A stretch of DNA of 64,000 bases from Bdellovibrionota bacterium FG-1 (GTDB lineage Bacteria; Bdellovibrionota; UBA1018), in contig JBBCAW010000021.1 in NCBI GenBank assembly GCA_051382295.1, positions 64,001 to 128,000 on the forward strand, given 5' to 3'. Below the pieces are notes generated by a model that saw only the letters and a program-made list of their open reading frames with translations, made no database searches and was not told the DNA's origin. How positions within the stretch are numbered: position 1 is the first letter of the stretch; each line of letters opens with the position of its first letter. The position numbers were made by a program, and so were the translations under genes. Shown piece after piece: positions 1 to 64,000 of this stretch.

Positions 1-489
1 CGCGCCCTGGTTGAAAAGCTGCAGAGCAAGGGGATTGAGGCGATTTTGAGTAGTGATCTCAGTAGGGCAGTAGAGACGGCGCAAATTGTCGCAGCGGAGC
101 TGAAGGTCCCTGTTTTTATTGATTCAGCGCTTCGAGAGGCCTATTTGGGGGCAGCCCAAGGGATGACTTATCAGGAAATTCTTGAACAATTTGGAGAAGA
201 TATCACGGGGCGGTGGCGTTCCAGCCAGCCGACTGATGCGGATGTTTCTTATCCGGGGGGTGAGACGGCTACACAGGTGATTGAGAGAGTGTTTGGGGCC
301 TTGGAACGTTTTATGGAAACCCAAACGAATTTGGTGCGAATCGGCGTTTCGTGTCACGGCGGGGTCATTCGGCGAGTGATGCAGCGCCTGAGACCACCGG
401 GGAGTGATCCGGTACGGATCCCTAATACGGTGCTTTATCAAATCGGTTTTGATCCCCAGATGAAAAAGTGGCATTTGTATGGGGAATAG
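1..489 (+). CDS. Histidine phosphatase (phosphoglycerate mutase-like) family protein, 5'-truncated by window edge
   Basis: Frame open from base 1 (RALVEKLQSKGIEAILSSDLSRAVETA); SSDLxRA, LRE, PGGE and SCHGG motifs. Confidence 0.85.
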   Translation, partial: RALVEKLQSKGIEAILSSDLSRAVETAQIVAAELKVPVFIDSALREAYLGAAQGMTYQEILEQFGEDITGRWRSSQPTDADVSYPGGETATQVIERVFGALERFMETQTNLVRIGVSCHGGVIRRVMQRLRPPGSDPVRIPNTVLYQIGFDPQMKKWHLYGE

Positions 490-515
490 CGGACGGGGAA
501 CAAAGGAGAGTTAAA

Positions 516-1031
516 ATGGGATTCATGAGACTCGTGGGTTTATCGGCGGTATTCTTTTTGATTCCTTGTGCACAAGCCGAGCACACTCGGGTAACCAACC
601 CCAGTGCGGTCAGTGTTGAATTCTTTGGGCGTGGGCTGACTTATGGGTTGTCTTTTGATCGGGTGGTCAGCGATGACCTTGCTGCAGGCGTTAGCCTCGG
701 TCGGGTTTCGCTCAATGATTTGGCCGGCAATGATGCGGGCGTCAGTACGATGCTCATCCCGGTCTATGCCAATTATTACTTCACCCGAGATGCCGGTTCC
801 TTTTTTGCGACGGCGGGGGCAACGCTAATTACCAATAGCGGCGAGGCCAAGGGTCTTAAGGCCACCCTGAGTGGTGTAGAATTTACTTCTTCGACCCCGA
901 TTCTTGCTCAGGTGGGCGTGGGCTATGAAAACCGTGCGGATGCCGGGTATCTTTTTCGGGTAGCCGCCTATGGTATTTTGGGCAAAACGATTGTGCCGTG
1001 GTTTGGGGCTTCATTGGGCTATGCATTTTAG
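516..1031 (+). CDS. Small outer-membrane beta-barrel protein
   Basis: AGGAG SD then ATG at 516; signal peptide, alternating beta-strand pattern, C-terminal LGYAF. Confidence 0.65.
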   Translation: MGFMRLVGLSAVFFLIPCAQAEHTRVTNPSAVSVEFFGRGLTYGLSFDRVVSDDLAAGVSLGRVSLNDLAGNDAGVSTMLIPVYANYYFTRDAGSFFATAGATLITNSGEAKGLKATLSGVEFTSSTPILAQVGVGYENRADAGYLFRVAAYGILGKTIVPWFGASLGYAF

Positions 1032-1049
1032 AGGGGGAAGGGTTGAGCT

Positions 1050-1658
1050 ATGAATCAAATTATTTTTTTGGGCGTGCTGGTTTTGGGTGGTTGTTTTTTA
1101 CAGTCGGGTCAGGCACAGGCTGATTGGCAAGGAACCTTTGAGGTGAATACGGGGGGAGCGGGCGCTTCTCCCAATCGATCTGGAAAGGTTTTTGCTAAGG
1201 CTTCTCGGATGCGAATCGAGGCAACCGCGGAGGGACACAATGTCGTGATCCTTTCGGATATGAAGACTGGAAAGTACTCGATGCTATTAGCGGAACAGAA
1301 AATGGTGATGGAGTTGCCCGCGGATCAAACGACTCAGCAGTTGGTGTTATGTTCTACGGATAATGTTGATTCTTGTTTTAAAAATAAAGGTTTTAAATCG
1401 ATCGGAAAAGAGGTGCTTCAAGGTCACCCGTGCGTGATTTTAGAGGGAAGTGAAAGTCATGGTGGCACGAAGATTTACCACAAGATTTGGCGTCCCACGG
1501 ACCTCAAGGAAGTCTTCATGCTAAAATCTGTTTCTCGCACCAATCAGGAACGCGAAGTGATCGCTGAGATCAAAAACGTCAAAATCATTTCACTGCAGGA
1601 TGCTATTTTTGCGGTTCCGAGTGATTTTCACCGTTTTCAGCTTCCAATGGGACATTAA
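1050..1658 (+). CDS. Secreted LolA-fold/DUF4412-like protein
   Basis: Signal peptide (AQA-D); KxIGKEVLQGHPC and C-terminal FAVPSDF patterns. Confidence 0.55.
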   Translation: MNQIIFLGVLVLGGCFLQSGQAQADWQGTFEVNTGGAGASPNRSGKVFAKASRMRIEATAEGHNVVILSDMKTGKYSMLLAEQKMVMELPADQTTQQLVLCSTDNVDSCFKNKGFKSIGKEVLQGHPCVILEGSESHGGTKIYHKIWRPTDLKEVFMLKSVSRTNQEREVIAEIKNVKIISLQDAIFAVPSDFHRFQLPMGH

Positions 1659-2503
1659 AAATCCGCCATCACCCCCAGATACCCAAAAGTGTCCGTTTTG
1701 TTTTTATATACAAAGTATTTAAGTCGCGGATCCACGCCCGTATAAAATCCAGCGACCAATCTCGCGGTCTGCACATGGTCGGTGGTGAAGTGATTGCCGA
1801 GGTAGGCCCCGATCTGCGCATGAAAAATATTGGCCATGCCGAATTCCTCGGAGCCGGCTTGCTTGAAACTGAAGGCGATATAGGGCGAAGGCTTTTGCCG
1901 GTCATCGGCGCCGCCGAAAGGAAAAAGTTCGAAAAATTCCTCACCCCCGAAGAAGTTCATTGACGGTCCAGCGTGAATCACTGGTAAAAAGGTGACGCCG
2001 GCACGCACATAAAAACCTAGGTCATAGAGAAAACGCGCAAAAAGGAGGTTGTCGCCCAAATTCGGATCAAGCAGGTCTCGATCCACGCCGCCTTCGGCAA
2101 GATGGCCGGAGTAGTGAATGGCACCCAGCGAAAGTCGATAAGCAGGATCGAGCGCAAACTCAAAGACACCTCCTGCATGGACATCGAACTCATCCGTGTA
2201 GATGCGTCCGCTATCGCTAAAAATCATTGAAGCATTGACCGAAGCGATGGCCACTAGTTCAGGATGAGCGGGTGAATCTGGATTGCCATAAATCGCAAAG
2301 TTGCCGGCCACCGCACCCCAGGAGCGCTGCGCGCCGTACCAAAGAAGGGAGGTTTGCTCGTCAATAAAAAGCGCATAGGTTTGATAAAGTTGATGGCTAT
2401 TCTTAGGAAGCAGTTGCCAGTCGGCCTTGGCATTCGAAGGTCCAAAAGAGGTACTTAAGAAAAATAAAAGTCCTAAAAAAAGCGAAAAAATCGTGCGGTT
2501 CAT
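1655..2503 (-). CDS. Hypothetical outer-membrane protein
   Basis: Signal peptide, beta-rich, C-terminal Phe; 10 nt after the GT22 gene. Confidence 0.55.
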   Translation of the reverse strand: MNRTIFSLFLGLLFFLSTSFGPSNAKADWQLLPKNSHQLYQTYALFIDEQTSLLWYGAQRSWGAVAGNFAIYGNPDSPAHPELVAIASVNASMIFSDSGRIYTDEFDVHAGGVFEFALDPAYRLSLGAIHYSGHLAEGGVDRDLLDPNLGDNLLFARFLYDLGFYVRAGVTFLPVIHAGPSMNFFGGEEFFELFPFGGADDRQKPSPYIAFSFKQAGSEEFGMANIFHAQIGAYLGNHFTTDHVQTARLVAGFYTGVDPRLKYFVYKNKTDTFGYLGVMADF

Positions 2504-2512
2504 GACATTCTC

Positions 2513-4081
2513 CTAAAGTTGGCAACGAAACAGCGTCCAGGCATTGGCGCGCTCCAGCCATTGAAAAAAGTTGATGTATTTGACCCAAGTTCCCAGCGTT
2601 CGATAGGCCGGGGTACAATGCGCGGCGATCGGGCTGGCTTGAGGGGGTAAATCAAACTTGTGAGAAAACACCCATAAAGGTTCTTGGGGGTGTTTCTGAA
2701 GTTTTTCAGCGAGCTGTCCATAATCTTGAAAGGCCGTGGTGACGAGCTGAGGAGGACGATAAAAATAGACAGGATTTCCTAAAACGAGATAGGGATCCCG
2801 TTCTTGATAAAAAATTTCAAAGCGTTGGGCCTGCGCGGGAATGAGGTCTGCCACGGCCTCGTAAAATTGAGCCGTACGAGAATAGGGAAGGACGCAGAGC
2901 GCCGCGAGGGCGAGGATATTGTTAGCCACTAAAAAGCGCCACAGCCAGCGAAAAGCAGGGCTTTCGAGGGGATCGAAAAAACGTCCGGTTTGGCGAGAAA
3001 CAAGGGCCAAGGTGATCAGCGCTGGTCCCGCTAGAGCCAGTGGAAAGAAAAATCGGAGTTCTTTGTGCGGGATCAACTCATGCACCAAGAAAAACGGTAC
3101 TTGGCTCCAGGTTAGAATATGCCTGGGATGACGAACCCACGCCACCAGCGTGATAGCCGCTAGCGCGGTGCCGATGAACGGCCAAGACTCCGTAAACGAC
3201 ATCCGGAACACGTCCCACCAGGGAGCGTTACCGAAGCGATTGACCTCGCCGCGAATCAGGTTGTAGTGCAAGTAACGCCAGGGACTGAATACCCACTCGC
3301 CATACCCCCAGTGGTCCACAATACGGCCGAGTCCCACCATCAGTCCAAAACCTACAACCAGTGCCAGGCCGATTCGAAAACGCGGAAAGGTTGCAGCTGT
3401 CGCACCGGGACGGAAAAAAAGCCAAGCTCCCAAGCCTACGATCATAAAGCCCATTTGAAATCGGGCTTCAAAGCTCAAACCCAGCAGCATTCCGGCCAAA
3501 AGCCAAAGAGGAAAACGGATCATCGCATCAGGTAAAACCAGCGGTCCTACAGTCGTGAGGGTTTTAGGGTGAGGAGTAGCGAGCCAATCACAGAGAGCCA
3601 TGCCCAGAAGAAATGCGGAACCCGCGAGGCTCTCCGAGGAAGGTCGTACATGAAGCGAAGGTAAAAACCATAGCAGTGCGGCCGCCATTACGCTCAAGCG
3701 CCGCGCTCGCTCGGATTCAAACCAGTCGGTTGCCCTGAGTGCGATGGCCAGCGAGCTCGCCCAACCGATGAGTCCGGTGGCGAGCCTGAAACTAAAGGCC
3801 CAGGTGAATGGGCTTTTAACCCCCACCGCGAGCCAAGTTTGAGTCATGCACCAATATAGAAAAGGCTGCATCCACGGCCGCATTCGTTCCGAGAATTCGA
3901 CCGCCAGATCTTTCATCGGCGTTCCGCCGAGTTTGTAATTAAGGAACTCAAGAATTTGAAAATATTCGTCGGCCGAATGATAGCCTCGGCTGAACCAGGC
4001 CGTGATGATATGAAGAATGAGGCTAAGCCCCATCCATCGGATGACGAAATTTCGCCATTCACGGCTTTGGGCTAAGCTCAT
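2513..4081 (-). CDS. Alg9/PIG-B-like GT-C mannosyltransferase (GT22)
   Basis: Polytopic membrane protein with DEYFQ loop after TM1 and HKELRF motif. Confidence 0.8.
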   Translation of the reverse strand: MSLAQSREWRNFVIRWMGLSLILHIITAWFSRGYHSADEYFQILEFLNYKLGGTPMKDLAVEFSERMRPWMQPFLYWCMTQTWLAVGVKSPFTWAFSFRLATGLIGWASSLAIALRATDWFESERARRLSVMAAALLWFLPSLHVRPSSESLAGSAFLLGMALCDWLATPHPKTLTTVGPLVLPDAMIRFPLWLLAGMLLGLSFEARFQMGFMIVGLGAWLFFRPGATAATFPRFRIGLALVVGFGLMVGLGRIVDHWGYGEWVFSPWRYLHYNLIRGEVNRFGNAPWWDVFRMSFTESWPFIGTALAAITLVAWVRHPRHILTWSQVPFFLVHELIPHKELRFFFPLALAGPALITLALVSRQTGRFFDPLESPAFRWLWRFLVANNILALAALCVLPYSRTAQFYEAVADLIPAQAQRFEIFYQERDPYLVLGNPVYFYRPPQLVTTAFQDYGQLAEKLQKHPQEPLWVFSHKFDLPPQASPIAAHCTPAYRTLGTWVKYINFFQWLERANAWTLFRCQL

Positions 4082-5283
4082 GTTCGAGTTTCCTTTGCGG
4101 ATAGGACCAGGCTGATGGCCGCGATGATCACGCCCCAGGATTTAATGCCCGCTAATTCAAGCGGTTTGACCAGGGTTTTCCCGAGGACTTGAGGGATAAA
4201 AATTCCGATGCAGCAGGTGCCCAGAATGGCGATTGCAATCAGACGTCGATTGCCGATCTTGACCGCGCGAGCGACTGCAAGGGTGCAAAGCGGATAAGCG
4301 AGCACAAACGAATGGTGCCAGGCCAGTGGATGTACGATGAGGGCCAGCGCAATCCAACCTGCCCATCTTTCGGCCTCGGTGAGGCGCGCACTATTGCGTT
4401 GCCAAAGAGTACCCAAGATGAGGGCCAAAGATCCCGCCGTTACGATGTCAGCGGTAGCGCTGAGCGAACTGACCTTGAGAGTCCGCAAAATCAGGGCGGT
4501 GAGGCCGTGGTTGCCTTGTCCGCGAACGATTTCGGCGCCGAGCTGGGAGCCTCCGCTGGATGCGGCCATCGAAAAATCCCGATAATACTGGGTTAATGAT
4601 TGTTGGCCGGTCTTCCAAGAAACCAAAACAAGGATCGCATGGGAGGTGATGACGATCAATGAGGCCCAAAGCCATGGAGCGGGTCTGAGAAAGCGGCGCC
4701 AAATTCCGCCTAAGGTAAAAAGCGAAAATACCTTAGCGGAAAGCACCCAGGCCAACAGGCCTTCTCTGAAGCCGGTGCCTTGTTGAAGAGTCGCGGGGTC
4801 TTGGGGGCGTAAATCCGCAGGATAAGCCCAAAGTGAAGCGGTGAGTAAAATGAGCGTAAATTGACCTGCTGCAAAATGGGCATGAATCATCCACCAAAAC
4901 AGACATCCGACAAAACAAGCGAGTCGCCGAGGCACCCCCTGATGAACACACCAAAAAAGAGTATAGGCGAGACAAAGAACCTCGATGCCAAACCAACTGT
5001 GGCGAGCGGCTTCCCAGCTGAGAGCGCCTATTGGAAGAAAAAGGGGTAAAATCCAGGGGGGATATTTGAACACAAACCCGTGGTCCTCTGTCGTAAAGGC
5101 GTAAGGATTGCCTCCGGCAAGCCAGATATGGGCGGCTTTCCAATAAACATGAAAATCTTCAGCATACGCTTCACTATCCCGAAACATTCTTTTAAGCGCG
5201 GCTAGCGCAAGTATGCCAAAAAGTACGTCGATCCACATGCGGTCACGCCAAAAGCGGCGTTTAAGAGATTCGAGCTTAGACAT
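4078..5283 (-). CDS. GT87-like GT-C glycosyltransferase
   Basis: DFHVYW, NPY, FKYPP, GQ and WHH motifs; ATGA overlap with GT22 gene; start moved to MSKLES. Confidence 0.8.
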   Translation of the reverse strand: MSKLESLKRRFWRDRMWIDVLFGILALAALKRMFRDSEAYAEDFHVYWKAAHIWLAGGNPYAFTTEDHGFVFKYPPWILPLFLPIGALSWEAARHSWFGIEVLCLAYTLFWCVHQGVPRRLACFVGCLFWWMIHAHFAAGQFTLILLTASLWAYPADLRPQDPATLQQGTGFREGLLAWVLSAKVFSLFTLGGIWRRFLRPAPWLWASLIVITSHAILVLVSWKTGQQSLTQYYRDFSMAASSGGSQLGAEIVRGQGNHGLTALILRTLKVSSLSATADIVTAGSLALILGTLWQRNSARLTEAERWAGWIALALIVHPLAWHHSFVLAYPLCTLAVARAVKIGNRRLIAIAILGTCCIGIFIPQVLGKTLVKPLELAGIKSWGVIIAAISLVLSAKETRT

Positions 5284-5290
5284 GGCTAGA

Positions 5291-6355
5291 TCAATACCCA
5301 AAGCTCGCCCCAAAAGAAAGGGACGAGGAGGTAATGGTGACTGGTATAATCGTCCCATTGGTGGCTACGCCATCGATGACCAGACTGAGCTGGGATGCGT
5401 CGAGGGAGAGCCCCCAGGTGTGACCAGAGAGCATCAGATAGGTGTAAGATAGACCTGTTGCGATTTCGTGATTTGTCAATGGTGAAAGGCTAAAGTCTGC
5501 AGATACGGGTGAGAATTTGAAATACACCAAGATCGAATCCCCCTTGTTCAATGTTCGACGCAGAGTTGGATAAATCTGAGGACCTGTCATATTTGTGAAG
5601 CCAAAGGTATTGGAGGCAACAAACATTGTCGTATAGTAACCGCCAAAAAACAGAGAGAGCTTCCAAGGTTCTTGAATAAAAGGTAGGGCATAGCCAAGTC
5701 GTAGATTCACTCCAAAAAAACGCGCGGAATCGGCGCGACTAGCAGCAAACGAGGCGATGGTAAAATAGGTCGTGAGCCCGAGGTCCCAGCGGGGAGGAGC
5801 TAAAAGAAAAGTGTAACCCAGTTTGCTGGTAACCCCCCATTCGTTGAATGGGTCAAACCGCGAATCGGTCACCTGGATCCTGCTGAGGCCTCCGCCGGCG
5901 AAAAAAAGGTTTCTTTTTTGGGACGGTGTTTCTTTGAGTTTTTTCCATTCAGGGATGTAAATGATCACTTCTTGTTTGCGGATTGTGCCATGGGAGTCAA
6001 TGACGGAGATCTCAATTTTACTGTTCTGCGCGAGGAGAGTAGCAGGGAATGAAAAGTCCCCGCCATCGCGGACGGGTAAGATGTCGTCTTTCCAAATCAG
6101 ACTGGCATGGGGGATCGGGCAATGGCCTGAAATCAGGGCGATGATGGAAATTTTCTTTCCTTGAGTGTGAATTTCGATTGCAGGCCCTTTTTCCGTGAAT
6201 TGTAAATCGGGAGCTTTAGGGCGAGCCCCCCCCAAAAAATAAAGGGCAGTATCTTTAGGGGTTTTTTCGATCGTTTCGGCGGCGCAGGGATGTCCTAGTA
6301 CCAGGAAAAACAGGGTCAAGCCGATCAAAGTAGAAAAGTCTTTATGGATAGACAA
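5291..6355 (-). CDS. Hypothetical exported protein with C-terminal beta-barrel
   Basis: Signal peptide, C-terminal half beta-strand pattern ending FGY. Confidence 0.5.
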   Translation of the reverse strand: MSIHKDFSTLIGLTLFFLVLGHPCAAETIEKTPKDTALYFLGGARPKAPDLQFTEKGPAIEIHTQGKKISIIALISGHCPIPHASLIWKDDILPVRDGGDFSFPATLLAQNSKIEISVIDSHGTIRKQEVIIYIPEWKKLKETPSQKRNLFFAGGGLSRIQVTDSRFDPFNEWGVTSKLGYTFLLAPPRWDLGLTTYFTIASFAASRADSARFFGVNLRLGYALPFIQEPWKLSLFFGGYYTTMFVASNTFGFTNMTGPQIYPTLRRTLNKGDSILVYFKFSPVSADFSLSPLTNHEIATGLSYTYLMLSGHTWGLSLDASQLSLVIDGVATNGTIIPVTITSSSLSFGASFGY

Positions 6356-6416
6356 GCCCCATGGATCTCCTCTATTTCAAAGTAACATGCCTCTGCTTAT
6401 GATCAAAACTGCAATT

Positions 6417-7211
6417 CTAATCGATAGTTGAAGCTATCGGACTGAGGTTCAGGGCGAGGCCTCGGGCGGTCTTTTGAATGATCTCCAGTGCTTCGGCGGG
6501 ATCATCGGTGAGATGAATGAAATCGAGGTCTGTCGGCGCCACGGCTCCCTGTGCGACGAGAGTGTCCCGAATCCAGTCCAGTAGACCTTTCCAATAGTTT
6601 TTTCCCATCAGGATGACTGGAAAATCGTAGAGCTTGCCGGTTTGAATGAGGGTAACGGCTTCGGTCATTTCGTCCAAAGTACCCATTCCGCCTGGCAAGA
6701 TCACAAAAGCATAGGAGTATTTGACAAGCATCACCTTTCGCACAAAGAAGTAATAAAAGGTAATGAAGTGATCCAGATAGGGATTGGGACGCTGCTCGTA
6801 AGGAAGGATAATGTTACAACCGATCGCTTGCCCTCCTGCCTCTTTTGCACCTCGATTAGCGGCTTCCATGAGTCCCGGGCCTCCGCCGGTCATGACCGCA
6901 AAACCCTCGCGCGCGAGCACGCCACCCATCTTGCGGGCAAGTTCATAGTAGGGGTGGCCCTCGCGAAAGCGTGCCGATCCAAACACGGTCACCGTTGGAG
7001 CCAGGCGATGAAATTTCATAAAACCTCGCCAAAACTCGATGCCGATTCGGATGAGTCGCCCCATCTCTCGCCAGCGCGAGTGCCGTCCCGCAAGAAATTG
7101 CGCTTCACTTTGGCGGTTTGCCGGCCGCCTTTCTAGCTCAAGGTGTTTGAGGTTGCTCAGTCGTTTAAGTTTGGGTTGAGGATTCAAAAATTTTTGCCAA
7201 GGCGACCACAT
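6417..7211 (-). CDS. LOG family (TIGR00730-like) nucleotide phosphoribohydrolase
   Basis: VFGSAR, TGGGPGLMEAAN, RK and PGGMGTLDE motifs. Confidence 0.9.
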   Translation of the reverse strand: MWSPWQKFLNPQPKLKRLSNLKHLELERRPANRQSEAQFLAGRHSRWREMGRLIRIGIEFWRGFMKFHRLAPTVTVFGSARFREGHPYYELARKMGGVLAREGFAVMTGGGPGLMEAANRGAKEAGGQAIGCNIILPYEQRPNPYLDHFITFYYFFVRKVMLVKYSYAFVILPGGMGTLDEMTEAVTLIQTGKLYDFPVILMGKNYWKGLLDWIRDTLVAQGAVAPTDLDFIHLTDDPAEALEIIQKTARGLALNLSPIASTID

Positions 7212-7293
7212 AGGTGCATGAGCTTATCGAATCGGGGGTGTTTGCGAAAGGCTAAAGTAGACTCACCTAGTCAAAATATGTTAAGGGTAAGCG

Positions 7294-9216
7294 ATGCGCA
7301 TTTTGTTGCTCACCCCTCCTATGACTCAGCTCAATACTCCGTATCCTGCGACGGCGTATTTGAAGGGGTTTTTGCGCAAGGAGCGTCCTGATCTGGATGT
7401 GCGGCAGGCTGACCCCGCGATTGAGCTGGTGCTCCGTCTTTTTTCAAAAAAGGGGGTCAGGCGAGTCTGTGCGGACTTGGATCGATACAAGTTTAAAGAT
7501 GTCTTGCAGGCCCAAGACGCAATTGAGCGGGCGATGGAACCTGCGATCCGGTTTTTGCAGGGTAAGGATCCGAGTTTGGCGATTCGAATCGCAAGTCGTG
7601 AGTTTTTGCCCGAAGGACCTCGCTTCGCTACGATCAAGGAGCAGGGGGGGGACGGGACGTCAGCTGAGGACCCGTTATTTTGGGCTTTTGGTCAATTAGG
7701 CGTTCAAGATCGGGCAAAATATTTGGCGAGTCTCTTTGTCGATGACTGGGCGGATGTGATCCGCCAGGGGATTGATCCGCGTTTTGAGCTGTCCAAATAT
7801 GCCGAAAAACTGGCCGCCAGTACCGAAAGCTTTGATCCTCTGGGTGAGGCGTTGGAAAACTCCGAAACTACGTTGGTCGACCGGATTTTGGATGAGATGA
7901 CCACGGAACTTGTCGCCCAGCACCGTCCCGATATTGTGGGAATTTCAGTGCCTTTTCCGGGCAATGTGTATGGCGGGCTCAGGATCGCTCGGCGAATCAA
8001 AAAGCTCACGCCCCTCACGCGGGTGATTTTGGGGGGCGGGTATGCCAATACTGAGCTGAGAGAACTTTCGGATCCAAGAGTTTTTGATTACGTAGATTTT
8101 ATTACGCTGGATGACGGGGAGCGGCCGTTCTTAAGTCTTTTGGAGCTTTTTGAGGGAAAGAGAAACTCGGATCAGCTTTTGCGTACCTTTGTTTGCGAAG
8201 GCGGAAAGGTCGCTTTCAAAAATGATGCTTCCTTAACTGACTTTGCGTTTCGAGAAGTGGGAACGCCGACCTATGAGGGGCTCAAACTCGACCAATACTT
8301 ATCCATTGTTGAAATGCTCAATCCGATGCATCGGATTTGGTCAGATGGTCGTTGGAATAAAGTGACGCTTGCTCATGGCTGTTATTGGAAGAAATGCAAT
8401 TTTTGTGATGTGAATCTGGACTATATCGGTCGTTATGATCCTGCGGCCGCGGAGCAAATCGTGGATCGGATTGAGGCGCTGGTGCAAGAGACCGGTCAAT
8501 CGGGTTTTCATCTCGTGGATGAGGCCGCCCCTCCGACTTTGTTGAAAGCTATGGCGGAGAGGTTGCTTGCGCGGGGAGTGGTGATCACTTGGTGGGGTAA
8601 TATCCGTTTTGAAAAAGCCTTTACCCCTGCTTTGGCTGAGTTGTTGGCTCGCTCCGGATGTGTGGCGGTGAGTGGGGGACTCGAGGTGGCCTCGGACCGC
8701 CTTTTAAAATTGATGAACAAAGGGGTGAGTGTTGAGCAGGTCGCTCGTGTGACGAATTCATTTACCCAAGCTGGCATTATGGTGCATGCCTATCTGATGT
8801 ATGGTTTTCCGACTCAAACCGAGGGCGAAACCATGGATGCGCTTGATCGTGTGCGCCAACTTTTTGCGGCTGGCTGCATTCAGTCGGCATACTGGCATCG
8901 ATTTTCGGCAACCGTGCATAGCCCGATCGGGCGCGCGCCTGAAAAGTTTGGCATTCGGATTTTGAAGCGGCCCCCTCCGGTCGCTGGAGTTTTTGCGCGT
9001 AACGATTTGGTCTTCAAAGATCCTGTAGGAGCCGATCACGATCGGTTGGGAGTGGGGCTGAAAAAAGCCATTTACAATTATATGCATGGGGCAGGGCTGG
9101 ACGAGGATGTGAGGTGCTGGTTTGAGGAGGTCCAGGTCGGCAAAAAAGGCCGGGCGCGATTTCAAATGCCAGCGGCGCAGGTACCGCCGGACTTGATTCA
9201 GAGGGCGTTGGAGTAG
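7294..9216 (+). CDS. B12-binding domain radical SAM protein
   Basis: N-terminal LLLTPP, GGG B12-binding fold, GCYWKKCNFC cluster motif, GLE, MYGFP. Confidence 0.85.
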   Translation: MRILLLTPPMTQLNTPYPATAYLKGFLRKERPDLDVRQADPAIELVLRLFSKKGVRRVCADLDRYKFKDVLQAQDAIERAMEPAIRFLQGKDPSLAIRIASREFLPEGPRFATIKEQGGDGTSAEDPLFWAFGQLGVQDRAKYLASLFVDDWADVIRQGIDPRFELSKYAEKLAASTESFDPLGEALENSETTLVDRILDEMTTELVAQHRPDIVGISVPFPGNVYGGLRIARRIKKLTPLTRVILGGGYANTELRELSDPRVFDYVDFITLDDGERPFLSLLELFEGKRNSDQLLRTFVCEGGKVAFKNDASLTDFAFREVGTPTYEGLKLDQYLSIVEMLNPMHRIWSDGRWNKVTLAHGCYWKKCNFCDVNLDYIGRYDPAAAEQIVDRIEALVQETGQSGFHLVDEAAPPTLLKAMAERLLARGVVITWWGNIRFEKAFTPALAELLARSGCVAVSGGLEVASDRLLKLMNKGVSVEQVARVTNSFTQAGIMVHAYLMYGFPTQTEGETMDALDRVRQLFAAGCIQSAYWHRFSATVHSPIGRAPEKFGIRILKRPPPVAGVFARNDLVFKDPVGADHDRLGVGLKKAIYNYMHGAGLDEDVRCWFEEVQVGKKGRARFQMPAAQVPPDLIQRALE

Positions 9217-9296
9217 GTCCCTGCCGTTTTGTCCCTTGAAGGGTTGTCTTTTAGTTATTTTGCCTGGATAATGAATTCAAAGAGGAATCCACTGGC

Positions 9297-9764
9297 ATGC
9301 TAGAAAAATCCGAAACCAAGAAGAAAGCTTTGCGTGGCCACTGGCTCATTTACCCCAAATTTCAACTGGGGTTGATTGGAGTGAATGCCTTGGTCATGGC
9401 CGGAGCTATGGCCTTGGTCGCCTATCAGTTTCACCGTTCCATGCAGAAACTCAAAGAGATGGGGCGCGTCGCTGGGTTGACCGAGGGCCATGCTTATTTT
9501 CGCTTCTTGGATCTTCAGAGTACGACGATTTCTTCGTATATCGGTATTGCTTTTGTCGTAGCTTTCTGTCTTTCGCTGGTTTTGACTCTTGTTTTTTCGC
9601 ACCGACTCGCTGGACCGATTGTGCGACTCAAGGGGTTTTTTAGAGCTATTTCTGAAGGTAAGGAGCCCGTGCAATATTCGGTCAAATTCAGGCAGGGAGA
9701 TTTTTTTGGCGATTTGCCGCCACTCGTGAATTCCGCAATCAATAAGATGCGCGGTTCACGCTAA
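9297..9764 (+). CDS. Two-TM protein with HAMP-like domain
   Basis: Two TM helices followed by SHRLAGPIVRL...FRQGD. Confidence 0.6.
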   Translation: MLEKSETKKKALRGHWLIYPKFQLGLIGVNALVMAGAMALVAYQFHRSMQKLKEMGRVAGLTEGHAYFRFLDLQSTTISSYIGIAFVVAFCLSLVLTLVFSHRLAGPIVRLKGFFRAISEGKEPVQYSVKFRQGDFFGDLPPLVNSAINKMRGSR

Positions 9765-9782
9765 ATTTTATCGACTTTACTC

Positions 9783-10463
9783 ATGAGTATGGCTTCGATT
9801 CGTTTTCGCATTTTTCCTCTGGCTTGCGTGGTTTTTGCCACCGGGGTTATGCTCATGGGGGTTTTAGCCGACCCGACTGTGTTTCAGCCGCAGCCTATTC
9901 GGTCTGCGTCATCCACTGGATCGGGTGAGGTTCTGGCCGATCTTACCCAAGCGACTCATGGCGGTCTTCAGCATTGGCGCAGGATTTATTATTTTTCGAC
10001 CCATATTCCTGAAGTCTGCTGGGCCAATAATGCGGTCAACGAGTTTCAGAAAAAACAATGTGGTGAGTTTTGGGAGCATTTAGAATACGGCGTTTTGTTG
10101 AGCTTTCTCCCATGGGCCATCGGCGGGCTGTTTTGGTCGGTTATGATGAGATCTTATCGACGGGTGAGGAAGCAACTCTCTCGACGAATAGCGAGTCAGA
10201 AACCCGTGAGTCGTGGCGTTATTACTTCTCCTGCCGAAGCACCTTCCGAATTTTTCGGGTGGTTTTATGACCTTCGCGCGATGGGTGTTCAATTGTCTTC
10301 AGGGGAGCAAATCAAAGTATTCATTGCCAAGACTGACGCCGTGCCGCGGCCGGGGCAAACCATGCTGGTCTATGAATCGATAATGACATGGGGCGGTGCA
10401 AGGTGGGTTGGGACGGTGCATACCCCTCATTTAGCGGTTGTGCCAGGAGTTCGTGGAGTTTGA
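9783..10463 (+). CDS. Hypothetical membrane protein
   Basis: 226-aa ORF with two hydrophobic segments, co-oriented with neighbours. Confidence 0.5.
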   Translation: MSMASIRFRIFPLACVVFATGVMLMGVLADPTVFQPQPIRSASSTGSGEVLADLTQATHGGLQHWRRIYYFSTHIPEVCWANNAVNEFQKKQCGEFWEHLEYGVLLSFLPWAIGGLFWSVMMRSYRRVRKQLSRRIASQKPVSRGVITSPAEAPSEFFGWFYDLRAMGVQLSSGEQIKVFIAKTDAVPRPGQTMLVYESIMTWGGARWVGTVHTPHLAVVPGVRGV

Positions 10464-10510
10464 TCGCAATAGACAGAGGCGGGCCACGTGTGCGATGACC
10501 TTTCAACGCA

Positions 10511-13500
10511 ATGGCCTTTACTCATCTTCATGTTCACACGCAATATAGCTTACTGCAGGGTGCCATTCAGACCGATGGGCTCTTTGAGCGCGTCAAAGCC
10601 ATGGGGATGGATTCAATCGCGGTTACCGATAGTCATAATCTTTTTGGTGCCATTGATTTTTATCTCAAAGCAAAAGAAGTCGGTATCAAGCCCATTATTG
10701 GGTGTGAGATTTTTTATGCACCCGGAGGGCGGGCTGGCATGCATGCCGCGGGTTTGGCAGGGGGTAGTGGCGCACAGAGTCAAAATGTATGCAAAATCCA
10801 TCATTTAGTTCTGCTTTGTAAGGATCTCCAGGGTTATCAAAATCTGTGTCAGCTGGTGACGCGTTCCTATATTGATGGCGCTGCGTTTGCGGCTGAAAAT
10901 AAAAAGATGACCGGTCCTCGTGCGATCGTGGATCGCGAATTGCTCGATCGTTGGGGAAATGGGTTGGTTGTTCTTTCAGGGTGTTTGCGCGGTGAACTTC
11001 CTTACAAAATCTTAACAGGTGAAACCGAGGCCGCGCTTGAATCCATGCTTTGGTTTAAAAAACGGTTTGGCGAGGATTTTTATCTCGAGCTTCAAGACAC
11101 CACCCTCCCTGAACAAGAACAGGTCAACGAACAGCTTTATGCGTGGGGTCAGCGGCATGGCATTAGATGTGTGGCCACTACGGATTGCCATTACTTGGAG
11201 CCTAAGGACGGCGAGGCTCACGAGGTGCTCCAATGCATTGAGCATGGCAAAAATCTAGATTTCGACCGCCCGAGAAGCTTGGTCCCCTCAGAATTTTATC
11301 TTAAGCCTGAAGCCGTGATGCGCGAGCATTTTGAAAGATGGCCTGATGCTTGTGATCACACTCAAGAAATCGCTTCCAAGTGTGATGTTATTTTTAAATT
11401 CAAGGATGAAAAAGGTCGTCCGATTTATCACCTTCCGAACTTTCGCCCCACGGGGGTTTCTAAGGATACCCCTTTTGATTTGATTGGGTACTTTCGGGAG
11501 CAATCGCAGGCGGGATTGAGGGATCGTTTTGGAGAACCCTGGTTTTTAGAGAAAAAATCGAAACCAGATTGGGATGAAAAGCAGAAGATTTATGAGGCTC
11601 GCCTTGAAGAAGAACTGAATATGATCGAACGAACCGGTTTTGCCGGTTACTTTTTGATCGTTTCTGACTTTATCAAATGGGCTAAAGGCGAGGGTATTCC
11701 GGTGGGGCCAGGACGTGGTTCGGGCGCTGGCTCATTGGTCGCTTATAGTCTTAAAATTACCGACATTGACCCGATCCAGTTTAATTTGCTTTTTGAGCGG
11801 TTCATTAATCCAGAACGTATCTCGATGCCCGATTTTGACGTGGATTTCTGCCAAGATCGGCGCGGTGAGGTGATTGACTACGTGGCTCGCAAGTACGGGC
11901 GCGACAATGTTTGCCAAATCATCACGTTTGGCAAGCTCCAGGCTAAGGCCGCGCTGAAAGATGTGGCGCGCGTGTTAGGACTTTCCTTTGCGGACTCAGA
12001 TCAGCTGACTAAACTCGTGGGCGATGAAGTCGGCATTGAGCTCAAAGATGCTTACGAGAGGGAGCCACGGCTTCGTGAGAAGATTGAGCAGGACCCTCGG
12101 CTGCGCAAGGTGTGGGAATATGCGCTTAAACTTGAAGGATTGTATCGAAGCGCGGGGATGCACGCCGCAGGCGTGATTATCACCGAAAATCCGGTGGTCA
12201 CCTATTGTCCACTTTTTGTGGGCAAAGATGGTCATTCAGTGACGCAATTCGATAAGGATTTTTCCGAAAAAATCGGCCTCGTTAAGTTCGATTTTTTGGG
12301 TTTAAAGACTTTGACGGTCATTGATAATGCGGTCAAGTTGATTCGGAGCGTGGCTGCGGCGGGAACCGCTGATGCGGAATTTCAGCTTGAAAAAATCAAT
12401 TATAGCGATCCCAAAGTGTTTGAGCTGATTTCTTCCGGCGACACGGATGGCGTGTTTCAGGTCGAAAGCTCGGGAATGAAAGATCTTTGCCAGCGCATTA
12501 TTCCCAATTCGCTTGAAGACATTACGGCCATTAATGCGCTTTATCGCCCAGGTCCCTTGGGTTCCGGAATGGTCGATGATTTTATCGACCGCAAACATGG
12601 TCGCAAGCCGATTGTTTACGACGTGGATATGTTGGCGTCCATTCTTAAGGACACTTATGGGGTCATCCTCTATCAAGAGCAGGTGATGCAGATCGCGCGC
12701 GAGTTGGCGGGGTATTCACTCGGGCAAGCCGACTTGCTCAGGCGTGCGATGGGCAAGAAAAAAGCTGAGGAAATGGCTCAGCAACGTGACCTTTTTGTCA
12801 GGGGTGCGATTGCCAAGGGCCTTCCCGCGGCCAAAGCTGAGTCGATTTTTGATCTGATGGCCAAGTTTGCTGAGTATGGGTTTAATAAGTCTCATTCGGC
12901 AGCCTATGGGGTTCTGACGTATCAAACGGCGTATCTAAAAACTCATTTTTCGGCCGAGTTCATGGCAGCGCTCATGACGACAGAAATGGATACGACTGAG
13001 AAGATCACCAAATACATTGGTGATTCACGTGCCCATGACATTCCGGTGTTGCCTCCCGATGTCAATTACTCGCAAAAACGTTTTAGTGTTGAGTGGCTTA
13101 AGCCGAATGATGCCGCCTATCCCAACCTTTTAATCAAAAAGGGACAGCTCGCGCATCCCATTAAGGCCATTCGTTTTGGATTAGAAGCGATCAAGGGCGT
13201 GGGAGGGATTGCGGTCGATACGATTTTAGAGTCCCGAGTTTCAGGCGGACCTTTTCAGAATGTTCTTGAATTTTGTCGACGGGTCTCCACTCGTAAGGTG
13301 AATAAAAAGGTTTTAGAGGCACTGACGTCGGCCGGGGCGTTTGACTCGATTGCCGAGGTGAATCGCGCATCCCTTTTTGTTTCATTGGAGAGCTTACTGG
13401 ATCATGCGGGCGATGAGCAGGCCGAGAGAGAACTCGGACAAAGCTCGCTTTTCGATTCGTTTTCGGCAGCTGAAGTGAAGTTACTCACCCCCACTCATTC

Positions 13501-14248
13501 CATCTTTAAACAGGAGGAAGATTGGCCAACCTCGCGCAAATTAATGGAAGAGCGCAAGGTGGTCGGTTTTTATGTTTCGGGCCATCCCATGGATGCCTGG
13601 CAAAAAATCTGTGAGGATTGGCTTGGGTGGAGCACGGAGCGTCTGAAGCGAACGGCCGAAGAAAAACAGGCGCAGAAAAAAGCAAGCCCTTCGGCGTCTT
13701 CCGATGACGGGTTTGTACCGCGGTCGATGCGCCCGCCTAAGCAAGAAATCCGGATAGGGGGCTTAGTGGGCGAGTTGCGAGAGGTGATGACCAAAAAGGG
13801 GTCCAGAATGGCCTTTGGTCAACTTGAAGATCTCCATGGTAAGGTTGAGATTGTATTTTTTCCGGAGGCTTTCGCTCAGTGTCAGGAATTGCTTAAACGT
13901 GCGACCACTGAGGCTGAGGCGGTCATTGTGAACGGCGAGGTCGAGTTTGGAGACGAAGCCCCTAAAGTATTGGTTAAGACGATTGAATGGGCTGCCGAAG
14001 CGCACAAAGGCCGAGTTCAACAAGTGGTTTTGAGACTTGCACCCTCCGAGGTCAGTGCTGACCAGTTGCGTGCCCTTAAGAAAAGTTTGCTCACATTTCG
14101 AGGTAAGTGTCCGGTTAGAATAGACTTTATTGATCCGCTTTTTAAGACACGACTCGACCTTCCAAAGACAGTTTCGGTCACGGCAACTCCTCAAATGGTT
14201 TCGGCGGTGAATCAAATCTTTGGTCGGGATGTGGTGGCGCTTCATTGA
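10511..14248 (+). CDS. dnaE: DNA polymerase III alpha subunit
   Basis: PHP HLHVHTQYS, GRGSGAGS, PDFDVD catalytic motif, FNKSH, C-terminal OB fold. Confidence 0.98.
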   Translation: MAFTHLHVHTQYSLLQGAIQTDGLFERVKAMGMDSIAVTDSHNLFGAIDFYLKAKEVGIKPIIGCEIFYAPGGRAGMHAAGLAGGSGAQSQNVCKIHHLVLLCKDLQGYQNLCQLVTRSYIDGAAFAAENKKMTGPRAIVDRELLDRWGNGLVVLSGCLRGELPYKILTGETEAALESMLWFKKRFGEDFYLELQDTTLPEQEQVNEQLYAWGQRHGIRCVATTDCHYLEPKDGEAHEVLQCIEHGKNLDFDRPRSLVPSEFYLKPEAVMREHFERWPDACDHTQEIASKCDVIFKFKDEKGRPIYHLPNFRPTGVSKDTPFDLIGYFREQSQAGLRDRFGEPWFLEKKSKPDWDEKQKIYEARLEEELNMIERTGFAGYFLIVSDFIKWAKGEGIPVGPGRGSGAGSLVAYSLKITDIDPIQFNLLFERFINPERISMPDFDVDFCQDRRGEVIDYVARKYGRDNVCQIITFGKLQAKAALKDVARVLGLSFADSDQLTKLVGDEVGIELKDAYEREPRLREKIEQDPRLRKVWEYALKLEGLYRSAGMHAAGVIITENPVVTYCPLFVGKDGHSVTQFDKDFSEKIGLVKFDFLGLKTLTVIDNAVKLIRSVAAAGTADAEFQLEKINYSDPKVFELISSGDTDGVFQVESSGMKDLCQRIIPNSLEDITAINALYRPGPLGSGMVDDFIDRKHGRKPIVYDVDMLASILKDTYGVILYQEQVMQIARELAGYSLGQADLLRRAMGKKKAEEMAQQRDLFVRGAIAKGLPAAKAESIFDLMAKFAEYGFNKSHSAAYGVLTYQTAYLKTHFSAEFMAALMTTEMDTTEKITKYIGDSRAHDIPVLPPDVNYSQKRFSVEWLKPNDAAYPNLLIKKGQLAHPIKAIRFGLEAIKGVGGIAVDTILESRVSGGPFQNVLEFCRRVSTRKVNKKVLEALTSAGAFDSIAEVNRASLFVSLESLLDHAGDEQAERELGQSSLFDSFSAAEVKLLTPTHSIFKQEEDWPTSRKLMEERKVVGFYVSGHPMDAWQKICEDWLGWSTERLKRTAEEKQAQKKASPSASSDDGFVPRSMRPPKQEIRIGGLVGELREVMTKKGSRMAFGQLEDLHGKVEIVFFPEAFAQCQELLKRATTEAEAVIVNGEVEFGDEAPKVLVKTIEWAAEAHKGRVQQVVLRLAPSEVSADQLRALKKSLLTFRGKCPVRIDFIDPLFKTRLDLPKTVSVTATPQMVSAVNQIFGRDVVALH

Positions 14249-14270
14249 GTCCGCGGATAGGATGAATGAT

Positions 14271-15335
14271 ATGAGGGTATATGCAGGCATTGGGGGGTGG
14301 ATTCTAGGACTGCTGGCTTGGGGGGGGGGCGTGAGTTTTGGCGCCCCTATCGACGATGCAGTGACGCATAAGCTCAAGTCTGCAATTATCGAGAGTGAAG
14401 TCCGTTTAGGGGTTTTGGAACCGTGGCAGAAAAAGATCTTCGATGAAGAGGTGGTTCCTCAGTATCAGCGCTTTATTCGGGATTACCGTTCTTCGCAAAC
14501 CCATAGTGGCACGGCCAATAGTAGTTTGGCTGTCGACATTGATTTGGAGTCACTCAAAGATTACCTGCGATTTTATGCGCCTAAGGCCTTGGGGATCGCC
14601 CCCAAGGCGCCCGTATTGGCCGTGTTTTTGAGAATGGGCGAGGATTGTGGTGAAAAGTGTACGGATGCCACCGAGGGGTTGCGTAAGTTGCTGGTGGCAC
14701 GGGCAGTGCGGCGGGGATTTAAGTTGCAGTCTCTTACCACCGAAGATTTGGGTCCTACGGGCGAAGATCTCGAAGGCAAGGCGTTGGACGACAAGGTCAT
14801 GGCAGTCGCGGGGTCGCGGGGCGCAGTCGGAGCGTGGGTGCTGGAGTGGGGGAAAATGCCGGTCGACGATATGGATAGCGCCCATGCCGATGAAAATCAC
14901 TATTCGCTTCGCTCTTGTTTGACGCTTCGGTCGTTTGGTGGACCCAGTGGCTTTAGAAGCGAAGGCAAAATGGACCTTCTTGAAAACGATAATTTTGAGG
15001 CGGCTTTTTCCCGATTAGCTTCGGACGGGTTGAACGAGCTTGGCGCGCGCACGGCTCAGTTGGAGCGCAACATGAGTCGAACCGATACTTTTTCTGAAAA
15101 TGAAGTTCAAGTCATGATTTCAGGCTTCAAAAATTTTGCCCAATGGATGCGCGCCAAAACCTGGCTTCAAACTCGATTTCCGAATGCCTCGGTGCAAGAG
15201 CGCAAGTTAGCTCGTCTCAAGGGCGGAGTGGCCTTGGTGGGCGAAACATCAGCAGAAACTGTTCGAAAAGCTTTGTCTGAAGGGAGTAAGAGCTGGGGTG
15301 GGGATTCGGAAATTCAAATGGAGGTTGAGCCATGA
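14271..15335 (+). CDS. Hypothetical exported protein
   Basis: Signal-like N-terminus from ATG 14271 (14262 also possible); ATGA overlap with next gene. Confidence 0.55.
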   Translation: MRVYAGIGGWILGLLAWGGGVSFGAPIDDAVTHKLKSAIIESEVRLGVLEPWQKKIFDEEVVPQYQRFIRDYRSSQTHSGTANSSLAVDIDLESLKDYLRFYAPKALGIAPKAPVLAVFLRMGEDCGEKCTDATEGLRKLLVARAVRRGFKLQSLTTEDLGPTGEDLEGKALDDKVMAVAGSRGAVGAWVLEWGKMPVDDMDSAHADENHYSLRSCLTLRSFGGPSGFRSEGKMDLLENDNFEAAFSRLASDGLNELGARTAQLERNMSRTDTFSENEVQVMISGFKNFAQWMRAKTWLQTRFPNASVQERKLARLKGGVALVGETSAETVRKALSEGSKSWGGDSEIQMEVEP

Positions 15336-16318
15336 AGGGGTCAAGTTGGGTGCGCACCCTGGCTGGGGGGTGGCTGATGGGAGTGCTCGTTTTGAGTGCG
15401 TCTTGTCAGCGTTCCAATCAATACAGACGGGATCAGGATTTTTATAAAACGGATTCTTCTCCAGGCTATTACTCGGGAAAGGGGCCAAAGAGCGCCACGA
15501 CCCGAATTGAACAGATGGGCCAGCCTAAAAAACGGGTCATGGTATTTAATTTTTGGAATGACACTCCGGTTCCCATGGTTGACATCGGCCCCTTTGCCGC
15601 CGATGAGCTGAAGCGTGGCCTCTTTCTTACCCAGCGCATGATTGTTCCGCCAGAAGTGAAGACGACGTTTGGTACCGAGGACTTTATTCAGGGGGATAAG
15701 GTACGGGTGTCGCAATTGATTCGTGAAGGCCGTAAACACGGCGTGGCCGTATTGGTCATCGGTCGTGTCAGCAAGATCACTTTTCGCCAGCGGGGAGACG
15801 AGGTAGGTTTACTTCGGCAAAAACAATCACTGGCTGGCGTTGATCTTGAGATTAAGGTCTTTGACGTGGCGGGGGGGCGCGAGCTGATGGCGATCTCGAA
15901 GTCCGGGGATGCCTCAAGTAGCTCGTTGGTGGCTTTTGAAGGAAAGAGCCTGGAAACTCGCGAATTTCGGGCCGAGCTGACTCAGCTTGCGGTTCGTAAT
16001 GCAGTAGCCTTATTGGTGCCTGAGGTGGTGCGGACCGTTGAAAAAATGACTTGGGAAGGGCGGATCGCCAAAGTGGCAGGCAGTAAAGTCTATGTTAACG
16101 CTGGGCGTGCTTCAGGATTGGTGGGCGGAGACATCCTCAAAGTCCTGTCACCGGGTGACGATGTTTATGACCCAGCGACGGGCGCGTTTTTAGGTCGTTC
16201 GCAGGGGCAATTGAAGGGCACGCTCGAAGTAGTGGATTTTATAGGTCCTGATGGCGCTTTGACTGAAGTTCATACTGGATCAAACTTTCAAGAAGGCGAC
16301 ACAGTACAGTTGTACTAG
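15332..16318 (+). CDS. FlgT/CsgG-like lipoprotein
   Basis: Lipobox LSAS-C; TolB-N-like middle; C-terminal GRIAKVxGxKVYVNAGxxSGL resembling FlgT C domain. Confidence 0.6.
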   Translation: MKGSSWVRTLAGGWLMGVLVLSASCQRSNQYRRDQDFYKTDSSPGYYSGKGPKSATTRIEQMGQPKKRVMVFNFWNDTPVPMVDIGPFAADELKRGLFLTQRMIVPPEVKTTFGTEDFIQGDKVRVSQLIREGRKHGVAVLVIGRVSKITFRQRGDEVGLLRQKQSLAGVDLEIKVFDVAGGRELMAISKSGDASSSSLVAFEGKSLETREFRAELTQLAVRNAVALLVPEVVRTVEKMTWEGRIAKVAGSKVYVNAGRASGLVGGDILKVLSPGDDVYDPATGAFLGRSQGQLKGTLEVVDFIGPDGALTEVHTGSNFQEGDTVQLY

Positions 16319-16325
16319 CTTTGGG

Positions 16326-16342
16326 TTGGTACGTCTCTGGCA
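16326..16342 (+). promoter_or_regulatory. Putative sigma-54 (-24/-12) promoter of GH65-USP operon
   Basis: TTGGTACGTCTCTGGCA, GG-N10-GC. Confidence 0.45.
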
Positions 16343-16356
16343 GTTGAGCTGAACTC

Positions 16357-19140
16357 ATGGTGGTGAGTTGTCCCAATCATCTGGAGTGGCCGCATCAGCT
16401 GAGACGAAAATTTCGCCTCATTATTTTTGACTGGGATAGCACTGCGGCTTTGGACCGCAAGGAGCGAGTACCCTTTTTGGCCCAGTCTTTGACGCAGTTA
16501 CTTCAAAAAGGGATTTTTGTCGTTATTGTCACCGGAACAAAATTGGATTCGGTGTTAGGGCAACTGAATGCCCTGATTTCAAACAAGGATTTGGCCACAA
16601 AACAAGCCCTTGTGCATCTTTTTATCTGTACCTATCGAGGGTCGGAGGTTTGGTCCTTCTCTGCGGGGGGGCACTTCAAAGTGGGCTTGATGGGTAAGTC
16701 CGACTCGGTGCGCTGGGTGTTTGAAAACGTGGTTCTGCCCAATGGAATGAAGCCTGAGACTGTGGCCGTGGTTGGCGATGAGTTGAACGGACAACAAGAT
16801 AATCGGGGGAGTGACGGCTGGATGCAAATTCCAGAGCTGGAGGACGCGACTTTCTTTTCAGTTGGCGCAATGTCCAGAGACCTGACCGAAGGCATTCTGA
16901 GTCTGGGGGGTGGGCCCTCTCGTTTTCAACAGTGGCTCGCCTATCAAGCGGAACTGGGAGCAGAATTTGGGCAAGGGGGAGTGGGCTTTTTTGAAGGCGT
17001 GCATGAGCCCACCTCCAATCCCTCGTGGTTGATCGAACAGGAAGGTTTTGATCCCTCGCGGGAGCACGAGATGGAAAGTCTTTTTTCGATTGGAAATGGG
17101 TTTTTGGGCGTGCGTGGGTCGACGGATCTGCCCATTCCCAGTTCTCAGTCTGAACTGTATTTAGCCGGCATTTACGATCACAAGGCCGCAGGTTTGGCTT
17201 ATTCTGAACCTGAGTTCCAGGCGGACGATAACCGCACAGATCCTTATGCCGAGCTGGTTTTATTTCCCTCCCCGTTTCGCTTGAGGATCCACTTGTCTAC
17301 CGAGCACGGCGATGCGCAGGAATTATGTCCAGGCTCGGGAGGTGGACAAGGACAGTTGCAGATGAGTTCTCACGAGCGCATTTTGGACATGAAGCAAGGC
17401 CTATTGTTTGAGACTTTTTCCTTTACTACTGATCTGGGCTGCGTGGTTTGGTTGCGATCATTGCGAATGGCTTCGCTGGTTGATCCGCATCTTTTGCTCC
17501 ATGAGCTTGAGATCCAAGTGACCCACGTCGGCCAAGTTAGTAACGAACCGATGTTAATGGAGGTTGATGCCGCTCCTCCTTTTTTGGACTTTTCGCTCAG
17601 TTATCCTCATCTCAAAGTACCTTTAAGTCGCCTAGGTCTGACCCTCGCGGAGCCCTGGAATTTTGAGACGTCCGCCTCTCGTTTTCAGGCTGTAATGGCG
17701 GCAAAAATGGCGATTAACGGAATGGAGCAGAGCGCCACGATCTTCCGGTTTCGGGCCGAACCAGGACATCGGATCGCTCTTCGGTCGATGTTCAGTGTGT
17801 TTTCTAACCGCGATGAAAATTTTGTGCTCGAATCGGCAAAAATCCATCTTCAAGAGAAGTCATGGGAGAGTTTTGATCAGGAGATTTTCAGGCATGTCAC
17901 TGCATGGAAACAGTTTTGGAAAAAAGCCGATCTTCGTTTTTCTGAGCAGCCCGCACTGATTCAGGCGCATCGGTACGGACTGTATCAATTACGGAGTGCC
18001 GCGCCCACAAACGATAGGTCTTCCGTGGGTGCGCGAGGTCTAACAGGGCGAGCGTATGAAGGGCATGTTTTTTGGGATGCTGAAATTTTCGTCTTTCCAT
18101 TTTACCTTTTTATGCTGCCGGAGGCGGCAAAAAACATTCTGCTTTATCGGTACCGTACTTTATCGGGGGCACGAAAGCGTGCCGCGGCATTGGGCTATCA
18201 AGGCGCTTGTTATGCTTGGGAGTCGACGGTTGATGGCGCGGATGTCACTCCTTCGGTCATTGTTTTGCTGCAATCAAAAAAAAGAGTGCCCATTTTTACG
18301 GGTTTTCAACAGATTCATATTACGGCCGACATCGCGTACGCGGTTTTTCGCTATTGGGACTTGACCGGTGATGATGCCTTTGTGCGGGACTTTGGAGCGG
18401 AAATTTTGATTGAAACGGCCCGTTTTTGGGTGAGTCGGGTTTCGGCAGTTTCGGAGAAAGATGGGCGAGTTCACATTTTAGGTGTCGTGGGGCCCGATGA
18501 GTATCATCATGACGTGAATGACAACGCCTATACCAATTGGATGGCGCGGCTCAATCTCAAACGGGCCGCTGAGTGTGTGGCCTGGCTAGAGGGCCAACAT
18601 CCGCGACGGATGCAAGAACTCAGGAGACAACTCGGGTTGCAACGGGATGAAATCCAAAATTGGAAAACCGTGGCCGAACTTCTCTATTTTCCGGAGCCTA
18701 ATCAGGAAGGAATCATTGAGCAGTTTGACGGATTTTTTTCCCTTTCAACCACCCAGCTGAGCGACAAAGAGCTTTTGCATGCGCCAGTGAATCGCTTGTT
18801 GAACTGGGAAGCTGTTAACCGACTTCGAGTGATCAAGCAAGCCGATGTTCTGATGATTCCCTTTTTATTCCCGGGGGTCTGGCCTAAAGACGTTTTGGAA
18901 AAAAATTACCGCTACTATTCTTTGATCACCGATCATGGGAGCAGTCTTTCGCCCGGTGTTCATGCCGCGATTGCAGCTGATTTAGGGTTGAAACAGGAGG
19001 CTGAGCACTATTGGGACGAAAGTCTCAACTTGGACCTTCAAAATTTGATGCAAAACACCTCGCTGGGAATCCATCTTGGCTGCATGGGCGGGACCTGGCA
19101 GGCATTATTTTTCCATTTCCTTAAGAAAGGAATCGCATGA
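16357..19140 (+). CDS. HAD-like domain fused to GH65 (trehalose/kojibiose/maltose phosphorylase family)
   Basis: N-terminal IIFDWDST, VTG, VGDE; GH65 motifs GNGFLGVRG, ARGLTG, YEGHVFWD, GPDEYH, KQAD, HGSSLS. Confidence 0.9.
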   Translation: MVVSCPNHLEWPHQLRRKFRLIIFDWDSTAALDRKERVPFLAQSLTQLLQKGIFVVIVTGTKLDSVLGQLNALISNKDLATKQALVHLFICTYRGSEVWSFSAGGHFKVGLMGKSDSVRWVFENVVLPNGMKPETVAVVGDELNGQQDNRGSDGWMQIPELEDATFFSVGAMSRDLTEGILSLGGGPSRFQQWLAYQAELGAEFGQGGVGFFEGVHEPTSNPSWLIEQEGFDPSREHEMESLFSIGNGFLGVRGSTDLPIPSSQSELYLAGIYDHKAAGLAYSEPEFQADDNRTDPYAELVLFPSPFRLRIHLSTEHGDAQELCPGSGGGQGQLQMSSHERILDMKQGLLFETFSFTTDLGCVVWLRSLRMASLVDPHLLLHELEIQVTHVGQVSNEPMLMEVDAAPPFLDFSLSYPHLKVPLSRLGLTLAEPWNFETSASRFQAVMAAKMAINGMEQSATIFRFRAEPGHRIALRSMFSVFSNRDENFVLESAKIHLQEKSWESFDQEIFRHVTAWKQFWKKADLRFSEQPALIQAHRYGLYQLRSAAPTNDRSSVGARGLTGRAYEGHVFWDAEIFVFPFYLFMLPEAAKNILLYRYRTLSGARKRAAALGYQGACYAWESTVDGADVTPSVIVLLQSKKRVPIFTGFQQIHITADIAYAVFRYWDLTGDDAFVRDFGAEILIETARFWVSRVSAVSEKDGRVHILGVVGPDEYHHDVNDNAYTNWMARLNLKRAAECVAWLEGQHPRRMQELRRQLGLQRDEIQNWKTVAELLYFPEPNQEGIIEQFDGFFSLSTTQLSDKELLHAPVNRLLNWEAVNRLRVIKQADVLMIPFLFPGVWPKDVLEKNYRYYSLITDHGSSLSPGVHAAIAADLGLKQEAEHYWDESLNLDLQNLMQNTSLGIHLGCMGGTWQALFFHFLKKGIA

Positions 19141-20000
19141 GACCGCTTCCGTGGGATTGTGTTTGGGCCCCGGTGTTTCCTGATCAAGAGCCAGAAGAGG
19201 TCGAACTTTTTGTGCGAAACAGCGTCAGTCTGGCGGGATGGTTGGGTGCGCAGATTTATTGGCTTGTATCAGAGTCTCAGAAGAATGACTTTCAAAGGTG
19301 GGCCGAATTTGCTTCTTCAAAAGTGCGGTGTTCTATCATCCCTCTGTCGGGGCAATTTATGCAAGGGGTTCTCAAACTTGTTTCACAATCAGCAGACTCA
19401 GAAAGAGGGCTCCTGCTTCTGAGCGCTAAAAGTCCGAGTCTGTTTGAGCTATTAGAGCAATGTTCATTGCCGGTATGGATTGTGCCGGCGGGTCTAAGAA
19501 TGAAGCCTGATCCTATTCATGCCATCTGGGTACCCATGAGTGGGGAAAAGCGGGATAGCGAGGCTCTTGATTTCGGAATCCGCCTGGCGAATCAGCATGG
19601 CCTTCCCGTGGATATCCTTCACGTCACGAGTTCCCAACCTAAGAACGAGTGTGATGAGTCCGTTCTAGGCCATATTCGTGACCAATTTCATCATGAGTAC
19701 CCCCGCTTAGTGGAGGAGCTGGTGGTCGAAGGAAGTCCCCTGTCTACCCCGCGTGAAAGACAGGTGATTCGAGAATTTTGCCATTCTTATGGAGACGTTA
19801 TTGAAGAGATCAAATGGAGGGTGAGGCAAAATAACGAAAGCTTATTGCTTTTTGAGTGGAAGGGAGTTCTAAAAAAGGGTCGGGCTGAAAAAATAAAACT
19901 TTTACTGCGCCATGCGAGAGGGCCGGTTTTGCTGATTCGAGAGCGCACCCGAGCGCGGAGTCGGCTGAAAATCGGCCGTCATTTTGGGGCTACGGGCTGA
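19137..20000 (+). CDS. Universal stress protein-like (tandem USP)
   Basis: ATGA coupling to GH65; IWVPMSG...ALDFG...ILHV and two PVxxV ends. Confidence 0.6.
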   Translation: MRPLPWDCVWAPVFPDQEPEEVELFVRNSVSLAGWLGAQIYWLVSESQKNDFQRWAEFASSKVRCSIIPLSGQFMQGVLKLVSQSADSERGLLLLSAKSPSLFELLEQCSLPVWIVPAGLRMKPDPIHAIWVPMSGEKRDSEALDFGIRLANQHGLPVDILHVTSSQPKNECDESVLGHIRDQFHHEYPRLVEELVVEGSPLSTPRERQVIREFCHSYGDVIEEIKWRVRQNNESLLLFEWKGVLKKGRAEKIKLLLRHARGPVLLIRERTRARSRLKIGRHFGATG

Positions 20001-20927
20001 GGGTTGGCCATGTTGAAGTAAAAGCTTCATGACTTCTAGGTCTTGATCAATACGATCTCTGGGGTCAAAGCCTAAGAGACGGGCGACCAGGTATCCCAGC
20101 GCTCCAGCGGGCGGCGCATAAGAAAGCTCGATATGGAGCCGGGTGCCCCCCGTTTCAATTGATTCAAATTGAACGCTTCCTTCGGTTGCGATCAAAGAAC
20201 CAGGGATACTTTTCCAGGCGATCCTTTGGTTGGGTATCAGGTCAAAAACACTCGTTTCCCAGTGGACTTGCGCCCCACCGGGCGCTTTGGCCGCCCACCT
20301 TAATACGCCAGAATCATTGATTTGGACGTCTCGAATAAAGGACATAAAGCGCGGATAGTTTTTGAATTGGCTCCAGAAGCTGTAGGCTTCCTCCACGTTC
20401 GTTGAGACTGAAAGAGTTCTTTTCATCTGAATGACTGGAAGAATCAAGCTTCCGATGACCTGAGTGATGTCTCGATTGGTCATTGCGCGAGAAAGCAGGA
20501 GGCCGCCGATCCCTAGGGAAAGCAAACTCCCTAAGCCGGCCTTCTTTTCCTTCGTTCGGAAGCCTTGGATCATAATCATGACCCCCGACAGCCCTGCTAA
20601 AGCACGAAGCCAGGGGGCCCAACGACCGGCAATAAACCCGGGTTGGTAGCCGAAGCGGTTTTCTGGCAGATGTCCTGATGACGGTTTGTCAGAAGAGGAG
20701 TTCATGACTTCCAAATGATGGATGACGGGCGTGACCCCTACAAGCTTCTTAGCTATTTCTAGGATCGAGTGAACCTCATCGTCAAAAACTGAGCCCGCTA
20801 AAAAAACCTGGCCATCGTAAACGCTCGCTTCGATGAGTCCGGGGTGAGTCAAAATCTGATCGAGTTTGGCACGTAATTCCGCAGTTTTCTGTGAATCAGT
20901 GGAAGGAGGAGGAGTGGGCCGTGACAT
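19902..20927 (-). CDS. BON domain + SRPBCC (cyclase/dehydrase) family membrane protein
   Basis: BON-like N-terminus; YSFWSQFKNYPRFM, IAWKS, YAPPAG motifs. Confidence 0.8.
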   Translation of the reverse strand: MSRPTPPPSTDSQKTAELRAKLDQILTHPGLIEASVYDGQVFLAGSVFDDEVHSILEIAKKLVGVTPVIHHLEVMNSSSDKPSSGHLPENRFGYQPGFIAGRWAPWLRALAGLSGVMIMIQGFRTKEKKAGLGSLLSLGIGGLLLSRAMTNRDITQVIGSLILPVIQMKRTLSVSTNVEEAYSFWSQFKNYPRFMSFIRDVQINDSGVLRWAAKAPGGAQVHWETSVFDLIPNQRIAWKSIPGSLIATEGSVQFESIETGGTRLHIELSYAPPAGALGYLVARLLGFDPRDRIDQDLEVMKLLLQHGQPSARSPKMTADFQPTPRSGALSNQQNRPSRMAQ

Positions 20928-20939
20928 GAGTACATGGGA

Positions 20940-20956
20940 AGCAAGGAAGGTGCCTA
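20940..20956 (-). promoter_or_regulatory. Putative sigma-54 promoter
   Basis: Minus strand TAGGCACCTTCCTTGCT, GG-N10-GC. Confidence 0.55.
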
Positions 20957-20977
20957 TGCGACATCTTTAGCAGTCGA

Positions 20978-21283
20978 CTAAGTGCCTTTTCGAGGGTTTC
21001 GTTTCGCCTTAATTCTGGCTGCGGCTGCAGCCCCTCGCTCTTCGAGCGGGAGGCTGTCATCCTCTGAGCCAATCACTTTTCGTTTGAGGGCGACATTTTT
21101 TGATCGCCCTTCTGCCAATAGATCTTCGATTGCCCGAACCTCGTCCTCAAGTTCCCACTTAGCCAAGGTCATAATGGCCAAATCTTCATGGGATTCTGGC
21201 GCTTTCATGCTTTCGTGGACCTTGATCTTGTGGCGCAAACCCAAGGATCGTTGAAGGAGTTCAAGCTTTCGCAGTTTATCCAT
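20978..21283 (-). CDS. Small hypothetical coiled-coil protein
   Basis: ATG immediately after acnA stop (MDKLRKLELL). Confidence 0.65.
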   Translation of the reverse strand: MDKLRKLELLQRSLGLRHKIKVHESMKAPESHEDLAIMTLAKWELEDEVRAIEDLLAEGRSKNVALKRKVIGSEDDSLPLEERGAAAAARIKAKRNPRKGT

Positions 21284-21284
21284 T

Positions 21285-23987
21285 TTATTTTCCCAACTGT
21301 TGGCGAAGAACGTAAGGGAGAATTCCCCCATGACGGAAATACTCAACTTCGTTCGGGGTGTCGATGCGCGAACGGGTCGTAAATTCGTGGGTTTTTCCAG
21401 AGCTGTCCGTCGCTTTGACTTTTACATCCGCACCGGGAGTCACCTGGCCCAATCCCAAGATTTCATAAGTTTCTTCGCCGGTCAGGCCGAGTGTTTTAGC
21501 GCTTTCGCCGTCTTTGAATTGAAGAGGAAGAATACCCATTCCGACGAGGTTTGAGCGATGAATTCGTTCAAAACTTTCGGCAATGACGGCTCGAATGCCT
21601 TGGAGCTTAGGACCTTTTGCCGCCCAATCGCGGGATGATCCTGTACCGTATTCTTTGCCCGCAATGACAATGGTGGGGATTTTATCAGCCATATATTGCA
21701 TGGCTGCATCGAAAATGGACATCTGCTTACCTTCGGGCAAGTGACGAGTCACGCCACCCTCAACCCCCGGAACAAGGAGGTTTTTGAGGCGCACATTGGC
21801 AAAGGTTCCTCGCACCATGACTTCGTGGTTTCCCCGGCGAGCGCCATAGGAGTTAAAGTCTTTGGGGGCAACACCTTTGGCGACCAAGTATTGGCCAGCG
21901 GGGCTCTCCTTTTTGAACGAACCTGCCGGAGAGATGTGATCGGTCGTTACTGAGTCACCTAATAAAGCCAGGACGCGGGCTGCATGAATGTCGGTGACGG
22001 GTACCGGAGTGGCGGTGATTCCGTCAAAGAAAGGCGGCTGTTTGATGTAGGTGGATGAAGTGTCCCACTTGTAAAGGTCGCCTGTAGGAACCTGAATGTC
22101 TTGCCATTGCTGCTCACCGCGGAAAACATCGGCGTAGCTCTTGGCAAACTGTTGGGAGGTCACGAACCGACCTACATAGTCAGCCACTTGCTCGTTAGTT
22201 GGCCAAATGTCCTTGAGGTATACGGCTGTTCCATTGACGTCTTTACCGAGCGGCTCATGGGTGAGATCAATTCGCATGGTACCTGCGATGGCGTAAGCCA
22301 CGACCAAGGGGGGTGAGGCCAAGTAATTGGAGCGAACGTTCGGATGGATTCGTCCTTCAAAATTCCGGTTACCAGAAAGGACGGCCGCTACGGCGAGGTC
22401 GCCCTTAACCACCGCATCCTGAATGTGATCGGGCAGAGGGCCTGCGTTTCCGATACAAGTGGTGCAGCCGTAGCCCACGACATGAAACTTGAGGGCTTCC
22501 AAAGAGCTTAAAAGGCCGGCCTCTTTGAGGTAGTCTGTCACCACTTTAGATCCCGGAGCCAAGGAACTCTTCACCCAAGGCTTGATGTTGAGTCCCTTTG
22601 AAACTGCATTTTTGGCTAAAAGTCCTGCAGCAATTAAGACACTCGGGTTGGAGGTATTGGTGCAGCTTGTGATTGCGGTGATGACTACGGCACCCTGTTC
22701 GAGACAATAGTTTTGCCCCGAAGGAGCTTTGACTTCAACTGAAGTCATCTTTTGTTTTTCAAACTCTGCCCCTTGAAGTTGAGGATAATAAGAGGGCAAT
22801 GCTTTCTCGAAAGATTCGCGGGCTTGAGCGAGAGCGACCCTGTCTTGCGGGCGAGCGGGACCTGCTAAGGCAGGCTCTACCTTCCCCAAATCCAGTTCAA
22901 GGGTGTCCGTGTAGGTAGGGTCGGCTTGTGAGCCATCGTACCAGAGTCCTTGCTCTTTAAAATAGGCTTCGACGACGGCCACGCGGTCGCCGCGTCCGGT
23001 GAGTTTCATATAGTCCATCGTCTTAGTGTCTACCGGGAAAATGCCGCAGGTTGCGCCGTATTCGGGAGCCATATTGGCAATCGTGGCGCGGTCTGCAAGG
23101 GTGAGACTGGCTAGGCCTGGTCCATAAAACTCGACAAACTTGCCGACCACGCCTTTTTTGCGAAGCATTTGAGTGACCATGAGCACGAGGTCGGTTGCGG
23201 TGGTGCCAGCGGCCGGTTTGCCGATGAGCTTGAATCCGACGACTTGTGGAATGAGCATCGTGCAAGGCTGGCCTAGAAGTGCGGCTTCGGCTTCGATTCC
23301 GCCGACTCCCCAGCCCAGGCATCCCAGGCCGTTGATCATGGTGGTATGAGAGTCCGTGCCCACCATGGTGTCGGGGTAAAGCCAGTTTTCGCCGCCAATC
23401 TGGCGCTCCATCGCAACGTGCGAAAGAAATTCGAGATTCACTTGGTGCACGATGCCGGTGTCCGGAGGAACTACGCGAAAATTTTTGAAGGCGGTTTGGC
23501 CCCAGCGCAAAAATTCGTAACGCTCTTTATTGCGTTCAAATTCAAGGTCGGCGTTGTCCTTCAATGCCGAAGAACTTCCGAAATGATCGACCTGGACAGA
23601 GTGGTCGATCACAAGATCGGCCGGCTGAAGAGGATTAATCCGGTCGGGGTTGCCGCCCAGACGCTGAACAGCGGCGCGCATAGCCGCAAGGTCCGCGACA
23701 CAGGGTACGCCGGTAAAATCTTGCATCAAAACCCGCGCCGGCATGAATTGAATTTCAGTGTCAGGTTCGGCTTTGGCCTTCCAGTTCGCGAGCGCTTCGA
23801 TGTCCTTCTTTTTAACGGCGACGTTGTCTTCTTGCCGGAGGAGGTTTTCGAGTAAAATTTTCAGCGAGAAGGGGAGCTTACCGAGGGGAATCTGTTTTCC
23901 AAACTCCTTGAGTGAGTGGAAGCGGTAGGCTTTTCCGGCTACGTTTAAAGTTGAAAGTGTTTTGAAGCTGTTGATATTGTGCGTCAT
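21285..23987 (-). CDS. acnA: Aconitate hydratase A
   Basis: QDFTGVP, DHSVQVD, GTDSHT, ITSCTNTS, GYGCTTCIGN, GSSRDWAAKG. Confidence 0.97.
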   Translation of the reverse strand: MTHNINSFKTLSTLNVAGKAYRFHSLKEFGKQIPLGKLPFSLKILLENLLRQEDNVAVKKKDIEALANWKAKAEPDTEIQFMPARVLMQDFTGVPCVADLAAMRAAVQRLGGNPDRINPLQPADLVIDHSVQVDHFGSSSALKDNADLEFERNKERYEFLRWGQTAFKNFRVVPPDTGIVHQVNLEFLSHVAMERQIGGENWLYPDTMVGTDSHTTMINGLGCLGWGVGGIEAEAALLGQPCTMLIPQVVGFKLIGKPAAGTTATDLVLMVTQMLRKKGVVGKFVEFYGPGLASLTLADRATIANMAPEYGATCGIFPVDTKTMDYMKLTGRGDRVAVVEAYFKEQGLWYDGSQADPTYTDTLELDLGKVEPALAGPARPQDRVALAQARESFEKALPSYYPQLQGAEFEKQKMTSVEVKAPSGQNYCLEQGAVVITAITSCTNTSNPSVLIAAGLLAKNAVSKGLNIKPWVKSSLAPGSKVVTDYLKEAGLLSSLEALKFHVVGYGCTTCIGNAGPLPDHIQDAVVKGDLAVAAVLSGNRNFEGRIHPNVRSNYLASPPLVVAYAIAGTMRIDLTHEPLGKDVNGTAVYLKDIWPTNEQVADYVGRFVTSQQFAKSYADVFRGEQQWQDIQVPTGDLYKWDTSSTYIKQPPFFDGITATPVPVTDIHAARVLALLGDSVTTDHISPAGSFKKESPAGQYLVAKGVAPKDFNSYGARRGNHEVMVRGTFANVRLKNLLVPGVEGGVTRHLPEGKQMSIFDAAMQYMADKIPTIVIAGKEYGTGSSRDWAAKGPKLQGIRAVIAESFERIHRSNLVGMGILPLQFKDGESAKTLGLTGEETYEILGLGQVTPGADVKVKATDSSGKTHEFTTRSRIDTPNEVEYFRHGGILPYVLRQQLGK

Positions 23988-24044
23988 ATAGTGAGAGTCT
24001 CCCCACTCACTCTTTCGCACAAAAGATGAGCAGACGTCCAGTCA

Positions 24045-24213
24045 GGAATTCCCGGCGAGGATGTCGGGGTCGGCCTTCCCCCTTTGCAGCACTTCCTGTG
24101 CTGCAAGTGCCCTTTTGGGCACTCGGGCTTCTCGAACAATCCTGTTCTCGAAGGGCCTCCGCGCGAAAAGCGCTTCCTGCGCGCGCGGATCCCCTCATCT
24201 CGCCGGGAATTCC
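24045..24213. repeat. Multi-hairpin palindromic element (REP/MITE-like or structured RNA)
   Basis: Terminal IR GGAATTCCCGGCGAG(G)ATG / CATCTCGCCGGGAATTCC enclosing four hairpins. Confidence 0.75.
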
Positions 24214-24337
24214 CTATGTGGGTCCGGAACAAAAAAGCCACAAAGTTAGAAGCCGATGCCGGCGCCGCCGCTGAGCGTAAATTAGGTATCACGAAGGCGA
24301 CCGTTGGCGAGCGGCCCGAAGTCCTACCCCGATTCTG

Positions 24338-25363
24338 TTACTTCGATTCTGAGTGTTCTAGCGCTGCAATGTCATGCTGAAATACTTTTGTTCGAATGAG
24401 TTCTTTGAGTTCATTGAAATTAAAAAGACCCTTGTTACATAGGTACCCGTAACGATCAGCAACATCGACGAAGTGCACGAGTTGAGCATAGGTTAGGCCC
24501 GGCACGTAATTTTTCACCTTATTATAGAGATGGAAAATAGTTTGACCGCCACCATGATGACTTTCATAAATCATACCGGCCATTTCCTTGGCTTCAGCTA
24601 GCTTTATTTCGTAGGTCGCCTTTTCTACCGCCGGCCAAACTCCTAGAGTCAGCAAACCCTTGAAAAAAGTAGCGCTCACACTGCCCTCGTTGCCGTAGTT
24701 TTCAAGCTCGCGGTCGTGGTTCCATCTCCAGTTAATCATGCGCACGCTGAGTGTATAGGAGTCGATACAGCCTGAATAGTCCTGTGTGTTGGAGGGTTTC
24801 TTGACTGAAAGTCTCAGTACAGTTTCAGGCACGAGATAATCGGAAATCTGGTCCGAAATCCCGTAATCCGAAGAGGCACCACGATTGTGTTCGACTGCAG
24901 CGAGTCCGGCGTATTCGTGATGAATGAGTCGATATTGTTTCGGCGCAGCCGTCGCGGCGAACCGCTCGGTGTTGCAAAGGATGTGGGGCAGACTATCTTT
25001 GACAGAAATGAAGCCTCGGCAGGTTTTGAATTGTCCATTCACACTTACCTTGAGTTCCTCATCTTGGGTGGCGGCTTCTTCTGCCAGCGTGACTGTCCCA
25101 ATTACAACAGCATGGCGAGGAAGGACTTTTCCCATTCCGCTGGCATAGCTCTCGTAAGTGACCGAGGGAGGAAGGGCTAGGCCACGAGCGCCCCCTTCGC
25201 TGATCCATTTCAAGAGATCCGCACGGATCTCATCGATCCTCATTTCGGAGGTAGCATCGCCGCCTCCGCCAGCGCCAACGCCGGCAAATGCCACGGGCAA
25301 GTTCAGCAAAGACGTGGCAAGCACTCCAAACATAAAATAGCGGGACACGGTAAGGAATTTCAT
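24338..25363 (-). CDS. Secreted hypothetical protein with Gly-rich post-signal motif
   Basis: Signal peptide AFA-GVGAGGGGD; LIHHEYAGL zincin-like half motif. Confidence 0.65.
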   Translation of the reverse strand: MKFLTVSRYFMFGVLATSLLNLPVAFAGVGAGGGGDATSEMRIDEIRADLLKWISEGGARGLALPPSVTYESYASGMGKVLPRHAVVIGTVTLAEEAATQDEELKVSVNGQFKTCRGFISVKDSLPHILCNTERFAATAAPKQYRLIHHEYAGLAAVEHNRGASSDYGISDQISDYLVPETVLRLSVKKPSNTQDYSGCIDSYTLSVRMINWRWNHDRELENYGNEGSVSATFFKGLLTLGVWPAVEKATYEIKLAEAKEMAGMIYESHHGGGQTIFHLYNKVKNYVPGLTYAQLVHFVDVADRYGYLCNKGLFNFNELKELIRTKVFQHDIAALEHSESK

Positions 25364-25411
25364 AAAACACTTTCTCTTTCTGGGCTGCACCAGCGGTCTG
25401 CACTCTAGTGG

Positions 25412-25432
25412 AGTTGACTTAATAAGTCAACT
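25412..25432. promoter_or_regulatory. Perfect 10-1-10 palindrome overlapping a sigma-70-like promoter of the 25363 gene
   Basis: AGTTGACTTA-A-TAAGTCAACT; minus strand TTGACT-N17-TAGAGT. Confidence 0.6.
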
Positions 25433-25623
25433 ATTATCGTTCTCAGCATCCCCTTTCCGAATTTCCGAGGATGCCGAGAACGGTCAGCGATTCTCCCCGG
25501 TCGTCAGGTGCAGCCCGAAGGGACTGGGGATTCTTGCTGACGAACGGGTTATATAATGCGGTGCGCCTTACGGATAGATCAATTTTAGCTAATTTGATCT
25601 GCTGAATTTAGTTTTTTGTCTAA

Positions 25624-26177
25624 TAGTACCTTAGAAGATCCCCGGACGTAAGTCCGGGGGTGTATAAGGCTCCCAGGTCTTCTTTTCGTGGTAGAAGCTC
25701 GGTTCATGAGACTACGGAGACAAGCCCACTGCGTATACCGCACGATGTATCACATTGTATGGATACCGAGATATCGATACGCAGTGCTAAACAAGGGTGT
25801 AGCAGCGTACTTGTTGATAAAGTTGGATGAAGTTAGAAAATATCATCCTGAAATTGAATATATTGAGCGGAATGTCCAGCCCGACCACGTTCATATCGTT
25901 GTAAGTTTCCCGCCCAAATATAGCATCTCGCGCGTCGTGCAGCTAATGAAGCAAAACACAGGCCGCGAGCTGCGAGCAAAATTTGAGTTCATACGCAAAC
26001 GTTATTACGGGCGAGGGGGGATGTGGTCGGCTGGGTATTTCGCGTCGACCGTGGGCTTGGACGAGGAGATGATAAAGCGGTACGTGAAGTATCAGCAAAA
26101 AGAAGACCTGGGACAAGCGGAGCTTGCATTGCCCCCTGGTTCCCGAGTGCCACGGACGTAAGTCCGTGGATATCTAA
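25624..26177 (+). mobile_element. IS200/IS605-family insertion sequence, tnpA only
   Basis: Subterminal hairpins CCCCGGAC-GTAA-GTCCGGGG (25640-25659) and CCACGGAC-GTAA-GTCCGTGG (26150-26169); ends inferred from CTAA at 25620-25623 and 26174-26177. Confidence 0.85.
25706..26161 (+). CDS. tnpA: IS200-type HUH (Y1) transposase
   Basis: YHIVWIPRYR, PDHVH (HUH), MWSAGYF, YVKYQ. Confidence 0.95.
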   Translation: MRLRRQAHCVYRTMYHIVWIPRYRYAVLNKGVAAYLLIKLDEVRKYHPEIEYIERNVQPDHVHIVVSFPPKYSISRVVQLMKQNTGRELRAKFEFIRKRYYGRGGMWSAGYFASTVGLDEEMIKRYVKYQQKEDLGQAELALPPGSRVPRT

Positions 26178-26208
26178 TGAGGTTATCCCATTTCTCCGAA
26201 ATGGGAAT

Positions 26209-26961
26209 ATGACTTACGAAAACATGCGATCCCGTATTCAGGTGGTGACTCTCGATAATTTTTATCATTCCTTATATGAACCCAACGCCTGCCAGGTTTT
26301 CATCGATATGGTCAAGTTGCGCGCGGCGGGTTTTGGTCCTGAATATCCTAAATCCTTTTTACCGTTGGAACGGGGTGATTTTTTTGCGCGCCATCATGTG
26401 ATTTATCTGGTGACCGACGGCCAAAGAGAACCCGTTGCTTGTTATAAGCAAATACCCTTGTCGCTTTGTGATTTTTATAAAAATGATTTTCCTCTTTCGG
26501 TCATGATGAAAATGATCGGGGCGGTTTCTCATCTTCAGGAGGTAGAGCGGTTGATCAATCAAGCCAAGCAGACCACACGTGAGGTGATTTACGGGGGAAG
26601 CTTAACCCTCTCTAAGAATTTTCGATTGAACCATCCTTCGGAAAAAGAGCTGTTTTTCGACTTAATGGCTGCTCTTTTTTGTCTCGATTATGCCGAGTTT
26701 GGAAAGCCTTCATGTATTATTGGCGCTGCGACTCGCTTTAAGATCGATCGGTTTTTTGAAAAGGTAGGGTATGAAAGAATGAAAAGTTTCGGTCATTTAC
26801 TAGACCCGGTGCCTGTTATTTCGGCCGCGAATGAACCTGTGGTATTAATGTCTACTGATTGTGTAAGTGAATATGCCAAAAGCTGTCTCGTTGATAATCA
26901 AGACATTCTTGCTTCGCGCGAATGGATCAGAAACAGGGATGAAGAACTCATGGCTGCGTAA
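26209..26961 (+). CDS. GNAT-fold acyltransferase resembling N-acyl amino acid synthase (FeeM)/LuxI superfamily
   Basis: KLRxxGF...D...H...VAC, FPL, GSLTLSKNFR, FFEKVGY pattern; the ORF-track start lies inside the IS, so ATG 26209 used. Confidence 0.5.
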   Translation: MTYENMRSRIQVVTLDNFYHSLYEPNACQVFIDMVKLRAAGFGPEYPKSFLPLERGDFFARHHVIYLVTDGQREPVACYKQIPLSLCDFYKNDFPLSVMMKMIGAVSHLQEVERLINQAKQTTREVIYGGSLTLSKNFRLNHPSEKELFFDLMAALFCLDYAEFGKPSCIIGAATRFKIDRFFEKVGYERMKSFGHLLDPVPVISAANEPVVLMSTDCVSEYAKSCLVDNQDILASREWIRNRDEELMAA

Positions 26962-26965
26962 GAGG

Positions 26966-27877
26966 CTAGTGTGAAACGACGGACAAACGAACCCCAGTGT
27001 CCCGAACGCGATGGCTGGAGTAATCAAAGACAAAGCGGCACACGGGATCTCCGCGGTGCACACATCGAGTTTCTTGGATGTTGGCTAGCGGCATGCCGAT
27101 AAAGCCCGGAAGTCCCGCGAACAATCCAGAGCGGCCGGTGCAAACATGGGGGTTGCCAACCTCGTGTACTCCAAATGCCTCGGAAATCTCAGGTTTGGTT
27201 TTGCTTTCCAGGATGCATTGTTCATGATCCAATTTCATCAGTTGATAGTCGCAGTTTTGCTCAAAGTCCCGAAGCAAAGTCATATAGGCCTGCTCGAGTA
27301 CGCTTTGGGTGGAGCGGAGCTGTGAAAGTTGTTTCCCCATCGGGGTTTCGCGCAGATTGACCACTTGGTGATGCCCTATGGCTTGAAGGTCATTCTCGCT
27401 GAATCCTAGGTTGTTTCGTAGGTAACTATACAGCTCAGTCATAAACCGAATATTGATCGAATCGGTCATCCTGCCCCGCCAAAAGCTGCCTTTGATCTGA
27501 AAGTGCCGATTAATGGTGTGCGTAATATGGGAACCGCGATACTTTTCGGCAAAGCGCATGACATTGATCGCCGAATGTTTGCGACTATTGGCCGCAAAAG
27601 TGTATTTCGGGTGAATCGAGCAGTCGGGGTTTTTCTGGGCGAAAGCGAGGGTATCGAAGTCGAAAGTGTTCTCGTCAAAATCTGAAAGATTCATATCGAG
27701 TTGTTCCGACAGGCGGTACAAACTCAAGAGCGTGAGCGTACTTCTTCTGGATAGGATGAATTGGTATTTTTTTTGAGAAATTTTAAGATATTTGCTGGCC
27801 CAGACGTCTTTTGTGACGCCAAGCGCGGCTCTCGCGGTTTCGAGAGTGTTCACCAGTCGCTTGTCGGTCTCAAACAT
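26966..27877 (-). CDS. HTH-like N-terminus + V4R (4-vinyl reductase) domain protein
   Basis: C-terminal VC...G...ETRCVHRGDPVCRF V4R motif; TAATG coupling to upstream gene. Confidence 0.65.
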   Translation of the reverse strand: MFETDKRLVNTLETARAALGVTKDVWASKYLKISQKKYQFILSRRSTLTLLSLYRLSEQLDMNLSDFDENTFDFDTLAFAQKNPDCSIHPKYTFAANSRKHSAINVMRFAEKYRGSHITHTINRHFQIKGSFWRGRMTDSINIRFMTELYSYLRNNLGFSENDLQAIGHHQVVNLRETPMGKQLSQLRSTQSVLEQAYMTLLRDFEQNCDYQLMKLDHEQCILESKTKPEISEAFGVHEVGNPHVCTGRSGLFAGLPGFIGMPLANIQETRCVHRGDPVCRFVFDYSSHRVRDTGVRLSVVSH

Positions 27878-28767
27878 TAGGCCGCTATCTTGACCCGATA
27901 TAAGCATCGAGGAGCCCCTTTATACAGATTTTCGACCAACGTCACCTTGACGGATCGGTGCCCGCTATAGGTGCTAAAGTTTTGAAAAAATCCTCGGTCA
28001 TAATGGGCAAAGAAATCGCCCAATAAAGGATTGTTTTGGTAATCGAAGGCCTGCATGTGCGCGGCCGGCTCTACCGCTATTTCGAGTTGCTCAGCGCTGG
28101 GGTTGACGTTGAGTAATGAGTAATGAAAGTTGGTCGAATATTTTGCGGCGTTTTCGACAAAGCCCGTGAGAAGCGCAATTTGATTGGACGATATAAATTC
28201 ATAAAGATGATGGAGGGAGCCGTGCATTTCGGGGTTACCGGCCGTGCGGGTCGCTAGTTCAGCATCTTTGCTGGTCATGCTATTTTTTCGAACGATGGTT
28301 TCACAAAGATCAATCGTGAAATTGAAGTTAATGGTTGCGCTGAGGTTGATAAAAAAATCGGGGTCGAGCTTGATGTCACTGAAAAATCGAGCGAGCCCTC
28401 GTTCTCCCAGTGTTTCTTTCGCGAAGTCGAGAAGTGGCAGGAGTGACCGGACTTTGGAGCCTTTTTCAAAGGCGTAGCGCTGAGGGAGGCGAATGGCGCT
28501 CTCTTTTTGTTCCATTTCAAACAAACCATGGGTCAAGGAGTCAGGAGAAATTCCTGAGGATTGGCAGAAAGTAAACCATTGGGACGCTGTCAGGAATTGT
28601 TTTCCACTTTCAATGCGCGAAAGCGCACTTTGGTCCAGCCCCAGCGTGGGGGCCACTTCAGTTTGGTTGAATCCCAGGTGCTTTCGGGTGGCTTGTAAAA
28701 GCTTGCCGATGCGCATAACGATCGCCTGATCTGGGTCGACTTTCTTTGAAATCCTATTTTCTATCAT
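27877..28767 (-). CDS. XRE-family HTH regulator with V4R-like C-terminal domain
   Basis: RKHLGFNQTEVA...DQSALSRIESG; C-terminal ENLYKGAPRCLY parallels the neighbour's V4R. Confidence 0.75.
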   Translation of the reverse strand: MIENRISKKVDPDQAIVMRIGKLLQATRKHLGFNQTEVAPTLGLDQSALSRIESGKQFLTASQWFTFCQSSGISPDSLTHGLFEMEQKESAIRLPQRYAFEKGSKVRSLLPLLDFAKETLGERGLARFFSDIKLDPDFFINLSATINFNFTIDLCETIVRKNSMTSKDAELATRTAGNPEMHGSLHHLYEFISSNQIALLTGFVENAAKYSTNFHYSLLNVNPSAEQLEIAVEPAAHMQAFDYQNNPLLGDFFAHYDRGFFQNFSTYSGHRSVKVTLVENLYKGAPRCLYRVKIAA

Positions 28768-28962
28768 CGTCTTAGTTGAATGCCATATTTCAAGCAAAAT
28801 TGCGAGCCAGGAAGAATGCGCGACGCATTAATATTGGAATTCCTATAAATCCCGCCCGAACAGTGCTAGACTAGCCCTGGTAGTGCATCCGTCCGCGTCA
28901 GAGTCCTCGAGCATGGTGCTCATGTCCTCTTTAGCGGCTTTTACGCTTAAAGTGGGCTTTAC

Positions 28963-28998
28963 ATGAGTACTCAACTTTACGTTGGCAATCGTTGGTAA
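28963..28998 (+). pseudogene. 11-aa ORF matching the N-terminus of RRM RNA-binding proteins
   Basis: ATG..TAA = MSTQLYVGNRW*, containing RNP-2-like LYVGN. Confidence 0.5.
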
Positions 28999-29027
28999 TG
29001 AATGGGTTGCACGGCTGTAATTTTTTT

Positions 29028-29062
29028 AGGGGCAAGGCTGTTCGACGGTCTTGCCCCTTTTT
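29028..29062 (+). terminator. Intrinsic terminator just upstream of helicase gene
   Basis: GGGGCAAGGCTG-TTCGA-CGGTCTTGCCCC then TTTTT. Confidence 0.7.
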
Positions 29063-29077
29063 ATTAAGATTGAAGAG

Positions 29078-30298
29078 ATGGAAAAATCGATAGAACAACA
29101 GGACTTAATAGATCAGGAAGCGAATTGGGATTTTTTGGGCCTTTCGCCCCAATCCCTCGAGGTCATTGCCAAAGCAGGCTATACAAAGCCAACCGCTGTT
29201 CAGGTTCAAGGGATCCCTATTGCGCTAGAGGGCAAGGATCTCATTGCCTCCGCCCAAACCGGTACGGGTAAGACCGCGACTTTTGTCCTCCCGATGATCG
29301 AAGCGTTCGTGGGCCGAAAGGGGACCTTTGGCCTCGTCTTGGCGCCAACACGTGAAATCGCTCAACAAATTGATGCTACGATTAAGGTGCTCGGTGGCCC
29401 GCTGGGAATTGAATCGATCGTCCTCATCGGTGGTGTCAATATGCGCCACGATGCAATAGCGCTTCAATCCTATCCTCAAATCATTGTGGCGACCCCAGGG
29501 CGCCTTTGTGATCATTTGGATCGGGGAAATATTTGGCTCGATTATATTGAAATTGTCGTTTTGGACGAAGCGGATCGTATGCTGGATATGGGTTTTTCGG
29601 ACCAATTAGCCCGCATTACCTCCGATCTTCCCCGGCAACGTCAAACATTATTGTTTTCGGCAACCATTACGCCTACCGTTCGTCGTTTGGCTGAAAAGAT
29701 TCTTTATCAGCCTCAAAGTGTGAATATCGGCAAACCTCTGACCGCAGCTATATCGGTGGAGCAACGCGTGCTTTTTGTGGCGGAAGAATCCAAAAATCGC
29801 GAATTGCATCGTATTTTGCGAAAAGAACCCGGGAGCGTGATTGTTTTTACCCGTTCCAAAGACGGAGCCACCCGCGTCTGGCGCTCTCTTCATAGTGCCG
29901 GATTTTACGACGCCACCTATATTCATTCGGATCGTTTGCAGAGTCATCGCGAACAAGCGCTGGCGGAGTTCAAAGAAGGCAAATACCGGATTTTGATTGC
30001 CACGGACGTCGCCGCACGAGGACTGCATATCGATGACGTCTCGTTGGTGATTAATTACGATCTTCCGATGGAAGCTGAAGATTACGTTCATCGAATTGGC
30101 CGGACTGGGCGAGCGGGGGCGACGGGGAGGGCTTTGACCTTTGTGACCCCTCGCGATCGGCGTGGGCTCAATGATATTGAGCGATTACTGGGGCGCGAGT
30201 TGGCCTCCATCGGCGAAAGCGGTTCGCGTGATGCAACCCCTGAACATGCCCCAGCGACACCTCAAAGGCCGCACCGAAGGCGTCGAAAACCCGCATGA
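29078..30298 (+). CDS. DEAD-box RNA helicase (RhlE-like)
   Basis: Q motif, AQTGTGKT, PTRE, TPGR, DEAD, SAT, ARGL, HRIGRTGR. Confidence 0.95.
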   Translation: MEKSIEQQDLIDQEANWDFLGLSPQSLEVIAKAGYTKPTAVQVQGIPIALEGKDLIASAQTGTGKTATFVLPMIEAFVGRKGTFGLVLAPTREIAQQIDATIKVLGGPLGIESIVLIGGVNMRHDAIALQSYPQIIVATPGRLCDHLDRGNIWLDYIEIVVLDEADRMLDMGFSDQLARITSDLPRQRQTLLFSATITPTVRRLAEKILYQPQSVNIGKPLTAAISVEQRVLFVAEESKNRELHRILRKEPGSVIVFTRSKDGATRVWRSLHSAGFYDATYIHSDRLQSHREQALAEFKEGKYRILIATDVAARGLHIDDVSLVINYDLPMEAEDYVHRIGRTGRAGATGRALTFVTPRDRRGLNDIERLLGRELASIGESGSRDATPEHAPATPQRPHRRRRKPA

Positions 30299-30320
30299 TT
30301 CAAGCGCAAGAGGCGATGGC

Positions 30321-31133
30321 TTAGGCCATTCCTACGATATAGGCCACCCAAGCGTAGGCATTGTCGCCATGATCGGCTTGAAGGTACTCACCGGTCCCTT
30401 GACCTTTGTGTTCGGTTTCCCAAAAGACACAAGTTTTGCGAAATCCCGCTTCTTTCATGGCATCGCGTATTTCTGGAATCGTCCAAAGTCGCCAATCGTA
30501 AGTGAAGGCGTCGTTGATCTGAATGCCATTTTTGAGTTTGAAGTGAATCGAATACTGAGCATCGTGGGTGATGGGGTCAAACGATTTTTGGTGCCAAGTG
30601 TAGACAAATTTTCCGATTTTTGGAGCTTTGGCCGTTTTTCGTTCCCGCATGGGCGCGATCATTCCGGGGCCGCCCGCAAGATCCAAAATCGCCATGCCAT
30701 TTTTTCCCAGGGAGCGCATACAACCACGGAGATAGCGAACGAGGGTTTCGCGTTCTTTAAAGATACAATATGAAAAATTACAGGCGATCAGCAAGTCTAC
30801 CTTCGGCTGGGTGATGGACAGGACATTGTCATTGAGCAGCTGTAGCCGTTTCCTCTGTTCAGCACTCAGCGTGCGCCAATGGTGTTTTTTTCCGTAAGCC
30901 AGGGGTTCTGGGTCCAGATCGATGGCGATGGCGGTGTTATTGCGGTTGCGCTTCACCCATTCCGCACTTAAGCGGGCCGTTCCGCAGAAATCTTCACGCA
31001 GGTGACGAGGGTAAGTGCCCCGAAGTTCTTTGTAAACGTGGACAAACCACTCGGCATGGTAATCTGGACTTTGGACGGAATTTTCATAAAGCGCGAACTT
31101 ATCGATTTTTGAGATGGCCTTTGAGATAGTCAT
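30321..31133 (-). CDS. Class I SAM-dependent methyltransferase-like protein
   Basis: LYExSVQ, LREDFCGTA, AIDLD, WRLW motifs; start at MTISK avoids overlap with divergent gene. Confidence 0.75.
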   Translation of the reverse strand: MTISKAISKIDKFALYENSVQSPDYHAEWFVHVYKELRGTYPRHLREDFCGTARLSAEWVKRNRNNTAIAIDLDPEPLAYGKKHHWRTLSAEQRKRLQLLNDNVLSITQPKVDLLIACNFSYCIFKERETLVRYLRGCMRSLGKNGMAILDLAGGPGMIAPMRERKTAKAPKIGKFVYTWHQKSFDPITHDAQYSIHFKLKNGIQINDAFTYDWRLWTIPEIRDAMKEAGFRKTCVFWETEHKGQGTGEYLQADHGDNAYAWVAYIVGMA

Positions 31134-31220
31134 GGAGCGTGGTTTTTCGCATAAACGGGCTGATTGGTCTAGAGGCAAGGCGTGCAATTCAGGTGGATAA
31201 CTGATAGCGTCGCCCCCCAT

Positions 31221-33041
31221 ATGGCTATTTTGGTCAGTGCTCACAGTCTTCGAAAAGCTTTTGCCGCGCGCCCTTTGTTTGATGGCCTCACGTTTGCGAT
31301 TGAAAGTGGCGAACGTATCGGTCTGATTGGGCCCAATGGAGCGGGCAAGTCGACATTGCTCAAGATTTTGGCGGGGAAAATTCAACCCGACGAGGGAAAG
31401 CTTTCCATTCAACGTGGATTGCGGGTTGGGTTTTTGGAACAGGTGCCCACTTTCAATCCTGGGATCTCGGTTTTTGAGACCGTTTTAGAGGGCACCCCTG
31501 ATCCCCATGATTGGGAGTGTATGGCCCTCGCTCATGAGCAGTTATCCAAGCTTTCCTTGGATGGTTCCGAGGGAGTAGGTCCCGATAGTCGAGTCGATAC
31601 GCTGTCAGGCGGTTGGAAAAAGCGGGTAGCCTTGGCCCGCGAGCTGGTGCGCCAGCCTGACTTGTTGCTTTTAGATGAACCGACCAATCATTTGGATGTG
31701 GAAAGCATTCTTTGGCTCGAGGATTTTTTAGCCCACGCCCCCTTCGCGGCATTAACCATCACGCATGATCGGCTTTTTTTACAGCGGATTGCCAACCGAA
31801 TTATTGAGCTGGACCCTAGAAATCCCGGCGGATTGCTGAGTATTCAAGGTGATTATGCCCACTACCTTGAAACTAAAGATTTACTGATGGCGGCCCAAGA
31901 GCGCCGTGAGATCATCCTCAAAAACACTTTACGGCGCGAAACTGAGTGGTTAAGGCAAGGGGCCAAGGCGCGTACCACCAAGCAGCAGGCCCGGATTCAA
32001 CGCGCAGGGGATCTTAAGGACGAAGTCGGTGAGCTGGGCGTTCGAAATCAACAACGAGTGGCCAGAATCGATTTTCAAGGATCGGATAAAAATCCAAAAC
32101 GACTGGTTGAAGCTAAGAAAATCTCAAAATCCTACGGTAAACGAGTGATTTTCAAGGATGTAGATCTTCTGTTGAGTCCCGGCAGTCGGATAGGGCTTTT
32201 GGGCCCAAACGGTTGCGGAAAATCGACATTGATTCGTGTTCTTTTGGGCCAGGAGGAGTCGGACAACGGCGTAGTTCTTCGTTCTGACCATCTTTCGTGT
32301 TCCTATTTTGAGCAAAATCGAGAGACCTTGGACCCCGAAAAAACGATTCTAAAAACCATTTGTCCGGAAGGGGAATGGGTGGACTACCGGGGCGGCAAAA
32401 TGCATGTCCGCGGCTATCTGGATCGTTTTTTGTTCACGCAAGGTCAGATGGAAATGGCGGTCGGAAAACTTTCAGGAGGCGAACAAAGTCGTCTCTTGTT
32501 AGCGCAGCTTATGCTTCGTGAGGCCAATATTTTGGTTTTAGATGAGCCTACCAACGACCTGGATATGGCTACCTTGGCGGTGCTTGAAGATTGTCTGGGT
32601 GAATTTCCCGGTGCAGTCATCTTGGTGACCCATGATCGATATTTCCTGGATCAAGTCGCAACTCGGATTTTGGCCTTCAATCCCTTCCGGCTTGAGCTAG
32701 GACGCTTGACTGCTTTTGAGGGGTTGGGCCAATGGGAGCTTTGGCATGCCGAGCAGCTCCGGGAGTCCAAGGCGGCGCAACAGGGGGGGGCGGCTTCAAA
32801 GAAAAAGAAGCTCAGTAATAAGCTCACCTATAAAGACCAGCGCGAATACGATTCGATTGAGCAGACGATTCAACAAGCCGAAGCTAACCTTGAAATACTC
32901 ACCGCCGAGAGTTCGCATTCAGATCATAGCACGAACGCTGTTCGCTTGGCTGAGTTGGCAAAACAGATGAGTGATACCCAGGCCGAAATTGATCGATTGT
33001 ATGCTCGTTGGGGAGAGCTTGAAAAAATCGCCAATCGTTAA
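31221..33041 (+). CDS. uup: ABC-F family ATPase, Uup-like
   Basis: Two ABC cassettes (GPNGAGKS/LSGG/LDEPT), ARTTKQQAR linker, C-terminal KLTYKDQRE...RWGEL. Confidence 0.85.
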   Translation: MAILVSAHSLRKAFAARPLFDGLTFAIESGERIGLIGPNGAGKSTLLKILAGKIQPDEGKLSIQRGLRVGFLEQVPTFNPGISVFETVLEGTPDPHDWECMALAHEQLSKLSLDGSEGVGPDSRVDTLSGGWKKRVALARELVRQPDLLLLDEPTNHLDVESILWLEDFLAHAPFAALTITHDRLFLQRIANRIIELDPRNPGGLLSIQGDYAHYLETKDLLMAAQERREIILKNTLRRETEWLRQGAKARTTKQQARIQRAGDLKDEVGELGVRNQQRVARIDFQGSDKNPKRLVEAKKISKSYGKRVIFKDVDLLLSPGSRIGLLGPNGCGKSTLIRVLLGQEESDNGVVLRSDHLSCSYFEQNRETLDPEKTILKTICPEGEWVDYRGGKMHVRGYLDRFLFTQGQMEMAVGKLSGGEQSRLLLAQLMLREANILVLDEPTNDLDMATLAVLEDCLGEFPGAVILVTHDRYFLDQVATRILAFNPFRLELGRLTAFEGLGQWELWHAEQLRESKAAQQGGAASKKKKLSNKLTYKDQREYDSIEQTIQQAEANLEILTAESSHSDHSTNAVRLAELAKQMSDTQAEIDRLYARWGELEKIANR

Positions 33042-33584
33042 TTAAGGAACGGCCTTGAGAAGTGCCTCACCCACGCGATCTAAAATCTCGTTTGCACGTG
33101 AAGAATCGGGCGAATCCGTTTTGGCAAAGCCGGCGGGAGTTCCATCCTCTTTGAGTTTTTCGATCTCTTCTTGGGTCTCGACGGCCACTTCCGTAGCGCC
33201 GAGCCCCCTTTTGGTGTCGACCCGATATTTGATCCGTGTCTGAAGGTAAACTTTACGAGGCGAGCTGTTGACGGTGTATTCGTGATATTTGTCGCGAGAC
33301 TGGGCGTAGAACCATTCTGTTTCAAGGCTTCGGTGGGTGAGCTTTTTGAGTTCAAGGGCATCCACCTCTTTAGGGTCGCGTTCCAGTATTTTGTAATTGC
33401 GTAAGGCGTTTTCGATTCCCTTCCAGACGACCGGAAATTCATATTCAAAGGCACGGTGGTTGCTCAGTTTTGCATATTCTTGAGCCCGAACCGGAGGGCC
33501 GCCCGTTGCACAACCGCTCCACAGACTAGCTGACAAAACTGCACCCAAGACCCATTCTAAAATAACTGATTTCCGTGAATTCAC
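33042..33584 (-). CDS. Hypothetical lipoprotein
   Basis: Lipobox WSG-C; GTG start overlapping upstream stop. Confidence 0.6.
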   Translation of the reverse strand: MNSRKSVILEWVLGAVLSASLWSGCATGGPPVRAQEYAKLSNHRAFEYEFPVVWKGIENALRNYKILERDPKEVDALELKKLTHRSLETEWFYAQSRDKYHEYTVNSSPRKVYLQTRIKYRVDTKRGLGATEVAVETQEEIEKLKEDGTPAGFAKTDSPDSSRANEILDRVGEALLKAVP

Positions 33585-34297
33585 CCGTGGTCCTCCGGTT
33601 TTTCCTCAAGTTCAGGATCGAGCGGTATTGGAGGACGGGTGGATTCAGGTGGGAGTACGACCGCAGGCTTGTTCGGTGCGCTCGCTTTGGGTTTTGCTTT
33701 TGCCCTCAGCTTGGGCTTTGCTTTTGTTTCACTAGGTTGCGCAAAAACTGAACTCTTTTTTAGGGTTTTAAGGTCAATTATGATGCGGACGGGATTGGAG
33801 AGCTCAAAAACTTCGACAGGGGATTCATCCTTAAGTTCAAAAACAAAGGTCCATGAATCATCCTCGACTCTAGGAAGCAAAGAGACCGCTTGAATGGCCG
33901 AACTTTTTTTGAAGGCGGCTTTTATTTTCAATGGATCAAATTCCAAACGAGGCTTACCCCAAAGGGTCACGACTAATCGACGTTCATCGGGGTTGACCGC
34001 GACCTGATAATAAGGGGGCCGTGGCACCGCAGCGGGTTCGCCATCTTGGGTGCCTTGAAGATCAATCACGATTCGCTCATAGCCGCCCTGGCTGCCGGCA
34101 TTGCGCGCATAACGAATATCTCGCACCGAAACGTGGTTGATGGCGCGGTCGCCTCCCACATAAAGTCCATCACGGACATAGGCGAGATTTTTTTTCGAAT
34201 CCGCCACGTGGACCATCTCTGGTTTGAGTTCAGCTTGAGAAACAGAGGCACCCCAAAGGCAAGGTATCGCAAAGAAGAGAGTAAGCAAGGATCTCAT
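33581..34297 (-). CDS. Exported AMIN-like domain protein
   Basis: YERIVIDL and FELSNPVRIIID; Lys/Pro-rich tail. Confidence 0.6.
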   Translation of the reverse strand: MRSLLTLFFAIPCLWGASVSQAELKPEMVHVADSKKNLAYVRDGLYVGGDRAINHVSVRDIRYARNAGSQGGYERIVIDLQGTQDGEPAAVPRPPYYQVAVNPDERRLVVTLWGKPRLEFDPLKIKAAFKKSSAIQAVSLLPRVEDDSWTFVFELKDESPVEVFELSNPVRIIIDLKTLKKSSVFAQPSETKAKPKLRAKAKPKASAPNKPAVVLPPESTRPPIPLDPELEEKPEDHG

Positions 34298-36120
34298 GGA
34301 TCTAAAGCTACCCTTGAGATCCCTGGCGCGCAAGCAGAACCACGGGCCATCGCCTTAGCCAGTCGGGCGATTAAACCCATCAACATCCAGGGGGCAAGCC
34401 ATCCGACCATGGTTCCTGGCGGCATTCCTGATCCCCCCCCTTTGCCTGGGATTGAGCTCGAAAGGGTGCCGCAAAAGCCCGCACCGTTGGTGCTATTGGT
34501 TGAGGTGGCCTGGCGAGGAGGATCCCCCCCGGGGCTAGAATAACTCGCAAAAGCTTCGTCCATACGGCACCGAGCATTGAGTGATAAATCGGTAGCAAGA
34601 GGGGGCGGGGATTCATTCACTGACCCGGTCATGACGACAAAGGGTACCGTATCCAACGCGACCGGGCCCGCCGGATAGCGAGTGGAATCTAAGGTCGATG
34701 CGGTGACTTTCAGAAAATAATCGCCCGCTTCTAAAGAGTCGGCCGTGAGGGCTCCGTCAAAATTAGTAAAACCTGAATCGCCCGAATACACACTCGCGAC
34801 CGATTTAGCCGAGGCAATGGTTTTGCCGTTGATATCGAGCAATTCCAATTGAGGATGAATCGGCGAATAAAGGCTATAGCTCAAAGCGTGAATCTCAAGA
34901 TGGCCTGAAACATTTTGGAGGCGATAATAGCTGGGATTAGAGCCTTTCAAGCGGTCGGCCAAGCCAAAACCTCGGCTATTGCGAGCGGAATCAAAGATCG
35001 CTGGGGCCAGGGTTGCCATCGATGCGTGATTGATGCTGTCTGTGCCCGCCGCTGCCGTAATGGCCGCGCCGCCGCTAGCAGAGCAATGAGCCACGAACCG
35101 GGGGACGTTGGCAGTACTGCCTCCTCTGACCTCGATACTGCTGAGCTGAAGGCTTGCCGGGTCGGTCAAAAAGGTTCTTCCAAAATCGAGCGATCCGGAA
35201 CAAACGGCCGCGGTCATCGCTGAGTAATAGCTGGGCAGCGCAGATGACCCGGCAAAATAGGGTTCTACCATCAAAAAATAATCCCCCGGCTCGAGGGCAT
35301 TGATTTGAAAGTGTCCACTCGAATCCGTGAGTCCGGTCGCCAAGACGGTGCCGCGTTGGCGCGAGATTGCAAGCACATGCGCGCCGAGTACCGCTTTTCC
35401 GGCATCGCTGACCACTTGGCCGGAAATGGCACCCCGAGCCCCCGCGTGAGTATCTGGATAAAGCGCGTGAATCGCGATTTGTTCGTCGCAGGAGAGGTGC
35501 GCTTGTTCGGGCGATTCCATGTATAGCATCGTCGATTGCAAGCCACCGCTATGCGAAAGGCCATAGGCATGGCCAAATTCATGGCTGAGGACGTTTTCGA
35601 TGAAGACGTTATTTTTTCCGGCTGAAAAGCTACTCGTGGAAGTTCCAAACCCCGAGGTGTCTTTAGGGTTTGTGGTGAATTTAAAATCCACGTCATTGAG
35701 GACCACATCGGTCTCCATGATTTCGCCGGTGTCGGTGTTATACCAGACCTGGGTCAGTCCCAACACATTGGGTGATAAATGAGAGCCCCCCTTGGCGTGC
35801 GAGGCGAAATAAACACTGGAGAGTCCGTTGTAATTGCTATCGGGTTCATAGGCGTTTGCATCGGTCCCTTGCCAGTAGTCAAAGCCAACTTGGTTGTCCG
35901 AGGCTTTTTGCCAACGTTGCAAGCTTTTGACGACGGCGGCATAAAACCCCCCGGCGTCGATGCCACTCGCATTGATCGGATTTCCCGCTAGATTCAGCTT
36001 GGGGGTGCCTTTCCAGCGGACGGGGATGCCCTTTGCGCTGATCGTCGGGGTATAGGCTTGAGCCGAGAAAGAACCCAGGCTCATCATGATTAAAAACCCA
36101 TTGGTCGCCAAACGTCCCAT
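34294..36120 (-). CDS. Matrixin-like (metzincin) metalloprotease with carboxypeptidase-regulatory-like domain and C-terminal anchor
   Basis: HEFGHAYGLSH + STM Met-turn; GAISGQV...TDSSGHFQINALEPGDY; C-terminal GFCG...TM. Confidence 0.85.
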   Translation of the reverse strand: MGRLATNGFLIMMSLGSFSAQAYTPTISAKGIPVRWKGTPKLNLAGNPINASGIDAGGFYAAVVKSLQRWQKASDNQVGFDYWQGTDANAYEPDSNYNGLSSVYFASHAKGGSHLSPNVLGLTQVWYNTDTGEIMETDVVLNDVDFKFTTNPKDTSGFGTSTSSFSAGKNNVFIENVLSHEFGHAYGLSHSGGLQSTMLYMESPEQAHLSCDEQIAIHALYPDTHAGARGAISGQVVSDAGKAVLGAHVLAISRQRGTVLATGLTDSSGHFQINALEPGDYFLMVEPYFAGSSALPSYYSAMTAAVCSGSLDFGRTFLTDPASLQLSSIEVRGGSTANVPRFVAHCSASGGAAITAAAGTDSINHASMATLAPAIFDSARNSRGFGLADRLKGSNPSYYRLQNVSGHLEIHALSYSLYSPIHPQLELLDINGKTIASAKSVASVYSGDSGFTNFDGALTADSLEAGDYFLKVTASTLDSTRYPAGPVALDTVPFVVMTGSVNESPPPLATDLSLNARCRMDEAFASYSSPGGDPPRQATSTNSTNGAGFCGTLSSSIPGKGGGSGMPPGTMVGWLAPWMLMGLIARLAKAMARGSACAPGISRVALDP

Positions 36121-36172
36121 CCGTGAGACTCCTCGCGAGACTACTCGCTACGAGGATCCGGCAGCGCGGCAG

Positions 36173-36982
36173 CTATTTGCGCCTTCGGGCAAGCAGGACC
36201 ATTATGAGCCCTGCGAGTGCAATTCCTCCGCCCCATCCAAGGACAGAGGAGAGCACTGAATCCTCATCGTGAGAGTGTTGCAATTGAGGTGCCGGGGTGG
36301 GTTTGCTTTGAACGACCGGGGGGGGCGGTGTGTTGGCGATTCTTGAATTCAACGGAACTGCATGATTTGAAGGTCGAATTTTAGGTTCGCTCGGGGTGGT
36401 ACTGGAGCTGGAGATCAGTTGACGAAGGGCTTCTAATGTCCACTTCTTGGCGTTTTTGGGATCATCTTGACCCTCCTCACCGTCACTAATCCGTGGGGCC
36501 GTCAATGAGTTGATGCCCGCGCCGACCAAATACTCAGTCCCGTTTTTGTCTTTTTTGAGATTGTATTTGCCCATCATCATGCCCCAAATGTCATGCGAGC
36601 CTTCGGTGTTTTTTTCGCTCAAAAACACGACGACGTCTTCGCCTGGGACAAAATGTGCGGAGCCAGCGACCTGCATTCCGACGCCGTCTTTTTCGCCCCC
36701 CATTTCGCGCATGCGAAGCACCTGGTTCGGAGTGATCCCCGCACCCTTGAGGACCTCCTGAGGTTGAAATTCCCAGAAAGTGTAGATGCGTTTATTGCCG
36801 TCATCACCTCGTCCCCAGTCCGTAAAGGTGGTGGTCACCTTGCCTCGGACGATCACCGGAGCGTCCTGAACCGTCTCGCCAAAGGGCCGTTCGTAGAAGC
36901 TGGTAGCCCAAGCGTTCGGAAGGGTCTCAGTTCCCCAAAGGCCCAGTAAAACCAATGGAATCCAAAATAAAATGGCGCGCAT
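36173..36982 (-). CDS. Exported protein with C-terminal membrane anchor
   Basis: Signal peptide; VIVRGKV...EVLKG...GGEKDG...GEDVVVFL domain; Pro-rich linker; TM + RRRK. Confidence 0.65.
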   Translation of the reverse strand: MRAILFWIPLVLLGLWGTETLPNAWATSFYERPFGETVQDAPVIVRGKVTTTFTDWGRGDDGNKRIYTFWEFQPQEVLKGAGITPNQVLRMREMGGEKDGVGMQVAGSAHFVPGEDVVVFLSEKNTEGSHDIWGMMMGKYNLKKDKNGTEYLVGAGINSLTAPRISDGEEGQDDPKNAKKWTLEALRQLISSSSTTPSEPKIRPSNHAVPLNSRIANTPPPPVVQSKPTPAPQLQHSHDEDSVLSSVLGWGGGIALAGLIMVLLARRRK

Positions 36983-37056
36983 GAGACGATGGTAGCATGA
37001 ATACTCTGCTAAAACGCTTGCAGTCTATTTGGCTTGATGCTATCTCGGCTGGCAAT

Positions 37057-37132
37057 GGATCGATAGCTCAGTTGGTAGAGCAGATGACTCTTAATCATCG
37101 GGTCGTGGGTTCGATCCCCTCTCGATCCACCA
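37057..37132 (+). tRNA. tRNA-Lys (CTT)
   Basis: 76-nt cloverleaf, GATGA-CTCTTAA-TCATC anticodon arm, GGTTCGA T loop, encoded CCA. Confidence 0.97.
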
Positions 37133-37137
37133 TTTTT

Positions 37138-37172
37138 AAAAGCCTGAATTCATTATGAATTTGGGCTTTTTT
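37138..37172 (+). terminator. Intrinsic terminator after tRNA-Lys
   Basis: AAAAGCCTGAATTCAT..ATGAATTTGGGCTTTT + T tract. Confidence 0.8.
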
Positions 37173-37205
37173 TGTTTATGGGGGTTGGGGTGAAACTCAG
37201 TTCTT

Positions 37206-37943
37206 ATGAAAACACCGCTTGTTGAAATCGGCGACCGTCTCACGGCAAATCTCAAGTCCATGCGCTTTAAAAGACCGGTCACTCACGTCTACAACCCGCT
37301 GGAATACGCCCGTTTACCTTGGGAACGCTACGTGGAATTATACGGTCAGCAACCCCGCCGCGTGGTTTTTTTAGGGATGAACCCCGGACCGTACGGAATG
37401 GCTCAGACCGGTATACCCTTTGGCGAAATCGCGGCAGTAAGAGATTGGATGGGCATACGAGAGAAAGTCGGAAAGCCTTGCGACGAACACTCAAAGCGTC
37501 CGATTTTGGGTTTTGATTGTCCGCGATCCGAGGTGAGTGGTCAACGCTTGTGGGGATGGGCGCGCAGTCGGTACGGAACCCCCGAGCGGTTTTTTCGACA
37601 CTTTTTTGTGCTCAATTATTGCCCCCTTGTGTTCATGGAAGAAAGTGGACGTAACTTGACACCGGATCACTTACCTCCGCGCGAACGCGCGACGTTGTTT
37701 GGAGTCTGTGACCAGGCACTGCGAGAAATGGTGACGGTTCTCCGTCCCGAGTGGGTGATCGGCGTGGGGGCGTTTGCAGAAAATCGCGCACGCGAAGCGC
37801 TCGATGGATTTTCGGGAGTCCCGGGTGTTTCGGTCAAGGTGGGGCGAATCCTTCACCCGAGCCCAGCCAGTCCGAAGGCCAATCGTGGGTGGGCTGCCGC
37901 GATTGAGAAAGAACTCACCGCGCTCGGTATCTCGCTGGCCTAG
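37206..37943 (+). CDS. SMUG1-family uracil-DNA glycosylase
   Basis: YNPLEYA, GMNPGPYGMAQTGIPFG, EVSGQR, NYCPL, HPSP. Confidence 0.92.
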   Translation: MKTPLVEIGDRLTANLKSMRFKRPVTHVYNPLEYARLPWERYVELYGQQPRRVVFLGMNPGPYGMAQTGIPFGEIAAVRDWMGIREKVGKPCDEHSKRPILGFDCPRSEVSGQRLWGWARSRYGTPERFFRHFFVLNYCPLVFMEESGRNLTPDHLPPRERATLFGVCDQALREMVTVLRPEWVIGVGAFAENRAREALDGFSGVPGVSVKVGRILHPSPASPKANRGWAAAIEKELTALGISLA

Positions 37944-37953
37944 ACGGCATTGC

Positions 37954-38205
37954 TTACCACTTCTGCCCAGGCGCTTCTTGCCCGAGTTGGAGCTTTCGAT
38001 TGATGATGCGGGCGTAAAAATAAGCTCGATCACGGCCGAGCAAGAGTCGTTCGACATCTTCGGCGGGTGAACCTTCCCAATGAAGAGAGTCATCCTCATT
38101 GGTGACCTGCAACATGCGGGGCCCATTCTGTTCCAGCAAATTGATCTGAACTTTCACAATTTCTGCTTTTGATTTCATGGTCTGACCAATCGACTGAGCA
38201 TTCAT
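37954..38205 (-). CDS. Small hypothetical protein
   Basis: ORF filling gap between convergent/divergent genes; start uncertain (38205 or 38178). Confidence 0.45.
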   Translation of the reverse strand: MNAQSIGQTMKSKAEIVKVQINLLEQNGPRMLQVTNEDDSLHWEGSPAEDVERLLLGRDRAYFYARIINRKLQLGQEAPGQKW

Positions 38206-38333
38206 CTCAATCTGTTCCCCTAGATCATCTGTAGTCGGGGTTGTCGCGCAGTACAAGGGGATAAGTGTGACGCAAGGAGCTAGGCTTGGTTTCTCTGGAC
38301 AGCAGTATAGAAGAAATGTTTCCATCAAAAATC

Positions 38334-38951
38334 ATGAAATCGCCGTTAGCTATCACCCTTGCGCAGATCTCTCAGGACTCAGAGTTTGTTCATTTACGGA
38401 AATTTGCCCACGTCCGGATTGATCTCAAATATGCTTCGATCGACAATTTCATGGGCAAAAATGTTTATGGAGATTTCAACGAGCCGTTTCTACATTATCG
38501 GGCGGCGCAAAAGTTTGAGCAAGCGGCACAGAGGATAGGAAGCCTCTATCCTGGCTGGGCTCTATTGGTGTTTGATGCGCTTCGTCCTCGCTCCGTTCAG
38601 CGTCTGCTTTGGGCCCATGTCAAGGACACGCCCAACGAGGACTATGTTGCCAACCCTGACAGAGGGTCGATGCATAATTATGGGTGTGCGGTGGATCTCA
38701 CGGTAGCAGACCAAAACGGCGTGCCGTTGGATATGGGCACTCCCTTTGACACTTTTCATCCGCTCTCGCAACCCAAGTTAGAGGCCGATCACTTGCGATC
38801 CAAGCAACTCAAAAAGGAACAGGTTGAAAACCGATTGATTCTACGAAAAATTATGACTGACGCGGGATTTATTCAACTTCCGCATGAATGGTGGCATTTT
38901 GATGCCTTTCCCTCGGCCGAAGTCCGAGCACAGTTTAGAATCATTGAATAA
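38334..38951 (+). CDS. ddpX: D-Ala-D-Ala dipeptidase (M15D, VanX/DdpX family)
   Basis: DLKYAS.DNF, DALRP, SMHNYGCAVD, EWWHF. Confidence 0.9.
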   Translation: MKSPLAITLAQISQDSEFVHLRKFAHVRIDLKYASIDNFMGKNVYGDFNEPFLHYRAAQKFEQAAQRIGSLYPGWALLVFDALRPRSVQRLLWAHVKDTPNEDYVANPDRGSMHNYGCAVDLTVADQNGVPLDMGTPFDTFHPLSQPKLEADHLRSKQLKKEQVENRLILRKIMTDAGFIQLPHEWWHFDAFPSAEVRAQFRIIE

Positions 38952-38967
38952 AATATCCAACGCGGGC

Positions 38968-39765
38968 CTAAAACTGTCTTCGATCCCGCTTCGAAAGAAT
39001 TTTTCCATTCGAGGCGTCCACAATCACCTGACGGCCTTGGACATAGAATTCGTAGGCGCGATGGCCTTGAGGAGCGGCATCCGATTTACGAGGGTCGACC
39101 CAGATCACCTCGCGACCCCCTTTTATTGTGCTCGCTGAAGGGGTGTCCTCTACCGCTGTTTGAGCGCGGGACCGGGCATTTTCGAGATCCAACGTGCGGG
39201 AATTGATTACGATGACATCGCCTGTATAGCTGGACCAAAGTCCAAGGAGCTCGCCCTGGGGTCCGAGATCGACTGTGATGGTAGCAGGAGGCTCAAGGGG
39301 AATACCGTCATAACCTTCTCGAAAGGCCACCTGCGTGGTTGCAGGACTGTTTTTGGCCAACGGAGCAAGCAGCGGTAAATCCGCTTGAATTCCTAAGAGT
39401 CCGCGCGCGCCATCAATCACTTCGTTCGCTCGCATGATCGATTTTTTGGGGTCTTTGGGGTCAAAATCCGGCGCGCCTCGCAAACCATTGCCGAAAGATC
39501 CCTTCAAAGATTCCAGATGTCCTTTTGAATTAAACTGGGGGTTCAAATCCGGACCGAATTTTTTTTGAAACATTTTCCACAGATTTGCTGGTTTAGAAAT
39601 AGAGGATGGGCTTGGTGTGGGGGATGTAGCTGCTTGCATCGGCGACGGGGAAGGGGTCAAACTAGAGGATGTGACGGATGGGCGTAAAGGCTCGTGGCCC
39701 CGCTCGTGGAAAAGCCACGCGGCAAGCAGAGCGAGAGCGATACATCCTGCTAAGAGCTTTTTCAT
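38968..39765 (-). CDS. Stand-alone FTP + PepSY propeptide-like protein
   Basis: VAFREGYDGIPL...V...GEL (FTP-like); AYEFYV...VIVDASNGKIL (PepSY-like); no HExxH. Confidence 0.7.
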   Translation of the reverse strand: MKKLLAGCIALALLAAWLFHERGHEPLRPSVTSSSLTPSPSPMQAATSPTPSPSSISKPANLWKMFQKKFGPDLNPQFNSKGHLESLKGSFGNGLRGAPDFDPKDPKKSIMRANEVIDGARGLLGIQADLPLLAPLAKNSPATTQVAFREGYDGIPLEPPATITVDLGPQGELLGLWSSYTGDVIVINSRTLDLENARSRAQTAVEDTPSASTIKGGREVIWVDPRKSDAAPQGHRAYEFYVQGRQVIVDASNGKILSKRDRRQF

Positions 39766-39779
39766 TCGAGTTGATCTTT

Positions 39780-41699
39780 TTAGTTAATCGTTGCCGGAAA
39801 AATCAAAGTAACAGCTGCACCATTTGAGGGTTTTGCCACCACTTGAAAGCGAACGGTTTTTCCGTGCGCCGCCTTTGCACTGACGCGCACCCAAAGTGCG
39901 GTCGTAAAGTCGTGGTCAAAAAATGGATTTGTTTTGAAATAGTTGCTGGCAGTGGCCACCGAGTAGGTTGAATTCGCAGAAGAAAGCGAAGTGACGATAT
40001 TTGTCCCGTTAATTTTTCCATAAATCATCTGGGTTTTTGTTTCGTCGCCAAAACCTTCGCTGTTGCTCATGTTGACTTGAGTGTCAAATGTGATTTCTGG
40101 ATCCAAGGTGGTAACGGTGAGTTGGACGCCCCCCGCAGTTTGCGCGGCCGTGTTTTGAATATCAAACCAGACTGCGACTAGTTCACCCGGATCGAGCTGG
40201 CCGTTCAGGCCTTCGGTAATTCCCTGTGGAATGAGATCATTCACATTTGAACTGCCGGTAATTTGCGTTAGCCAGGTTTTGAGCAGCGTAGGATTGTCTT
40301 GCACTCGAAGGCCGGGAGTGACCCCTTGAATGCCCGAACCCACCGCGGCCCAAGTCGCATCTAAGTCGGTGCCGCCATAGATGCCCCGATTAGTGAGGGC
40401 CGTCGTGATCGAGGTTTGGTCTGCGGCGGAAAGATTGACCAGGGGCGCGGCTGCAATGATTTGCGAGGCCATTTCTCTAAAGGTAATTGGAGAAAGTAAA
40501 GTGGCAGTTTTTTTAGGTAAATGGGTGACGGCCTCCATCACAAGTTGCGTCGTCTTCAGTTCCGCTTTGGCTTGATCGTTCGAGTAATTGGTCTTCAGCG
40601 CTTCGTAGACATCCCAGAGCGCGCCTTCCATGAGTACGCCTGCATTATGGATTTCTTCTTGCGATTTGTAAGTCGAAAACGCATTGGCTACGTATCCAGG
40701 GCCTTGGTAATTGTTGGCATAGGGCCAGCCAAGGCCGTCCGGATAGACATAGCTGACGGTATTGTTGGCACCAGAAAAACCGGGGTAACCCGTGCATTGT
40801 GGGTAGGCTGCATCGTAAGCGGGGCATTTATCCGCGCCCCGAGTTCCCACATGATGAGGAATAAAAGTGCCCAAGGCCCAACGGCTAAAGAGGCGCGGAT
40901 TGAGACCAGGCATGGATGCTAAAAAAGGATCCAAAAGAGGTTCTTCAAACATGAGTGCCATAAAATCAGAGATGGCTTCATTGAGGGCGCCTGCTTCATC
41001 GTAATAGTATTTGTTCAAATCTTCGGTTGCCGAATAAGAATCCGTGGTCGTTGCATGTTGAAGTTCATGAATGGTCACGACTCCGTCATCGGAGTAAGAA
41101 GCGCCCTCGGTGGCGACCGAATCCCCCAGGCAAACTTCCTCGATCGTTTCATGGTTGCTGTTTTGCCCCCGCACGAAAAACGCATTATCCTGCTTTTGGC
41201 AATGCGCCAGGATGATCACGGGGGTTTGGGACAGTAAATAGCCGGTGGTGTCTAGGCGTGATCTATATTGATCGCCCCAATAGTAGGCCATAGCCTCCTG
41301 AAAACGAAAATCTGAATGTGGGTAGCTGAACTGATTGGCCTTGTCATAGGCTCCGTACCAAGCGTTACAGGTGGTCCCGTTGCGAACATCGACATATGCC
41401 CCTTTGAGCACGCCATAGCCCAAAAGGTTTTGAAGCGTTACGGTATCCGTATAATTATCCAGTAAAAGCGAAGTAGGAGCGAGCTTGAGATCGCCGGACT
41501 TAAGGATAGGGTCGGGTGAAAATACTTTTGCGGTCCCAGTGCCGCCCGAAACATTGGGGCTGAGTTCGCTGGACGCACAAGGATTAGGCGTAGGGGCGGG
41601 GGTAGGGGCCGTTGACTGAGCGCAACCGCCCAGTTGAAGTGCAACTGTGCTGATGGCCAGAAGGCCGAAGATAGATTGATTTAGTCTATGGTTACTCAA
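39780..41699 (-). CDS. Thermolysin-like (M4/M36 gluzincin) metalloprotease lipoprotein
   Basis: Lipobox LGG-C; DNAFF, HELQH, GALNEAISD, EIHNAG. Confidence 0.85.
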   Translation of the reverse strand: MSNHRLNQSIFGLLAISTVALQLGGCAQSTAPTPAPTPNPCASSELSPNVSGGTGTAKVFSPDPILKSGDLKLAPTSLLLDNYTDTVTLQNLLGYGVLKGAYVDVRNGTTCNAWYGAYDKANQFSYPHSDFRFQEAMAYYWGDQYRSRLDTTGYLLSQTPVIILAHCQKQDNAFFVRGQNSNHETIEEVCLGDSVATEGASYSDDGVVTIHELQHATTTDSYSATEDLNKYYYDEAGALNEAISDFMALMFEEPLLDPFLASMPGLNPRLFSRWALGTFIPHHVGTRGADKCPAYDAAYPQCTGYPGFSGANNTVSYVYPDGLGWPYANNYQGPGYVANAFSTYKSQEEIHNAGVLMEGALWDVYEALKTNYSNDQAKAELKTTQLVMEAVTHLPKKTATLLSPITFREMASQIIAAAPLVNLSAADQTSITTALTNRGIYGGTDLDATWAAVGSGIQGVTPGLRVQDNPTLLKTWLTQITGSSNVNDLIPQGITEGLNGQLDPGELVAVWFDIQNTAAQTAGGVQLTVTTLDPEITFDTQVNMSNSEGFGDETKTQMIYGKINGTNIVTSLSSANSTYSVATASNYFKTNPFFDHDFTTALWVRVSAKAAHGKTVRFQVVAKPSNGAAVTLIFPATIN

Positions 41700-41811
41700 A
41701 CGGCATCCCCCTAGGTCTTTATTCTAAACGAAGCCCATCTTTTTCACTAACAGAACATATAACGCAACGCGTTAATCTTATATCGACAACGGCTTTATGA
41801 TGCAAGAGATA

Positions 41812-43065
41812 TTAGTCTGTAAACTCGACTCGAATGACGTCCTGACGTAAGGCTTCAATGAGGGCTTCGCTATGTTTTGGGCCTCGGGTTTCTAGAGTGA
41901 GCGCTACTTCGGTCTGATCGATGCGGGTTGAAGGTTGGCTGCGATCATGAATTGCTTGAATAATATTGGCACCTTGGCTGGAAATTAAAGCAGTCAACCG
42001 AGCTAAAGAGCCGGGTCGATCCGACATCCAGATATTTACGCGCACCAGCCGGCCTGCGCGAATCAGCCCTCGGTCGATAATTCGTGACAAAAGATTGACG
42101 TCAATATTGCCGCCGCTCACGATGATGACCACCTTTTTGCCCCGAATCTTTCTTCGCATTTGTTCGAGCACTGCTAACGGCAAGGCCCCTGAGCCTTCTG
42201 CTAGGGTCTTCGCTTTTTCGAGCAGCATTAAGATGGCTGCGGCGATTGCTTCATCGTCCGCTTCCAGAATTTCATCGAGCCGGGGTGCCAAAAGCCTGCG
42301 CATTGTTTCGGTGGCACGGCCGACCGCGATTCCGTCAGCAAAAGTATCGACTTTGTGAAGGGTGACGGACTTGCCCGTGTGGAGTGCCCGAATCATGGCG
42401 GGTGCGCCGGAGGCCTGACATCCGATGAGTCGAGTCTGCGGGCGGAGAGCTCTAAATACCGTTGATACACCTGTCATTAACCCGCCTCCGCCGATCGCGG
42501 AAACAACGAAATCAGGGTCTGGAAGCTGTTCTAAGATTTCTAGTCCAACCGTGCCCGCTCCCGCCATGATGTGTTCGTCTTCAAAGGCATGGATAAAAAC
42601 GCGGCCGGATTTTTTAGCGATGCTTTGGGCAAAGTCAAATGCCTCTTGGAAGTTTTGACCCTCCATCATAATTTCGGCCCCCAGGCTTCGGGTATTTTGT
42701 TCTTTGACGAGCGGCGCGCCCTTCGGCATGACGATGAGGGCGCTGGTTCCTAGTCTGCGAGAGCCCCAGGCGACCCCTTGCGCATGATTTCCAGCGCTTG
42801 CGGCAATCACGCCGCGGCGGCGTTCAGCGGCACTCAGTTGTGAGATCTTGTAAGTGGCGCCCCGAATTTTGAACGAACCAATGGGCTGCATATTTTCGAG
42901 TTTAAGATAGAGTTCGCAGCCTAATTGCTCAGATAGCCAGGAGTTGAATAACAGGGGTGTGGGCTTAATGTATTTGGATAGTTCGGTGCGTGCAGCCTGA
43001 ATGGCTGCTAACGAAACGTTCATTGTGGACCTAGACCGGGCGTCTTGCTTGGATTTCTTTGCCAT
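41812..43065 (-). CDS. ilvA: Threonine ammonia-lyase with C-terminal ACT domain
   Basis: KLEN..GSFKIRGA, SAGNHAQG, GGGG, SGGNID, DRPGSL; start 43065 or 43023. Confidence 0.9.
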   Translation of the reverse strand: MAKKSKQDARSRSTMNVSLAAIQAARTELSKYIKPTPLLFNSWLSEQLGCELYLKLENMQPIGSFKIRGATYKISQLSAAERRRGVIAASAGNHAQGVAWGSRRLGTSALIVMPKGAPLVKEQNTRSLGAEIMMEGQNFQEAFDFAQSIAKKSGRVFIHAFEDEHIMAGAGTVGLEILEQLPDPDFVVSAIGGGGLMTGVSTVFRALRPQTRLIGCQASGAPAMIRALHTGKSVTLHKVDTFADGIAVGRATETMRRLLAPRLDEILEADDEAIAAAILMLLEKAKTLAEGSGALPLAVLEQMRRKIRGKKVVIIVSGGNIDVNLLSRIIDRGLIRAGRLVRVNIWMSDRPGSLARLTALISSQGANIIQAIHDRSQPSTRIDQTEVALTLETRGPKHSEALIEALRQDVIRVEFTD

Positions 43066-43173
43066 GATTGAGAAATTAGGCCGGCATAAGGCCTTATAAA
43101 TCAATGGAAAACTAAAAATTTGACGCTTAAGGTCAAATAAGATAGGAATTGCGATCTGAAACGGAGGCTGTGG

Positions 43174-44409
43174 ATGTCGCTTCGCAACTTGTCTATTTCA
43201 AAAAACAGCATCTTCGCAGTGATCACGAGTGGTGCTGCATTTTTTGGAATGATTTTAATGTCTTTGCCGGTCTTGGTTTCGAACGTTCAGGCTGCCCCTT
43301 TGAACGTTTCGGCGTTGGAGTCGCCGATCGGAAGATTTTTATTGGGTGAGACGAATGAAGGCTTTCAGATTCTGAGTCGGATTTTGGGCCATGCGCCCGG
43401 GAGTTCATCTTCAGTTGACGAAGCGTTGGCCTTGATGAATGACGGACAACTCAGAGATGTTCAAAAGACTTTGGAAGAACGAATCGGACGAGTTCGTGAA
43501 AAATTCCAAGAAGCGCGGCAACAACGGAATGGGGGTAAAGAAGTTCCAGAAACCCAGGAAATGGGTCCTGAAGAGCGGCTCATTTTGCGAGAGGTCGCCG
43601 GGCGGGAACTTAAAATTCAACAAATCTGGGAAGCCGAACTTGGCCGTGGCGAGTTTGCCACTCAATCGGAGGCGGGGGGGCTGACGAGTAGTCGGCAACG
43701 TTTCTTGTCCGCGACCTCAGAAGACCACGCCTTAGGTGTTCCAGAAGAAGTTGCCGAAAATGCTTCGGTTGATTTGCAGGAAGCTGGAAGTAATCGCCTC
43801 AAAAAGTGGGCGCAGGATCTGACCAATTGGAGCGATGAAAGCCGTACCTGCATGAGCAATCGCAATAAAGGTGAGGCGTTCAAGGCCTGGGTTCGTAATT
43901 TTGGCGAACAGGTTTTGATTTCGACTTCGGTCACGACTGTGGGATCACTCGCACGGTTTGGTTTTGCTAAACTCGATTTACGGGCTTTTTCACTGGATAT
44001 TATGATGGGGTTCATTTCGACAGGCGTCAGCATGGGGTTGATGAATGACCATGATAGCATGCTGGTTCGGTGGATCAAGGTTCTGGGTTGGGGTGTCGGG
44101 CGATCCAATGTGGATGCGTGGGTCTACGAAATCACGCCTTGGACGGACACGCATGGCTTCCCGATGGCGGAGGCAGTGCGCGAGCGCAAAGAATTCAATA
44201 TCGCTTGGAATGTAAAAACCTCATGGGTGAGTCCTACGATGTTTCGAGTTTTGAATGGGATCGAGTGTGTCGCGAGTGCTCGAGGCGTCTCTAATTTGGC
44301 GGCGATTCGTAAATTGAACTTTGCCGTGAAGACCAGCGTGTCGACCGTCAATTCGTATCTTTATTACGGAGCTCGCACGAGTTCTGTCATAAGTTCTCGT
44401 ACCCGTTAA
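43174..44409 (+). CDS. Hypothetical exported/membrane protein
   Basis: GGAGG SD, 411-aa ORF with N-terminal hydrophobic segment. Confidence 0.6.
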   Translation: MSLRNLSISKNSIFAVITSGAAFFGMILMSLPVLVSNVQAAPLNVSALESPIGRFLLGETNEGFQILSRILGHAPGSSSSVDEALALMNDGQLRDVQKTLEERIGRVREKFQEARQQRNGGKEVPETQEMGPEERLILREVAGRELKIQQIWEAELGRGEFATQSEAGGLTSSRQRFLSATSEDHALGVPEEVAENASVDLQEAGSNRLKKWAQDLTNWSDESRTCMSNRNKGEAFKAWVRNFGEQVLISTSVTTVGSLARFGFAKLDLRAFSLDIMMGFISTGVSMGLMNDHDSMLVRWIKVLGWGVGRSNVDAWVYEITPWTDTHGFPMAEAVRERKEFNIAWNVKTSWVSPTMFRVLNGIECVASARGVSNLAAIRKLNFAVKTSVSTVNSYLYYGARTSSVISSRTR

Positions 44410-45365
44410 GCGACCTTGCGTTTCTCGAGTTCGTGTTTCGATAAATCGGGGCGAAGTACCCAGACCGGACAATGCGCACCTCGAAGGACGTGACGTGTGA
44501 CGCTCCCTAAAAGGCGCGCAGACCAGCCGGTATTTTGCGCACCCATGCAGATCCAATCCATTTTACGCGTTTTTGAGGTATTTAAGATCGTCTCGGCGAG
44601 AGACGTTTGTCCGATTTCGACTACGGCCTCGCACGCTACTCCTTGATGAGTTGCCCACCTTGCCCAGGCCTCGCCATGACGTTGGGCGCGAAAAAGGGCT
44701 TGATCGAGAAATTCTTGCACCGGAATCCAGATAAATAGGGGTTCAACGGGCTTGGGAATAACGTGAAAAATCGTCATTTTCACCCCAAAATCCCGAGCGG
44801 CGTAAACGGCCTTTCTGAAAATCAGATCGGAACGATCTCCAAAGTCAGTTGGAAATAGGAGGCGGTTCAGTTCAAAGCGCTTGTGCATTTTTGGACCGAC
44901 CACCATCACGGGAACGTGCGACCTAAATAGTAGGGTTTCAGCAAAGCTTCCTAGAAGGAGTCGGTCGATTCCGGTTCTCCCATGAGAGCTGACTAAGATG
45001 AGATCAGCATTTGCTTCTGATGCAAAACGAATGATCGCGTCAGTGGATCGTGCGATGGAAGGGGTGGTTTGATGAAGAATAACCGGTCGGGCAATATTGC
45101 AAAGGCCGGTCTGTTGAATGAAAGAATCAAGAGCCCTCCTGGCACCGGACTCATAGTGGCCTAGTCCCGTGTTGGGTCCAGGCGCTTCGGCGGCGGTTAA
45201 AATGAGCTCTGAAGGGCCTAGCACATGCACGGGCTGGACAAGAGTGTTTCTCTTAGCCTGAAAACACCGAACGACATCAACCGCGGAACTCACCAGTCCG
45301 TCACCTAGATGCTTACTCTCGAAAGGATCGATCGCCCAAATCAATTTCTTTGGTAAGGGAGCCAT
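44406..45365 (-). CDS. Universal stress protein (two USP domains)
   Basis: SHGRTGIDRLLLGSFAE, PTDF, LLGSVTRHVLR...CPVWV. Confidence 0.9.
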   Translation of the reverse strand: MAPLPKKLIWAIDPFESKHLGDGLVSSAVDVVRCFQAKRNTLVQPVHVLGPSELILTAAEAPGPNTGLGHYESGARRALDSFIQQTGLCNIARPVILHQTTPSIARSTDAIIRFASEANADLILVSSHGRTGIDRLLLGSFAETLLFRSHVPVMVVGPKMHKRFELNRLLFPTDFGDRSDLIFRKAVYAARDFGVKMTIFHVIPKPVEPLFIWIPVQEFLDQALFRAQRHGEAWARWATHQGVACEAVVEIGQTSLAETILNTSKTRKMDWICMGAQNTGWSARLLGSVTRHVLRGAHCPVWVLRPDLSKHELEKRKVA

Positions 45366-45379
45366 ATCGCTAAAAATGA

Positions 45380-45396
45380 AGCAGAGGGTGTGCCAA
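45380..45396 (-). promoter_or_regulatory. Putative sigma-54 promoter
   Basis: Minus strand TTGGCACACCCTCTGCT, GG-N10-GC. Confidence 0.55.
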
Positions 45397-45462
45397 GAAA
45401 GCGGGGGACTCCATTAAAAATCCATAAACAATTCCTAAAATAATCCGAAAAGGACATATAAT

Positions 45463-46698
45463 ATGAACACGAAATTGCTGTTTACGGCAAAAGATGCCGT
45501 CAAGCTTTCACCTAAAGACTGGCTGATATTTAATAGTCTTATCGCTTTCTACAGGGTGACGGGCCTTTGGCGCTTTCCCATCCCAGCGAGCGGGGATATC
45601 GAAACCATGACCCGCAGGGACGCGCTCTATTGGTTATACAAAGCCAGGTATCCCATCACAAGAGCAACTCAGGATTCAGGTCTTGAGTCTTTTTTCGAGA
45701 AACAAGCTTCTTTTCGTTGGGCGCTGCCCGATGGCTTCACCCCGTTGGAGGACTTGCGGTTATCTTCTGTCGGCGACCTCATGGATCACCCGTATTTGCC
45801 CAACTCCGCCGATTGTCTCTACGGCGGAGTCGAAGACACGGTATTTGACGCCGATGTCTCGATGGCGAACCTAGAATGCGTCGTGTTTCCGGAAGCCACT
45901 GGAGCCTTTGAAATCACTACGAAGGCGGCTCCGCCCCTCTATTATAAGCTCGAAAACTTCAATGCTGCCAAGGGCACCCAGGGGCGCCAATATTCCTTCA
46001 TGGCTACGGCAGGCAACCACAGTATGGATTGCGGAGAAGCAGGCGTAGCCTCCACGGTCCGCGCGCTGAGAGCCGCTGGCATCGCCTTCCATGGCATGAA
46101 CGAGACGGTGGAAGACGCCGATTCCGCGACGATCATCGAGAAAAAGGGATTGCGGATCGGGTTGCTCTCGCACACGTACGGATTGAATGCGAAAAAACCG
46201 CCCAAGGAAAAGCCTTGGATTGTGAATCGCGCGAATCTCAACGGAAAGCCCGAAAAAATCGATTTTACCCGAATCGAAAGACAAATCCAATACTGTCGGG
46301 AAAATCAGGTTGATCTGATCGTCGCGCAGCTGCACTGGGGCTTGGAGCATGAATCCTATCCTCGGCCAGAGCAGTTGGAGGTCGCCCATGTTCTGGCGGA
46401 GAAGGGGGTCGATATCTTGATCGGTCATCACCCCCACGTGATCCAGCCCATGGAATGTTATCGCACTCGGCGGGACCCTGATCGTGTAGTGCCGATTTAT
46501 TACTCGCTCGGAAACTTAATAACTCCGTTTTCGCATCCCGCCTTTCGCCGTAGCGATGTGGCACGAATCACGGTGGCCAAAGGCACAAATCGGGATGGGG
46601 TAACGCGTACTTACGTCCGATCGGCAGAGAGGGTCGAAGTTTTCCAGGAAATCGACGAAAAGAACGGAAAAATCAGGTTGGTTGCACATGGCGAATGA
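45463..46698 (+). CDS. CapA/PgsA-family metallophosphoesterase
   Basis: VGD, ANLE, GNH..D, HWGxE, GHHPHV, YSLGN. Confidence 0.9.
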   Translation: MNTKLLFTAKDAVKLSPKDWLIFNSLIAFYRVTGLWRFPIPASGDIETMTRRDALYWLYKARYPITRATQDSGLESFFEKQASFRWALPDGFTPLEDLRLSSVGDLMDHPYLPNSADCLYGGVEDTVFDADVSMANLECVVFPEATGAFEITTKAAPPLYYKLENFNAAKGTQGRQYSFMATAGNHSMDCGEAGVASTVRALRAAGIAFHGMNETVEDADSATIIEKKGLRIGLLSHTYGLNAKKPPKEKPWIVNRANLNGKPEKIDFTRIERQIQYCRENQVDLIVAQLHWGLEHESYPRPEQLEVAHVLAEKGVDILIGHHPHVIQPMECYRTRRDPDRVVPIYYSLGNLITPFSHPAFRRSDVARITVAKGTNRDGVTRTYVRSAERVEVFQEIDEKNGKIRLVAHGE

Positions 46699-47557
46699 AA
46701 AGACCCGGTATATTCTTGATTCGCACGGTGAGACTGAGCGTCTCGAGCGGCAGTCGCAGATGAAAGCTTACGACTTCGAGTTGGAGCTGCAATTCCTCAA
46801 GGTCCTTGAAGGGCAAAAGATCCTGGATGCTGGCTGCGGAAGCGGCATCGTTTCGGATTATTTGTCTAGGCGGGCACCTGAGGTAGAGATCGTCGGCTTG
46901 GATTTCTCGAAGGAGAGGATCGAAGCCGCCAAGGCAAAATACGGCTTGGCCAAGAATATCAGCTTCGTTCAGCAGAGCCTGCTGGAAACGGATCTGATGC
47001 AGGATCGTTTTGACACGATCTTATGTCGGTATGTATTGCGGCATTTCAGCGCTTCCGACTGCAAGAGTGTCATTCAGAATTTATTTGGCCTGTTGAAGCC
47101 AGGCGGTACGCTTTACTGCATTGATGTGGAAGGCGTCATGGGCGAGATCTATCCGGCCTCGCGCTTTTTGAAAACAGCGCTTCGCAAGCTGCGCGAAGCC
47201 AAGTCCGTGGACTTTCAAGTGGCGCGTAAGATGCCCACCCTCTTGCTGGAGCAGGGCTTTCAGGACGTGGATTGGCATGTGCTGGTTTCAGAATTCAAAG
47301 AGGATGAGCTTTCGCAAGAGATTAGCAATCTCGAAAAGACGGCCCAGAGCGCGAAATCGTTCGCCGAGCAGGTGCTCGGAGGATCGGATCGCGTCGAGCG
47401 TTTCGAGAAACAGTATTTTTCCGCGCTTCGCGAGCGCGAAGGGCTGATTCTCTTTTATAACCGCGTGATCGCCATAGGGACCAAGCCAAAGCCGAAGCTT
47501 CAGCTGGTTACTTCAAACAGCCGAGGGCAATATTCTGAAAAGAAGGCTCGATGCTGA
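46688..47557 (+). CDS. Class I SAM-dependent methyltransferase
   Basis: ETERLERQ, ILDAGCGSG, GLD, LKPGG. Confidence 0.9.
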   Translation: MANEKTRYILDSHGETERLERQSQMKAYDFELELQFLKVLEGQKILDAGCGSGIVSDYLSRRAPEVEIVGLDFSKERIEAAKAKYGLAKNISFVQQSLLETDLMQDRFDTILCRYVLRHFSASDCKSVIQNLFGLLKPGGTLYCIDVEGVMGEIYPASRFLKTALRKLREAKSVDFQVARKMPTLLLEQGFQDVDWHVLVSEFKEDELSQEISNLEKTAQSAKSFAEQVLGGSDRVERFEKQYFSALREREGLILFYNRVIAIGTKPKPKLQLVTSNSRGQYSEKKARC

Positions 47558-48578
47558 GGGCCCCTTGGGGACCCGTCACATAGATTGCAGTATCGGACAT
47601 CGCGATGATCGCTTGATTCCGTTTTTTCGACAAAGCGATCACTGAATTAAAGCCACCCGTGGCGCCATTGTGCCAGACAACATCGCTCTCCAGATCGATC
47701 AACCAGTTCATTCCTATCGATAGTTCGGGGCTCACTGAGAAAAGGGGTTTTTGCGAGAGTTTCACAGTTTCTGCGAGCGGGGTCGACTCAGGGATGAGAT
47801 TTGCGCGCGCATACTTAACCATATCATCGATGGTTGAGCGAATTCCGCCCGCCGGGCTTAGGGCGGTAGCGTAAAGATCCCAGCGAGGAACCGCCGCTGC
47901 CGGATTATTGTCGATGATGATAGATCCTTGCGAAAACCGACCAAGCTCATTTTCAGGTACTTGAAAATAGCTTCCCGTCATCGCAAGAGGGGCAAAGATA
48001 GTTCGCTTCACCAAGTCTTCATACGAGGACCCGGTATTTTCACTCAATATCAAGCCTAAGAGCGATGCGCCTAGATTCGAATAGCTCCAAGATTCGCCCG
48101 GTTTGGATACCAGGGGTGTTTTTGAATAGAGGGTCTTAAAGACAGGAATCGTAAGCCCTTCAAACGGAAACAAGGGATTGGTTACTCGAAAGTCGGGAAA
48201 CAGTCCGCCCGTAATGCCAGAGGTATGAGTCGTGAGATGTTGGTACGTGATCAACGCTCCCGGCTTTTGGTAGGCATCGGGGATCGAATCGGATAACCGA
48301 AGCGAGCCTGCAAGGATGGACTGGGCCAATAAATTTGCCGTAAACGTCTTGGTGATTGAGCCGATCTCAAAAAGTTGATTTTTTGTTGCCGCGCCGAACG
48401 TCATGATCCTCGTATCGGTGCCATCGAGGACCGCAACCGCGATGCCGTTCCGATTAGTCATGCCCCGATAACCACTTTCAATACAGTTTTGAACTGAAGA
48501 GAGGTCTCCGGCGCCTGCGATATTCGTTAATAAAAGGAAGAAGAGAAGCCATATAAAGCGGGAGTACTTTGAAAACAT
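47508..48578 (-). CDS. Serine hydrolase, beta-lactamase class C-like
   Basis: FEIGSITK (SxxK), YSN, HNGATGGF; signal peptide. Confidence 0.9.
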   Translation of the reverse strand: MFSKYSRFIWLLFFLLLTNIAGAGDLSSVQNCIESGYRGMTNRNGIAVAVLDGTDTRIMTFGAATKNQLFEIGSITKTFTANLLAQSILAGSLRLSDSIPDAYQKPGALITYQHLTTHTSGITGGLFPDFRVTNPLFPFEGLTIPVFKTLYSKTPLVSKPGESWSYSNLGASLLGLILSENTGSSYEDLVKRTIFAPLAMTGSYFQVPENELGRFSQGSIIIDNNPAAAVPRWDLYATALSPAGGIRSTIDDMVKYARANLIPESTPLAETVKLSQKPLFSVSPELSIGMNWLIDLESDVVWHNGATGGFNSVIALSKKRNQAIIAMSDTAIYVTGPQGALSIEPSFQNIALGCLK

Positions 48579-48655
48579 AGAGCGCTCTATTACACGCATT
48601 ATTAAGGTGCGTCAAATCAGAAAATGCAGAAATCACAACTTATTTACTGCAGAAA

Positions 48656-48716
48656 AAAAGTTGGTGCTCGCGGAGAGACTCGAACTCACACGCCTTACGG
48701 CACTGGTTCCTAAGAC
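48656..48716 (-). repeat. att direct repeat: 3' half of tRNA-Leu
   Basis: 55/61 identity to 56244-56304; ends just past the anticodon loop. Confidence 0.92.
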
Positions 48717-48858
48717 TCGCTTAGCGTGATCACCAATGTTAAATATAGATACGATAAATAGTGGAAACTAATGACTAAAAAGAATCAGCTCCTCTTTGTT
48801 TTTGCTCCATTTGCTCAAATTCTTCGACGTCGCTAAGTCTTTGAAATCACTTACACCA

Positions 48859-48899
48859 TACGTTGAACCTACCAACAGTTTGGTACGGATTAGGTACGG
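48859..48899. repeat. Phased arm-type repeats, left end of island
   Basis: TACG/TACC at 48859, 48870, 48884, 48895; GGTACGG twice. Confidence 0.6.
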
Positions 48900-48949
48900 T
48901 CGCGGCGCATTAAAAATGAATGATGAATCATAAAAAAATAATCGAGAAT

Positions 48950-49306
48950 TCAGCCAGTCTTTAAGCGATCAAAAACACCAGCGTCCGCCATTTTCTTAAC
49001 CTCCTGAACGCTCACCAACTGTCCGGTGACATAGAGATGGATCACGTGATTGATCAGGGTCTGGTAGGGCATACCGGCTTTCTCAGCGAGCTCCCGCACG
49101 GCCTCCATATCGCCTTCGTTCATACGGATATTGGCCCGTGCGCTCTTTAACTCCCGTAAAGTTTCAGTTGCCATCGCTTTGACCTGAGCCTGCTCCTCGG
49201 TCGTGGGCTTCTTCATTTTTTTGTAGTCGATGGCATTTTCAATACTTTGCTCGTAGGCGTCGAGTTTCACTTTTTCTGGATTGTACTTCTTCTTCTTCTT
49301 TTCCAT
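48950..49306 (-). CDS. BrnA/CopG-like antitoxin
   Basis: RANIRM...AEKAGMPYQTLI RHH pattern directly downstream of toxin. Confidence 0.8.
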   Translation of the reverse strand: MEKKKKKYNPEKVKLDAYEQSIENAIDYKKMKKPTTEEQAQVKAMATETLRELKSARANIRMNEGDMEAVRELAEKAGMPYQTLINHVIHLYVTGQLVSVQEVKKMADAGVFDRLKTG

Positions 49307-49309
49307 AAA

Positions 49310-49555
49310 TCACCTCTTGTACTTTCGAGCCGGATAAACAGTGATGAGCCAATGGACAGTGCCGCGAACTTCGTAGGGGATCACATGAGGATAGCCTCCG
49401 ATCTCCACCACATAAATTCGCTGGCCTGCATGGACTGGGTTCACATCGTTGAGAAGTAATGGGTGGGTGGCGAGCACCTGCACAGCCTCCTCAAAAGAAG
49501 GACGCCCTTCACTCTTCAGTTCTTCATTTTTCTTTTCATCCCAAGCGAAAGCCAT
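49310..49555 (-). CDS. BrnT-like toxin
   Basis: FAWDEKKNE...SFEE N-terminus, C-terminal PARK. Confidence 0.8.
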   Translation of the reverse strand: MAFAWDEKKNEELKSEGRPSFEEAVQVLATHPLLLNDVNPVHAGQRIYVVEIGGYPHVIPYEVRGTVHWLITVYPARKYKR

Positions 49556-49557
49556 TT

Positions 49558-49592
49558 GTGTACAATGTACACCAAGTTGACGTGCTTGTAAA
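49558..49592 (-). promoter_or_regulatory. TA promoter with palindromic operator
   Basis: Minus strand TTTACA-N17-TACATT; GTGTACA-A-TGTACAC (49558-49572) covers the -10. Confidence 0.65.
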
Positions 49593-49679
49593 TGATCGGA
49601 TAACTCGGCTCAACTATAGAGGAACTTCGCATGCGACGGCTCATGCCAATCATCCCGATGCTGAGTCAACTTTGAGAAT

Positions 49680-52292
49680 TCAGGTATACCGCTGGCTCTG
49701 GTTCAGGAGTGTCGCCGATGCTTGGGCCAAATATGAGGACTCAGCTTGGAGCAGCTTAAAACGCTGACTGAGCTCTCCGCTGCGCTTTAGCCCCACGATT
49801 TGATCGGGGGAGCAAACTGCGCTTCGTTGAACTTCATCATAAGCCTTCATCAGACGATCATCCAAGTCCGCAACGCGGGCAAGGTCACCAGCCGTCATCT
49901 CGGCTCTCATCTGAAGGCGATGATTGCGCTGGCTAGTGAGTGTTTTGCCGACTCCATCCAGGAGTGGCAGGTAGTCCGAAAGGGAATCTGGATCCGTCGG
50001 GTCATCGAGATTGACGTTGTCGAGCATCCTCAGAATGTTGCTGGCCTGTTGGACCGGCTTGAGTAGGTCATGGCAGTAGTTGCGCACTTTTGCGTAGTCG
50101 GTTTTCATCGCAACGGGGGCCTCGTCCGCTACGCTCGTGGCCGGTGTTACCTTCATTTCATCAAAGGGAGGATCCTTATCCCGTATTCCCGTAAGCCACG
50201 TGTAGCGCTCTGGGTTGGCCGGTGCGAGCCCTGTGGCTAGGTAGATCTCCTTGAAGCCCATGGCTGAAATATCACGTGATGCTTCCTCGCCTTGAACGGG
50301 CTTACCGGTTGAGTCGTTGCCGAGGTAGGAGTCGATGTAGACGGGGGTTGACCGGCTCAGCAACTCAGCGGCCCTGAGAAACTCATCCACAGACTTGAAT
50401 GCTAGAAGCGAAAGACCTTTGCGCTTGGCGGCGGCCTTCCATGTGAGGTGTATCAAATCATCATCGTCGATGAGGATGGCATCGGGGGTTGTCGTTTCCG
50501 GTGCTGGGGCGGGAGCGGCCGCCGTGACTGCGATGGGCACAATAGCCGCGTTACCCTTCGGGATGAGCGGTACTCGGAGCTTGTTACAGCGCTCTCGTAT
50601 CGTGGGTTCTTCGTATCGACTGGTCACCAAAATACTCTGGCTAGCAATTCCGAGCTTCTCAATTAGGTCTAAACCTGTTTCGTCAAATCCAAGTAGCTCA
50701 TAGTCACAAAGATACTGAACCAACTTAAGGCCCTTCTGCATCGACTCCGCATGCCACCTGCAAATGTCGGAGGGGGTCGAGAGGTGAATAAGTGTAATGC
50801 CTTGTTCGAGCAACTTCTCGGAGTCTGCCCTTCCCTGCCAAATCCGGTGAATACTGTCGTCGTCGTCGAGAACCACGACGGTTGAGTTGGGCTGTAGCTT
50901 GAGCTCTGCAACGAACCACTCGGGGGGGCTGGTCCGTGGAAGGGTGATGGTCACTGTCGTGCCCTCGCCCACTTGAGAGGTCATCACTAGGCTGCCACCC
51001 CAGGCTTCGCATTGGGTGCGCGCGTGATACAGTCCAAGCCCGTTTCCGTCAGTTTTGCCGTGGGTTTCACCCTGACGCCCAAGCTTCGCCAAAATTTCAG
51101 GCGGGATTCCTTTGCCGGTATCCCTCACCTTGATCACGACTTCGGCATCTCCCCCGTTCAGGGTTACAAAGACCTGGCCAGAGTCAGGGAGTGCTTCTAC
51201 GGCATTATTGATGAGGTTGGACACCATTCGCTTGAACTCACCGGTCTGAATGGAAGCAAATCGGCCATAACTGCGCCGCGTGTCTTCAAACTCGATATTG
51301 ACTCCGAGCTTGGGCCGAAATTGCATGCGCTTCTCACTCACAATGCCGTCCAGGATTGCGGAGAGCAGTTGAATGGTTCTTGGTTCAGCCGTAGTGGTAG
51401 TATTGCCGCTCGCAGATTCTTGGTTAACTTTGATTGCGCGATTCCTTTCGAGCAATGTATTTGCAATGTCCCGGATACGGCCAACGGCGCTGCGGACGAT
51501 CAGGCGGGTTTCTTCAGGAAGCTTTGAGAATTCTTTTTCTGCCATGGTGAGGGCGGAGAGCGGGGATCGGATGTCGTGGGCGACTTGGGAGGCGAGCTGC
51601 GCGATGGCCTCATGAGCGACTTTTTCATTTTTAGTTGTTTGCAGATCAGCGATTGACTTTAAAAGCGCTTCGGCAATGGGGCGGATCTCCACGGGCAAAG
51701 TCATCAGACTTTGAACACTGCCCTCCTGAACGGTCGTCAACACAGCATCAGCTAAGGATCGGCGCACGGATTGTTCCCGGTTGATCAGACTTTTCATCGC
51801 AAGCCAAAGAACTCCACCTGTAAAAGTAAACGAGGTAAGAATAAGGAGGCTGAGCAAAATGGCGGGCTCTAAAGATACACTGGTTACAACGGTGGCCGCG
51901 ATCTCTGAACCATTAGAAACCGGTACTTGCACTCGAATCGACGTTAGTCTGGATAGCCAAGAAGCCACCTTTGTCAGCCCTTCACAAGTTTGATCCCTTT
52001 CCGACTGCCAGCAGATTTGGGTGTTAAAAAATCCTTGGCTCAAATCACGAGCGAGGCCTTCAAGAAACTGTCGATGCTGGCCTGAGACAATGGACTCTTG
52101 GTGCGACTCAACAATTGCTTCAAATGAGGCACGGCGACTCTCTACTAGCTTCATAACCCCAAATAGGGACACAAGCGCCCACATTAAAGTCATGGCGGTC
52201 ACCACCAAATAAAGAGAACGCAGACCGAAGGCTCGAAACTCACTCAAAATATGAGAGTCGTTGGGTGATGAGGGTAGGTCTTTGGCTTCCAT
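49680..52292 (-). CDS. Membrane hybrid histidine kinase with two receiver-like domains
   Basis: 2 TM; QVAHDIRSPL H box, NLINNA, DTGKG, GNGLGL; VVVLDDD and ILIDDD receiver starts. Confidence 0.9.
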   Translation of the reverse strand: MEAKDLPSSPNDSHILSEFRAFGLRSLYLVVTAMTLMWALVSLFGVMKLVESRRASFEAIVESHQESIVSGQHRQFLEGLARDLSQGFFNTQICWQSERDQTCEGLTKVASWLSRLTSIRVQVPVSNGSEIAATVVTSVSLEPAILLSLLILTSFTFTGGVLWLAMKSLINREQSVRRSLADAVLTTVQEGSVQSLMTLPVEIRPIAEALLKSIADLQTTKNEKVAHEAIAQLASQVAHDIRSPLSALTMAEKEFSKLPEETRLIVRSAVGRIRDIANTLLERNRAIKVNQESASGNTTTTAEPRTIQLLSAILDGIVSEKRMQFRPKLGVNIEFEDTRRSYGRFASIQTGEFKRMVSNLINNAVEALPDSGQVFVTLNGGDAEVVIKVRDTGKGIPPEILAKLGRQGETHGKTDGNGLGLYHARTQCEAWGGSLVMTSQVGEGTTVTITLPRTSPPEWFVAELKLQPNSTVVVLDDDDSIHRIWQGRADSEKLLEQGITLIHLSTPSDICRWHAESMQKGLKLVQYLCDYELLGFDETGLDLIEKLGIASQSILVTSRYEEPTIRERCNKLRVPLIPKGNAAIVPIAVTAAAPAPAPETTTPDAILIDDDDLIHLTWKAAAKRKGLSLLAFKSVDEFLRAAELLSRSTPVYIDSYLGNDSTGKPVQGEEASRDISAMGFKEIYLATGLAPANPERYTWLTGIRDKDPPFDEMKVTPATSVADEAPVAMKTDYAKVRNYCHDLLKPVQQASNILRMLDNVNLDDPTDPDSLSDYLPLLDGVGKTLTSQRNHRLQMRAEMTAGDLARVADLDDRLMKAYDEVQRSAVCSPDQIVGLKRSGELSQRFKLLQAESSYLAQASATLLNQSQRYT

Positions 52293-52311
52293 AAAATGAT
52301 TAATGCCACTC

Positions 52312-52340
52312 TTGACGCATTGTGTCAACAGTGGTATGAA
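52312..52340 (+). promoter_or_regulatory. Sigma-70-like promoter of peptide operon with TTGAC-N7-GTCAA palindrome
   Basis: TTGACG-N17-TATGAA with TG extension; palindrome 52312-52328. Confidence 0.55.
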
Positions 52341-52377
52341 GACGCGGTTCGTTCTAAACTAAAAAGAGGGTATTTTT

Positions 52378-52548
52378 ATGATGAAAATTCGATTGCTTCT
52401 CAGTTTGGTCCTCTCTGCTTTTGCTTTGATGATGGTTCAAGGGCTCGCAAAAAGCACAACCATGATCGCTAAGATTTCAGGAAAGAATGCAGTTATGCTT
52501 GCCGGAGAAGGGCATGGCGGCGATACGGGCGGCTGGGGTAAAGGTTGA
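52378..52548 (+). CDS. 56-aa secreted Gly-rich peptide (candidate precursor); absent from ORF track
   Basis: AGAGGG SD; MMKIRLLLSLVLSAFALMMVQGLAKSTTMIAKISGKNAVMLAGEGHGGDTGGWGKG*. Confidence 0.75.
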   Translation: MMKIRLLLSLVLSAFALMMVQGLAKSTTMIAKISGKNAVMLAGEGHGGDTGGWGKG

Positions 52549-52576
52549 TCGAATTTTGGGCACTATTGATAGGAAA

Positions 52577-54127
52577 GTGTATCTTGGCCGTATTCAATTT
52601 TGGGCATGTCTCATCGCCATGTCTCTAGGGGTAGGAGCGCCAGTGATTAGTCAATCAACTGATTTAACAGTTTCTCCTGGGAAAATTAAAACCCTCACTG
52701 GATCGTTAAATGGCGCACCTTTCATTTTGGATCCGGCCAAGATTTTGGATAGTTCCCAGTGGCATACACTGATTAACTTGGGCGTCACATTGGTTCGTCA
52801 CGATGCAAGTGGAAGACTTGTTGGAGAGGCGGCCAAATCTTGGACTGTCTCTTCAGACTTCAAAACCTTTACCTTTGAATTGAGGCGGGACATCAAAGAC
52901 TCCCAAGGGGCCGTTCTTGACTCATCTGACTGGAAGGCTTCATTTACCCACTTATTACGATCGGGCGGAAGCACTCACAGTTTTGTCTCTGAGTTTTTGA
53001 ATGAGGCTGGCATCGAGACTCCCTCGTCCTATAAATTACAACTCCAACTCAAAAAACCTTATCAAACTTTTTTGCAACGCCTCACTACACCCGAGTTTAT
53101 TCTCGTGCCTAAACGTTCAATCACTCCTGCCAACGTTGTGGAGCTATCCGTTTCCAGCGGCGATTACTTCGTAGAGCGGTTAACCGATTCTCCCCGCAAA
53201 TGCGTACTTCGAGCTAACCGATTTAACCACCATTATTGCGCAGAGCAAGCCGAGCAGGTTGTCCTCGAGCCCATCGCGACATCGAATAAAGAGGCGTTTG
53301 ATAAACTTGCTAGTGACACGTGGCAGTTTTATATTGGAACAGTTCTTCCGACGGACCCTACTTTTCAAGAGTTTAAGAAACAATTGGATACGGGCAAGCT
53401 CCATGCGATTCCCGTCGCGCCAAGTTCAATCGCCGTGTTGATTCTTCAGGATTCAAAACGCCTCATCACCAATAGCCAACGTTTAGCCCTGGCCAAACTT
53501 CTGGGGGAAAGGGCGGCAAAAGATTTTTCGTCGCTTTCCGCAAAATTCGCGCATCAATTGTATCCCCATGGATTTGTGGGAGCACTCAGTCCACAGCGTG
53601 AACAAGAGATTTTTGAGCAAATTCAAAAAGACCCTACGTCGAGTAAAGAGCACCTTCCTAAAAAACTCATCGGTTATGAGGCTGCCGTTAGCTCCATCAC
53701 GGGGGTGGCCCATTGGGTAAAGGAGACGTTAAAAAATGCCGGAGTTGAAGTTGAAACTCATCCGGCAACGGCTAAAGAGTATATCGGTCATCAAAAAGAA
53801 ATCGACCATGACTATCTGGCCTTCACCACTGGCCTCAACTCAAAGGATCCTGCAGGAAGCCTTCTCTATCTGATCAGTCCCAAAGACGGGATCGTTCCGG
53901 ACCCGACGGGGGAACTCAATCGCCTGCTATCCGAAGCGGTGCAAGCAGACCCAGCAAAACGCACCGAACTCCTTCATAAAATATCTGAGGAATTGGTCTT
54001 AAGTGGACGAATTATTCCGATCATGCATTACGGCACCCAAATTTTATCCTCGTCATCCGTGGACGCGCGGCCTCCCACTGACTTTGACGACGAGTTGAGG
54101 TTGGCAGACATTCGATGGAAGAAATAA
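52577..54127 (+). CDS. Family 5 (OppA/DppA-like) solute-binding protein, orphan
   Basis: LDPA, AKSWTVSSDFKTFTFELR, DSQG; GTG start at 52577 gives a signal peptide. Confidence 0.85.
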   Translation: MYLGRIQFWACLIAMSLGVGAPVISQSTDLTVSPGKIKTLTGSLNGAPFILDPAKILDSSQWHTLINLGVTLVRHDASGRLVGEAAKSWTVSSDFKTFTFELRRDIKDSQGAVLDSSDWKASFTHLLRSGGSTHSFVSEFLNEAGIETPSSYKLQLQLKKPYQTFLQRLTTPEFILVPKRSITPANVVELSVSSGDYFVERLTDSPRKCVLRANRFNHHYCAEQAEQVVLEPIATSNKEAFDKLASDTWQFYIGTVLPTDPTFQEFKKQLDTGKLHAIPVAPSSIAVLILQDSKRLITNSQRLALAKLLGERAAKDFSSLSAKFAHQLYPHGFVGALSPQREQEIFEQIQKDPTSSKEHLPKKLIGYEAAVSSITGVAHWVKETLKNAGVEVETHPATAKEYIGHQKEIDHDYLAFTTGLNSKDPAGSLLYLISPKDGIVPDPTGELNRLLSEAVQADPAKRTELLHKISEELVLSGRIIPIMHYGTQILSSSSVDARPPTDFDDELRLADIRWKK

Positions 54128-54978
54128 AGTCGCTCGACGTTCCTCGCCTTCTTGGGCGCTCTCAGCAAAGGCTTCAGGTACCCCTACTTCCGCTTTGGAC
54201 CCTTGCCATGGCGAAGGTGCGAGAACACACAAACACGTCAACGGGGACCGGGTTTGATCGCGAACCGAAGGTCGCCGCCGCAAAAGCATACTCAGAGGCC
54301 TTGGAGCGCTATGTTTATGAGTTGTGGCAAACGACCGGCGTGTCCCCATTCTCAGGCATGGATATACCCTGCCCTGATTCTACTACTGGAATGGCGGCTC
54401 ATTTGATTCCGGAGTTGTCCGCAAAATGCTCTTATTGGGAATGGAAAGAGCGGGCGCTCCTTTTGAAGGCCAGTTGTGGCCTTTACAAAATGAATTTAGT
54501 ACAGCCCCCAAAGTTAGGAAAAATTTTCAACTTACTTTGTAAAGGATTGATTGAGTCAATCGAATGCATGGTGGGAACCGATACGGAGCCGCTTGCTTTT
54601 GTGGCGATTACTCTCGCGGCAGGAGGCGTAATTTTTGGATCGGCCGTAAGATCGAGTGCAAATGATGCCGTATTTTCGGCGCTGGTTGAGTGTCTCAGAA
54701 AGACCGCTTTTGTTAAATATTGGCGTTCCGAGAGTTTCGCGTTAGAGGGGCCCCCACGTTTTGTCCAAACCGTGCGCCATTGGCTTTCTGGGCAAGGAGT
54801 GGCCTCGGCTTTTGGATTTCAAGAAAAGGCTCTAGGCGGTCACAATGATGGAATTCCAATTCAATTTCGGCAGGAGTGCTCGTCCATCATTCGAGTCGGA
54901 ATTCACACCGTGAGTTTTTATTCTGATCCGGCCGACGAACTGCCCAAACTAGGGGATCTCTCGGTTCCGTTGCTTTAA
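54115..54978 (+). CDS. Short YcaO-like protein
   Basis: GTG...AAAKAYSEALERY, STTGMAAH, EWKER, FGSA...ALVE; Pro near C-terminus. Confidence 0.7.
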   Translation: MEEIKSLDVPRLLGRSQQRLQVPLLPLWTLAMAKVREHTNTSTGTGFDREPKVAAAKAYSEALERYVYELWQTTGVSPFSGMDIPCPDSTTGMAAHLIPELSAKCSYWEWKERALLLKASCGLYKMNLVQPPKLGKIFNLLCKGLIESIECMVGTDTEPLAFVAITLAAGGVIFGSAVRSSANDAVFSALVECLRKTAFVKYWRSESFALEGPPRFVQTVRHWLSGQGVASAFGFQEKALGGHNDGIPIQFRQECSSIIRVGIHTVSFYSDPADELPKLGDLSVPLL

Positions 54979-55088
54979 TTGAGTGGGGTAAAGTGGTCAC
55001 TTAAGCCCACGCTCAACCCCAGGCAAAATTCTCCACTCTCCAGGCATAAGCTCCTTGAGCGCGAATCACCGCACTCAGAAAGGAACTT

Positions 55089-55259
55089 ATGCCGACTATT
55101 ATTTCAGTGGCCTTTGCTAAAGGTGGGGTGTCCAAAACCACTTTGGCTTGGGCGTTATCTTCAATTCTTGGTCGTGAGCACCCAGTGCTTGCGGTTGATA
55201 TGGACTCGCAGGGAAGCCTGACTGCAAAATCTTTTCCGTCCTCAGTACCCATACGTTAG
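55089..55259 (+). pseudogene. Truncated ParA/Soj ATPase
   Basis: MPTIISVAFAKGGVSKTT...AVDMDSQGSLT then stop at 56 aa. Confidence 0.8.
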
Positions 55260-55360
55260 GTGTACCGACTTGAAAAACTTGCATGATGCCTTCAGGTATA
55301 ATGTAAGCATCACATAATTTAGTTATATAAAAATTTAGGGATTAATCGAGAAAGGCCCAC

Positions 55361-55645
55361 ATGAGAGTCGGTGTATTAGTTATACTTTTCGTGACGTTTA
55401 CCATTTTGCAGAACTACGCTCCTGCCGATCAATTCGATGATTTGGAAACAAAACAGAAGATAGCTGAAAAAGGCGACCCTTTCGCTAATCGATTCGCAAA
55501 ATGCATAGCCCGCACTCAGGATGGCACGGAATTATCTACAAACTGGGAGTTTTCCGGAGGAATTCACAGTTATTTACAAAAGAGACTCGGGATGGTCTTC
55601 TCTGGAGATTACAAGGTGATTATCTTCGACCACATCATGAAGTAA
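55361..55645 (+). CDS. Small exported hypothetical, probably truncated
   Basis: Signal-like N-terminus; 3' end runs antisense into the HD remnant. Confidence 0.35.
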   Translation: MRVGVLVILFVTFTILQNYAPADQFDDLETKQKIAEKGDPFANRFAKCIARTQDGTELSTNWEFSGGIHSYLQKRLGMVFSGDYKVIIFDHIMK

Positions 55646-55954
55646 CGCGCCGATCACTGCATCCGGTGGCCCTCCTAATTCAAAAACAATCGCCGCCACA
55701 GCCATGGGATGCGATAGGTAAGGGACGCTTGTGCCAGTTCGAACTTGGCCGCTATGCTTCTTGGCAGCGTAGGCTAGCGCCTTCCCGATCATCTCAGGGA
55801 ATTCCTTTGGCCATGTAGGGGGGGTAGGAAGGGTAGCCGAATCCTCGGAACGACCGTGCTCGCTCCAAAAGTCAAAGGCCGCCTCATCTTTGGGGGCTAT
55901 TCGCTGACATAGAATAGGCTTTTTGTTTTTCGGAGTGGGTTTTGATTTCGACAC
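55574..55954 (-). pseudogene. Truncated Mesh1/SpoT-type HD hydrolase
   Basis: AAKKHSGQVR...PYLSHP...ALLHDVVED, then similarity ends. Confidence 0.7.
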
Positions 55955-56078
55955 GGGATATTTCCATTTCTGAGGAGAAATAGGTTCCCACCTCTAGGAT
56001 TACAGAAACCGGCGGCTGAACTCAAGTTCATCTCAGCCGTTAGCCACCTCGGCAATCGTTGCGCATTGCGACGATTTT

Positions 56079-56141
56079 CCGTACCTATTACGTACCTAGA
56101 GCAACGTATTTTGAACGTATGTCCGACGTAGGTCGAACGTA
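56079..56141. repeat. Phased arm-type repeats, right end of island
   Basis: CGTA at 56080, 56091, 56105, 56116, 56127, 56138; CCGTACCTA is the reverse complement of 48891-48899. Confidence 0.65.
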
Positions 56142-56249
56142 GCTCCAACTTCAAAAAGTGAAACTCATGGAAATTACCCATGAGATTTATTCTCAATGAA
56201 ATAAAGGGCTTGGTCTTTCAAGTTGTTGGGATTGTACTACTTTAAAAGT

Positions 56250-56334
56250 TGGTGCTCGCGACAAGACTCGAACTTGTACGCCTTACGGCACTGGTTCCTA
56301 AGACCAGCGTGTCTACCAATTCCACCACGCGAGC
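56250..56334 (-). tRNA. tRNA-Leu (TAG)
   Basis: 85-nt cloverleaf with variable arm, CTGGT-CTTAGGA-ACCAG, encoded CCA; upstream TTGCGC-N17-TAGTAA. Confidence 0.97.
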
Positions 56335-56404
56335 ACTGTTTGCTTTACTAAACCATTTCGGTGATTTGCGCAACATTTGCCTTTTCTAATGCCTCCTTTT
56401 TTGG

Positions 56405-57721
56405 TCATTTTTTGACCACTGTAGCTGTACTGTAGCTGAGAGTCCGGCCTAAGCTCGGGTCATTACTGGGATGCTGGCACATTTTTTCCTTCAAGCGCTC
56501 AACATCCACGGACCCTCCGTAGTGTTGCCGATTGACCGCAGGATCATGCCCCAGTACCTGACTCGCCTCTTCCACAGAGAAACCACTCCTCTGTTTTGCG
56601 TGGGCGCTGAACGACCGCCGCAGATCATAAGGGATGAAACGCAGCCGATCAGCCATGACCCCTTCTCTGTCCGCAGTCCACATCCCTGCAGCCTTGAGAA
56701 GTCCCCTCCAGCACTCCCTGATGGAAGTGACCCGTTGCCATGGCACCCCAGTCAACCCGCCCTTTTTCCGGTCTTTGGTCACGAAGACAAAGTTAGCGGG
56801 ATGTGGAGTCGGATCGCCCTTAACAAAACCAACGGACACAACCCGTGGCAGACTATTTAAAATCAGCAGAGCTGTGTCATTGAGATATACTTCGCGGTCC
56901 TTGCCCCACTTCGGCTTCCAGCCAAGTCCGTGCTTGGTGGGACACCTTGGCTTTGACCTGAGTCGAACCCAACGATCAACCACGTCAGTCCACTCCAGGT
57001 GAATCAGCTCCCCAGGCCGCATGCCGGTCGCATACATCAAGAGCACGAATGCCTTGACGTTGAATCCGCTTTTGGCTGTATACGCGGTGGAAACCAGTTT
57101 CTGAATCTCCTCCGATGAAAACACCACGGCCCGCGCCTTTTCCTGCGGCTTCACCTTGATGGGCTCGATCTCATCTGCTGGATTGGAAACCAGCTCCTTT
57201 CGCTTCTTGAACCAGCGAAACACCTTCTTCACCAACTTGAGGTAGTTTTGGGCGGTAACGGCTGAGATCTCCCTCTTAGCAATCCTTTCTTGAAGGTGAT
57301 CCCTGAACGCCAAAACATGGGCCTCCTTGAGTCGCCTAAAGTTGGACTCACCCGCCAACTTTGAAAGCTTCCGGAAACAAGTGCGAATCATGGCATCCTC
57401 TCCATTCTTCGTGTTGCCGGTTTTCTCAAAGCCGGTCTTTTCCAGATACCTATCCACCGCTAAATCAATGGTGAGGTGCCCACCGGGCCCTGCCCGGCGC
57501 TGCATCTTCTCCATCTCAGTGTCCGTAAAAAAACCCCGGATCAGGTCAGCCTCTTTGAGCTTGGCATTTCGCAGTGCCTCCTTCTCTGACTTAGCCACCG
57601 AAGCCTGAATGAGACTACCGTCCGGTAAAGGGTATTTCCAATACCAGCGATCGCAGTCCTTTCTATAATAGACATGAACCTCCGGAATATATTCCATCGG
57701 CACGTCAATTTTATTGAGCAT
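56405..57721 (-). CDS. Tyrosine recombinase/integrase
   Basis: TGMRPGE, K, YDLRR, LGH...HY; N-terminal arm-binding-like and SAM-like domains. Confidence 0.92.
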   Translation of the reverse strand: MLNKIDVPMEYIPEVHVYYRKDCDRWYWKYPLPDGSLIQASVAKSEKEALRNAKLKEADLIRGFFTDTEMEKMQRRAGPGGHLTIDLAVDRYLEKTGFEKTGNTKNGEDAMIRTCFRKLSKLAGESNFRRLKEAHVLAFRDHLQERIAKREISAVTAQNYLKLVKKVFRWFKKRKELVSNPADEIEPIKVKPQEKARAVVFSSEEIQKLVSTAYTAKSGFNVKAFVLLMYATGMRPGELIHLEWTDVVDRWVRLRSKPRCPTKHGLGWKPKWGKDREVYLNDTALLILNSLPRVVSVGFVKGDPTPHPANFVFVTKDRKKGGLTGVPWQRVTSIRECWRGLLKAAGMWTADREGVMADRLRFIPYDLRRSFSAHAKQRSGFSVEEASQVLGHDPAVNRQHYGGSVDVERLKEKMCQHPSNDPSLGRTLSYSTATVVKK

Positions 57722-57733
57722 GATTGATCTCCT

Positions 57734-58060
57734 TTACGAGAGATCTCGGAAGCCTTCGACCCGAGCATTGTCGAGGAAGGTATCGAGATCCTTCTTGAGA
57801 AAAATCAGCCCCTCTTTGCTGAACTTGAGGAACGTCAACTTGCGGGAACGGGTTGCATGGTAATGGATGCTCTCGCGTGAGCATCTGCAGTACGCCGCAG
57901 CCTCATTCTCGTTGAAGACGTGGTGCCTCAAGACCAGCTGTAAAACCATGAATTTGTCAAAGAGCGATAGGAGCTTGGAAAGCGGACCTTCTTCGGGCTC
58001 CTGCATCACGGTGATACCTTGGAATACGGGGTCAATTCGAGTCAAGTCATCATTGCTCAT
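57734..58060 (-). CDS. Excisionase-like HTH protein
   Basis: FNENEAAAYCRCSRESI...FLKKDLDTFL directly upstream of integrase. Confidence 0.7.
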   Translation of the reverse strand: MSNDDLTRIDPVFQGITVMQEPEEGPLSKLLSLFDKFMVLQLVLRHHVFNENEAAAYCRCSRESIHYHATRSRKLTFLKFSKEGLIFLKKDLDTFLDNARVEGFRDLS

Positions 58061-58082
58061 TTAAGTTTCTCTCCGACTTAGG

Positions 58083-58123
58083 CGGCACCCCCCGAGAGTC
58101 ACGAAGACTCCCGGGGGGCTGCC
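58083..58123. terminator. Strong GC hairpin upstream of xis-int
   Basis: GGCACCCCCCGAGAGTC-ACGAA-GACTCCCGGGGGGCTGCC; no clear U tract. Confidence 0.4.
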
Positions 58124-58130
58124 TTGGTAT

Positions 58131-58505
58131 TCACCCAGTTGACTGGAGGTCGTCGATCATTGCGCGGACTTTGACCATGATGCGGGCCTCGAGCTCATTC
58201 GTCGTTTTCATAAGCGTCGAGGCCTCCGCTTGCGTGATCTCGTCCTCTCGCTCCAAGACGGATTTGTAGTAGGCCTCCTGATCCACTTTGAGCTGGCTTA
58301 CAAGGGCTTCAATAGCGGTACGGAGGCCTGAATCACCGTCTAAAGCCTCACACAGCAATGAAATAATCACGCCCGTAGCTTCGCTGTAACCATCACGCCA
58401 AATCTCCACTTCTTCGCTCCGATTGTTTGTTTGCTGATTATTAGCCGCGTGCCATTCTTCGCAGTTTTGCTTCTCCACTTCAGAGTCGATTTTCAGTTCC
58501 TTCAT
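58131..58505 (-). CDS. Hypothetical helical protein
   Basis: ATG immediately after DUF5131 stop (MKELKID). Confidence 0.55.
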   Translation of the reverse strand: MKELKIDSEVEKQNCEEWHAANNQQTNNRSEEVEIWRDGYSEATGVIISLLCEALDGDSGLRTAIEALVSQLKVDQEAYYKSVLEREDEITQAEASTLMKTTNELEARIMVKVRAMIDDLQSTG

Positions 58506-58506
58506 T

Positions 58507-59325
58507 TTAAATAATTCCTTTTTTTTCAACGTTTTTGGGAAACTCAAGCCAAGTGCGACCATCGAGCGTTCGACCGCCCTTCGCTCCTTTTGGATTGGCC
58601 TTATTTTTAATAGTTGGGTCGAGCGGGTCTGGGTTGTTGCTTTTTTTTCCCCATTGTTTAAATAAAAACGGAACCCCAGCCAAAACGCACTGATAGCGGA
58701 TATTTTTGACCCAGGCTGGATCCATTGGCCGTGCCTTTGGACCTGATTCACCGCCGACGATCACCCAGTTGATGCCGTTCAGATTAAGGTCGGGCAGTGG
58801 TCCGAGCAGTGGTTCCAGCGACAGGAACTTGACCTGGGCGCCAGTCAAACGGAGGTGATCGATCCGACTGGTGTAATCGTTGTTTTCAACGGAGACGCCC
58901 ATCCAGAGGTTTTTGGGCCAGGGGAGCATAGGACTGAGTGCGGTCAGGCGTTCTTGGCGCTTCGTGAGAACCTGGTAGGTGTGCCGTGGCGTCTCGATCA
59001 CTGTCTTGAATACCCCTTGAATGAACTCCAACGGTACATCCTTGTGAAAAAGGTCCGACATCGAATTCACGAAGATGCGTCGTGGCTTCCGCCAGTGCTT
59101 TGGTCTTTCAAGTAGGTCGCGATGGAGAGTCAGCTTGAATCCGTTACTGTAACGACAGCTATCGATGTGCATTCTCCCCTTTTCGCAACTGCCAATCTCC
59201 ATCCGCTTATTGTGGATCGCCTGCTTTTCCGCATAACAGTTTTTGCAACCATCGCTGACTTTGTCGCAACCGGTATGGGGATTCCAACTTAGGTCGGTCC
59301 ATTCGATTGAAGTTCTTCCAGACAT
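58507..59325 (-). CDS. Phage Gp37/Gp68 (DUF5131) radical-SAM-like protein
   Basis: TSIEWTD..WNP..GCDKVSDGCKNCYA, NSMSDLFH, LTKR, EPLLG, GGESG, FKQWG. Confidence 0.92.
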   Translation of the reverse strand: MSGRTSIEWTDLSWNPHTGCDKVSDGCKNCYAEKQAIHNKRMEIGSCEKGRMHIDSCRYSNGFKLTLHRDLLERPKHWRKPRRIFVNSMSDLFHKDVPLEFIQGVFKTVIETPRHTYQVLTKRQERLTALSPMLPWPKNLWMGVSVENNDYTSRIDHLRLTGAQVKFLSLEPLLGPLPDLNLNGINWVIVGGESGPKARPMDPAWVKNIRYQCVLAGVPFLFKQWGKKSNNPDPLDPTIKNKANPKGAKGGRTLDGRTWLEFPKNVEKKGII

Positions 59326-59474
59326 TAATATTCCTCCTCATCACCCGAGAGCGGCCCGGGTGGCATTAGGTCAAGCCCCGTTCGCCGGGGCGTACAATTT
59401 ATGATCAGATCAGGGCTTTTTGAATTCGATGCACCTCCTTAAAATTGATGGTCGGAAAAAGTTGCCGCTTTTGC

Positions 59475-61610
59475 TTATTCATCGTTGTCCTCTTCCATGA
59501 TGTTCGGCGCGGTGTCAGCGCTACAGATGTTAAACGCCGAATCTTTCAGAAGGCGCTCAAGACTGTCGGCCTTGCCGTCCTTGTTCCAGCACCACGGGTG
59601 ACTCCGGTTCACGTCTACTTTTGCATTTAATACAGGGTAAAACTCTCGAAGAGCTTGTTCGAGGAGTTGTTTAGCGCGATCGCTTATTTGAATAATTAGG
59701 TCTTCCGGACATTCGATGAGAACAGCGTCGTGAAGCTGAAAAATGAGCTTAACGTCAGTCTCACGAAACTCCTGATCAAGGAGGATGAGCGCCCGCTTGA
59801 ATACTGAGGCCGCCGATCCTTGGATAGGCGTGTTACGTAAGAAGTTTCGAACCCAAGGGGAAATACCCGCGTTTTTAGGAATATACCGACGCAACCCGGT
59901 TACCGTGGTTGCAAATCCGCGATTGAGACCAACGCACTCCTCCTCGTCAAGCCTCGCCTTGATAACGGGGAACATGTCCATGAATCGTTCACGCTGCTTT
60001 CGCGCCTCAGATTCAGAGATTCCAAACTTCAGTGAAATGGATCTCGGCTGCATATTATAAATCACCGCGAGTACGAAAATCTTCATATTGTCGCGGAGGT
60101 CTTTTCTCTGGTTCTTGAATTCTGTTGGATCAAGATTGATTTCTTCCGCAGTCAGTTGTTCCTTGTAGAATTTCTGGGCTATAACGGCATAAACGTCGCC
60201 TTGATTGTAAGCGCTGATTAGGACCGGGTCATTGAACTCAGCAGCCACGACCCCAATCTCCATCTGGGAATAGTCGAGTTCAAAAATCGCCATTTCGGGG
60301 GGGGCCGTTACCACCGGACGAAGGTTTCTGTCGATCCCACCCAGATTTGGGTTTTTGCAGGAGTTTCTGCTCGTGGCTGTTGCGAGTTGAAGATGAGCTG
60401 GGTGGTGTCGTCCGTCTTTCCCCCGGAGTGCCCCGTAGATCCACTCACTAGTGAGGATACGCGACATTGCTCGGTACCTAAGCAAAACGCCCACCGCAGG
60501 ATGCAGGCTGCTGTGCCCATAAAGTATTTTATCGGTCAACACGATTCGTCCAGCGCGGGTTTTCTCTTTGAAATGATGAATCAGATTTAGATTTTGAAGT
60601 GCTCGGGCAATGTGATCGGGGTTGTCTGGAGAATCCAATCCGTGAGTTTTCAAATTGATGGCGTAGTGATCGCTGGCCCGAGTGCAGGCTTTGGTTAGCT
60701 TCTCAAGGCTATCTTTGGTGATGTGTACGCCGGTCCATTCCATTCGTGCGTTAGCGGGAATGAAGGGAAACTCGATCTTATGGAGGTGGCTAGAGATTCC
60801 TGATTTTTCGATATCAGGTTGTTGGGCATGATAAAGTCGAAGCGTCCATTCCGATGGGGCAGCACTGGAGTCAATGAGACCTTTTGGCATGGGTACCCCA
60901 GGGGGGAGCGGCGATTGAGCTTCAGGTTGTACGCCGCCGTAGGGGAACCCCAACTTGTAATGGGCACATTGTCCTGCCAGCGAGAGAGCATGGTCCCGCT
61001 TTTCAGCCATGAGTCGCTTAGCTGCGATATGCTCAGGGCTGTCGTCCGCTGGACCTGACACGCGGGCATGGAAGAGCCCCAAGGTCTGTGCAGCGGCCGC
61101 AATATGGGTGTCGTAGAATGAGTGGAGGACGGGGTCGATGCCACAACTCCAGAGGGCAAACAGAGCCTTCTTGAAGTCGTGGAACACGAACTTAACCCGG
61201 AGGTTCAGAAGTGCCTTGGTGGCTTCGATTCCGGCGGGATTCCGTAGGTCGATCACATGGCGATGGAGAATGCCGGGTCCATCGGGATTGAGGGGGTCAT
61301 CGACCCAAACGCAGAGGGAGACAAACAGAGGGCGGATGCCGCGAATGTCTCGCCAGAGGGGGCCATTCTTGAGTCTGAAGGCAGCTCTTTCATGTTGCAC
61401 CTCAACATGGACCCCAATTGCTCGAACAGGAAGTCCGCTGAGTTTGCGGATCAGAGCCTCGGCCGCCTCTTCGCCACCGGCGACCTGGATTTCGCCTGGT
61501 TGAGGGAGAGGGATCCCGACAGCGATGTCGAGCTGGTTTTTGGGATCTGAGTCGTAGTGGTCCAGTTCCTGAAGGCGTTGTGGCCAACGGCCGAGGAGGT
61601 TGATGGTCAT
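59475..61610 (-). CDS. Family A DNA polymerase (phage type)
   Basis: TATSR...PNL, motif A DYSQME, motif B R...K...L...Y, NTPIQGSAA, motif C LHDAV. Confidence 0.92.
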   Translation of the reverse strand: MTINLLGRWPQRLQELDHYDSDPKNQLDIAVGIPLPQPGEIQVAGGEEAAEALIRKLSGLPVRAIGVHVEVQHERAAFRLKNGPLWRDIRGIRPLFVSLCVWVDDPLNPDGPGILHRHVIDLRNPAGIEATKALLNLRVKFVFHDFKKALFALWSCGIDPVLHSFYDTHIAAAAQTLGLFHARVSGPADDSPEHIAAKRLMAEKRDHALSLAGQCAHYKLGFPYGGVQPEAQSPLPPGVPMPKGLIDSSAAPSEWTLRLYHAQQPDIEKSGISSHLHKIEFPFIPANARMEWTGVHITKDSLEKLTKACTRASDHYAINLKTHGLDSPDNPDHIARALQNLNLIHHFKEKTRAGRIVLTDKILYGHSSLHPAVGVLLRYRAMSRILTSEWIYGALRGKDGRHHPAHLQLATATSRNSCKNPNLGGIDRNLRPVVTAPPEMAIFELDYSQMEIGVVAAEFNDPVLISAYNQGDVYAVIAQKFYKEQLTAEEINLDPTEFKNQRKDLRDNMKIFVLAVIYNMQPRSISLKFGISESEARKQRERFMDMFPVIKARLDEEECVGLNRGFATTVTGLRRYIPKNAGISPWVRNFLRNTPIQGSAASVFKRALILLDQEFRETDVKLIFQLHDAVLIECPEDLIIQISDRAKQLLEQALREFYPVLNAKVDVNRSHPWCWNKDGKADSLERLLKDSAFNICSADTAPNIMEEDNDE

Positions 61611-63550
61611 TGGTTGACCTCCTCCATGGTGGTTGCGGTCTCGACTGTCCCAATTTCCCTTAAAGAATAATTAGTATTAAAGGGATTTTGGGACACCTGA
61701 CTGTTTTGCTTCAGCCATCTTGCTGCGGTCGAGGAGGAAATATTCAGCTTCCTGGCCGCCTTCCTCATGGAAAAGCCGCCAAACATCAGCGCTCGAAGTT
61801 CTTCGATCTGCTTAAGTCTCTGAGTAATACGTGGCCTCAGCAGCCCAAACTCCTGATAGGCGCGTTCAATGGTCGGAAGTTCGATAACCGGGCCCACTTC
61901 CAGGGTGAAGTCAGCCATTTGGAAAAAGATAATTTCGCGGGCATGAGTATAAAAACGACACCGTCCAACGGCTTGGAGAATTGCGTCAATCTCGAGAACA
62001 CGATGATGAATACTTACGTCTTTGGCGAGATCGCTATACCGATGTTTGTGATCAATGGTCGGTATGCGATTTTGACGACTATCGTAGTGAAAATCGACCG
62101 CGATCTGATCGCACTCAGCAATGTTACCTTGGGTGGATTCACGCAAGGCAGATGCTGGAAGATTAAAAGAGTTCAGGCAATAACAGGCATCGTAGTCGGT
62201 AAAAATATTAATACCAATTACGGCGTAGTGGATGATCGGAACAATGTTGGAGTTGGGTTTCCTTAGGTCGTCAGTGACCTCAGTTGGAAAACTAACATCA
62301 AATCCAAGCTGTTTAAGTGTTTTTCTGAGATAATTAGCGCATGCCACCTTAAACTTCTTTTGGGAGACAAGGAGTGTGCTCTTGCCTGATTTGATGTTGA
62401 AGGCAATCTTGGCAGCGATGAAGTCAAGAATTCGATGCATGTTGCTCCGGAAATACTTTGCTGCACCCGAGCGGAATTTTAGATTAAATATTCGCGTGTC
62501 AGTGTGTCTAAACTGAAGTGATTCGAATGGAGATTCAAGGTCAGGCAACTGAAGCTGCTTCTTTACGAAGTCCTTCGGCAGGTTGGCGGCGAGCACCAGG
62601 ATGTCGAACCGATCAAAGTTTTGGCGTACTACAAAGTTGATATTCCCGTACTTGTCCTTCCAGCGATCTTGCTGTTTGCTTTGTTGGAAGAGGGATACGA
62701 GATGAGCAATATTCTCAAAGTTATGACCGAATTCATCAACCCCATGCCGTTGAATTTCTAGACCAACCTGATTCAGACCTGATGGAAAAATCCAGCCAGT
62801 CATTCGAAGTGATCGGGTGTCGGCACGGAGCAACGTACTAAGGTTTTGCACCCACACGGCCTTATCGGCATCAAAAGTCGGATATTCTTCCTCCGGCTGT
62901 GGAAGCGTCCTTAATGCGTTAATAAAGATTTCAATAGTATTGGCAGAAATAGTGATCGGCTTTAATGTTTTCGTTACGCCACCTTCATCGAGTATCAAAA
63001 GTACCTTTTTTGGCTTCAAAATATCAATGATCTGGCTAAGTATCGTCGGAGCATTGTTCAGTCGCTGATCGGTACAAAGGATGAATTGACGATCCTTGAT
63101 CTTTTCTTCAAGAGGGGGCCACCAGGTGCATTCCGAGTCTTTCTTTGGACACTTCGAACACAAAGTTTCCCTCGCGAGCGACGAGCAACCACGAGTTTCT
63201 AAAAACTCCCATTGCTCGTTGAGAGGACCGCAAAGTCTCGTCGGCCGAGCGCGCAATACAAAATATTCGATTGGAAGAGCGGCGGCCTGAAGACTGTGCA
63301 GGCGTTCAGTGATGATCGACCACGCACAGGCAACGTAGATGACAAGGTCGTAAATCCGGTAAGTCTCGGGATCCAAGATCACCTTGTCTGCAACTGCCGA
63401 CTTTCCCACACCAATGGGTAAACGAAGAAGAAGCCGGATGAACCGTTGCAATTGCTGCAGGATCCAGGCGGCGGTGAGGGTGGCCCGAAACTTTTTCAGG
63501 CCACCTTGATCGACAATATTATTGGATTTGTTGTCGCTCACCGTCATCAC
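61607..63550 (-). CDS. SF2 helicase-like protein with Cys cluster and C-terminal HTH
   Basis: PIGVGKS, LILDE, QAVGRCR; C..C..CSKC..C; SMRKAARKLNISSSTAARW. Confidence 0.65.
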   Translation of the reverse strand: MMTVSDNKSNNIVDQGGLKKFRATLTAAWILQQLQRFIRLLLRLPIGVGKSAVADKVILDPETYRIYDLVIYVACAWSIITERLHSLQAAALPIEYFVLRARPTRLCGPLNEQWEFLETRGCSSLARETLCSKCPKKDSECTWWPPLEEKIKDRQFILCTDQRLNNAPTILSQIIDILKPKKVLLILDEGGVTKTLKPITISANTIEIFINALRTLPQPEEEYPTFDADKAVWVQNLSTLLRADTRSLRMTGWIFPSGLNQVGLEIQRHGVDEFGHNFENIAHLVSLFQQSKQQDRWKDKYGNINFVVRQNFDRFDILVLAANLPKDFVKKQLQLPDLESPFESLQFRHTDTRIFNLKFRSGAAKYFRSNMHRILDFIAAKIAFNIKSGKSTLLVSQKKFKVACANYLRKTLKQLGFDVSFPTEVTDDLRKPNSNIVPIIHYAVIGINIFTDYDACYCLNSFNLPASALRESTQGNIAECDQIAVDFHYDSRQNRIPTIDHKHRYSDLAKDVSIHHRVLEIDAILQAVGRCRFYTHAREIIFFQMADFTLEVGPVIELPTIERAYQEFGLLRPRITQRLKQIEELRALMFGGFSMRKAARKLNISSSTAARWLKQNSQVSQNPFNTNYSLREIGTVETATTMEEVNQ

Positions 63551-64000
63551 CTATCCAAGATCCAAGCCACGGAGTTCAAGCTGCGCCTTGATCGATTCCA
63601 ATGAGGAAAGCTCAATTGCGGTGTACCGAGGGTAGATCGATTTCAGAGTCTCTTCGAGGTTTTCATTCTGCTCTAAGAACGCCGCGACTTGCTGGAGTCC
63701 AACGCTGGCTGTCTTGACGTTGGAAATCAGCTTCGTGGTAAAGTCATAGTTGTCACCACGGGAAATCTCGATGAGCTTCTGGTCAATTTTCGGATCATCG
63801 AGATAAGCGAGAAGCTGAGGTAAAAGCTTCCGGGGCGCCATCTCCTTGGAAATGCGCAGGATGGCAATACCGTTCTGGCTCAGACTATAGACGGGGAGGA
63901 GGACACTAGTGGACGCCTTCTTTCCGGCGATGCAGAAGGGGCAAGTTTTTGGATCGCCCAGGCAATGGAAGTGACCGCGTAAATTTGGGTCATCCGAAAA
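63551..64000 (-). CDS. gp32-like zinc-binding ssDNA-binding protein, 5'-truncated by window edge
   Basis: Frame open to base 64000: FSDDPNLRGHFHCLGDPKTCPFCIAGKKASTSVLLPVY...IEISRGDNYDF. Confidence 0.5.
   Translation of the reverse strand, partial: FSDDPNLRGHFHCLGDPKTCPFCIAGKKASTSVLLPVYSLSQNGIAILRISKEMAPRKLLPQLLAYLDDPKIDQKLIEISRGDNYDFTTKLISNVKTASVGLQQVAAFLEQNENLEETLKSIYPRYTAIELSSLESIKAQLELRGLDLG

Follow-up and report, generated by a model that had tools for sequence, protein, structure and literature searches.

Introduction

Pheromones made of modified peptides are considered to be typical of Gram-positive bacteria. In the Gram-positive pheromone loci agr and comQXPA, a precursor with a variable core, its maturation enzyme and the cognate kinase are encoded together; maturation is carried out by AgrB or ComQ, and a polytopic receptor kinase binds the peptide directly, with autoinduction that depends on cell density. 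In Vibrio, LuxQ is a sensor kinase that depends on the binding protein LuxP. Systems of the LuxP/LuxQ type, examples of which are given in PMC11113362, resemble the locus described here in that the gene of a transporter-less binding protein lies beside that of a kinase with two transmembrane segments. The same source cautions that an sbp gene and a kinase gene lying side by side do not in every case have linked functions.

On the side of peptide modification, the bufferins, as described in PMC11626156, combine a precursor carrying a Sec signal with a modifying enzyme that has no signal and that recognizes the mature part of its substrate, three traits that the locus studied here shares or is predicted to share. 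Their own features are an MNIO plus DUF2063 chemistry acting on Cys, a folded product and control by a sigma factor. The stand-alone YcaOs responsible for MCR thioamidation in methanogens or acting on uL16 in E. coli (PMC13063428) have, like the enzyme of this locus, no RRE or E1 partner.

Here, we analysed a 64,000-nucleotide stretch of contig JBBCAW010000021.1 of Bdellovibrionota bacterium FG-1, hereafter the window, in which an original prediction had singled out a 56-aa secreted peptide. We propose that this ORF specifies, within a four-part cassette, the precursor from which a modified peptide signal is made. The whole chain, which would run from Thr50 cyclisation through Sec export to sensing by a binding protein and a kinase, is given a probability of about 0.55.

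A short gene for a secreted-type precursor

The ORF is found at 52378-52548 of the window (+) and its 56-aa translation ends in GEGHGGDTGGWGKG-stop. It consists of a predicted Sec signal (residues 1-24), a spacer or recognition segment (25-47) and a Gly-rich core with G48-D49-T50 (codons at 52519-52527, +). The original prediction was of a real secreted-type precursor with its own promoter, Shine-Dalgarno sequence and Sec-type signal cleaved at GLA|K, and these elements stand, the Sec signal as a prediction. Indeed, a GAGGG Shine-Dalgarno sequence (52366-52370, +) is located 7 nt 5′ of the ATG, and the relatives have AGGAG or GGGAG at the same place. The signal, as judged by eye and with a crude hydropathy rule, has K3, R5, a hydrophobic stretch at 6-20 and the G-L-A|K site, and the predicted cleavage site of all four homologues reads small(-3)/A or G(-1)|K or R. 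The tail had been described as 14 Gly-rich residues with single His, Asp, Thr, Trp and Lys residues, to which one Glu is to be added. The second junction that had been proposed, xLA|G, is present in the window peptide and is only partly kept elsewhere, with VIA-D, TLSR-G, IAK-Q, VAR-N and TAK-N in its place. The Trp of the tail occurs in 2/4 homologues and was dropped as a key residue for that reason.

Upstream of the ORF, between the kinase and the peptide operon, a promoter-like element TTGAC-N7-GTCAA ... TG-n-TA spans 52312-52340 (+), with TTGACG at 52312, a spacer of 17 nt and TG-G-TATGAA at 52332-52340. The promoter that had been predicted is also visible by comparison: TTGAC-N7-G(T/G)CAA followed by TG-n-TA is kept in 4/4 related upstream regions, the invariant columns being TTGAC, G.CAA and TG.TA. 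A generic promoter scan did not list the site, whose -10 match is weak. We also considered the palindrome as a proven operator and rejected this idea. It is not specific in the genome, where 11 copies are observed for 4.8 expected with a similar excess at other spacings, which makes an operator reading doubtful, and it is seen in 0/60 co-directional cassettes. It may rather correspond to two back-to-back -35 boxes.

No family was found in Pfam or NCBIfam for the peptide, nor for four other precursors scanned, and a tblastn search with the peptide in the genome of the window returned the self-match only. The exact 56-aa product nonetheless exists as a called gene (P0167) in a protein collection. 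In addition to its translation, the ORF is supported by homologues at loci L003, L007 and L040, which have a short signal-type ORF at the same place behind the same promoter, and by a model of its complex with the YcaO. Altogether, the small ORF is almost certainly a real gene. We also tried to read the peptide as the frameshifted N-terminus of the binding protein. This was ruled out because the binding protein has its own likely start and signal-like segment, each of its homologues likewise carrying its own signal.

Relatives of the precursor and conservation of G-D-T

Relatives were searched in 61 related genomes and 127 genomes of the class, and the unit was found in two other genera. A metagenome scan gave three loci, one of which extends to the peptide (L040, the fourth locus overall), and a pattern scan of GTDB recovered the contig of G018 only and missed G117. 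The close precursors number four, because 17 close homologues of the binding protein and about 15 of the YcaO, present in protein collections, are not traceable to DNA; 'invariant', as used for these precursors, thus refers to n = 4.

At each relative locus, a short signal-type ORF lies immediately 5′ of the binding protein gene. In L003 (genome G018) this ORF is 94 aa long and contains three 18-aa repeats, each ending in G-D-T-P-W-G-[RK]. L007 (genome G117) encodes a 53-aa peptide that ends in GGGDTPTRRV, and the L040 peptide ends in GGDTQGRV. The G-D-T triplet is the sole invariant stretch of the tail (alignment A7, 4 precursors); the His of the tail is not conserved among relatives. By analogy, the triple G-D-T unit of L003 resembles multi-core RiPP precursors, and the locus presents the features of a RiPP precursor, namely a short ORF beside a modifying enzyme, a conserved core and, in one relative, several cores.

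When a profile was built from the three relatives alone, the window ORF ranked second among 42,598 small ORFs of the genome with an E-value of 2.6. Taken alone, this E-value has no significance; what counts is the rank, obtained at a position that synteny had fixed beforehand. A peptide profile search over proteins of 29-165 aa returned the four input peptides only.

The original prediction had itself raised two doubts, that the tail might be a Gly-rich trafficking motif such as that found after the signal of a long secreted protein, or that the ORF might be a gene stub. The stop codon and the position are kept at 4/4 loci, contrary to the loss of frame or stop in relatives that it would have counted against itself. 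As the downstream gene also has its own signal peptide, the stub is unsupported. The Gly-rich post-signal motif is real and occurs in 16 long ORFs, but none of them carries the core pattern G-D-T-x(1,2)-[WGR]-[GRK]; this pattern, defined after the fact, is found in 1/1,755 small signal-like ORFs, which is the window ORF. We also weighed a reading in which the peptide is an unmodified exported protein, trafficking motif or stub, and the YcaO acts on the binding protein, the kinase or a housekeeping protein. The existence of the 16 long proteins and the capacity of stand-alone YcaOs to modify folded proteins, as reported for uL16 in PMC13063428, speak for it, as does the restriction of our homologue search of the peptide to 29-165 aa. 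Yet the conserved stop and position, the triple repeat of L003 and the core pattern count of 0/16 in the long proteins make it quite improbable, and so do two results given below: the core residue tracks the YcaO clade, and the complex model, which passes, puts the invariant residues in the active site. A modified precursor remains our preferred reading.

A minimal YcaO and its modelled complex with the peptide

The third gene of the operon (54115-54978, +), which overlaps the stop of the binding protein gene, encodes a stand-alone minimal YcaO of 287 aa that has no signal peptide; a signal-bearing appearance was noted for 2/106 YcaOs only. Its Pfam YcaO (PF02624) match (E 0.0034, 17.2 bits) is below the gathering cut-off of 25.7 bits, a cut-off that its paralogue on contig C120 passes (53.2 bits), and Pfam YcaO is matched at E≤0.01 by 68 of the 84 aligned family members. 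TIGR03604 did not match the window YcaO, and the distant YcaOs score far below the cut-off of that family. A profile search collected 19 proteins at E≤1e-10 and 145 at E≤0.001.

The predicted structure (pLDDT 95.8) has YcaO structures as its top Foldseek matches. The best structural match is McbD (Z 18.6, rmsd 3.7, 265 residues aligned, model 10-287 against chain 11-396), which is also matched by profile (E 1e-11). The top 14 structural entries are all YcaOs (Z 11.2-18.6) and the next entry falls to 6.9, which places the enzyme in the YcaO fold. Stand-alone YcaOs come second (Z 15.8-15.9), in an alignment that ends before the C-terminal tail (model 281).

The ATP/Mg residues of the ExxER motifs and the Glu of the third helix are present (E61, E64, R65, E109, E112, R113 and E192). 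Among these, E61, E109, E112 and R113 are invariant in 106/106 YcaOs, and the position of E64 is E or D in 106. For McbD, PMC6395948 proposes the carboxylate of the C-terminal Pro396 as the general base, with E167 as a ligand of Mg and T148 and Q264 in assisting roles. Residues T148, E167 and E261 of McbD align to T90, E109 and E192, and the C-terminus of the window YcaO is in register with McbD 396. All 17 close rows of the alignment have a P-x-x end at one column, the tail of the window YcaO being P-L-L and not P-x-P. Azoline-forming YcaOs, such as McbD of the microcin B17 synthetase, LynD and TruD, cyclodehydrate Cys, Ser or Thr with ATP. The enzyme has in common with them the fold, the ATP/Mg glutamates, the T148-x-G-x-x-x-H motif, the register of the C-terminus and a Gly-rich, here predicted, substrate. 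It differs from McbD-type enzymes by being about 110 aa shorter and by an Arg (R195) at the position of Q264, where R is found in 76/106 YcaOs and Q in 6/106. At the position of T148, the 17 close rows, two of which are one protein, have Thr in 7 cases and Ala in 7.

We then consider the co-fold of YcaO, precursor, ATP and Mg, which scored 0.82, the best of 3 controls scoring 0.01; contact agreement between runs is at least 87% and the pLDDT of the partner at least 67. The score mark is reached by 116/157 solved pairs and 2/215 mismatched pairs, a calibration that is roughly applicable here. As like complexes have been solved (6gos, 6peu), the pass may reflect memory. What the model adds is that the triplet found to be invariant independently is the one that it places at the catalytic site. 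In the modelled interface, peptide residues 33 and 35-56 take part, to the exclusion of the signal, and the C-terminal L287 of the YcaO contacts G48, D49 and T50, with E192 contacting D49. For segment 35-47, the model suggests a role in binding the YcaO and not one as a second site for signal peptidase.

The peptide is very probably the substrate of the YcaO and, if so, an oxazoline at the Thr is the probable product. Two residues had been named as plausible YcaO targets. The Thr gains from being part of the invariant G-D-T, from its tripling in L003 and from its modelled position in the YcaO active site. An amidine formed by an N-terminal Gly freed at the xLA|G junction was rejected, because the residue following the junction is not conserved in relatives (G, D, G, Q or N).

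A more serious competitor, which we hold to be unlikely without dismissing it, keeps the peptide as YcaO substrate and signal and changes the chemistry: ATP-dependent cleavage at D49-T50 as in MusD, amidine formation, or ring closure through the side chain of the Asp. Several observations are in line with it. McbD Q264 is replaced by Arg and T148 is often Ala, Asp49 is as invariant as Thr50, the Asn-core clade described below shows other nucleophiles in the family, and the structural matches include MusD (Z 15.3). Moreover, PMC13063428 lists amidines, thioamides, proteolysis and nucleobase-like products among known YcaO activities. In contrast, the azoline former McbD is the best structural and profile match, the Thr directly follows the residue placed at the C-terminal carboxylate in the model, and Cys or Thr is found in the last 12 residues of 51/54 peptides of the neighbouring large clade. 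The Thr oxazoline is for these reasons the chemistry retained in the mechanism below.

The binding protein, the kinase and the layout of the cassette

The peptide gene comes first in the operon, followed by the genes of a family-5 solute-binding protein (SBP) and of the YcaO, and the kinase gene is divergent. The SBP gene (52577-54127, +; likely GTG start at 52577 after AGGA; Pfam SBP_bac_5 E 5.9e-22) encodes a protein whose N-terminal signal or anchor is a hydrophobic segment at residues 6-24. The kinase is a hybrid sensor histidine kinase of 870 aa from a likely ATG (49680-52292, -; HATPase_c E 2e-22, HisKA E 4e-4). Its transmembrane segments 26-44 and 131-149 flank an outside domain of about 85 aa and are followed by HisKA, HATPase_c and a receiver-like tail, recognized by eye, for which Pfam gave no match. 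The kinase aligns with those of L007 and L040, sensor domain included, and a divergent kinase with a homologous sensor domain is found at the 3 loci whose sequence extends far enough. An orphan SBP and a divergent sensor kinase, repeated phylum-wide, thus form with the peptide and the YcaO a unit larger than the one originally predicted.

The window cassette contains no response regulator. A permease, taken as a same-strand ORF of 200-450 aa with at least 4 transmembrane segments within 2.5 kb, was found at 0/93 SBP loci. This sets the cassette apart from Opp/Dpp/Nik ABC importers, which have permease and ATPase genes with the SBP, although the SBP might work with a permease from another locus. 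At least 12 close paralogues of the kinase are present on other contigs, with 48-73% identity over the catalytic part, indicative of a large family expansion. A 97-aa stretch that is 94% identical to the window SBP was also seen in another genus, in a gene truncated at a contig end (G095:C123, L008:80-535); recent transfer or binning carry-over are possible explanations.

In NCBIfam, the SBP comes closest to nickel and staphylopine binders, with scores far under their cut-offs (54.8 of 393 bits). These matches bring into consideration a modified peptide that would carry a ligand or probe stress in the periplasm, for example as a metal binder, and the loaded state of which, rather than its abundance, would be read by the SBP and the kinase. 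Known Sec-exported RiPPs include metallophores, as stated in PMC11626156, and the window core contains a His and an Asp. We nevertheless find this improbable. Indeed, the His is not conserved, the hypervariable clade-specific cores and the four different cassettes of this one genome are better explained by private signals, and at other places in the genome this SBP-kinase module goes with different short leaders and different enzymes.

With a private peptide signal as the preferred reading, the cassette can be compared with the systems introduced above. McbD-type clusters have an E1/RRE partner, a dehydrogenase, a protease and an exporter, none of which belongs to the cassette; its precursor has a Sec-type signal, and SBP and kinase genes stand where immunity and export genes would be. 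The E1-like/RRE C protein, the usual dehydrogenase and the exporter that define linear azol(in)e/TOMM clusters are lacking among the flanking ORFs. Inspection of the ORFs of the close loci likewise revealed no E1/RRE, dehydrogenase, TfuA or exporter. The cassette departs from the bufferins in having a YcaO, an SBP and a kinase, together with a G-D-T core that is short and unstructured; the peptide has no Cys, and no MNIO (DUF692) or DUF2063 genes occur among the flanking ORFs scanned. Stand-alone YcaOs differ in having no neighbouring small precursor, and the window-type cassettes are without TfuA on ORF inspection. Compared to agr and comQXPA, the host is Gram-negative, the chemistry is that of a YcaO, export would be by Sec and the apparent receptor is a periplasmic family-5 SBP; the putative maturase is the YcaO instead of AgrB or ComQ, and the kinase has two transmembrane segments. 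Finally, with respect to the LuxP/LuxQ type, the same operon would itself encode the ligand, as a peptide that is then modified, and the SBP is of family 5.

The cassette would work like a modified-peptide pheromone locus, and it falls outside the TOMM/LAP, bufferin, agr-type and ABC importer definitions. A search of titles and abstract openings returned no published description of such a cassette.

Proposed mechanism

We propose that the cytoplasmic YcaO would bind the precursor through residues 35-56 and, using ATP, would cyclise Thr50 onto the carbonyl of Asp49 to give a methyloxazoline (-18 Da). The modification would take place in the cytoplasm ahead of export; in bufferins, the Sec signal of the precursor was described as dispensable for modification (PMC11626156). 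The peptide would then be exported through its predicted Sec signal, as for bufferins, possibly with further trimming. Outside, the orphan SBP would bind the modified peptide and likely present it to the co-encoded kinase, a sensing role suggested by gene linkage. The signal could report cell density or the presence of the element.

What sets this locus apart is its G-D-T clade, the relative with three cores and the placement of the triplet at the active site. These features make it a precise target, with a three-residue core, a natural triple repeat, a modelled pose and one predicted mass change, and among the clades this one lends itself best to a test. If such signalling extends over the phylum, as considered below, it would mean modified-peptide quorum sensing in Gram-negatives, carried out with a partner-free YcaO of 280 aa and possibly with a new Asn or Asp chemistry. 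This would bear on how Bdellovibrio-like bacteria coordinate their behaviour or control mobile elements. The minimal YcaOs are also a new source of small enzymes for peptide modification that do without a partner protein.

Distribution and diversity of the cassette in the phylum

By profile search, minimal YcaOs are present in 89/401 sampled genomes of the phylum. The distant set comprised the best 100 of 116 matches, the 16 weakest being left out; a YcaO was called at 99 of these loci, that of L117 being lost at the contig end. At the 99 loci, an adjacent SBP was found in 86 cases, a kinase in 87 and both in 80. When the 68 loci far from contig ends are considered, these numbers are 61, 63 and 59. 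An automatic rule placed a short signal-like ORF before the SBP in 62/80 cases, as compared with 31/330 control genes; some of these automatic picks are wrong, though few, and curation by hand gave 73/80. Minimal YcaOs thus nearly always come together with the genes of a secreted peptide, an SBP and a kinase, which makes signalling a directly testable hypothesis.

The trees of YcaO and SBP agree (Mantel rho 0.67, n=89), and the clade of the window is a 4-row group with full support. Before peptides were counted against the tree, L070, L074, L084, L093, L105, L114 and L124 were dropped for unclear precursors. Gly and Cys are enriched in the peptide ends. Asn is found in the last 10 residues of 20/22 peptides of one YcaO clade versus 13/54 elsewhere, and Cys in the last 15 residues of 3/22 peptides of this Asn-type clade versus 36/54 elsewhere. 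On the tree, Cys changes 13 times for about 27 under the null, and Asn 14 times for about 26 (0/500 shuffles each), the Asn label having been chosen after seeing the tree and shared descent contributing to the residue clustering. Among other labels, Ser clusters (0/200) and Glu does so weakly (7/200); K, D and R do not. That specific residues appear to track YcaO clades is what an enzyme-substrate link predicts.

The Asn-containing cores (G-N, P-N-K, P-D-N) are paired with a YcaO clade ending in RF(V/L)Y or FxF, whose members are L049, L052, L058, L083, L092, L100, L113, L133 and their kin, and the C33 enzyme of the window genome (G000:C33). This hints at an Asn-directed backbone chemistry in this clade, and the existence of such cores in a sister clade (20/22) indicates that the family is not limited to azolines. 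It is quite possible, if somewhat less likely than not, that private peptide signals extend over the Bdellovibrionota, with dozens of minimal YcaO clades each writing its own Thr-, Cys- or Asn-directed backbone modification on a Sec-exported peptide and dedicated orphan SBPs delivering the products to kinases.

The genome of the window holds four such cassettes, on contigs C21 (the window), C33, C54 and C120. The three others (G000:C120:3747-9368, C54:41675-46452 and C33:10554-15206) each have an SBP, a kinase and a different short secreted precursor, ending in ...GGGGGTCDF (C120), ...GRICEGV (C54) and ...RPIGNIG (C33). The C120 cassette includes a sigma-54 response regulator.

Cassettes with an SBP5 and a related kinase and without a YcaO were also observed. 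Their peptides (L143:7078-7176, -; L144:8406-8498, +; L145:8528-8650, -) are 30-40 aa long, have no signal and share a leader of the (I/V)-(I/E)-(I/D)-D-L-D type. Neighbouring genes include MFS transporters, a B12 radical SAM enzyme, an M19 peptidase and a weak match to DUF4135, which we take to be LanM-like. The SBP-kinase sensing module thus seems to serve RiPP chemistries other than that of YcaOs as well.

In addition, conjugative pilin- and VirB4-like ORFs, recognized by eye, flank the cassettes of L043, L051, L060, L066, L071 and L078, which suggests that several distant cassettes are carried on integrative conjugative elements.

Genomic neighbourhood in the window

Just after ycaO, a 56-aa N-terminal fragment of ParA/Soj preceded by a Shine-Dalgarno sequence is found at 55089-55259 (+; Pfam AAA_31 E 9e-10). 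This truncated gene suggests that the cassette lies within decayed mobile DNA. Further downstream, at 56250-63550, a tRNA-Leu is followed by an integrase, a DUF5131 protein, a family-A DNA polymerase and a 647-aa ORF with an HTH tail, and this region is an integrated element beside the cassette.

Finally, the window ORF at 24338-25390 (-) and 15 others encode the long secreted proteins mentioned above, whose signal is followed by a G-x(1-3)-GGG(G)-[DN] start. The window copy belongs to no Pfam family. The Gly-rich start of these 16 proteins resembles the Gly-rich cores of some cassette peptides.
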